From the NCBI RefSeq assembly GCF_013122565.1, contig NZ_CP053258.1: a DNA stretch of 64,000 bases; one strand, written 5' to 3'. This document shows, in pieces, positions 1 to 64,000 of the stretch. The position numbers and the translations under genes were made by a program. How positions within the stretch are numbered: position 1 is the stretch's first letter; each line of letters opens with the position of its first letter. Under the pieces are notes generated by a model, which was not told the DNA's origin, ran no database searches, and was given only the letters and a program-made list of their open reading frames with translations. The DNA is from Escherichia coli (GTDB taxonomy: Bacteria > Pseudomonadota > Gammaproteobacteria > Enterobacterales > Enterobacteriaceae).

Positions 1-1
1 C

Positions 2-202
2 ATCATTGCCAGCGGTGAAAATTCAACGGTAGTGAGCACGGGCGTGGTCGACTCAATTATTCTCGGGCCAGGAGGAAGCGCCGCACTGGCATATCATGAC
101 GGCGAAAGAGTTCGTTTCGCCGTCGCCATTGAAGGTGAAAACAATATTCGAGCCGGAGTCCGCTATCGTCTTAATGAACAGCATCAGTTTGTTGAGTGCT
201 GA
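2..202 (+). CDS. ydhT: 3' terminal fragment (66 codons) of a gene truncated by the window start; probably ydhT by gene order
   Basis: Frame +2 is open from position 2 to TGA at 200-202 (translation IIASGENSTVVSTGVV...RYRLNEQHQFVEC, no internal stops); convergent with ydhS as in E. coli gene order; identity inferred from position, not from recognised sequence. Confidence 0.5.
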   Translation: MIASGENSTVVSTGVVDSIILGPGGSAALAYHDGERVRFAVAIEGENNIRAGVRYRLNEQHQFVEC

Positions 203-213
203 TAGCTTTACCT

Positions 214-1818
214 TTAATCAAACGAAAGACGCCGACGAGCACGGGATGCAGGTTTTACGACCGCCCGAGCCATCGCCTCACCAATTTCTGCACATGCCGT
301 AAGTCCCTGAACGAAAGGCTGGTCGTGCATTAACCAGGGCAACGCGCCGAACGCTACGCGCCCACGAATATCTTCGGGTTGCTGTAACGTATAATCTTCA
401 CCAACATCAGGGATTTCATCCCCTGTTTTCTGTAATTGTTCGCGTAGTCCAGGGAAAGGAATATCTTTCACTTTAAGCGGACGCTGCCCGCGGGCATCAA
501 TAAAAACGTCAAACGAGTAGCTGTTGTCTTCCGTTTTCAGGACGGTGCGCGACTCGTTAATTTCCATTTTGTAGTCTTCACCGAGAGCGAGAATATGAAT
601 GATTCCCGCTTCACGTAAGGCCAGCAGCCGACGAATAGACTCTGAAGGGATTGCGGCATAATTATCTATGAAAACCCGGGCAAGGCCTTTACTGAACCGT
701 TTATGGTCGTGTTCATTCAGATGTGGAACAATTTCCTGTACTGCTTCATGCAGGCGCAGAATGACATAACGCCAGGGAACAGTATGTTTTTCTCGTTTAT
801 TGCGTTCGACTTCCTGGAGATTTTTTTCTGCCCAGTCAAATGGGTCGCGTTGTTTGCGCTCGGCAAACCAGGCTTGAGCAAAGGAATCGACATTCAGGCT
901 CTCTAAGGCTATGCGTTGACTCCAGTCTGGATCAGCAAACTTGATTTCCTCTACTATCAATCTAAATACCCGATCCAAAAGGCCCTCTTCGCCTTTTTGA
1001 ATTTCAGCATTTAATGCCTGATCGGTGACGATGTGTAAGGGCTCGTAGGGAATAGGGCAATAGAAATCGGCTTCGGGTAAAATACCCGTGCGCGACATCA
1101 ACGTGATATTTAGCTTTTCACTTGCGTTATCGCGGTGAAAAACGACGTGTTGTTTATCATCTTCAATGAACGAACCATGCTGAATAGCCACTGCCATTGC
1201 CGCATCCAGTCCGCTCAAGGATGTTCCCATAATACCCACGTTACACGCATCGACCTTTGCTTCCATCAGGCCTGACCACGGGCTGGGAAAATACGTTCGG
1301 GTTGCTTCTTCTTCATCAGGCCAGACGTGACCCGTGGCAATCACCGCTAAATCAAACGTCTCGCTGGGTAAATCCTGATTTGTAGCGAGCATGACGCCAG
1401 CATTTGTAATTTGAAGATCGGTAACCTGGCATGATTCATAAACAGCCACTGCAAATTTTTGCTTTCGTGCCTGGTCTACTAATCTTAAAAATTGATCGCG
1501 GAAATATTCGCCCAGCAGAATTCGCGGTAAAAACTGACGATCGTGCAAGGTTTCTTTTTTAACGCCATAACGCTGGAGATGGCTGGCTTCTTGCTTTTGT
1601 AGCCATTCGAGATACGTACAATAAATCGGCGGTATTTCAATACTGGCAATATTTGCCAGCATCATTTTTGAGTTTTCCTCATCACTGTATGGCATCCCGA
1701 CACCGGCCTCGTCAGCCTGCTCGAAGATAGAAATAGAAAGTGGAGTTTGTTGCTGTAGAAGCGAGAATAAGGTGTAGATCCCCGTAGGCCCGGCACCCAC
1801 AATAGCAATTTTTTTCAT
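214..1818 (-). CDS. ydhS: FAD/NAD(P)-binding protein YdhS
   Basis: ORF track 534 aa; N-terminal MKKIAIVGAGPTG dinucleotide-binding motif; length and sequence match my memory of E. coli YdhS. Confidence 0.9.
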   Translation of the reverse strand: MKKIAIVGAGPTGIYTLFSLLQQQTPLSISIFEQADEAGVGMPYSDEENSKMMLANIASIEIPPIYCTYLEWLQKQEASHLQRYGVKKETLHDRQFLPRILLGEYFRDQFLRLVDQARKQKFAVAVYESCQVTDLQITNAGVMLATNQDLPSETFDLAVIATGHVWPDEEEATRTYFPSPWSGLMEAKVDACNVGIMGTSLSGLDAAMAVAIQHGSFIEDDKQHVVFHRDNASEKLNITLMSRTGILPEADFYCPIPYEPLHIVTDQALNAEIQKGEEGLLDRVFRLIVEEIKFADPDWSQRIALESLNVDSFAQAWFAERKQRDPFDWAEKNLQEVERNKREKHTVPWRYVILRLHEAVQEIVPHLNEHDHKRFSKGLARVFIDNYAAIPSESIRRLLALREAGIIHILALGEDYKMEINESRTVLKTEDNSYSFDVFIDARGQRPLKVKDIPFPGLREQLQKTGDEIPDVGEDYTLQQPEDIRGRVAFGALPWLMHDQPFVQGLTACAEIGEAMARAVVKPASRARRRLSFD

Positions 1819-1943
1819 TGTTACTTACCTGTACGCATTCTTTCGAATTTAGTGTTATCAGATAAGTTTGGTTGAGATTTTTAGAATTTGAGAAATTTCA
1901 GACAGGGATGAAAAGGGCGCTAACCGCCCTTGATTAAATTCTG

Positions 1944-2249
1944 TCAGGCGAGTTTTGCCTGATTGATTTGACTAAGTGGCTCATTGACATCGAAAACTTT
2001 GGCGACAACTTCCTCAACGCCGAGATTTTTCAGTCGGGCAGTATGTTTTTCCAGATAGGCAAGGGCGCTTTTTTCATCAGTGAAAAGGTAGATCCCACCG
2101 GCTTCGTGGTTCTTTTCACTTTCTGTCCATACCTTCCACAGAAAACCAGGTTCCTGATTAATCGACTCAGCAAGTGGTTTAAGCTGCTCAGCCATTGCGT
2201 CGCCAAATGGGCCATTAAAAGCAAAATGAAGTTGTAACAAAGTTGCCAT
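1944..2249 (-). CDS. ydhR: putative monooxygenase YdhR
   Basis: ORF track 101 aa; matches E. coli YdhR in length and position next to tRNA-Val pair. Confidence 0.85.
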
Positions 2250-2356
2250 AGCGATTCTCCTTCTGATAACGCATACGAAGACAGTGTAAATCTTTTAACG
2301 TATTGGATACAGAGAAGAAACAGAGGGAAAAAGGAGAAGACCAGATTAAGAAAATC

Positions 2357-2433
2357 TGGTGCGTCCGAGTGGACTCGAACCACCGACCCCCACCATGTCA
2401 AGGTGGTGCTCTAACCAACTGAGCTACGGACGC
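2357..2433 (-). tRNA. valW: tRNA-Val (anticodon GAC)
   Basis: Reverse complement reads GCGTCCGTAGCTCAGTTGGTTAGAGCACCACCTTGACATGGTGGGGGTCGGTGGTTCGAGTCCACTCGGACGCACCA; 77 nt with encoded CCA; anticodon loop CTTGACAT; valV/valW assignment by position only. Confidence 0.9.
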
Positions 2434-2437
2434 AGGA

Positions 2438-2514
2438 TGGTGCGTTCAATTGGACTCGAACCAACGACCCCCACCATGTCAAGGTGGTGCTCTAACCAAC
2501 TGAGCTATGAACGC
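2438..2514 (-). tRNA. valV: tRNA-Val (anticodon GAC)
   Basis: Second copy 4 nt from the first; reverse complement GCGTTCATAGCTCAGTTGGTTAGAGCACCACCTTGACATGG...AATTGAACGCACCA; 77 nt with CCA. Confidence 0.9.
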
Positions 2515-2821
2515 AACGTTGTAGGTGACAACGGGGACGAATATTAGCGGCAGAGTGGGAAGGTGGCAAGAGGCAAAACGTAATTTTCTGCGCTATTTCG
2601 ACCGTTTGCAGAGCTTTTAAGCAAATTGGCTATATTTTGTTGATTTGCAAGGGCGATTTTTATTCAGGATCGCATTTACATCCTATACAACCCAATAATT
2701 CGTGTATCAGAGTTTAAACAGAGTTGTTTGCCACCATCTCAAATCTGTCGTGGATAAATCCTCCGTAGCCTTTACACTTAGGTAGCAATAAAGGCACACA
2801 GATGCAGCAAAGGAATAAATC

Positions 2822-4078
2822 ATGGGATCTGATGCGAAAAACTTGATGAGCGACGGGAATGTGCAAATTGTTAAGACCGGCGAGGTCATTGGCGCGACGC
2901 AACTTACTGAAGGCGAGTTGATTGTTGAAGCTGGCGGAAGAGCCGAAAATACCGTGGTCACGGGGGATGGCTGGTTGAAAGTGGCAACCGGTGGGATCGC
3001 CAAATGCACACAGTACGGTAACAATGGCACGCTATCGGTCAGCGACGGTGCCATTGCCACAGATATTGTTCAGTCCGAGGGAGGCGCAATTAGTCTCTCT
3101 ACGCTCGCTACGGTTAATGGCCGCCATCCCGAAGGTGAATTCAGCGTTGATAAAGGTTATGCCTGCGGTTTGTTGCTGGAAAATGGCGGTAACCTGCGTG
3201 TACTGGAAGGCCATCGCGCGGAAAAAATTATTCTCGATCAAGAGGGCGGCCTGTTGGTCAATGGGACAACCTCAGCGGTCGTGGTAGATGAAGGTGGTGA
3301 ATTGTTGGTGTATCCAGGTGGGGAAGCCAGCAATTGTGAGATTAATCAGGGCGGCGTTTTTATGCTGGCGGGGAAAGCCAATGATACGTTGCTTGCTGGT
3401 GGCACCATGAATAATCTCGGTGGTGAAGACTCTGACACTATTGTTGAGAATGGAGCCATCTATCGTCTGGGGACGGATGGCCTTCAGCTCTACAGTTCCG
3501 GTAAGACGCAAAACCTGTCCGTTAATGTGGGTGGTCGGGCTGAAGTGCATGCCGGTACGCTGGAAAATGCGGTAATACAAGGTGGAACAGTGATCCTGTT
3601 GTCACCCACCAGCGCGGACGAAAATTTTGTCGTAGAGGAAGATCGCGCACCGGTTGAACTGACCGGGAGTGTTGCATTACTGGACGGCGCTTCAATGATT
3701 ATTGGCTATGGCGCAGATCTGCAACAATCAACGATTACTGTACAGCAGGGCGGTGTATTGATTCTCGACGGCAGTACGGTAAAAGGTGACAGTGTCACTT
3801 TCAGTATTGGTAACATCAATCTGAATGGCGGAAAACTGTGGCTGATCACTGGTGCGGCAACGCATGTGCAGCTGAAAGTGAAACGCCTGCGCGGAGAGGG
3901 AGCGATTTTCCTGCAAACCAGTGCGAAAGAAATTTCACCTGACTTCATCAATGTGAAAGGGGAAGTTACCGGTGATATACACGTTGAGATAACAGATGCC
4001 AGTCGGCAAACTCTGTGTAACGCACTGAAACTACAGCCAGACGAAGACGGGATTGGCGCAACGCTCCAGCCTGCGTAA
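2822..4078 (+). CDS. ydhQ: autotransporter-adhesin-related protein YdhQ (Gly-rich beta-helix-like repeats, no translocator barrel)
   Basis: ORF track 418 aa; Gly/Thr/Val-rich repetitive sequence typical of AidA-type passenger domains; length matches E. coli YdhQ. Confidence 0.85.
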   Translation: MGSDAKNLMSDGNVQIVKTGEVIGATQLTEGELIVEAGGRAENTVVTGDGWLKVATGGIAKCTQYGNNGTLSVSDGAIATDIVQSEGGAISLSTLATVNGRHPEGEFSVDKGYACGLLLENGGNLRVLEGHRAEKIILDQEGGLLVNGTTSAVVVDEGGELLVYPGGEASNCEINQGGVFMLAGKANDTLLAGGTMNNLGGEDSDTIVENGAIYRLGTDGLQLYSSGKTQNLSVNVGGRAEVHAGTLENAVIQGGTVILLSPTSADENFVVEEDRAPVELTGSVALLDGASMIIGYGADLQQSTITVQQGGVLILDGSTVKGDSVTFSIGNINLNGGKLWLITGAATHVQLKVKRLRGEGAIFLQTSAKEISPDFINVKGEVTGDIHVEITDASRQTLCNALKLQPDEDGIGATLQPA

Positions 4079-4118
4079 AAATACAGGCGCAACCCGTGAA
4101 GGTTGCGCCTTGTCTTTA

Positions 4119-5513
<1,395 letters not shown>

Positions 5514-5706
5514 TTATATGAGAGACTAAAAAGCCGCCTGAATGGGCAGCAAAAAGAAGAAGCAGGGGAAATTCAGTCTATTGTAGCGAGGATTTATTAA
5601 TTCTCCAGTGAAAAAATAGCCATTCTTACCCCTTCACTGGTAAGGGCGTTTGCCACCTGCTATTGTGCTGAACAGAATGTCTTAACTGATTTCAGGAGTT
5701 GTAAGT

Positions 5707-6348
5707 ATGTTTACGGGGATTGTACAGGGCACCGCAAAACTGGTGTCGATTGACGAGAAACCAAATTTTCGTACGCATGTGGTGGAGTTACCCGACCACA
5801 TGCTGGACGGCCTGGAAACCGGTGCGTCCGTGGCGCATAACGGTTGCTGCCTGACCGTGACGGAAATTAACGGCAACCATGTCAGTTTTGACCTGATGAA
5901 AGAAACGTTACGCATTACCAATCTTGGCGATTTAAAAGTGGGGGATTGGGTAAACGTTGAGCGTGCGGCGAAATTCAGTGATGAAATTGGCGGACACTTA
6001 ATGTCAGGTCATATTATGACCACCGCTGAAGTGGCGAAAATATTAACCTCGGAAAATAATCGCCAGATCTGGTTTAAAGTCCAGAATAGTCAGTTGATGA
6101 AATATATCCTGTACAAAGGATTTATTGGCATCGACGGTATTAGCCTGACCGTCGGCGAAGTCACGCCAACGCGTTTTTGCGTCCATTTAATTCCGGAAAC
6201 ACTGGAACGCACGACTCTTGGGAAGAAAAAACTCGGCGCACGCGTCAACATTGAAATCGATCCACAAACTCAGGCAGTGGTAGATACGGTAGAACGTGTG
6301 CTGGCGGCACGAGAATATGCCATGAATCAACCAGGTACAGAAGCCTGA
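5707..6348 (+). CDS. ribC: riboflavin synthase
   Basis: ORF track 213 aa; N-terminal [15 protein letters not shown] and internal duplicated lumazine-binding halves typical of riboflavin synthase. Confidence 0.92.
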
Positions 6349-6387
6349 TCTGAAATCGCCCCCGGAGAGGGGGCGATAGAATAGCCT

Positions 6388-7536
6388 TTAGCGAGCGACT
6401 CGAAGGCCGTTTTCAACACCGCGTGAGAACACCACCTGCCAGAGCTGAATATCACGGGCGCGGAAAGCACCTGCACAGGCATTCAGATAATAGGTAAACA
6501 TTCGTTTAAAGCGTTCACTGTAGTTATCCGCAATTTCTGGCCATGCGGCGAGGAATCGTTCATACCACGCCATCAACGTAGTATCGTAATCAGCACCGAA
6601 GTTATGCCAGTCTTCCATCACAAAGTGGGGTTCGCTGGATTGAGCAATCTGGCGTACAGAGGGCAGGCAACCGTTCGGAAAAATATATTTGTTAATCCAG
6701 GGATCAACATTCAGATCGGTTTTTTTCGAACCGATAGTATGGAGCAGGAATATGCCTTCCGGTTTCAAATTACGATCCACCACCGCAAAATAGGTATCGT
6801 AATTTTTCGGTCCGACGTGCTCGAACATCCCCACAGAAACAATACGATCAAACTGGTCGTTCAGGTCACGATAATCTTGCAGCAAAATGGTGACATCCAG
6901 GCCTTCACAGCGTTCCTGAGCCATTTTTTGCTGTTCGGCAGAAATGGTGACGCCAACCACGCTTACGTCATAGTTAGATGCCATGTAGTGCGCCAGTCCG
7001 CCCCAGCCGCAGCCAATATCCAGTACGCGCATCCCTGGTTTTAACTGCAATTTTTCACAAATCATTTTGAGCTTCGCCTGCTGGGCAGATTCCAGATTAT
7101 CGGCATCTTTCCAGTAAGCGCAGGAATATTGCATGAAGGGATCAAGCATGCGGCTGAACAAGTCATTACCCAAATCGTAATGCTCTTTGCCGACTATCCA
7201 GGCACGTTTTTTACTCTGCAGATTGAAGAGACGAGCGCCGGCAATACGTAGCGTGTCTTTGAAATGATGGGGGAGTTGGTTCTCGAGACCTGCGCGTAAG
7301 ACTTTGCTAAAAAACATATCCAGTCGGTCACATTCCCACCAGCCATCCATATAACTTTCGCCTAACCCCAATGAGCCTTCTTGCAGAACGCGTTTAAAAA
7401 AATCGGGGTTTTTCACACGAATATCCGCCGGGGCAGAACCGTTAATGGCTATACCGGCACGGCTAAGTAATTCGTTGGCGATACGGTACCAGTTGTCATC
7501 CGGTACACTGACTTCTTCTATACACGATGAACTCAT
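6388..7536 (-). CDS. cfa: cyclopropane-fatty-acyl-phospholipid synthase
   Basis: ORF track 382 aa; SAM-methyltransferase motif VLDIGCGWGG; matches E. coli Cfa. Confidence 0.92.
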   Translation of the reverse strand: MSSSCIEEVSVPDDNWYRIANELLSRAGIAINGSAPADIRVKNPDFFKRVLQEGSLGLGESYMDGWWECDRLDMFFSKVLRAGLENQLPHHFKDTLRIAGARLFNLQSKKRAWIVGKEHYDLGNDLFSRMLDPFMQYSCAYWKDADNLESAQQAKLKMICEKLQLKPGMRVLDIGCGWGGLAHYMASNYDVSVVGVTISAEQQKMAQERCEGLDVTILLQDYRDLNDQFDRIVSVGMFEHVGPKNYDTYFAVVDRNLKPEGIFLLHTIGSKKTDLNVDPWINKYIFPNGCLPSVRQIAQSSEPHFVMEDWHNFGADYDTTLMAWYERFLAAWPEIADNYSERFKRMFTYYLNACAGAFRARDIQLWQVVFSRGVENGLRVAR

Positions 7537-7826
7537 AGTTTCTCCATCACTGGTCGGTGATCAGAACCTTAAAACAGCGTAGACGCTTTTTGGGCTTTGT
7601 GAGAAATCTCGCAGAAAAAACCGCGAGTCTATAATCCGACGTAGAACAGAGGGAAAGGAGGAACCCTTGCCGAAATGACCATCCATAGTGAGTCGGGAAC
7701 GATCCTGTCCCCGTAAAAACATAATATTTATCGTAGCTTTAACAACTCGAAATTAGTATAGGCCGCTAATTTCAATCATACAACAAAATTTTGTTAGCAG
7801 CCTAAGTATAAGTATATCGATATAGA

Positions 7827-9038
7827 TCAGTGTGATTCGCTATGAGCGACTTCGGCATTGCCATGATTCTGGCAGCCAACTTCTTCACAACGTTGCATCA
7901 TGTAACCCAGCGCGACCAGCACTACTGTTGATAACATCACGCTGGTGGTGGTGAGCAATGGCGTGCTGATACTGATCAGCCAGGAAACTACCAGACTTGC
8001 GAGGAAGCACAGACCCAGTTGTAGAGTGTTCTGCAACGCTGCGGCGCGACCAGTTGCGTGTGGGAAGGGACGCAGCGCCTGGGCGACAACAATAGGGTAG
8101 ATCGCGCCATTAGCAATCGCCATCACACAGAATGGGATCAGGATTTCGACCAGCGACACATGGCTAATGAAGCCCGCAGCCCAGGTCGCAATGACGCTGA
8201 CAGCAAACAGCACCAGCAACCACGGTAATAACTGCTTGCCTTGCCATTTCTGCAGCGCGGCGCGACAGCCATAACCACCAATCAGAAACGCGATAGTTTG
8301 CGGGACATAACTTAAACCAATAACTGCCGGGCTGTAGCCCATTTCACTAAGGATGAACGGTGAACCGGTCAGCCATGCAAAAAAACTGGCTGAACAGGCC
8401 GCGTATATCAGCACGTTGCCGCGATAGGTTTTAGAACGTAGCAGGTCGGTAAAGGTCAGACCATCCTGACTATTGTTACGGGCCTTCGTCGTGGGTTTGA
8501 GCCAGAAAATAGGCAGAATCAGCACCACGGTAATGGCAAACAGGGTGGCGAAAATCGCCTGCCAGGAAAAATGGACCAGCAGCCAGCTTCCTAACAGAGG
8601 AGCCAGGGCCGGAGACAGACCCACCAGCGGCATGATGGTCGCAAAAATTCGGTTAACTTTCTGTGAAGGATAATAATCCGTCACTAACGCTTGCCAGATA
8701 ACCGCCGCGGCGCAGACCCCCACAGCCTGTACAAAACGCAATACCAGCAGCGTGGCGGCGTTTTCAACCCACAGCATCCCCAGACTACCTAACGCAAAAA
8801 TTGTCAGGCCGATTAATAATACCGGTTTACGACCATAACGGTCGGAGAGCGGCCCCCACAGAAGCTGGGCTGCGGCAAAACCGGCAAGGAACAGACTAAG
8901 GCTGGCACTGACAGCAGACGCAGGCGTTTGCAGGTCGGCCTGTATGGCGGCGAAAGCAGGCAGATACATATCGGTTGCCAGAAAACCGAGTACGCTCAAA
9001 CCCGCCAGCCAGACTAAAAATCTTTTCCCAGGTTGCAT
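7827..9038 (-). CDS. punC: MFS transporter PunC (formerly YdhC), purine nucleoside uptake
   Basis: ORF track 403 aa; 12-TMS MFS-like sequence; divergent from LysR regulator as in E. coli. Confidence 0.85.
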
Positions 9039-9150
9039 GTATATTCTCTAAATCTCTCAATTAAACACCGCCGCAAAGTGTAGGGAGTGAAATTAGTGTT
9101 GTGAAACGGTAATATTTGATGACTGGTTTCAAAAATTTTGCAGGCAGACT

Positions 9151-10083
9151 ATGTGGTCAGAATATTCTCTCGAAGTTGTTGATGCGGTAGCGCGTAATGG
9201 TAGTTTTAGCGCTGCAGCCCAGGAGTTGCATCGCGTTCCTTCTGCGGTCAGCTATACCGTGCGTCAGCTGGAAGAGTGGCTGGCGGTGCCGCTCTTTGAA
9301 CGACGGCACCGTGATGTGGAGCTGACCGCTGCTGGAGCGTGGTTTCTCAAAGAAGGGCGCTCTGTTGTCAAAAAAATGCAGATCACCCGCCAGCAATGTC
9401 AGCAGATAGCGAACGGCTGGCGCGGTCAGTTAGCTATCGCAGTGGATAATATTGTCAGGCCAGAACGTACACGGCAGATGATCGTTGATTTTTATCGCCA
9501 TTTTGATGATGTCGAACTTCTTGTCTTTCAGGAAGTGTTCAACGGTGTCTGGGATGCGCTTTCCGACGGGCGCGTGGAACTGGCGATTGGCGCAACACGC
9601 GCGATTCCGGTAGGCGGTCGTTATGCCTTCCGGGATATGGGGATGCTAAGCTGGAGTTGCGTTGTTGCCAGTCACCACCCGCTGGCGTTGATGGATGGTC
9701 CGTTCAGCGATGATACGTTGCGCAACTGGCCGTCGTTGGTGCGCGAAGACACCTCGCGAACGCTACCTAAACGTATTACCTGGTTGCTGGATAACCAAAA
9801 AAGAGTTGTCGTGCCTGACTGGGAATCATCGGCAACCTGTATCTCGGCAGGATTATGCATAGGGATGGTGCCAACACATTTCGCCAAACCGTGGCTTAAT
9901 GAAGGGAAGTGGGTAGCATTAGAACTGGAAAACCCCTTTCCGGATTCGGCATGTTGTCTGACATGGCAGCAAAATGATATGTCGCCTGCGTTAACCTGGT
10001 TGCTTGAGTATCTCGGCGATAGTGAGACGCTGAATAAGGAGTGGCTGCGGGAGCCGGAAGAGACTCCCGCAACGGGTGATTAA
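9151..10083 (+). CDS. punR: LysR-family transcriptional regulator PunR (formerly YdhB)
   Basis: ORF track 310 aa; N-terminal LysR HTH region; divergent from punC. Confidence 0.85.
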
Positions 10084-11105
10084 CGACGATAGTCGCGGAA
10101 CGGGCCGTCAGCCACGGAACGGCGTTCAATCAAGCGCGGATGCACTTCAATGGACTGCGGTTCTTCACGTTTGTTGACGATACGATCCAACAGCATGTTG
10201 AACGCTGTTTCACCCAGCGAATCTTTTGGCTGATGGATCGTGGTCAGCGACGGCGTAAAATAGCGTGCGTTGCGCACGTTATCATAACCGATCAGCGAAA
10301 CATCCTGCGGGACGCGCAGCCCCATTTCATCAGCAGCACAAAGTGCGCCCATTGCCATGATATCGCCACCACAGAAGACGGCAGTAGGGCGATGCGGCTG
10401 CGACAGGATTTGCTGCATGGCGCGATAACCGGATTCAGGTTCAAAGTCACCCTGCACAATCCAGCTTTCCGGCACCTTGATCATCGCTTCTTCCATCGCC
10501 TTCATAAAACCGGCAAGGCGGCCTGCGCCGGTGTTGCGCTCCAGCGGGCCGGGGATGACGCCGATTTCGCGGTGACCGCGTTCAATCAGATAACGCCCGG
10601 CCATGTAGCCGCCTTCGAACGCGTTATCAATGACCGCATCGGTGAAGTCAGCTTTTGCTTCACCCCAGTCCATGACCACCATTGGGATATGGCGATACTC
10701 TTCCAGCATCGCCAGCAACGGCTCTGGGTACTCAGAACACATCACCAGCAGACCATCGACGCGTTTTTGCGCCATCATCGACAGATAAGCCCGCTGTTTC
10801 TCAAGATTGTTCCACGCATTGCCCAGAATCAGGGTGTAACCTTTCTGGAAGCAATTTTTTTCAACTGCTTCAATGATCTCGGCAAAATAGGCCGCTTCGC
10901 TGCTGGTCGCCAGCAAACCGATAGACTTGGTGTGGTTAACCTTCAGGCTACGCGCCACCGCGCTAGGGGAGTAGTGTAATTCTTTAATCGCTGCCCACAC
11001 GGCGTTGCGCGTTTCTTCAGCGACGAAACGTGTTTTGTTGATCACGTGTGACACAGTTGTAGTGGAAACGTTTGCTCGTTTCGCTACATCTTTTATTGTT
11101 GCCAT
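10080..11105 (-). CDS. purR: purine repressor PurR (LacI family)
   Basis: ORF track 341 aa; N-terminal [36 protein letters not shown] matches PurR HTH. Confidence 0.95.
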
Positions 11106-11149
11106 TCCATTTCACTCCAGACCCTAACTTCAGCTCCTGCAAAATCGCA

Positions 11150-11165
11150 AGGTAAACGTTTGCCT
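11150..11165 (-). promoter_or_regulatory. PurR box-like operator in the purR leader (autoregulation)
   Basis: Plus strand AGGTAAACGTTTGCCT, i.e. minus strand AGGCAAACGTTTACCT, matching the PurR consensus core GCAAACGTTTnC; about 45-60 nt upstream of purR start codon. Confidence 0.6.
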
Positions 11166-11403
11166 TTACACACCTTACGCACAACAAAAGTGTTGCGGTA
11201 CGCCGGAAAAACGACACGGAGCGTCAGGAAGGGGTCAATGGCCAGTACGCAAATAGTGTAAGCGTGGAATTTTGGCCGATCTTGACGAAAAGGGGAAGTG
11301 GTAAAAACACTTATCATTATAAATGACGGGAGATTTTTTCATCACAGTGTGTAAAAATGCGTAATATCACTTTTTGTGTGGTAATAAAAAAGGAGAAAAC
11401 TTG

Positions 11404-11493
11404 ATGAGCACCGACCTTAAATTTTCACTGGTAACAACGATTATCGTCCTCGGTTTGATCGTAGCCGTGGGTTTGACTGCCGCGCTGCACTGA
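11404..11493 (+). CDS. ynhF: small membrane protein YnhF (29 aa)
   Basis: ATG at 11404 preceded by AGGAG about 8 nt upstream; translation MSTDLKFSLVTTIIVLGLIVAVGLTAALH, single hydrophobic helix; matches known E. coli small protein in purR-ydhP intergenic region. Confidence 0.75.
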   Translation: MSTDLKFSLVTTIIVLGLIVAVGLTAALH

Positions 11494-11658
11494 TTTCCAC
11501 TCGAGGGAGCGCGTTCTCCCTCGCATCTCCTTCCTGTTTGTTAGCAAAATGGCAAAAGTGTTTTCTCTTTTTGTTATTTTCATTTTTTTGTGATTGCTGT
11601 CATGCTTTCGCCACTTTAATGAATATCGCGTAATGACGCGAAGAGGTGGAGATAAGGC

Positions 11659-22937: not shown

Positions 22938-22953
22938 TAGACCAGTCGGTCTA
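22938..22953. promoter_or_regulatory. NemR-box-like inverted repeat upstream of nemR
   Basis: TAGACCAGTCGGTCTA (half-sites TAGACC/GGTCTA), 15-30 nt upstream of the nemR start codon. Confidence 0.65.
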
Positions 22954-23025
22954 GCGCAAGTAAAGTTGCTACTTTGGGCATTAACAGCTTCAATAATGGT
23001 AATAATCTTATCTGAGGAGGGCGAG

Positions 23026-23265
23026 GTGGCGGAGCAATTAGAGTTCTTTCCCGTCCAGAGCCCGTGCCGGGGAATTTGCCAGTCTGACGAACGCGGATTT
23101 TGTCGCGGCTGTTTTCGTAGTCGGGATGAGCGTTTTAACTGGAATAAAATGAGCGATGGCGAAAAACAAGAGGTGCTGCGCCTTTGTCGGCAACGATTAA
23201 TGCGCAAATTACGTGCAAATAAGCCAGCGTCATCAGACGAACCGGAGCAACCATCACTCTTTTGA
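23026..23265 (+). CDS. ydhL: DUF1289-family Cys-rich small protein YdhL (79 aa)
   Basis: GTG at 23026 with GAGGAGG 6 nt upstream; translation MAEQLEFFPVQSPCRGICQSDERGFCRGCFRS...; the ORF-track 136-aa version is a 5' over-extension. Confidence 0.75.
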   Translation: MAEQLEFFPVQSPCRGICQSDERGFCRGCFRSRDERFNWNKMSDGEKQEVLRLCRQRLMRKLRANKPASSDEPEQPSLF

Positions 23266-23313
23266 GCCTAATCTTGCGTATACTCCTCTCATATCTGATA
23301 AGAGGAAGCGATT

Positions 23314-24210
23314 ATGGTTCAGCGTATTACTATTGCGCCGCAAGGCCCGGAGTTTTCCCGTTTTGTGATGGGCTACTGGCGATTGATGGACTGGAACATG
23401 TCCGCCCGCCAGCTGGTCAGTTTTATTGAAGAGCATCTGGATCTCGGCGTGACCACCGTGGACCATGCTGATATTTATGGTGGCTATCAGTGCGAAGCGG
23501 CGTTTGGCGAGGCGCTGAAACTGGCACCTCACCTGCGTGAGCGGATGGAAATAGTCAGTAAATGCGGTATCGCGACGACCGCGCGTGAAGAAAACGTCAT
23601 TGGTCATTATATCACTGACCGCGATCACATCATTAAGAGCGCCGAAGAGTCGCTAATTAATCTTGCGACCGATCATCTGGATCTGCTGTTAATCCACCGC
23701 CCGGACCCGTTAATGGATGCCGATGAAGTGGCGGACGCGTTCAAACATCTGCATCAGAGCGGCAAAGTGCGTCATTTTGGCGTATCCAACTTCACGCCCG
23801 CGCAATTTGCCCTGTTGCAATCACGCCTGCCGTTTACCCTTGCCACTAATCAGGTGGAAATATCCCCGGTACATCAGCCGTTACTGCTGGATGGCACGCT
23901 CGACCAACTGCAACAACTGCGTGTTCGTCCGATGGCGTGGTCTTGCCTTGGCGGTGGTCGTCTGTTTAATGATGATTATTTCCAGCCGCTGCGTGATGAA
24001 CTGACTGTGGTGGCAGAGGAGTTAAACGCGGGCTCGATTGAACAGGTGGTTTACGCCTGGGTACTACGTTTACCGTCGCAGCCGCTGCCAATTATCGGCT
24101 CAGGTAAAATTGAGCGCGTACGGTCAGCGGTCGAAGCAGAAACACTGAAAATGACCCGTCAACAATGGTTTCGTATCCGTAAAGCGGCACTGGGTTACGA
24201 CGTACCGTAA
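23314..24210 (+). CDS. ydhF: aldo-keto reductase YdhF
   Basis: ORF track 298 aa; AKR-family sequence. Confidence 0.88.
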   Translation: MVQRITIAPQGPEFSRFVMGYWRLMDWNMSARQLVSFIEEHLDLGVTTVDHADIYGGYQCEAAFGEALKLAPHLRERMEIVSKCGIATTAREENVIGHYITDRDHIIKSAEESLINLATDHLDLLLIHRPDPLMDADEVADAFKHLHQSGKVRHFGVSNFTPAQFALLQSRLPFTLATNQVEISPVHQPLLLDGTLDQLQQLRVRPMAWSCLGGGRLFNDDYFQPLRDELTVVAEELNAGSIEQVVYAWVLRLPSQPLPIIGSGKIERVRSAVEAETLKMTRQQWFRIRKAALGYDVP

Positions 24211-24290
24211 GCACTTTTAGGAATAGCCGCCGTTCAAAAATGTGTCACTGGTTTACACTTATTCAGGAATGCACAATGAACGGAGGTCCT

Positions 24291-24812
24291 ATGAAACGTT
24301 TTAGTCTGGCCATTCTGGCGCTGGTTGTTGCGACCGGCGCACAAGCTGCCAGTGAAAAAGTCGAGATGAACCTCGTCACGTCGCAAGGGGTTGGGCAGTC
24401 AATTGGTAGCGTCACCATTACTGAAACCGATAAAGGTCTGGAGTTTTCGCCCGATCTGAAAGCATTACCCCCCGGTGAACATGGCTTCCATATTCATGCC
24501 AAAGGAAGCTGCCAGCCAGCCACCAAAGATGGCAAAGCCAGCGCCGCGGAATCCGCAGGCGGGCATCTTGATCCACAAAATACCGGTAAACATGAAGGGC
24601 CAGAAGGTGCCGGGCATTTAGGCGATCTGCCTGCACTGGTCGTCAATAATGATGGCAAAGCTACCGATGCCGTCATCGCGCCTCGTCTGAAATCACTGGA
24701 TGAAATCAAAGACAAAGCGCTGATGGTCCACGTTGGCGGGGATAACATGTCCGATCAACCTAAACCGCTGGGCGGTGGCGGTGAACGCTATGCCTGTGGT
24801 GTGATTAAGTAA
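24291..24812 (+). CDS. sodC: periplasmic Cu,Zn superoxide dismutase
   Basis: ATG at 24291 preceded by GGAGG; signal peptide MKRFSLAILALVVATGAQA; His-rich Cu/Zn-SOD motifs; 173 aa; ORF-track start at 24240 is an upstream extension. Confidence 0.9.
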   Translation: MKRFSLAILALVVATGAQAASEKVEMNLVTSQGVGQSIGSVTITETDKGLEFSPDLKALPPGEHGFHIHAKGSCQPATKDGKASAAESAGGHLDPQNTGKHEGPEGAGHLGDLPALVVNNDGKATDAVIAPRLKSLDEIKDKALMVHVGGDNMSDQPKPLGGGGERYACGVIK

Positions 24813-26825
24813 TTAAGAGGCCAGCGTACCTTGCGGCGGTGCTTGCTCAAGTTGCGAAAGCGAGCAGTACAGCCGCCAGACAATTGCCGCCAGCTCACGG
24901 GCGGCAGGTTGATGATGACGGGCAAGGCTGTCGCAAATCCGCTGTAATTCTTCAAGTGTGGCCGCCAGTGATTTTTGCTGAACGCCACGCTCACTCATCA
25001 CTCCCCGCAACAGTGAAATACAGTTATCCCGTACTCGCGATAACGGATCGGAACGCGATTCCCAGTCGCGTAATTGCCAGACAACATGAGAACAGTTCAG
25101 CAGCACTACACCCCAGCGTAATAACCAACGGCGAGCCAGCGCATCCTGGCTGTTACTCAACTGACTGACGTGATGATAAGTGAGCGATTCAAATTCGCTT
25201 TCACTCAGTGTTGGATGGCGGCTTAGTTGATCGACAAAATCCCGGCGCAGCGCGCGAATATGGCGGCGGCTTTTGCGAGCATCCGATCCTGGACGCAGAA
25301 TGGCGAACGCTAACCACGCCAACGCGACGCCAACGATTTTTGCCAGATTATCGTTAAGAAAATCAGCAAAATCATACACCGGGGGATTAGTGACAGCGAT
25401 AAAAGAACCCATAAAAACAATCAGTTGCCCCCACAATGCGGCAAATTTGGGCATCTGCAATTTAAGAAGCTGCATTGTCGCCAGCAGTGGAAAGAGAAAC
25501 AGTAAAAATTGCCACAGATCGCTAATCTGGACCATCAGACCAAATTTGACCACAAAGCTGAATAGCGAAAGTAACACCAGCGTGCGCATCAGCAGTGACA
25601 ACGACTTAAACGGTGCTGCGACGGCGGAGTAGAGTACGCAGCTAATTGCTGCCAGCGTTAATGCATTGGCACCGGCATCCCATTGCGAAGCAACACTCCA
25701 TGCGCCAATCATCATCAACGTACAAAATGTACGCAGCCCGCTCCACATAGCTTCGGCGTTATCGGTATGACGAGCCAGGCCGGATATCCGTGGGAGTCTG
25801 GTATGATCATCTACACCGCTTTGCAGACGATGTAATTCCTGACTACTTTGCAGATAAAGGTGGCAAAAATAACGTAGTCGCTGCCAGAAGGCGACGTGCC
25901 GGTAGTCGCCGACGTTGGTCGGGCGTAGCGGGGCGATAATACGTGCGACGGTGTAAACATCTGTTTGCGAACTGGCGAGCGCCGTCAGCAACTGTTCGAG
26001 AATTTCTCGTGTGGCACCTGGCGGTGAGGGCCAGTTGAGCAACATACGTCGCAGGCTGGAGATGACACTGGTCATACGTAATTGCTGGTGGAGCAGCGCA
26101 TTAAGGCGCGCGTTTTGCTGGCGAAAACGATAGTGGCTCCAGAAAGCCTGGATACGCAGCAAATTCATGGTCAGTATCTGCCCAATCACCCCTTCATGTG
26201 CTGCACGAATGGCATCGGTTGTTTCAGGCTGCCAGAGTAAACTGGCATGTTCCAGTAATCGGGCGTGCATGTTTTTCAATGCGGTTAAAAGGGCTGTAGC
26301 ATCGGAACTGCTAGGCAGGATCATCATCATCATGCCGCCGCACAAAATACCGACAATCACCTCGCAAACGCGCGCCTGAGCGATATCCCACAGCTGGCTG
26401 GCCTCAGTAATATTAACCATCGGAAAGGCGATGATGGCAGCCGTGTAGCCCGCCAGTTGAAATGCATACGCGACGTTATTCGTGAAGTGCGCACAGGCCC
26501 AGGTACAAAAGCCAAGCCACGCCGACATGCTCAATAGAAAAAACCACGGCTCATTGAGCGTATGCCCGGCAAGAAGCAGTGCCGCAATGGCTCCCAGTAA
26601 ACTGCCAGCGATGCGTCCGAGGCTTTTGCTGATGACACCGCCAACGGTGGGAAAGCTAACCACTGCAGCCGAGGTCATCGCCCAATAGGGTTCATCCAGA
26701 TTCAAATAATAGGCAACCGTCAGCGCCAGACACATGGCAATGGTATTGCGTAACGCATAACGCCATTGCGCCAGCGTGGCCCTGAACCAGGGCAAATTGC
26801 GCAAGGACCATGACGATGCGTTCAT
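24813..26825 (-). CDS. ydhK: FUSC-family (fusaric-acid-resistance-like) inner membrane efflux protein YdhK
   Basis: ORF track 670 aa; two hydrophobic blocks separated by a soluble domain, AaeB-like; overlaps ydhJ stop by 1 nt. Confidence 0.88.
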
Positions 26826-27682
26826 TATTGACCTACGGCAATGCTACAGGTGGTGCCCGACACCAGCGTGACATCGCCTGGAACTTTATCCAGCGCAAAG
26901 CGGACGGGAACGCGTTGGGCGAGACGAACCCAGGGGACGTTAGGTTTCACATCCGGAATAAGGCTTGAGTCACTTTCAACGCTCTGATCATAAATCGCCC
27001 GACCGATACTGGAAACGTGACCCTGTAACGTTTTGTTATCACTATAGAGGGTAATTTGTGCTGGTGCACCTTCGCGGATATGGCGCAACTTGGTTTCTTC
27101 AAAATAACCAATGACGTAAAACGAGTGGCTGTCGACAAGGGCAAACAGCGGTTTCCCGGTATCAGCGTAATCGCCGATGCGGGTAGTAAGGTTAGTCACC
27201 CATCCACTCACCGGGGCGCGAATTTCCGTTTGCGCCAGTTGCCATTGTGCCTGTTTCAGCGTCGCCTGTGCGGCATCAACACTGGCCTGCATCGCTTTAA
27301 CATTGAGGTTAGCGGTATCGAGTTCTTCGGCAGAAATAAAATTTTGTGAGAGATGACGACGACGATTCGCTTCGTTATTGGCTTTTGCGAGGTCAGATTG
27401 CGCTTTCGCCAGCTGAGCCTGTGCGTTCAGCTCGGCGATCTGAAAGGGCGTTTTATCGATCGTGAGCAGAAGATCCCCCGCGTTAACCAGCTGGTTGTCT
27501 TTTATATTCAGCTCAACAATACGTCCCGACACCTGTGGGGTGATAGAAACCTGTTCTGCGCGTATTTTCCCGTCGCGTGTCCACGGAGATTGCATGTAAT
27601 AATTCCACAGCCACCATCCGGCAAGAACTGCAACTACCGCTACAATGATTGTTGAGAAATACTTAATTGTTTTAATTGACAT
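26825..27682 (-). CDS. ydhJ: HlyD-family membrane fusion protein YdhJ
   Basis: ATG (plus-strand CAT at 27680-27682) gives 285 aa [17 protein letters not shown]...; the ORF-track TTG start at 27724 is an extension; coiled-coil MFP sequence. Confidence 0.85.
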
Positions 27683-27684
27683 AG

Positions 27685-27921
27685 TTACCACGCAATCAGT
27701 ATTGCCATAGCAAGGCAAACGCAAATCGCAAACAGCGATAAATCCATTAACAAGGGATGCCAGATGTCACCGGCGTAGATCCAGCCACGAAGCAGGCGGT
27801 GTACGACAAGCCAGATGACGAATCCAAACGCGAAGGCTTTGAAAAACGGAGGAAAGTAGACGGACGCACCGAACACCAGATCTTGTAAGGGCAATCCTGT
27901 TGCATTGAGCATAAACTTCAC
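27685..27921 (-). CDS. ydhI: DUF1656 small inner membrane protein YdhI
   Basis: ORF track 78 aa; two hydrophobic helices; stop 2 nt upstream of ydhJ start (AaeX-like arrangement). Confidence 0.8.
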
Positions 27922-28093
27922 AAAGTAGATTCCTTTACGACCGAATATATTGCGTTAGATTAATAAATATTCTTTAAGTGCGAAAAATTTACGCGCAATT
28001 TCTGAAAAATATGTCTGACGGTAACCAAATGCAGCAATACATTTGTTTTAGCAATACAATTGCTGCACACTATTCTAAAAGCCGCATAATATC

Positions 28094-28105
28094 TTAGCAA
28101 GCTAA
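28094..28105. promoter_or_regulatory. SlyA-type 12-bp palindrome in slyA-ydhI divergent region
   Basis: Perfect palindrome TTAGCAAGCTAA immediately upstream of the slyA RBS; matches the reported SlyA binding consensus. Confidence 0.7.
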
Positions 28106-28121
28106 TTATAAGGAGATGAAA

Positions 28122-28556
28122 TTGGAATCGCCACTAGGTTCTGATCTGGCACGGTTGGTGCGCATATGGCGTGCTCTGATAGACCATCGCCTGAAACCGC
28201 TGGAGTTAACACAAACCCATTGGGTTACGTTACACAATATCCATCAGTTACCTCCAGACCAGTCGCAAATTCAACTGGCAAAAGCGATTGGCATCGAGCA
28301 GCCATCACTGGTCCGTACTCTGGACCAACTGGAAGAAAAAGGGTTAATTTCGCGTCAAACTTGTGCCAGCGATCGTCGGGCTAAACGTATTAAACTGACG
28401 GAAAAGGCAGAGCCGCTGATCAGCGAAATGGAAGCTGTTATTAACAAAACCCGCGCGGAAATTTTACATGGCATCTCCGCAGAGGAACTGGAACAACTGA
28501 TTACGCTCATCGCAAAACTTGAGCATAATATCATTGAGTTACAGGCCAAAGGGTGA
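28122..28556 (+). CDS. slyA: MarR-family transcriptional regulator SlyA
   Basis: TTG at 28122 is 6 nt after AGGAG (28111-28115), whereas the in-frame ATG at 28116 abuts the RBS; translation (M)[23 protein letters not shown]... 144 aa. Confidence 0.88.
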
Positions 28557-28601
28557 AATGAAGGGGGCGTGTGGTCAGTAACCTGACCACACGCAAACTA
28601 T

Positions 28602-29069
28602 TTAGCGCGGAGAAACGGTCACCTGACTGCCATTGCTGGCCAGTACGACACGTTGGCCCGGAGAGAAACGAGTGTTGCCTTGTTTCTGTACCACCATGAT
28701 GGTATTACCATCGTCTTTACGAATTTCCAGCTCGACGCCCTGCGTTTTGTTCATTGCACTCTGTACGCCCTGACCAGCTACGCCACCTGCAACAGCGCCT
28801 GCTGCAGTAGCCAGAGAACGCCCGGTTCCGCCACCAACAGTATTTCCCAGGAAACCACCAAGAACAGCACCGCCAATTGCACCGATAACGTTGGAATCAT
28901 CACCGCCCTGAATCTGTACCGGACGTACGTTAACGATGGTGCCATAGCTGACATTCTGTACTTGTTTCGCTTCAGAAGCGGTATAAACATCCCCTGACAG
29001 GGTGTCGTTATTAACACAACCGACAAGAGACAGACCTACCATTGAAACAACCAATACGCGTTTAATCAT
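28602..29069 (-). CDS. slyB: outer membrane lipoprotein SlyB
   Basis: ORF track 155 aa; lipobox LVGC; Gly-rich glycine-zipper C-terminal region. Confidence 0.9.
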   Translation of the reverse strand: MIKRVLVVSMVGLSLVGCVNNDTLSGDVYTASEAKQVQNVSYGTIVNVRPVQIQGGDDSNVIGAIGGAVLGGFLGNTVGGGTGRSLATAAGAVAGGVAGQGVQSAMNKTQGVELEIRKDDGNTIMVVQKQGNTRFSPGQRVVLASNGSQVTVSPR

Positions 29070-29342
29070 TGAAAAATCTCCTGTTCACCATGAAACGCCA
29101 CGCAAGCATCCCTCATGGTCAAATTATATGGCATATGTGAATCCATGGTTACATGTTCTACCAAATATGAGCAAATCATAATGAAAGTAGGATCAACCAA
29201 TTATAAACAAAACATTCATGATGATTATTGATTTGAAGATAATGTTTTACTACCAACGGTAAAAATCGGTCATTCCGCATGGTATTCACGAAAAGTTTAT
29301 GTTTGAGTGGTGCGCAAACGTCAGATTGAAAAAGGATGAACT

Positions 29343-30452
29343 ATGAAATCGGGCCGCTTTATTGGCGTTATGTCAGGCACCAGCCTTGATGGTGTTGATG
29401 TTGTGTTGGCGACAATTGATGAACACCGGGTCGCACAGCTGGCAAGTTTGAGCTGGCCGATCCCGGTGTCTCTGAAACAGGCTGTACTGGATATTTGCCA
29501 GGGCCAGCAGCTTACACTTTCGCAGTTTGGACAGCTTGATACTCAACTCGGGCGACTTTTTGCTGATGCGGTCAATGCCTTGCTTAAGGAACAAAATCTG
29601 CAGGCAAGAGATATAGTTGCGATCGGTTGTCACGGTCAAACCGTCTGGCATGAACCGACGGGTGTGGCACCACACACTTTACAGATTGGCGATAACAATC
29701 AAATTGTGGCACGCACCGGAATTACGGTTGTCGGTGATTTTCGCCGTCGCGATATTGCCTTGGGAGGACAAGGCGCACCGCTGGTACCTGCGTTCCATCA
29801 TGCCTTGCTGGCTCACCCAACCGAGCGACGAATGGTGCTCAATATTGGCGGCATCGCCAATCTGTCACTGCTCATTCCTGGGCAGCCGGTTGGCGGCTAC
29901 GATACCGGTCCTGGTAACATGCTGATGGATGCCTGGATCTGGCGTCAGGCCGGTAAACCTTACGATAAAGATGCCGAGTGGGCACGGGCGGGTAAAGTTA
30001 TTCTCCCACTGCTGCAAAATATGCTCAGCGACCCATATTTCTCGCAACCTGCACCGAAAAGCACCGGACGCGAATACTTTAACTACGGCTGGCTGGAGCG
30101 CCATTTACGCCATTTTCCGGGTGTTGATCCCCGTGATGTTCAGGCCACACTGGCAGAACTCACCGCCGTGACCATTTCTGAACAAGTTTTGTTGAGCGGT
30201 GGCTGCGAACGATTGATGGTATGTGGTGGAGGTAGTCGTAATCCGCTACTCATGGCGCGTCTGGCGGCATTACTGCCAGGCACAGAAGTCACCACCACCG
30301 ATGCCGTTGGCATTAGTGGCGATGACATGGAAGCATTGGCTTTCGCCTGGCTTGCCTGGCGGACGCTGGCGGGATTACCAGGAAATCTGCCTTCCGTCAC
30401 TGGCGCAAGCCAGGAGACGGTACTGGGGGCTATTTTCCCCGCTAACCCGTGA
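29343..30452 (+). CDS. anmK: anhydro-N-acetylmuramic acid kinase
   Basis: ORF track 369 aa; [23 protein letters not shown] matches AnmK N-terminus. Confidence 0.92.
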
Positions 30453-30549
30453 TATCAGAGTTAACTGAATTTTTCTTACCGCGTCTGCCGTTACACTTGG
30501 AACGTTAGGGAGGGCGTATTGCCCTCCAGACCAGGAAAGTCTTCGGGAT

Positions 30550-30879
30550 ATGTCTATGAAAAAACTGTTACTGATCTGTTTGCCGGTGCTTCTCACCGGC
30601 TGTAGCGCGTTCAATCAGCTGGTTGAGCGCATGCAAACCGATACGCTGGAATACCAGTGTGATGAAAAACCGTTGACGGTCAAACTGAATAATCCGCGCC
30701 AGGAGGTCAGTTTTGTTTACGATAATCAACTACTGCACCTCAAACAGGGCATTTCAGCCTCTGGCGCGCGTTACACTGACGGAATCTATGTTTTCTGGTC
30801 GAAAGGTGAGGAAGCGACTGTCTATAAACGCGACCGCATCGTCTTGAATAACTGTCAGTTACAAAATCCACAACGTTGA
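30550..30879 (+). CDS. mliC: membrane-bound lysozyme inhibitor of C-type lysozyme
   Basis: ORF track 109 aa; lipobox LTGCS; matches MliC (YdhA). Confidence 0.88.
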
Positions 30880-30937
30880 GATTTTTCCAGGGGCGGCGCA
30901 CAATAGCGTCACCCACTGACAATCCGTAAAGAAAACC

Positions 30938-31594
30938 ATGTCTGATAACGACGAATTGCAGCAAATCGCGCATCTGCGCCGTGAATACACCAAAGGCGGG
31001 TTACGCCGCCGCGATCTTCCTGCCGATCCATTAACCCTTTTTGAACGCTGGCTCTCTCAGGCTTGTGAAGCCAAACTGGCGGACCCTACCGCGATGGTGG
31101 TCGCTACCGTGGATGAACATGGTCAGCCTTATCAGCGCATCGTTTTACTCAAACATTACGACGAAAAAGGCATGGTGTTTTACACCAACCTCGGCAGCCG
31201 TAAAGCACATCAAATCGAAAATAATCCGCGCGTTAGCCTGCTGTTCCCGTGGCATACCCTTGAGCGCCAGGTGATGGTGATCGGTAAAGCGGAACGACTT
31301 TCGACTCTCGAAGTGATGAAATATTTTCATAGCCGCCCGCGTGATAGCCAGATTGGTGCATGGGTTTCGAAGCAGTCCAGTCGCATTTCTGCCCGCGGCA
31401 TCCTTGAAAGTAAATTCCTGGAGCTGAAGCAGAAGTTTCAACAGGGCGAAGTGCCATTGCCGAGCTTTTGGGGCGGTTTTCGCGTCAGCCTTGAACAGAT
31501 TGAGTTCTGGCAGGGTGGTGAGCATCGCCTGCATGACCGCTTTTTGTACCAGCGTGAAAATGATGCGTGGAAGATTGATCGTCTTGCACCCTGA
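30938..31594 (+). CDS. pdxH: pyridoxine/pyridoxamine 5'-phosphate oxidase
   Basis: ORF track 218 aa; matches PdxH; followed by tyrS and pdxY. Confidence 0.93.
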
Positions 31595-31722
31595 AAAGAT
31601 GCAAAAATCTTGCTTTAATCGCTGGTACTCCTGATTCTGGCACTTTATTCTATGTCTCTTTCGCATCTGGCGAAAAGTCGTGTACCGGCAAAGGTGCAGT
31701 CGTTATATACATGGAGATTTTG

Positions 31723-32997
31723 ATGGCAAGCAGTAACTTGATTAAACAATTGCAAGAGCGGGGGCTGGTAGCCCAGGTGACGGACGAGGAAGCGTTAGCA
31801 GAGCGACTGGCGCAAGGCCCGATCGCGCTCTATTGCGGCTTCGATCCTACCGCTGACAGCTTGCATTTGGGGCATCTTGTTCCATTGTTATGCCTGAAAC
31901 GCTTCCAGCAGGCGGGCCACAAGCCGGTTGCGCTGGTAGGCGGCGCGACGGGTCTGATTGGCGACCCTAGCTTCAAAGCTGCCGAGCGTAAGCTGAACAC
32001 CGAAGAAACTGTTCAGGAGTGGGTGGACAAAATCCGCAAGCAGGTTGCCCCGTTCCTCGATTTCGACTGTGGAGAAAACTCTGCTATCGCGGCGAACAAC
32101 TATGACTGGTTCGGCAATATGAATGTGCTGACCTTCCTGCGCGATATTGGCAAACATTTCTCCGTTAACCAGATGATCAACAAAGAAGCGGTTAAGCAGC
32201 GTCTCAACCGTGAAGATCAGGGGATTTCGTTCACTGAGTTTTCCTACAACCTGTTGCAGGGTTATGACTTCGCCTGTCTGAACAAACAGTACGGTGTGGT
32301 GCTGCAAATTGGTGGTTCTGACCAGTGGGGTAACATCACTTCTGGTATCGACCTGACCCGTCGTCTGCATCAGAATCAGGTGTTTGGCCTGACCGTTCCG
32401 CTGATCACCAAAGCAGACGGCACCAAATTTGGTAAAACTGAAGGCGGCGCAGTCTGGTTGGATCCGAAGAAAACCAGCCCGTACAAATTCTACCAGTTCT
32501 GGATCAACACTGCGGATGCCGACGTTTACCGCTTCCTGAAGTTCTTCACCTTTATGAGCATTGAAGAGATCAACGCCCTGGAAGAAGAAGATAAAAATAG
32601 CGGTAAAGCACCGCGCGCCCAGTATGTACTGGCGGAGCAGGTGACTCGTCTGGTTCACGGTGAAGAAGGTTTGCAGGCGGCAAAACGTATTACCGAATGC
32701 CTGTTCAGCGGTTCTTTGAGTGCGCTGAGTGAAGCGGACTTCGAACAGCTGGCGCAGGACGGCGTACCGATGGTTGAGATGGAAAAGGGCGCAGACCTGA
32801 TGCAGGCGCTGGTTGATTCTGAACTGCAACCTTCCCGTGGTCAGGCGCGTAAAACTATCGCCTCCAATGCCATTACCATTAACGGTGAAAAACAATCCGA
32901 TCCTGAATACTTCTTTAAAGAAGAAGATCGTCTGTTTGGTCGTTTTACCTTACTGCGTCGCGGCAAAAAGAATTACTGTCTGATTTGCTGGAAATAA
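31723..32997 (+). CDS. tyrS: tyrosyl-tRNA synthetase
   Basis: ATG at 31723 gives 424 aa [18 protein letters not shown]...; HIGH motif (HLGH) and KMSKS-like KFGKT; ORF-track start 31711 is a 4-codon extension. Confidence 0.95.
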
Positions 32998-33055
32998 TGC
33001 ATTAAGTGGAAAGGGGGAGTGAGAAATCACTCCCCCTGGTTTTTATACAGGGAAC

Positions 33056-33919
33056 ATGATGAAAAATATTCTCGCTATCCAGTCTCACGTTGTTTATGGT
33101 CATGCGGGTAACAGTGCGGCAGAGTTTCCGATGCGCCGCCTGGGCGCGAACGTCTGGCCGCTGAACACCGTTCAATTTTCTAATCACACCCAATACGGCA
33201 AATGGACTGGCTGCGTGATGCCGCCCAGCCATTTAACCGAAATTGTGCAAGGCATTGCCGCCATTGATAAATTACACACCTGTGATGCCGTATTAAGTGG
33301 CTATCTGGGTTCGGCGGAGCAGGGTGAACATATCCTCGGTATCGTCCGTCAGGTGAAAGCCGCGAATCCGCAGGCGAAATATTTTTGCGATCCGGTAATG
33401 GGTCATCCGGAAAAAGGCTGTATCGTTGCACCGGGTGTCGCAGAGTTTCATGTGCGGCACGGTTTGCCTGCCAGCGATATCATTGCGCCAAATCTGGTTG
33501 AGCTGGAAATACTCTGTGAGCATGCGGTAAATAACGTCGAAGAAGCGGTTCTGGCAGCGCGCGAACTCATTGCGCAAGGGCCACAAATTGTGTTGGTTAA
33601 ACACCTGGCGCGAGCTGGCTACAGCCGTGACCGTTTTGAAATGCTGCTGGTCACCGCCGATGAAGCCTGGCATATCAGCCGTCCGCTGGTGGATTTTGGT
33701 ATGCGCCAGCCGGTAGGTGTTGGTGATGTGACGAGCGGTTTACTGCTGGTGAAACTGCTTCAGGGGGCAACGCTGCAGGAGGCGCTGGAACATGTGACCG
33801 CTGCAGTCTACGAAATCATGGTGACCACCAAAGCAATGCAGGAATATGAGCTGCAAGTGGTGGCTGCTCAGGATCGTATTGCCAAACCAGAACATTACTT
33901 CAGCGCAACAAAGCTCTGA
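33056..33919 (+). CDS. pdxY: pyridoxal kinase 2
   Basis: ORF track 287 aa; ribokinase-family pyridoxal kinase sequence. Confidence 0.92.
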
Positions 33920-33965
33920 AATATCTCATTTCGGCCCACAACGACCTGTGGGCCGATGGCTATTA

Positions 33966-34571
33966 CTACTTTAAGCCTTCCGCTGACAGCACGTCTTGTA
34001 CTTCCGGACGTTCAGCCATACGTTGCATAAATGCTGCAATGTGCTCTAACCCTTCCAGATTCAGTTTCACCGCGTATGCCCAGCGCAGAACCGTAAACAG
34101 ATAGGCATCAGCAATTGTAAATCTTTGCCCACAGATCCAGTGCTCATCCTTCAGTGCCTCGTGAACATATTGCAGCTTCTTCTCCAGCTGCGCGCGAACT
34201 GTCGGTTTGTACTCTTCCGGTGTATCAGGGCGAAACAGAGGTGTGAAACCTTTATGCAGCTCGGTGGCGATGTAATTCAGCCATTCGATGGTTTTATAGC
34301 GGGAAATACTGTTTACCGGTGCCAGCAACTGGCGGTCGGGGACGCTGTCGGCAAGATACTGCATAATCGCTACGCCTTCCGTCAGCAAAGTACCGTCATC
34401 CAGCAGCAATGCAGGTACCTGTCCCTTAGGGTTAACGGCAAAGTAATCGTCACCGTTTTCGAGACGTTTTTTCATTAAATCCACACTGACGAGCGTAAAA
34501 TCCTTTCCGCTCTCACGCAGGGTGATATGGGAAGCGAGAGAGCAGGCGCCCGGTTTGTAGAACAATTTCAT
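33966..34571 (-). CDS. gstA: glutathione S-transferase
   Basis: ORF track 201 aa; [22 protein letters not shown] matches GstA. Confidence 0.93.
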
Positions 34572-34676
34572 CGGTAACTCCTTTTGTCTGTGGTTTAAAG
34601 TATGGTAGTGCGTTGCTGAACAAAAAAAAAGCCGCTAACGAAAAGTTAGCGGCTTGTAAAAGAGTTTCCCTGAATT

Positions 34677-36179
34677 TTACGCTACGGCTGCTTTCGCCGC
34701 TTTGTCTGCAGCGTCATCCTGCGTCATGCGGTGCAGTTTCGGCGCGGTCAGCAGCATCAGTACTGCAATAACGGCAGTAGCGACACCAATCTGCAAGAAT
34801 ACGCGACCATAGACTTCCAGTGACATCAGCGGATCGGTAACGTTATCCGGCACAGCCATCATACCCGCAACATAACCACCAATCAGGTTTGCACCGGCAG
34901 TGGTCAGGAACCAGCTACCCATAATGAAGCCCATCAGACGCTGCGGAACGAGTTGTGCAACCATTGCCAGACCCAGACCAGAGATCATCAGTTCCCCGAT
35001 GCTCTGCAGGCCATAGCTTGCGACCAGCCAGCTTACAGACACGATACCAGCGTCAGACGCGAATTTCGCACCCAGCGGCAGAATCAGGAACGCACCAGAA
35101 CACATCACCATGCCGATTGCAAACTTGGTTGGCATCGGCAGGGTATCGCCCATCTTGTTATAGATAGCGGCCAGAATCGGACTACCGATGATGATCCAGA
35201 ACGGGTTCAGTGCCTGATACTGCTCAGGTTCTACGGCCAGACCCAGAATGGTGTGTTCAACGTTACGAATCGCAAAGAAGTTCAGTGACGTTGGCATCTG
35301 GCTGTACAGCACGAAGAAGATAATGGCTTCGAGCATCAGGATGAAGGCAACGATCATTTTACGACGCGCAGCACCTTTCATCGCGAAGGCTTCTTTACCG
35401 AAGATCACCACGATACCGAAGGCAACAACGCCCAGCGCCATACGCGCAACTTCCTGATTGTGCAGCAGCCAGGTGGCGATAGCGATCAGTGCCACAACAC
35501 CAATAATGGTCAGCAGCAGGTTACGGTAGTTGATAGGCTCGAAGTCTGGTTTTGAACCGTACTGTTTAACCCAGCGTTGGCAGAAGGCGAAGTTAACGAT
35601 AGTGATCAGCAGGCCTACAACGCTCAACGCAAACGCAACGCTCCAGCCGTATTTCGCAGCCAGCCACGGGGTGGCGATCATAGAGAAGAAAGAGCCGATG
35701 TTGACGGACATGTAGTACATGGTGAATGCACCGTCCAGACGTGGGTCGTTTTTCTCATAGCATGTAGAAAGCAGAGAAGACGGGTTAGCTTTAAACAGGC
35801 CGTTACCGACCGCAATAGCCGCCATACCCATATAAACAATACCGGCGTCGTGACCAGACCAGGCAACCAGAGCATAACCAATCGCCAGCACAATAGCGCC
35901 GAGCATAATTACGCGTTTAGTACCCAGTACCTTGTCACCTAACCAGCCGCCGATAGCGACCAGACCATAAACCAGGGCACTAAAGGAAGAGAAAAGGGTG
36001 ATTGAATCCGCTTCAGACATACCCAGTTGTTTAACCAGGTAAACAGCCATAATTCCTTGTAGGCCGTAATAACCAAAACGTTCCCATAACTCAATCGAGA
36101 AGATGAGATAGAACGCCTTCGGTTGTTTGAAAGCGTTCAAACTGACGCTTTCAGTTGGTTTTTGGTTTGCAGTGGACAC
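34677..36179 (-). CDS. dtpA: di/tripeptide:proton symporter DtpA (TppB; POT family)
   Basis: ORF track 500 aa; POT-family signature region ([13 protein letters not shown]). Confidence 0.92.
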
Positions 36180-36789
36180 TTTTACCTCTTTTTTTACATC
36201 CCATATTAACGGGGGTGCTTTCTCGCGTTATGTCTAAAAAACATACGCGCAATTGTTATAGTGGGAGGGGAAACGGCAGGTAATGTTCACTATCTTGCAC
36301 TTTCAGACAAGTCCTTTGTAATAATCTGTTACATATAACTGGGGCGGGGAATTCAACCATTCCGGGAAATGTTATGCAGCGTTAAATTTTTCAAAAAACG
36401 TAACGGCAGATTTTTTCACTGCATTGAGAGGGGGATGATGGCTTAACGGCGATATGTTCTGCTATTTAGCGTTTTTCCTAGTGAGATAGTCCAGTTTCTG
36501 AAAAATAGCCAGTGTAATGTTTTGTAGGTCAATATTTGTTGCGTGTGTAAATTTAAATGATTTTAACCTGATTCTTGCAATGTTTTTACATTGCCACAGC
36601 ATCGTGATCTTGATCACGAATGAATAGAAAATTTCGCTATTAAAAAAACAATTAACCTGCATTTTTGGTTATCCGCAAACGGATTACCTGATGATAACGC
36701 TAAGCAATGGCATCATTGACGTTAAAAAGATGTTTTAAAAGAGGATAAAGAAAGGTTATGAATGGGGTAATCGGTGTTACCCCTTATCA

Positions 36790-37425
36790 TTAGATGTCAA
36801 CTTTCTCTTTGTATTCACAAAGATCTTCAATAATACAAGAGCCACAGCGAGGCTTGCGGGCAATGCAGGTATAACGCCCGTGCAGGATCAACCAATGGTG
36901 GCAGTCGACTTTAAACTCTGCCGGAACCACTTTCAGTAGCTTTTCTTCTACCTGTTCGACGTTTTTCCCCGGCGCAAATTGAGTACGATTACAAACGCGG
37001 AAAATGTGCGTGTCGACAGCAATAGTCGGCCAGCCGAATGCAGTGTTTAATACGACGTTGGCTGTTTTACGACCTACGCCGGGCAGGGCTTCAAGCGCAG
37101 CACGATCTTCCGGAACCTCGCCATTATGCTGCTCCAGTAAGATACGGCAGGTTTTGATGATATTTTCTGCTTTGCTGTTATAAAGCCCAATCGTTTTGAT
37201 ATAGGTTTTCACCCCTTCAACGCCCAGTTCAAGCATCGCTGCAGGCGTATTCGCCACCGGGTAGAGTTTCGCCGTCGCCTTATTAACACTGACATCGGTC
37301 GCCTGAGCGGAAAGCAGTACGGCAATCAACAATTCAAAAGGCGAACTGAAATTAAGCTCGGTGGTGGGATGAGGATTGTTCTCACGCAGGCGAGTGAGGA
37401 TCTCCAGGCGTTTTGCTTTGTTCAT
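36790..37425 (-). CDS. nth: endonuclease III
   Basis: ORF track 211 aa; HhH-GPD motif and C-terminal 4Fe-4S Cys cluster (CIARKPRCGSCIIEDLC). Confidence 0.95.
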   Translation of the reverse strand: MNKAKRLEILTRLRENNPHPTTELNFSSPFELLIAVLLSAQATDVSVNKATAKLYPVANTPAAMLELGVEGVKTYIKTIGLYNSKAENIIKTCRILLEQHNGEVPEDRAALEALPGVGRKTANVVLNTAFGWPTIAVDTHIFRVCNRTQFAPGKNVEQVEEKLLKVVPAEFKVDCHHWLILHGRYTCIARKPRCGSCIIEDLCEYKEKVDI

Positions 37426-38120
37426 CAGACATTCCCTGTTTCACCGTTTGGCAATGCACGTTCGGCAGCTGCTTCAGTACGGCGCTTTTTCATTCTTTCA
37501 TCAATCAGGTATTTTCCTGCCAGCATCAGTCCCAGGCCAATAAATGCACCTGGTGGCAGCATCGCCAACAGGAAAGGGGAGTCGGTGTGGAAAATCTCCA
37601 CGCGTAATACTTTTGCCCAGCTACCTAACAGCGCATCAGCACCGTCAAACAATGTGCCATTGCCGATAATTTCGCGTAGTGAACCCAGCACGAACATGGC
37701 GCAGGTTGCGCCCATACCAATTGAAAAGCCGTCCAGTGCCGAAAGCGCCGGACCTTTTTTGGCGGCGAAGGCTTCAGCGCGGCCCACAACGATACAGTTA
37801 GTGACAATAAGCGGAATAAAAATCCCTAATGATTGATACAGGCCAAAGGCGTAGGCGTTGATCAGCATCTGTACAGCGCTGACCACCGAGGCGATGATCA
37901 TCACGTAAATGGGAATGCGGATCTCGGCTGGCGTCCAGTGACGCAGCGTCGAAATGGTCAGGTTGGTCAGCGTCAGTACCAGCGTAGTCGCAAGTCCTAA
38001 ACCCAGAGCGTTAGTGGCAGTGGACGTGACCGCCAACAGAGGACAAAGGCCGAGCAACTGGACCAGCGCAGAGTTGTTTTTCCACAACCCCTGAACAATA
38101 ACGTCTTTAATTTCGCTCAC
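37425..38120 (-). CDS. rsxE: Rnf-type ion-translocating oxidoreductase subunit RsxE
   Basis: ORF track 231 aa; polytopic; last gene of rsx operon before nth. Confidence 0.9.
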
Positions 38121-38123
38121 GCT

Positions 38124-38744
38124 TTATTCTCCACAGGCAGGAAGTTGAGAAAGTTGTGCCGGTAACGTCTGAGCGTACAATCCGGCGCGTTTTACCGCAT
38201 TAACCACCGCGCGGGGAGTAATCGTCGCGCCGGTGAACTGGTCGAAATCACCACCATCTTTCTTCACCGCCCAGTGCGCATCATCCGCACCACTGATTTT
38301 TTTACCCGCAAAATGGGTGATCCAGTCAGAAAGGCGCAGTTCGATTTTATCGCCAAGCCCTGGCGTTTCGTGGTGCTCTGTCACGCGCGTGCCAAGTACC
38401 GTGCCGTTAAAATCGGCTCCCACCAGCAGCTGAATCGCACCGGAATAGCCATCTGGCGCGGTTGCTTCCAGAACGGCGGCTACCGGTTTGTCATTCTGTT
38501 TGGCGATGTAAACCCGATGCTCACCTTTACCTAACTCTGGCGCAGTTACCAGATAGCAACTCTGTGCCAGCGCATTGTTATAGCGTTCGGCTGGCAGCAC
38601 CTGATCAAATAACGCCTTTTGTTGCAGACTGGCCTGTTCAGCAATCGTCGTTTTGGTCATCTGGTTGATGGCCGCAGTTAACCCTGTTGAACCCGCTGCA
38701 AATAGCGCCAACGTAATGCCGTGTTTTCGGATAGTTTTCAGCAT
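38124..38744 (-). CDS. rsxG: Rnf-type complex subunit RsxG (FMN-binding)
   Basis: ORF track 206 aa; operon position and length. Confidence 0.9.
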
Positions 38745-38747
38745 GGT

Positions 38748-39806
38748 TTACCCTTTGCGATGGCCGTAGACGCGCGGACGCGTGTAGTAATCGATCAGAG
38801 GAACCGTGATGTTCGCCAGCAGGACGGCAAAAGCCACGCCGTCAGGATAGCCGCCGAAACTGCGGATCAACCAGACCAATAAGCCCGCCAGCGCGCCGAA
38901 AATAAGACGACCACGATTGGTCGTAGAAGCGGTAACCGGGTCAGTCAAAATAAAGAATGCGCCGAGCATGGTCGCTCCAGACAGCAGATGAATTTGCGGT
39001 GCTGCCAGTGTTTCTGGTGAGAACAACCAGCCCAACGTTGCGCATAACGCCAGCGTTACTAAGAAGCTGAGGGGAATATGCCAGCGAATCGCTTTCTGCC
39101 ATAGCAACCACACCCCGCCAGCCAGCCAGGCGAGATTTACCCATTGCCAACCAGCGCCCGCCAGCATACCGCTGTAGATCGGATATTGCATAATCTGTTC
39201 AACCGAATGACCGGCACGGACAGAGGTTTTAAATGTATCCAGCGGTGTCGCCTGACTAATGCCATCAATACCTAAGCGTAGTGTGTTCATATCACCACCA
39301 CTGGCGGTATGCCCGCTGAAAATAACCTGTATGGCGTCGATAAAACCAGGGATGTTGACCGCAATTTCATGTGGCGGTAACCAGCTGGTCATCTGCACCG
39401 GGAAGGAGATCAGTAAGACCACATAACCAACCATTGCCGGATTAAATGGGTTTTGCCCCAGACCGCCATACAACTGTTTAGCGATGATCACCGCAAACAC
39501 CGTACCCAGCACGACCATCCACCATGGCGCGAGGGGGGGAATACTTACCGCCAGCAATAAGCCTGTCAGCAATGCTGAGTTATCTTTCAACGTTGCGGCT
39601 ACCGACTGCTTGCGTAGTTTGAGTACGAGAGCTTCGGCTAACAGAGCACTAACCGATGCCAACAGGATCTGAACGAGAGTACCCCAACCAAAAAACCACA
39701 GTTGCGCTGCGATTCCTGGCACGGCTGCGAGCAACACCAACAGCATAATGCGCGATGTCTGGCGCTGGTTATGGGTATAAGGGGAGCTAGCTATTCTGAA
39801 TACCAT
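38748..39806 (-). CDS. rsxD: Rnf-type complex subunit RsxD
   Basis: ORF track 352 aa; polytopic membrane protein. Confidence 0.9.
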
Positions 39807-42503
<2,697 letters not shown>

Positions 42504-42504
<1 letters not shown>

Positions 42505-43085
42505 TACAACTTCACCAAACCACTAAAGCCCATAAAGGCCAGAGACATAAGACCTGCGGTAATTAACGCAATGGCATTACCGCGAAAAGGTGCCGGGACA
42601 TCAGCCACAGCAAGGCGTTCGCGGATGGCGGCGAAGAGAACCATCACCAGCGAGAAACCGACAGCGGCGGAAAAACCGTACAGCGCCGACTGCAAGAAAT
42701 TGTGCCCGAGATTGATATTCAGCAACGCCACGCCGAGCACGGCACAGTTGGTGGTGATAAGCGGCAAAAAAATCCCCAGCAGACGGTAAAGCACCGGGCT
42801 GGTTTTGCGCACCACCATTTCGGTGAACTGCACAACCACAGCAATCACCAGAATAAACGCCAGGGTGCGCAGGTAAATCAGATTAAGTGGGATCAAAATC
42901 CACGTATCAATAAGCCAGGCGCAAATAGACGCCAGCGTCATCACAAACGTTGTTGCCAGCCCCATGCCCATCGCGGTTTCCAGCTTTTTGGAAACCCCCA
43001 TAAACGGACAGAGACCGAGAAACTTGACCAGTACAAAGTTATTGACCAGTACAGTTCCGACAAACAGTAACAGGTAGTCAGTCAT
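42504..43085 (-). CDS. rsxA: Rnf-type complex subunit RsxA
   Basis: ORF track 193 aa; polytopic; first gene of rsx operon. Confidence 0.92.
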
Positions 43086-43161
43086 TTTTCGGCCTGAAAT
43101 AAAAAAGCCGCCTATTATCCGTTAATCCAGAGCAGGCGACAACAGGTTAACTGTAAGGTTA

Positions 43162-43602
43162 TTACGGATTCACAAACGTCGCTTTTACCCGCGACGAGCG
43201 TTTGAAATAGGGGACGATCAATGCGGTTGCCAACAAAGTAAACAGCAACTGGCGAACGGCTATGCCATCTTCCACGGGTGAAAAAGCGAACGCTTTTACT
43301 GCCAGTAAGACGGAAATAAGCAGCCAGATAATATAGTGTTTAGGAACACAACGCCGACGTTTAAAGAAAGCGATGGTCAACCACAGTGTGTAATACCACA
43401 TGGCGATAGCGGTAATAAAAGAAACGCCCCATAAGATTTGTGTTGTCAGTGCTTGTCCGCCGAGCGTTTGAAATGTTTGCGGAGAAGATAACGCAGCGGT
43501 ATACAGCAACAACGCCAGCGTCGTACTTAACAGAGCGACTAAAAGCCAGGCCAACGGGCCAAGCAACCAGCCTCCAATACGTTGTGGCGTTGTGGTGGTC
43601 AT
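43162..43602 (-). CDS. ydgK: inner membrane protein YdgK
   Basis: ATG (plus CAT 43600-43602) gives 146 aa MTTTTPQRIGGWLLGPLAW...; ORF-track start is an 8-codon extension; hydrophobic. Confidence 0.8.
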   Translation of the reverse strand: MTTTTPQRIGGWLLGPLAWLLVALLSTTLALLLYTAALSSPQTFQTLGGQALTTQILWGVSFITAIAMWYYTLWLTIAFFKRRRCVPKHYIIWLLISVLLAVKAFAFSPVEDGIAVRQLLFTLLATALIVPYFKRSSRVKATFVNP

Positions 43603-43687
43603 AGGTTCTCCAGAATAGCGACGCAAACAGGCAAATCTAATTTTAGGGGCGTTATTATAAGGCTTTTATAACCGATCGCTACTTTCT

Positions 43688-43903
43688 TTATTGGACATAG
43701 TGCCAGACGGACTTCGGTACCTGGCCGAGGTCAAACAAACGCCCGCCAGAAACCAGCTCTGCGCGACGGTGATCGGCAGCACGATACATATTGATCAGTT
43801 CCTGATCGTCCGTCAGGGTGTAATTAAGATGGTCGTAGAGTTTTTCCAGACTTTCGAGTGAACTGATTTTGCGAAATTTTAATAAGTAGTCCTGAACAGT
43901 CAT
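43688..43903 (-). CDS. cnu: Hha-family nucleoid-associated protein Cnu (YdgT)
   Basis: ORF track 71 aa; [50 protein letters not shown] matches Cnu. Confidence 0.92.
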
Positions 43904-44174
43904 AAAAGGTCCATAAAATAATTAATACCAAAGGGGTAGGTATTATTAGTGATGATAAAATTTCACCAAAGTGAACGCTTGTTTTATTACAAAAATAAGA
44001 ATGCGCTGATGGCAAATATTCAGGGATGAAAAACTGCTCTGAAAAGAGTAACGCGCTTTACTATCCCTGACAATCACCAAAAACATCGAACAAGATAATA
44101 AATTCCTGGTTTAATATCCGACAAATGAAAACATGCACCCGGACGAGCAGCATGTCGCTCTACAAGCGCAGAGC

Positions 44175-44300
44175 TTACTTGTGTTGTACCGTAGTACTCT
44201 GTTCAGGTGGCTGATAGTTGTCAATGTGACTCGCCACGCCAAGAAGAATGACTGAAACGACAAGAACGATCCAACCTGTTAATTCAATAAGACGATTCAT
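44175..44300 (-). CDS. blr: small membrane protein Blr (41 aa)
   Basis: Minus-strand ATG at 44300; translation MNRLIELTGWIVLVVSVILLGVASHIDNYQPPEQSTTVQHK, stop at 44175-44177; matches known small protein between cnu and ydgJ. Confidence 0.8.
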   Translation of the reverse strand: MNRLIELTGWIVLVVSVILLGVASHIDNYQPPEQSTTVQHK

Positions 44301-44542
44301 TACAACTCACATCTCTGTTGATTGATCCATTAACTTCAGGGGGTAAATGTTACTTAGCAATAATAGCTCCAGCAAGATTTTTACTGAGGTTTTTGCGATA
44401 TTTAGCTTTTGTCGTTGGAAAAATCGCTATTTTTTTGACTTAAGTTAAACAACATCCCTTATTGCTGGCAGGTTATTAAACTGTTGAGCGAGGGTAAAGG
44501 ATAGTGTCAAATAGCCATCATACTTCAATGAGAGGCAATGAC

Positions 44543-45583
44543 ATGAGCGACAACATCCGTGTTGGGTTGATTGGGTATGGTTATGCGAGCAAAACCTTCC
44601 ATGCGCCCCTGATTGCGGGCACGCCCGGGCTGGAACTGGCGGTAATCTCCAGCAGCGATGAAACAAAAGTAAAAGCCGACTGGCCAACGGTTACGGTTGT
44701 CTCTGAGCCCAAGCATCTGTTTAACGATCCCAACATAGACCTGATTGTCATTCCTACACCCAACGATACCCATTTCCCGTTAGCCAAAGCAGCGCTTGAG
44801 GCGGGTAAACATGTGGTCGTTGATAAACCCTTTACCGTGACACTGTCACAAGCGCGAGAGCTGGATGCACTGGCAAAAAGCCTGGGGCGTGTGCTGTCTG
44901 TATTCCATAACCGTCGTTGGGATAGCGATTTCTTGACGCTAAAAGGTTTGCTCGCGGAAGGCGTGCTGGGTGAAGTTGCTTACTTTGAGTCTCATTTTGA
45001 CCGCTTCCGTCCGCAGGTGCGCGATCGTTGGCGTGAACAGGGCGGCCCAGGCAGCGGTATCTGGTACGATTTAGCACCACATCTTCTTGATCAGGCCATT
45101 ACGCTATTTGGTTTACCGGTCAGCATGACGGTAGATTTGGCACAGTTACGGCCCGGAGCGCAGTCGACCGATTATTTCCACGCCATCTTGTCCTATCCAC
45201 AGCGGCGAGTCATTTTACACGGTACCATGCTGGCAGCCGCTGAGTCAGCACGGTATATCGTGCATGGATCCCGAGGCAGTTATGTGAAATATGGCCTCGA
45301 TCCACAGGAAGAACGTCTGAAAAGTGGCGAGCGTCTGCCGCAGGAAGACTGGGGCTACGATATGCGTGATGGCGTACTTACCCGCGTGGTAGGTGAGGAA
45401 CGTGTCGAAGAAACGCTGTTGACGGTGCCTGGGAATTATCCGGCTTACTATGCGGCGATTCGTGATGCGTTAAATGGCGATGGTGAAAATCCGGTTCCGG
45501 CAAGCCAGGCAATCCAGGTAATGGAGTTGATTGAGCTGGGCATCGAATCCGCCAAACATCGCGCGACTTTGTGCCTTGCATGA
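44543..45583 (+). CDS. ydgJ: Gfo/Idh/MocA-family NAD(P)-dependent oxidoreductase YdgJ
   Basis: ATG at 44543 gives 346 aa MSDNIRVGLIGYGYASKTFHAPLI (Rossmann fold); ORF-track start 44504 is an extension. Confidence 0.85.
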   Translation: MSDNIRVGLIGYGYASKTFHAPLIAGTPGLELAVISSSDETKVKADWPTVTVVSEPKHLFNDPNIDLIVIPTPNDTHFPLAKAALEAGKHVVVDKPFTVTLSQARELDALAKSLGRVLSVFHNRRWDSDFLTLKGLLAEGVLGEVAYFESHFDRFRPQVRDRWREQGGPGSGIWYDLAPHLLDQAITLFGLPVSMTVDLAQLRPGAQSTDYFHAILSYPQRRVILHGTMLAAAESARYIVHGSRGSYVKYGLDPQEERLKSGERLPQEDWGYDMRDGVLTRVVGEERVEETLLTVPGNYPAYYAAIRDALNGDGENPVPASQAIQVMELIELGIESAKHRATLCLA

Positions 45584-45618
45584 AAAATGGATGGTGCAAT
45601 TTGCACCATCCATTTTTG

Positions 45619-46620
45619 TTACTTCGCTGCGGCTTTTTCTCGCAGTGCGCGTTTTTCCTCAGCGCTGAGGAAAGCCATTTCCAGACCATTAATCTGTGCC
45701 TGGCGGATTTGCTCGCGGGATAACCCAGCAGCTGGCGCGGCAACGTTATATTCGTGAATGATATCCACTCCCTGTACGCCGGGATCGTCAGTGTTAATGC
45801 TGGCACGAATGCCATGCTCAAGGAACGTTTTCAGCGGATGGGCAGCCAGCTCTGCCACGGTGCTGGTCTGAATATTGGAGGTCAGACAGGATTCAATACC
45901 AATTTGTTGCTCGGCGAGAAAATCCATCAGCGCCCGATCTTCAATGGCTTTTACGCCATGTCCAATACGCTCCGCCCCCAGTTCACGAATCGCCTGCCAG
46001 ATGCTTTCCGGCCCGGCAGCTTCGCCTGCATGGACGGTAATATGCCAGCCCGCATCACGCGCGCGGTTGAAGTGAGAAAGGAACAGACTTCCAGGGAAAC
46101 CAAGTTCATCACCGGCTAAATCAAGTGCGGTAATCTGGTCACGGTGGGCTAAAAAGGCCTCTAGCTCTTGCTGACAGGCGGCTTCGCCGAAGGTCCGGCT
46201 CATAATGCCGATAAGCTTCGCCTGCACACCAAAGGTGCGGCAACCTTCACGTACGCCATCGATCACCGCTTCGACAACACCTGCAACAGGCAGCTGATGT
46301 GCCATTGCCATGTAGCCTGGTGAAAAACGCAGCTCGACATAGTGCAGGCCGTGACGGGCTGCATCTTCAATGTTTTCAAATGCCACGCGGCGACAAGCAT
46401 CAAGAGAGGCGAGAACTTTAACGCCCCAGTCAAGTTTGGTCAGAAAGCTCACCAGATCGGGTTCGTTGGCAATGACCTGAACGTGGGGAATCAGTGTTTC
46501 CAGGGATTGTGCAGGAAGCGAGATATTATACTGGCGGCCAAGTTCAAGAATGGTCTGGGGACGAATGTTGCCATCAAGGTGGCGATGGATATCAGTTAAT
46601 GGCAGGGTGGTATCAATCAT
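45619..46620 (-). CDS. add: adenosine deaminase
   Basis: ORF track 333 aa; [28 protein letters not shown] matches Add. Confidence 0.95.
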
Positions 46621-46723
46621 GGTCGCACTCTTTTTCTGGATATAAAAGTGCGCACCATTATAAAAACAAAGCAGGGTAAAAATCCACGATTGCGCAACGA
46701 TTTTTTACGTTGCGCAATTGGGG

Positions 46724-47896
46724 TTAGCGAACAGCGCGGATGGCGTTAATTAATCCAGCCACACCTTTTTCCAGTTTCGAACGTGGGCAGCCGGCATTGA
46801 GTCGGACAAAACCACGACCTTCTTCACCGTAGGTATACCCCGGCATGATCGCGACTTTTTCTTGTTCGATAAGTGCTTTTTGCAACGCGTTGTCGTCAAT
46901 ATTCAATGGACGTAGATCAAGCCAGGCCAGATAAGTGGATTGCGGGATCTGCCAGTTGAGTTCAGGAAACGCGGCGTTCATTTTATCTGCGATATACGTC
47001 AGGTTATCTTTCAGATAGACGCGTAAGGCATCTAGCCACGGCGCGCCTTGCTGATAGGCGGCGATATGAGCAGTTAACGCCAGTACCGAAGGGGAAGAAA
47101 GCCCATCACGTCCTTTCAGTGCCGATAAATAGGCATCGCGACAACTGCTATTTTCTATAATCCCGTAAGCACCGGTCAGTGCGGGAATATTGAAACTTTT
47201 CGATCCCGACGTTAGCAACGCCCAGTCTCCCCGCGCCACATTACTCCAGGGAATATGCGGCTGCTTGCCCCAAACCATATCCATATGGATTTCATCGGAA
47301 ATAACCCTCACACCATGACGCTCGCACAGGTCAGCCATGATCTCCAGCTCATCGCACGTCCACACTTTCCCGGTAGGATTCTGTGGACTACACAGGAGCA
47401 TAATTTTACATTCTGGTTTCGCCAACACGGCTTCCAGCTTGCCCATATCGCAAAACCAGCCGTCAGCCTGCTTCTCTAAAGCAACGGGCATTACTGTGCG
47501 CTGATTACCTTCAATGGCCTTGTAAAATGCGTCATAGGCGGGTGTGTGGATCACCACGCCTTCACCTGTTTCAGACCACTGACGAATCAGTTCTGAAACC
47601 ATATAGATGACAGAAGGGCCATACACCACCGACTGAGGATCGATGGCGGTGTAATGCTGGGTGGAAAACCAGTGGGCAATAGCCGCGAGAAACTCATCGT
47701 TTTTCCAGCGGCTGTAGCCAAACACGCCGTGCATCAGGCGCTGATTCAGCGCCTCGATAATACAGGGGGCAGTGGCAAAATCCATGTCTGAAATCGTGAA
47801 AGGTAACAGGTCAGCAGTGCCGAAACGGTCAGCGACATAATCCCACTGCGTACACCATGTGCCATGACGATCCACGACCTTTGAAAAATCGAACAT
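46724..47896 (-). CDS. malY: PLP-dependent cystathionine beta-lyase-like protein MalY
   Basis: ORF track 390 aa; aminotransferase class I fold; downstream of malX. Confidence 0.92.
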   Translation of the reverse strand: MFDFSKVVDRHGTWCTQWDYVADRFGTADLLPFTISDMDFATAPCIIEALNQRLMHGVFGYSRWKNDEFLAAIAHWFSTQHYTAIDPQSVVYGPSVIYMVSELIRQWSETGEGVVIHTPAYDAFYKAIEGNQRTVMPVALEKQADGWFCDMGKLEAVLAKPECKIMLLCSPQNPTGKVWTCDELEIMADLCERHGVRVISDEIHMDMVWGKQPHIPWSNVARGDWALLTSGSKSFNIPALTGAYGIIENSSCRDAYLSALKGRDGLSSPSVLALTAHIAAYQQGAPWLDALRVYLKDNLTYIADKMNAAFPELNWQIPQSTYLAWLDLRPLNIDDNALQKALIEQEKVAIMPGYTYGEEGRGFVRLNAGCPRSKLEKGVAGLINAIRAVR

Positions 47897-47905
47897 ATCT
47901 TATCC

Positions 47906-49498
47906 TTATGCCTGGACAGTATGCATCAGACCGGCCATTTCATCTTTTACTGACTGAACTTGTGGCCCGATAACAACCTGCAGGTTATGTTGATTAAGTT
48001 GTACTACGCCAATTGCCCGATTGTCCTTCAGTGCCTGCACATTAACAAGCGACATATCTTTCACAGACAAACGCAGACGGGTAATGCAGTTATCCAGGCT
48101 AACAATATTGTCGGCACCGCCTAATGCTTCGAGGATTGCAGGAACGTTGTAACCTGATTTACCCGGCGCACCGGCAACGGCTTTTTCGATTGAACTGGCA
48201 ACTTCGCTATCGCGTCCCGGGGTTTTCAGATTGAAGCGGGTGATAGCGAAACGGAAGATGACGTAGTAAACGACAAACCAGATTGCCGCCACCACTGGCA
48301 CCATGTACCACTTGGTTGACAGACCATGCAAAATACCGAACACCACAAAGTCGATGATATTGCCGTCGGTATTACCGATGGTGACGCCGAGCACAGACAT
48401 GACGGTGAAGCCGAGGCCGGTTAACAGCGCGTGGATGACATACAGAACTGGCGCTACGAACAGAAACAGGAATTCCAGCGGTTCGGTCGTGCCACCAACG
48501 ACACAGGCGATCAGGCCAGAAATCAGCAGACCTTTAATTTTATGGCGATTTTCCGGGCGCGCACAGTGAAACATCGCTAACGCTGCACCTGGCAGACCGC
48601 CGAGAAACGCAGGCATTTTGCCTTGCGAAAGGAAACGCGTGGCGCTTTCAGAAAAACCGTGAGTGGTCGGGCAACTCAATTGAGCCTGGAAGATGGTCAG
48701 TGCGCCGCTGACGGTTTGACCGCAGACTTCCTGCGTGCCGCCTGCATCGGTAAAGCGAATTAATGCCACCAGAATGTGATGCAGACCAAACGGCAACAGC
48801 AGACGTTCACCGGTACCAAACAGCATCGGTCCGAAATCACCCGCGCTATTGATCATATGGCCTAAGCCGCTAATACCCATGGCGAAAATCGGCCAGACTA
48901 ATGGAATCACCAGGCCGACAAGGCCCATCACCAGCGAGGAGATGATTGGTACGAAGCGCGTACCTCCAAAGAATGCCAGCGCATCCGGCAGGCGGATATT
49001 ATGGAATCGCTCATGCAGCATCCAGACGATAATACCGGCGATCACCGCACCGAGGATCCCGGTGTCGATCGACTGGATCCCAAGAATGCTCTGGATGTTA
49101 TTGGCTTTCAGAACGGCGGCGTCTGTGGTTGGCAGAATGCCTTTATTGGTCAACCAGAAGTTTACCGCGAGGTTCATTACCGCATAACCGACGAAGCCAG
49201 CGAATGCCGCTACGCCTTTGTTTTCGCGTGCCAGGCCCAGCGGGATGGCGATACAGAACATGACTGGCAGGAAACTAAAAGCAAACGAGCCAATCTTACT
49301 CATCCAGGTAAAGATAGCCTGCAACACGGGGTTGCCCAGGACCGGGATTAGGGTGATGACATCGTGGCTACTAAGGGAACTACCAATGCCGAGCATAATG
49401 CCGCAGAACGACAATAATGCCACGGGTAACATGAAGGTTTTGCCTAACTGCTGGAAGAACTCCCACAGCGTGACTTTCGGTGCTGTTTTCGCCGTCAT
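47906..49498 (-). CDS. malX: PTS EIICB component MalX
   Basis: ATG (plus CAT 49496-49498) gives 530 aa MTAKTAPKVTLWEFFQQLGKTFMLPVALL...; ORF-track 651-aa version is a 5' over-extension into the malI-malX control region. Confidence 0.9.
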   Translation of the reverse strand: MTAKTAPKVTLWEFFQQLGKTFMLPVALLSFCGIMLGIGSSLSSHDVITLIPVLGNPVLQAIFTWMSKIGSFAFSFLPVMFCIAIPLGLARENKGVAAFAGFVGYAVMNLAVNFWLTNKGILPTTDAAVLKANNIQSILGIQSIDTGILGAVIAGIIVWMLHERFHNIRLPDALAFFGGTRFVPIISSLVMGLVGLVIPLVWPIFAMGISGLGHMINSAGDFGPMLFGTGERLLLPFGLHHILVALIRFTDAGGTQEVCGQTVSGALTIFQAQLSCPTTHGFSESATRFLSQGKMPAFLGGLPGAALAMFHCARPENRHKIKGLLISGLIACVVGGTTEPLEFLFLFVAPVLYVIHALLTGLGFTVMSVLGVTIGNTDGNIIDFVVFGILHGLSTKWYMVPVVAAIWFVVYYVIFRFAITRFNLKTPGRDSEVASSIEKAVAGAPGKSGYNVPAILEALGGADNIVSLDNCITRLRLSVKDMSLVNVQALKDNRAIGVVQLNQHNLQVVIGPQVQSVKDEMAGLMHTVQA

Positions 49499-49512
49499 AA
49501 AACGACTCCTCA

Positions 49513-50701
<1,189 letters not shown>

Positions 50702-50812
50702 CCCTCTCTTTATCTGCTATACCTGGTAGTGTCCTTTCCTCAAGGTTAATGATAAAAAATGTGGCACACAGGCGGTGCCTTTTATTTTTACTGAAGTTCA
50801 CAGGAGGTTTAT

Positions 50813-51580
50813 GTGTTTAATTCTGACAACCTGAGACTCGACGGAAAATGCGCCATCATCACAGGTGCGGGAGCAGGTATTGGTAAAGAAATCGCCATTA
50901 CATTCGCGACAGCTGGCGCATCTGTGGTGGTCAGTGATATTAACGCCGACGCAGCTAACCATGTTGTAGACGAAATTCAACAACTGGGTGGTCAGGCATT
51001 TGCCTGCCGTTGTGATATTACTTCCGAACAGGAACTCTCTGCACTGGCAGACTTTGCCGTCAGTAAGCTGGGTAAAGTTGATATCCTGGTTAACAACGCC
51101 GGTGGCGGTGGACCTAAACCGTTTGATATGCCAATGGCGGATTTTCGCCGTGCTTATGAACTGAATGTGTTTTCTTTTTTCCATCTGTCACAACTTGTTG
51201 CGCCAGAAATGGAAAAAAATGGCGGTGGCATTATTCTGACCATCACTTCTATGGCGGCAGAAAATAAAAATATAAACATGACTTCTTATGCATCATCTAA
51301 AGCTGCGGCCAGTCATCTGGTCAGAAATATGGCGTTTGACCTGGGTGAAAAAAATATTCGGGTAAATGGCATTGCGCCGGGGGCAATATTAACCGATGCC
51401 CTGAAATCCGTTATTACACCAGAAATTGAACAAAAAATGTTACAGCACACGCCGATCAGACGTCTGGGCCAACCGCAAGATATTGCTAACGCAGCTCTGT
51501 TCCTTTGCTCGCCTGCAGCCAGCTGGGTAAGCGGACAAATTCTCACCGTCTCCGGTGGTGGGGTACAGGAGCTCAATTAA
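50813..51580 (+). CDS. hdhA: 7-alpha-hydroxysteroid dehydrogenase (SDR family)
   Basis: ORF track 255 aa starting at GTG 50813 after GGAGG; MFNSDNLRLDGKCAIITGAGAGIGKEIA matches HdhA. Confidence 0.92.
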   Translation: MFNSDNLRLDGKCAIITGAGAGIGKEIAITFATAGASVVVSDINADAANHVVDEIQQLGGQAFACRCDITSEQELSALADFAVSKLGKVDILVNNAGGGGPKPFDMPMADFRRAYELNVFSFFHLSQLVAPEMEKNGGGIILTITSMAAENKNINMTSYASSKAAASHLVRNMAFDLGEKNIRVNGIAPGAILTDALKSVITPEIEQKMLQHTPIRRLGQPQDIANAALFLCSPAASWVSGQILTVSGGGVQELN

Positions 51581-51680
51581 TACACTAACGAACCGGTAAA
51601 CAGCCGTATGTGTTGTTTACCGGGATAGCGTGTGCAATTCATCAACGTCTCTGCTAAACAACTGGCAGCCAAATTACGGC

Positions 51681-51696
51681 TATTGGTTAACCAATA
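51681..51696. promoter_or_regulatory. 16-bp perfect palindrome upstream of uidR, candidate UidR (TetR-type) operator
   Basis: TATTGGTTAACCAATA; half-site ATTGGTTAAC recurs upstream of uidA at 52725-52735. Confidence 0.45.
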
Positions 51697-51808
51697 ACTG
51701 GATGAAAAGCATACGAATAGAGTGTGCCTTCGCACTATTCAACAGCAATGATAGGCGCTCACCTGACAACGCGGTAAACTAGTTATTCATGCTAACTATA
51801 ATGATTTA

Positions 51809-52399
51809 ATGATGGATAACATGCAGACTGAAGCACAACCGACACGGACCCGGATCCTCAATGCTGCCAGAGAGATTTTTTCAGAAAATGGATTTCACAG
51901 TGCCTCGATGAAAGCCATCTGTAAATCTTGCGCCATTAGTCCCGGGACGCTCTATCACCATTTCATCTCCAAAGAAGCCTTGATTCAGGCGATTATCTTA
52001 CAGGACCAGGAGAGGGCGCTGGCCCGTTTTCGGGAACCGATTGAAGGGATTCATTTTGTTGACTATATGGTTGAGTCTATTGTCTCTCTCACCCATGAAG
52101 CCTTTGGGCAACGGGCGCTGGTGGTCGAAATTATGGCGGAAGGGATGCGTAACCCACAGGTCGCCGCCATGCTTAAAAATAAGCATATGACGATCACGGA
52201 GTTTGTTGCCCAACGGATGCGTGATGCCCAGCAAAAAGGCGAAATAAGCCCAGAAATCAACACGGCAATGACTTCACGTTTACTGCTGGATCTGACCTAC
52301 GGTGTACTGGCCGATATCGAAGCGGAAGACCTGGCGCGCGAAGCGTCGTTTGCTCAGGGATTACGCGCGATGATTGGCGGTATCTTAACCGCATCCTGA
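51809..52399 (+). CDS. uidR: TetR-family repressor of the glucuronide (uid) operon
   Basis: ORF track 196 aa; TetR HTH; upstream of uidA. Confidence 0.9.
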   Translation: MMDNMQTEAQPTRTRILNAAREIFSENGFHSASMKAICKSCAISPGTLYHHFISKEALIQAIILQDQERALARFREPIEGIHFVDYMVESIVSLTHEAFGQRALVVEIMAEGMRNPQVAAMLKNKHMTITEFVAQRMRDAQQKGEISPEINTAMTSRLLLDLTYGVLADIEAEDLAREASFAQGLRAMIGGILTAS

Positions 52400-52734
52400 T
52401 CCTCTTATTTCGCGGGCTGGTGATAACTGTGCCCGCGTTTCATATCGTAATTTCTCTGTGCAAAAATTATCCTCCCCGGGTTTGGAGAATTCCCCCCAAA
52501 ATATTCACCATAGCCATATGTCATGAGAGTTTATCGTTCCTAATACGCCCGAACGAACGTTCGATTGCTTATTTTATGGCTTCTGTCAACGCTGTTTTAA
52601 AGATTAATGCGATCAATATCACGCTGTGGGTATTGCAGTTTTTGGTTTTTTGATCGCGGTGTCAGTTCTTTTTATTTCCATTTCTCTTCCATGGGTTTCT
52701 CACAGATAACTGTGTGCAACACAGAATTGGTTAA

Positions 52735-55967
<3,233 letters not shown>

Positions 55968-56005
55968 TATTCAATAAAAATAATCAGAACATCAAAGGTG
56001 CAACT

Positions 56006-57271
56006 ATGAGAAAAATAGTGGCCATGGCCGTTATTTGCCTGACGGCTGCCTCTGGCCTTACCTCTGCTTACGCGGCGCAACTGGCTGACGATGAAGCGGG
56101 ACTACGCATCAGACTGAAAAACGAATTGCGCAGGGCTGATAAGCCCAGTGCTGGCGCGGGAAGAGATATTTACGCATGGGTACAGGGAGGATTGCTCGAT
56201 TTCAATAGTGGTTATTATTCCAATATTATTGGCGTTGAAGGCGGAGCGTATTATGTTTATAAATTAGGTGCTCGTGCTGATATGAGTACCCGGTGGTATC
56301 TTGATGGTGATAAAAGTTTTGGCTTTGCCCTGGGGGCAGTAAAAATAAAACCCAGTGAAAATAGCCTGCTTAAATTAGGTCGCTTCGGGACGGATTATAG
56401 TTATGGTAGCTTACCTTATCGTATTCCGTTAATGGCTGGCAGTTCGCAACGTACATTACCGACAGTTTCTGAAGGAGCATTAGGTTATTGGGCTTTAACG
56501 CCAAATATTGATCTGTGGGGAATGTGGCGTTCACGAGTATTTTTATGGACCGATTCAACAACCGGTATTCGTGATGAAGGGGTGTATAACAGCCAGACGG
56601 GAAAATACGATAAACATCGCGCACGTTCTTTTTTAGCCGCCAGTTGGCATGATGATACCAGTCGCTATTCTCTGGGGGCATCGGTACAGAAAGATGTTTC
56701 CAGTCAGATACAAAGTATTCTCGAGAAAAGCATACCGCTCGACCCGAATTATACGTTGAAAGGAGAGTTGCTCGGCTTTTACGCGCAACTCGAAGGTTTA
56801 AGTCGTAATACCAGCCAGCCCAATGAAACGGCGTTGGTTAGTGGACAATTGACCTGGAATGCGCCGTGGGGAAGCGTATTTGGCAGTGGTGGTTATTTGC
56901 GCCATGCAATGAATGGTGCCGTGGTGGATACCGACATTGGCTATCCCTTTTCATTAAGTCTTGATCGTAACCGTGAAGGAATGCAGTCCTGGCAATTGGG
57001 CGTCAACTATCGTTTAACTCCGCAATTTACACTGACATTTGCACCGATTGTGACTCGCGGCTATGAATCCAGTAAACGAGATGTGCGGATTGAAGGCGCG
57101 GGTATCTTAGGTGGTATGAACTATCGGGTCAGCGAAGGGCCGTTACAGGGGATGAATTTCTTTCTTGCTGCCGATAAAGGGCGGGAAAAGCGCGATGGCA
57201 GTACGCTGGGCGATCGCCTGAATTACTGGGATGTGAAAATGAGCATTCAGTATGACTTTATGCTGAAGTAA
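56006..57271 (+). CDS. uidC: outer membrane porin for glucuronides
   Basis: ORF track 421 aa; signal peptide, beta-barrel-like C-terminal ...YDFMLK; third gene of uid operon. Confidence 0.9.
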   Translation: MRKIVAMAVICLTAASGLTSAYAAQLADDEAGLRIRLKNELRRADKPSAGAGRDIYAWVQGGLLDFNSGYYSNIIGVEGGAYYVYKLGARADMSTRWYLDGDKSFGFALGAVKIKPSENSLLKLGRFGTDYSYGSLPYRIPLMAGSSQRTLPTVSEGALGYWALTPNIDLWGMWRSRVFLWTDSTTGIRDEGVYNSQTGKYDKHRARSFLAASWHDDTSRYSLGASVQKDVSSQIQSILEKSIPLDPNYTLKGELLGFYAQLEGLSRNTSQPNETALVSGQLTWNAPWGSVFGSGGYLRHAMNGAVVDTDIGYPFSLSLDRNREGMQSWQLGVNYRLTPQFTLTFAPIVTRGYESSKRDVRIEGAGILGGMNYRVSEGPLQGMNFFLAADKGREKRDGSTLGDRLNYWDVKMSIQYDFMLK

Positions 57272-57276
57272 GAAAA

Positions 57277-57304
57277 ACGCCGGAGAGAAAATTCTCCGGC
57301 GTTT
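57277..57304. terminator. Hairpin terminator-like element after uidC (first copy of a 28-bp direct repeat)
   Basis: ACGCCGGAGAGAAAATTCTCCGGCGTTT; stem CGCCGGAGA/TCTCCGGCG flanked by A-run on one side and T-run on the other (bidirectional potential). Confidence 0.55.
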
Positions 57305-57334
57305 CAGATTGTTGACAAAGTGCGCGTTTTTTAT

Positions 57335-57431
57335 GCCGGATGCGGCGTAAACGCCTTATCCAGCCTACAAAAGCTCATAAATTCAAAATGTTGCAGGAAA
57401 AGGTAGGCCTGATAAGCGTAGCGCATCAGGC
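57335..57431. repeat. BIME: two REP units in inverted orientation between uidC and ydgA
   Basis: GCCGGATGCGGCGTAAACGCCTTATCCAGCCTAC ... GTAGGCCTGATAAGCGTAGCGCATCAGGC. Confidence 0.8.
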
Positions 57432-57457
57432 AATCTCTGGTTTGTAATCAGACGAAT

Positions 57458-57485
57458 ACGCCGGAGTGAAAATTCTCCGGCGTTT
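57458..57485. terminator. Hairpin terminator-like element near ydgA 3' end (second copy of the 28-bp direct repeat)
   Basis: ACGCCGGAGTGAAAATTCTCCGGCGTTT followed by TTGG; 27/28 identical to copy at 57277. Confidence 0.5.
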
Positions 57486-57495
57486 TGGCCGTGAA

Positions 57496-59004
57496 TTACT
57501 GCTGCGGAATTGCCGGTACAGCCGGAACGTTAAGAGCTGGCATCGCAAACATGCCAACAAAATCTTCTAACGACATTTTCTGCCCGTTTAACGTGATCTG
57601 ACCGTTAGTATATTGCAGGCTGGTGGTGATGGTATTGTCCTGCAAGGTGGTCAGACGGAACATCTGCCCCATTGCTGATGCACCTTCAACTTGCTGTTTC
57701 GCCAGTTTTTTCGCTTGATCTTCCTGATAACCTTCCAGCTTCGCTACCTGAGTCATCAACTCAGTTGCCATATCCACCGGAATGGTCAGTTTCGCATCCA
57801 GAGATTTAACCGAACGATCTACTTCCTGCGCCAGCGTTTGCGGCGCTTCTTTAGTCGTTGCCGGATCTTTCAGGAACAGCGACAGATTCAGTGCACTTTC
57901 ACCCTGACTGTTTTTCCAGCTTAGTGGCGCGATAGTAATCACCGGATCGCCTTTCAACATCAGCGGCAGGGCGCTAAAGAAGGCTTCCGTCACTTTCTCC
58001 TGATAAAGTTCTGGATTGTTGGCAATTTCTGGCTGTGCCAGCAGCGCCTGAGTTTGCGCGTTATATTGCTGGCTAAACTGATGCCAGGCTTCGCCATCAA
58101 TTTGGCCGACTTTTAAAGTCAGCTTGCCGCTGCCCAGATCCTGATTCTGTACCTTCAGGCTGTTTAGCGAGTAATCCAGTTGGCTATTGATCGTTTTACC
58201 GTCATTGACCAGATCCGATTTACCGCTGATCTCCATGCCTTCCAGCAGTGCCAGTTCTTTGCCTTCCACTGAAATGGTCATTTTTTCCAGTGACAGTTTT
58301 TGATTTCCTACGCGCTCACCAAAACTTGCCAGCGTGCTGGAACCGTCGGTTTTCAGATTATTAAAGGTCAACTGTACTTTCTGGTTGTATTCGTTAACCG
58401 CGTCTATCCGACCACTTTGCGCCTCCCCGGAAAGGGAGATAGCTTTGCCGTCTCTGTCTGCATTTAACTGGAACTCGCCGCCGCTAAAGGCGACTTTTTC
58501 ATCCTTTTGCTCGTAATTCAGTGGCTTGAGCGAAATATCGGAACTGGAATCTCCGCTGTAACCAATGCGGGAGTTAATCTCAAAAGGCGTTTCACCTTTT
58601 GCCATATCAAACAGTGGCTTGCTAACTTCATTATTAACCAGCGTGGTTTGAATTGATGCCATCGACGGGATCAGGTTCAGTTTTTTTAGCTGGGCAAGGG
58701 GGAAGGGACCATGATCAACCGATTCGTTGAAGATGACGCTCTGACCGCTTTTAATCCACGGATTTTCTTTCCCGGCAATGGGTTTCACCAACAGTTGCAG
58801 CTGACTGCTGAATACGCCGCGATGATAGTTTTGATAACTCACTTCCAGGTTGGATTCAGGAGCGGTCAGTTTGAGTTGCGCGTTCGCCTGCGCGACCATG
58901 TCTTCGAGATGGGTTTCAATCTTCTTGCCTGTATACCATGCGCCGCCTGTCCAGACTACGCCTAGCGCAACAATGACGCCTACCGCTACCAGCGATTTAT
59001 TCAT
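57496..59004 (-). CDS. ydgA: DUF945-family protein YdgA
   Basis: ORF track 502 aa; N-terminal signal/anchor; matches E. coli YdgA length and position. Confidence 0.85.
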   Translation of the reverse strand: MNKSLVAVGVIVALGVVWTGGAWYTGKKIETHLEDMVAQANAQLKLTAPESNLEVSYQNYHRGVFSSQLQLLVKPIAGKENPWIKSGQSVIFNESVDHGPFPLAQLKKLNLIPSMASIQTTLVNNEVSKPLFDMAKGETPFEINSRIGYSGDSSSDISLKPLNYEQKDEKVAFSGGEFQLNADRDGKAISLSGEAQSGRIDAVNEYNQKVQLTFNNLKTDGSSTLASFGERVGNQKLSLEKMTISVEGKELALLEGMEISGKSDLVNDGKTINSQLDYSLNSLKVQNQDLGSGKLTLKVGQIDGEAWHQFSQQYNAQTQALLAQPEIANNPELYQEKVTEAFFSALPLMLKGDPVITIAPLSWKNSQGESALNLSLFLKDPATTKEAPQTLAQEVDRSVKSLDAKLTIPVDMATELMTQVAKLEGYQEDQAKKLAKQQVEGASAMGQMFRLTTLQDNTITTSLQYTNGQITLNGQKMSLEDFVGMFAMPALNVPAVPAIPQQ

Positions 59005-59104
59005 AATGATTATCCATAAAATGAAATCAGGCGGACTGGCCGCCTGAAGGTGTTATAAGCCTTTAATAAGCTTAGCAAGAGATGTTAATTTTTTCAGTAA
59101 GCTC

Positions 59105-60280
59105 TTACAGCTTGTTGTAAACACGCGCTAAACGGCCGTGGCCTTTGACAGTCACCGGTGATTCGTTGGCGGCAATAAACGCTGATTCACCCGATTTAAG
59201 CTGTAACTGCTGAGAACCTTTCCACAACGTTGCATCGCCTTCGACGCAGAACAAAATGGCGGCACTCTGCTGGCTAATGGTGGTTTCTTTATCACTAAGG
59301 TCATGCAGCGAGAAGGCAAAATCATCCACAGGAATCGGGAAGTCCAGTTCTGCACCTTGTTTCACCGGCTGGGTCAACAACTGGTTAGCCGGTTTGGCTT
59401 CGAACTTCACATTGGCAACCAGTTCCGGAATATCAATGTATTTAGGCGTCAGACCCGCACGCAGCACGTTATCGGAGTTCGCCATCACTTCCAGCGCCAC
59501 GCCTTGCAGGTAAGCGTGCGGCGTTTCAGCGAACAGGAACATCGCTTCGCCAGGATTCAATTTCACCACATTCAGCAACAGCGGGGAGAACAGACCGCTG
59601 TCATCCGGGTAAAATTCAGAAATTAAACGAATCGTTTGCCACGGTTCACCCTGCTGACTGTCGAGCGCCGATTTTAAAATCGCCAGCGCGCGGGATTTTT
59701 CTTCACCCTGCATATTCAACAGGCTGGCGAACAGTTCGCTTAAACGTTCGGCATTAGGCTGTTGTAAAAAGTGAGCAATTGCCGGATGTGCACCTGCGAC
59801 TGGCTGGAGTAGGGAGACAATCTCGGAAAACTCACGAAACGCGTTCATCGCAAGGAAAGGCGTCAGCGCAAAAACCAGCTCCGGCTTGTGGTTAGGATCT
59901 TTATAGTTACGCTCGGCGGCATCCATCGGGATACCTGCGGCATTTTCTTTGGCAAAACCGATTTCAGAATTGCGTTTGTTTGGATGAACCTGAATGGAGA
60001 GCGGCTGTGCTGCGCATAATACTTTGAACAGGAAAGGCAGTTCGCCAAAGCGTTTGGCAACGGCCTCTCCGAGCAGAGTCGATTTATCACTCTCAATCAC
60101 ATCACGCAGTGAAACGATATCTCCGGCGGCATTCTGCACTCGTGAACTGCTTTTCGGATGTGCGCCCATCCACAGCTCGGCCATCGGCTGGCTGGACGGA
60201 TTTTCCATACCATAAAGTTCAGTCAACGCCGTTTTGCTGCCCCAGGCATAGTTTTGCACTGAGTTAATGAGTTTTTGCAT
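59105..60280 (-). CDS. manA: mannose-6-phosphate isomerase
   Basis: ATG (plus CAT 60278-60280) gives 391 aa MQKLINSVQNYAWGSKTALTELYGMENPSSQPMAELWMGAHPKSSS; ORF-track start is a 26-codon extension. Confidence 0.95.
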   Translation of the reverse strand: MQKLINSVQNYAWGSKTALTELYGMENPSSQPMAELWMGAHPKSSSRVQNAAGDIVSLRDVIESDKSTLLGEAVAKRFGELPFLFKVLCAAQPLSIQVHPNKRNSEIGFAKENAAGIPMDAAERNYKDPNHKPELVFALTPFLAMNAFREFSEIVSLLQPVAGAHPAIAHFLQQPNAERLSELFASLLNMQGEEKSRALAILKSALDSQQGEPWQTIRLISEFYPDDSGLFSPLLLNVVKLNPGEAMFLFAETPHAYLQGVALEVMANSDNVLRAGLTPKYIDIPELVANVKFEAKPANQLLTQPVKQGAELDFPIPVDDFAFSLHDLSDKETTISQQSAAILFCVEGDATLWKGSQQLQLKSGESAFIAANESPVTVKGHGRLARVYNKL

Positions 60281-60478
60281 GATCAATCCCTGTTTTAATG
60301 TGGAAATTAATCCCGCTATTAAAGCAAGAATCCTACGGGAAGTAACCTGGAGCCGCAAAAAGTCGTACTAGTCTCAGTTTTTGTTAAAAAAGTGTGTAGG
60401 ATATTGTTACTCGCTTTTAACAGGGCAACGGAACACCCGCCCAGAGCATAACCAAACCAGGCAGTAAGTGAGAGAACA

Positions 60479-62125
60479 ATGTCAAACAAACCCTTTCATT
60501 ATCAGGCTCCTTTTCCACTCAAAAAAGATGATACTGAGTATTACCTGCTAACCAGCGAACACGTTAGCGTATCTGAATTTGAAGGGCAGGAGATTTTGAA
60601 AGTCGCACCCGAAGCGTTAACTCTGTTGGCGCGTCAGGCGTTTCATGATGCGTCATTTATGCTGCGTCCGGCTCACCAACAACAGGTGGCCGACATTCTG
60701 CGTGACCCGGAAGCCAGCGAAAATGATAAATATGTGGCGCTGCAATTCCTGCGCAACTCCGACATAGCGGCGAAAGGCGTTCTGCCAACCTGTCAGGATA
60801 CCGGCACTGCGATTATTGTTGGTAAAAAAGGGCAGCGTGTATGGACCGGTGGCGGTGATGAAGCGGCGCTGGCGCGCGGTGTTTATAACACTTATATCGA
60901 AGATAATCTGCGCTACTCGCAAAACGCGCCGCTGGATATGTATAAAGAGGTGAATACCGGCACCAATCTACCAGCGCAGATCGATCTTTATGCCGTTGAT
61001 GGCGACGAGTACAAATTCCTCTGTATCGCCAAAGGTGGTGGTTCGGCAAACAAGACGTATCTCTATCAGGAAACCAAAGCGTTACTAACGCCGGGGAAAC
61101 TGAAAAATTACCTGGTTGAGAAGATGCGCACGCTGGGTACGGCGGCCTGTCCTCCGTATCATATTGCGTTCGTTATTGGTGGAACTTCTGCAGAAACGAA
61201 CCTTAAAACGGTGAAACTGGCTTCCGCTAAATACTATGATGAACTGCCAACGGAAGGGAATGAGCACGGACAGGCGTTCCGCGATGTGGAACTGGAAAAA
61301 GAATTGCTGATCGAAGCGCAAAATCTTGGTCTGGGTGCGCAGTTTGGTGGTAAATACTTCGCTCACGACATCCGCGTGATTCGCCTGCCACGTCACGGCG
61401 CATCCTGCCCGGTCGGTATGGGCGTCTCCTGTTCTGCTGACCGTAATATCAAAGCGAAGATCAACCGTCAGGGGATCTGGATCGAAAAACTGGAACATAA
61501 TCCAGGCAAATATATCCCGGAAGAGCTGCGCAAAGCGGGAGAAGGTGAAGCGGTGCGCGTTGACCTTAACCGTCCGATGAAAGAGATCCTCGCCCAGTTG
61601 TCGCAGTATCCCGTTTCTACACGCTTATCGCTTAACGGCACGATTATCGTCGGTCGTGATATTGCTCACGCCAAACTGAAAGAGCGGATGGATAACGGTG
61701 AAGGGCTGCCGCAGTACATTAAAGATCATCCGATTTACTATGCGGGTCCGGCCAAAACGCCGGAAGGTTATGCCTCCGGTTCTCTTGGCCCAACGACCGC
61801 CGGACGGATGGATTCTTATGTCGATCAACTGCAAGCGCAGGGCGGAAGTATGATCATGCTGGCGAAAGGCAACCGCAGCCAGCAGGTGACGGATGCCTGT
61901 AAAAAACACGGTGGCTTCTACCTTGGCAGTATCGGTGGTCCGGCCGCTGTATTGGCGCAGGGTAGTATTAAGAGCCTGGAATGTGTTGAATATCCGGAAC
62001 TGGGAATGGAAGCCATCTGGAAAATTGAAGTGGAAGATTTCCCGGCGTTTATTCTTGTGGATGATAAAGGAAATGACTTCTTCCAGCAGATACAACTCAC
62101 ACAATGCACCCGCTGTGTGAAATAA
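60479..62125 (+). CDS. fumA: fumarate hydratase class I (Fe-S dependent)
   Basis: ORF track 548 aa; [31 protein letters not shown] matches FumA. Confidence 0.95.
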
Positions 62126-62130
62126 ACAGA

Positions 62131-62157
62131 GCCGCCCTTCGGGGCGGTTTTTTTACA
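62131..62157 (+). terminator. Intrinsic terminator after fumA
   Basis: GCCGCCC-TTCG-GGGCGG stem-loop followed by TTTTTTT immediately after fumA stop. Confidence 0.75.
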
Positions 62158-62267
62158 TGGCACGAAAGACCAAACATTTGTTATCAAATGGTAAATAATG
62201 AGTGAGCTAAAAGTTGCTTAACGAAAGCAAAACAGAAAGAAAAAATTAATCAGGTGAGGAGCAGGCC

Positions 62268-64000
<1,733 letters not shown>

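Follow-up and report, generated by a model that had tools for sequence, protein, structure and literature searches.

A probable UxuR operator box upstream of the glucuronide repressor gene uidR in Escherichia coli

UxuR sites and the palindrome upstream of uidR

UxuR is a GntR-family (FadR-subfamily) repressor of glucuronate and fructuronate catabolism, and its locus is unlinked to the uid genes. In a survey of GntR-family motifs, the sites of the FadR subfamily were described as A/T-rich palindromes with TKGT/ACMA boxes and a GT-AC spacing of 3 nt in the majority of groups (ExuR among them) or of 2 nt in a few (UxuR among them) (PMC4494728). The UxuR site AAATTGGTATACCAATTT was used in a biosensor, where its placement between the -35 and the -10 gave UxuR-dependent, ligand-relieved repression of the reporter (PMC8092373). 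Purified UxuR was also reported to bind the gntP/uxuA spacer in genomic SELEX. It has further been stated that uidR is among the members of the UxuR regulon, and that glucuronate, like a deletion of uxuR, activates uidABR (PMC10016265). In K-12, the gntP/uxuA spacer carries the boxes ATTGGTCAACCATT and TGTGGTTAACCAAT, and the region upstream of uxuR carries TTTGGTTGACCAGT and ACTGGTCAATCAAA, 20 bp apart. When the gntP/uxuA and uxuR regions were compared without any uid sequence, the best word common to both was AAAyTGGTCAACCA.

To compare these sites with the uid locus, a 64-kb stretch of DNA (the window) was analysed; the features discussed are collected in Table 1. The sequence TATTGGTTAACCAATA, located at 51681-51696 in the spacer between hdhA and uidR, is a perfect 16-bp palindrome, identical to its own reverse complement, and an exact search returned a single copy of it in the window. 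The original prediction had described such a palindrome about 110 bp upstream of the uidR start and had noted that its half-site recurs in the uidA promoter. All of this was borne out: the uidR ATG lies 112 bp past the end of the palindrome (120.5 bp from its centre), and the motif was found again as ATTGGTTAACTAGT and AAAGGTTGACCAGT in front of uidA, where the stretch of the uidR box that recurs at 52726 is ATTGGTTAAC. The downstream gene was confirmed as that of the TetR-family glucuronide repressor; UidR homologues carry the Pfam domains PF00440 and PF16859, and UidR matches the solved UidR/GusR entries PDB 6AYI ('UidR', E = 1.5e-124) and 6AYH.

Table 1. Coordinates of genes, boxes and promoter candidates in the window
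Feature	Position	Strand	Basis or remark
malI	49673-50701	+	ORF
hdhA	50813-51580	+	ORF
Weak companion box ACTGGCAGCCAAAT, 4/12 specified bases mismatched	51661-51674		Centre 21 bp upstream of main box; low confidence
UxuR-type box, 14-bp core ATTGGTTAACCAAT (ATTGGT-TA-ACCAAT)	51682-51695		Half-sites, conservation, matrix score
Published guess at a constitutive uidR promoter, TTAACC-17-TATACG (K-12), TTAACC-17-CATACG here	51687-51715	+	PMC3946193
Alternative candidate uidR promoter TAGGCG-17-TAAACT	51752-51780	+	Best-conserved candidate
Candidate promoter TAAACT-16-TATAAT	51775-51802	+	Overlaps TAGGCG-17-TAAACT
uidR (gusR), TetR-family glucuronide repressor, 196 aa	51809-52399	+	ORF; annotated uidR in E. 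coli genomes
GAACGAACGTTCGATTG ('type B'), GAAyGAACGTTCGrTTG, core GAACGTTC	52551-52567		Candidate TetR-type GusR/UidR operator (O1)
uidA-promoter box 1, ATTGGTTAACTAGT, UxuR-type, 2 mismatches	52726-52739		2nd matrix score in window
uidA-promoter box 2, AAAGGTTGACCAGT, UxuR-type, 3 mismatches	52746-52759		4th matrix score in window
uidA	52786-54597	+	ORF
uidB	from 54594	+	ORF

In order to determine how much weight the palindromy itself can bear, the background was estimated from order-1 shuffles of the 64-kb window. Perfect 16-mers occurred 1.3 +/- 1.2 times per shuffle, and 72% of the shuffles contained at least one; the real window contains three, namely the one upstream of uidR, one within a coding region and one in the malX/malI spacer. 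Palindromy by itself is thus at chance level. On the other hand, a match without mismatch to the 12 specified bases of the box is expected only about 0.004 times per window, and it is the specific sequence, together with its conservation, that stands above chance.

This specific sequence is that of a UxuR site. Both 6-bp half-sites (ATTGGT and ACCAAT) are the same as those of AAATTGGTATACCAATTT, and the central dinucleotide alone differs. The box has the A/T-rich TKGT/ACMA form of the FadR subfamily (tat-TGGT-TA-ACCA-ata) and the 2-nt spacing (GT-TA-AC); when a 3-nt-spaced version was sought in the hdhA-uidR spacer, the best fits had 4 mismatches. The hexuronate loci of K-12 were then searched with ATTGGTNNACCAAT, to which the box upstream of uidR has no mismatch. 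It was the sole perfect site, the gntP/uxuA and uxuR sites of K-12 having 1-3 mismatches. A full-text literature search for TTGGTTAACCAA returned nothing relevant.

A matrix was also built from the four K-12 uxu-locus sites; the lgoR/lgoD spacer, a reported UxuR target in which no recognisable box was found, was left out. The box upstream of uidR ranked first in the 64-kb window, ahead of both uidA boxes. Its score was 16.4, as against a mean best score of 12.8 in 20 shuffles and a highest one of 19.8; since the matrix has just four training sites, this score is not significant alone, and we therefore relied on co-location and conservation. The third rank was taken by a UxuR-type box with 2 mismatches, ATTGGTCAACCAGA, within the malX coding region (49145-49158), which is conserved in K-12; about two 2-mismatch matches to the box are expected per window by chance.

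The box upstream of uidR resembles the K-12 gntP/uxuA and uxuR boxes in its half-sites (aTTGGT/ACCAAt), its 2-nt GT-AC spacing, its A/T-richness, its position in a regulatory region of the hexuronate pathway and its conservation across Enterobacterales. It differs from them in being perfect and apparently single: it has at most the weak partner 21 bp away and no clear tandem pair at 20 bp, and it lies upstream of, rather than inside, the best-conserved core promoter candidate. The two boxes before uidA share both the motif and the locus, and their equivalents before gusA are conserved in five genera. Unlike the uidR box, they are imperfect, paired at 20 bp (the tandem spacing also seen at the K-12 uxuR promoter) and close enough to the start codon (within 60 bp) to cover the core promoter; from the end of box 2 to the uidA ATG there are 26 bp. 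The uidR box has no such imperfections and lies farther from its gene.

Conservation of the box in Escherichia and in other genera

Conservation was assessed in a sample of 11 Escherichia sequences, consisting of the window, K-12, six more E. coli lineages picked to span the range of identities, two divergent lineages and E. whittamii. Within this sample, TGGTT[A/G]ACCAAT was unchanged in all 11 sequences. The 8 nt adjoining the core on the right differed in most of them, and the left flank was also variable. The outermost pair of the 16-mer varies as well (K-12 reads ...CCAATT), and the conserved and presumably functional unit was consequently taken to be the 14-bp core. The weak companion box ACTGGCAGCCAAAT was kept in all aligned Escherichia sequences but one. 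A megablast of 60 bp against 5,426 E. coli genomes showed that the neighbourhood is polymorphic, with identity bands from 80% to 100%.

Several other features of the region were noted in the course of these comparisons. The 8 nt directly 3' of the palindrome (51697-51704) form a polymorphism hot spot, with 10 forms in the 11 sequences. The segment 51560-52800 matched 5,419 complete E. coli genomes at 97.8% identity or less, and K-12 at about 96%, indicating that the window comes from a somewhat divergent Escherichia lineage. In Escherichia sp. MOD1-EC7003 (locus L007, 4589-5100) and 'E. coli' SCPM-O-B-8794 (locus L008, 4586-5100), uidA has been lost and full-length uidR has been kept together with the upstream UxuR-type box, so that uidR appears to be an orphan repressor gene there. 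The GusR-type palindrome (described below) is decayed in L007 and deleted in L008, in which the two uidA-proximal boxes persist. Some E. coli records contain fusions of an SDR (hdhA-like) N-terminus with the C-terminal domain of UidR, which points to deletions that removed the hdhA-uidR spacer and the palindrome in it; in strain D8, other sequence replaces what lies upstream of mid-uidR. The fusions and the D8 variant could serve as natural variants with which to test the box.

To extend the comparison beyond Escherichia, UidR homologues with 49-66% identity were used to reach the gus loci of Enterobacter, Salmonella, Cedecea and Yersinia. The UidR scan of genome contigs yielded three Escherichia loci only, and these distant gus loci were obtained through protein homologues and exact-sequence look-ups. 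UxuR-type boxes were found directly before gusA in all four genera. In Enterobacter and Cedecea the box ATTGGTTGACCAAA was also present 77-78 bp before gusR, despite the divergent orientation of gusR and gusABC. No box was found before gusR in the gus loci of Salmonella and Yersinia, though gusR is present in both. As to gene arrangement, gusR and gusABC point away from each other in Enterobacter, Salmonella and Cedecea (L009, L011 and L013) and are co-directional in Escherichia and Yersinia (L014). One Enterobacter gus copy (L009) is flanked by IS elements and another (L010) adjoins an IS and partition-type genes, which suggests mobility of these copies.

UxuR homologues were used in the same manner to reach the uxu loci of E. 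albertii, Edwardsiella tarda, Erwinia amylovora and Pragia fontium. In each of these four taxa, boxes with 0-2 mismatches were observed in the uxuA, uxuR or gntP (transporter) regulatory regions, the box of the Edwardsiella tarda uxu locus being perfect (ATTGGTTGACCAAT); uidR has been reported to be absent from E. albertii. The presence of the box beside uxu genes in other taxa indicates that it travels with UxuR-controlled genes and not specifically with UidR.

A separate candidate operator for GusR/UidR and the competing assignments

Two GusR sites, O1 and O2, were drawn upstream of gusA by Pellegrino et al. (2023), who deleted what they term, with reference to Little et al. 2018, the "high-affinity GusR O1 site"; the glucuronide response was lost. 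We placed O1 indirectly by mapping the published deletion primers, which correspond to about 52445-52608 of the window. The deleted region includes the palindrome GAACGAACGTTCGATTG and no ATTGGT..ACCAAT box, and both uidA-proximal boxes stay in the construct. The motif upstream of uidR thus falls outside the DNA needed for GusR/glucuronide control. The palindrome GAACGAACGTTCGATTG is followed by a conserved TATTTT...TGTCAAC (together 52551-52590). Each examined gus locus in which gusA is retained yielded one copy of GAAyGAACGTTCGrTTG; in Escherichia, Enterobacter, Salmonella, Cedecea and Yersinia, its distance to the gusA ATG is 217-229 bp. No copy was found elsewhere in the 242 kb of fetched sequence, the element being absent from the uxu loci and, in Escherichia, from the region before uidR. 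Wherever gusA is retained, it is accordingly this palindrome, and not the box upstream of uidR, that accompanies gusR and is confined to gus loci.

Taken as a site, the palindrome at 52551-52567 is likely the TetR-type GusR/UidR operator O1. The uidR box resembles it in being a palindromic repressor-type site in the same locus and regulatory circuit; the sequence of O1 is unrelated, however, and it lies about 220 bp before gusA and never at uxu loci. Simple repressor sites are seldom so far from the start codon as GAACGAACGTTCGATTG is from that of uidA.

These data bear directly on the original prediction, according to which the palindrome upstream of uidR would be an operator of the TetR type, recognised by a UidR dimer and sharing its motif with the uidA promoter; such a site would give autoregulation of uidR. 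One half of that proposal stands, in that a conserved palindrome of the repressor-operator type does occur with its motif again at the uidA promoter; the assignment to UidR found no support, and we consider it unlikely. In its favour, UidR belongs to the TetR family, whose members frequently autoregulate and recognise palindromes of about 15 bp; both uid regulatory regions contain the motif, and two GusR sites have indeed been drawn upstream of gusA. The uxu and uid repressors were reportedly called 'interchangeable' and 'cooperative' in the titles of genetic work from the 1980s, and, going by the title of a 1983 paper on interchangeable repressors for the uxu and uid operons, some action of UidR at such boxes is possible. 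The motif is nevertheless not specific to gus loci, as it occurs at the unlinked uxu promoters of K-12 and in four other taxa; its half-sites and 2-nt spacing carry the signature of UxuR. The motif search in other gus loci, which had been named as a check, went against UidR, for the box is missing before gusR in Salmonella and Yersinia. The element that occurs once per gusA-retaining gus locus is the other palindrome, and the deletion of the O1 region abolished the glucuronide response though both uidA-proximal (type-A) boxes remained. It is also improbable that ExuR is the main user of the box, or that UxuR-ExuR heterodimers alone use it and UxuR homodimers do not. Such usage would explain the absence of the site from the SELEX performed with UxuR alone. 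The ExuR boxes, as sites of a paralogous repressor, are related TKGT/ACMA palindromes. They differ from the uidR box in their outer bases (e.g., AGTGGTATAACAAAT) and in the 3-nt GT-AC spacing reported for ExuR sites (PMC4494728). The ExuR-controlled uxaC/exuT, exuR and uxaB regions of K-12 carry 3-nt-spaced GTGGTAnnACA-type boxes, and no 2-nt-spaced box within 3 mismatches was found in them.

That the palindrome arose by chance, or belongs to the 3' end or terminator of hdhA, and plays no part in regulation is very improbable. About one perfect 16-bp palindrome is expected per window, this one lies about 60 bp past the hairpin after hdhA (51593-51623), and no strong promoter overlaps it; such an origin would, however, be difficult to reconcile with an invariant core between variable flanks, and with the retention of the box in Enterobacter and Cedecea, where it precedes gusR with no hdhA alongside. 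A terminator or hairpin role was likewise rejected, as the palindrome is A/T-rich, loopless and without a T-run, and persists away from hdhA. A search of 49000-55000 against Rfam gave no match, after which an RNA reading was dropped.

Predicted action of UxuR on uidR

The palindrome upstream of uidR is probably a UxuR-type operator box through which UxuR would act on uidR. A UxuR dimer, possibly mixed with its paralogue ExuR, would occupy both ATTGGT/ACCAAT half-sites when fructuronate or glucuronate is lacking, and the bound protein would lower uidR transcription; on arrival of fructuronate or glucuronate, UxuR would come off the DNA. In this manner the glucuronide repressor gene would be put under the hexuronate regulator, as would uidABC through the tandem boxes at 52726 and 52746. 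We infer both the physical binding of UxuR at the box and the way in which binding reduces transcription; no binding experiment on the box upstream of uidR was found in the literature. In the genomic SELEX with UxuR alone, the gntP/uxuA spacer was the sole reported target, and the RegulonDB list for UxuR quoted there omits uidR. In this respect the uidR box is unlike the gntP/uxuA box, and its omission counts mildly against strong binding of UxuR. A link from UxuR to uidR is already known, at the level of regulon statements rather than of exact coordinates. The site was most likely first predicted by Suvorova et al. 2011.

In order to see how the box might act, the promoter candidates of uidR were inspected. 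A peak of RNA polymerase SELEX was reported in the hdhA-uidR spacer, and the hexamers TTAACC-17-TATACG were proposed for it (PMC3946193). The -35 TTAACC of this promoter is the centre of the palindrome, and its -10 is poorly conserved in Escherichia (CATACG, TATACG, CTTACG, TAAACG or TTCATG). A scan with the sigma-70 consensus found no promoter on the uidR strand, and a laxer scan gave several weak candidates, none of them decisive. The best-conserved candidate was TAGGCG-17-TAAACT; Enterobacter, Salmonella and Cedecea have a counterpart of it, TAGGCG-17-TACACT, about 30 bp upstream of gusR. The distance from the end of the core to this candidate is 56 bp, as compared with 17 bp to the equivalent in Enterobacter, and the centre of the box is near -98 relative to it in Escherichia and near -60 in Enterobacter. 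The box overlaps only the promoter guess with the poorly conserved -10 and none of the best-conserved candidates, and this geometry is a point against the assignment to UxuR. Bound UxuR might occlude the distal promoter, which has the TTAACC of the box centre as its -35; otherwise, it might bind cooperatively or form a loop and so act on the conserved proximal promoter from some 100 bp farther upstream, perhaps with the weak box 21 bp upstream. The segment of about 70 bp upstream of uidR (51721-51790) is near-invariant in Escherichia, including E. whittamii, and more conserved than the neighbouring spacer; it contains a small inverted repeat (GTGC-CTTC-GCAC) along with TAGGCG-17-TAAACT.

Instead of simply occluding a promoter, the box might serve from afar as an auxiliary site, the conserved uidR promoter candidate being about 100 bp downstream of it and the uidA boxes about 1.04 kb away; it would then take part in a long-range loop of UxuR or in physical cooperation with UidR at 52551-52567. 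We regard this as unlikely. If true, it would amount to cross-family cooperativity and would explain the old reports of 'cooperative' and 'interchangeable' uid and uxu repression.

An operator for UxuR at this position would match each site with its proper regulator: hexuronate status would be reported, via UxuR, by the ATTGGT..ACCAAT boxes, and the GAACGTTCG element would likely be the glucuronide-specific GusR site. This is relevant to the reuse of the gus control region as a glucuronide-responsive switch, in microbiome-targeted dCas9 systems and biosensors, and to the interpretation of uidA-based assays for detection of E. coli. It would also illustrate a cascade in which UxuR, the repressor of the downstream pathway, controls the repressor gene of the upstream pathway, uidR, as well, which is nothing new in kind.

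Two other palindromes were noted in the window. A perfect 16-bp palindrome, GATAAAACGTTTTATC, is located at 49549-49564 in the divergent malX/malI spacer, and it looks like the operator of MalI (LacI family). A perfect 20-bp palindrome, TTTCCTCAGCGCTGAGGAAA, was found at 45654-45673 in the 3' part of a minus-strand ORF of 333 aa (45619-46620), which is presumably add, from the gene order in K-12.
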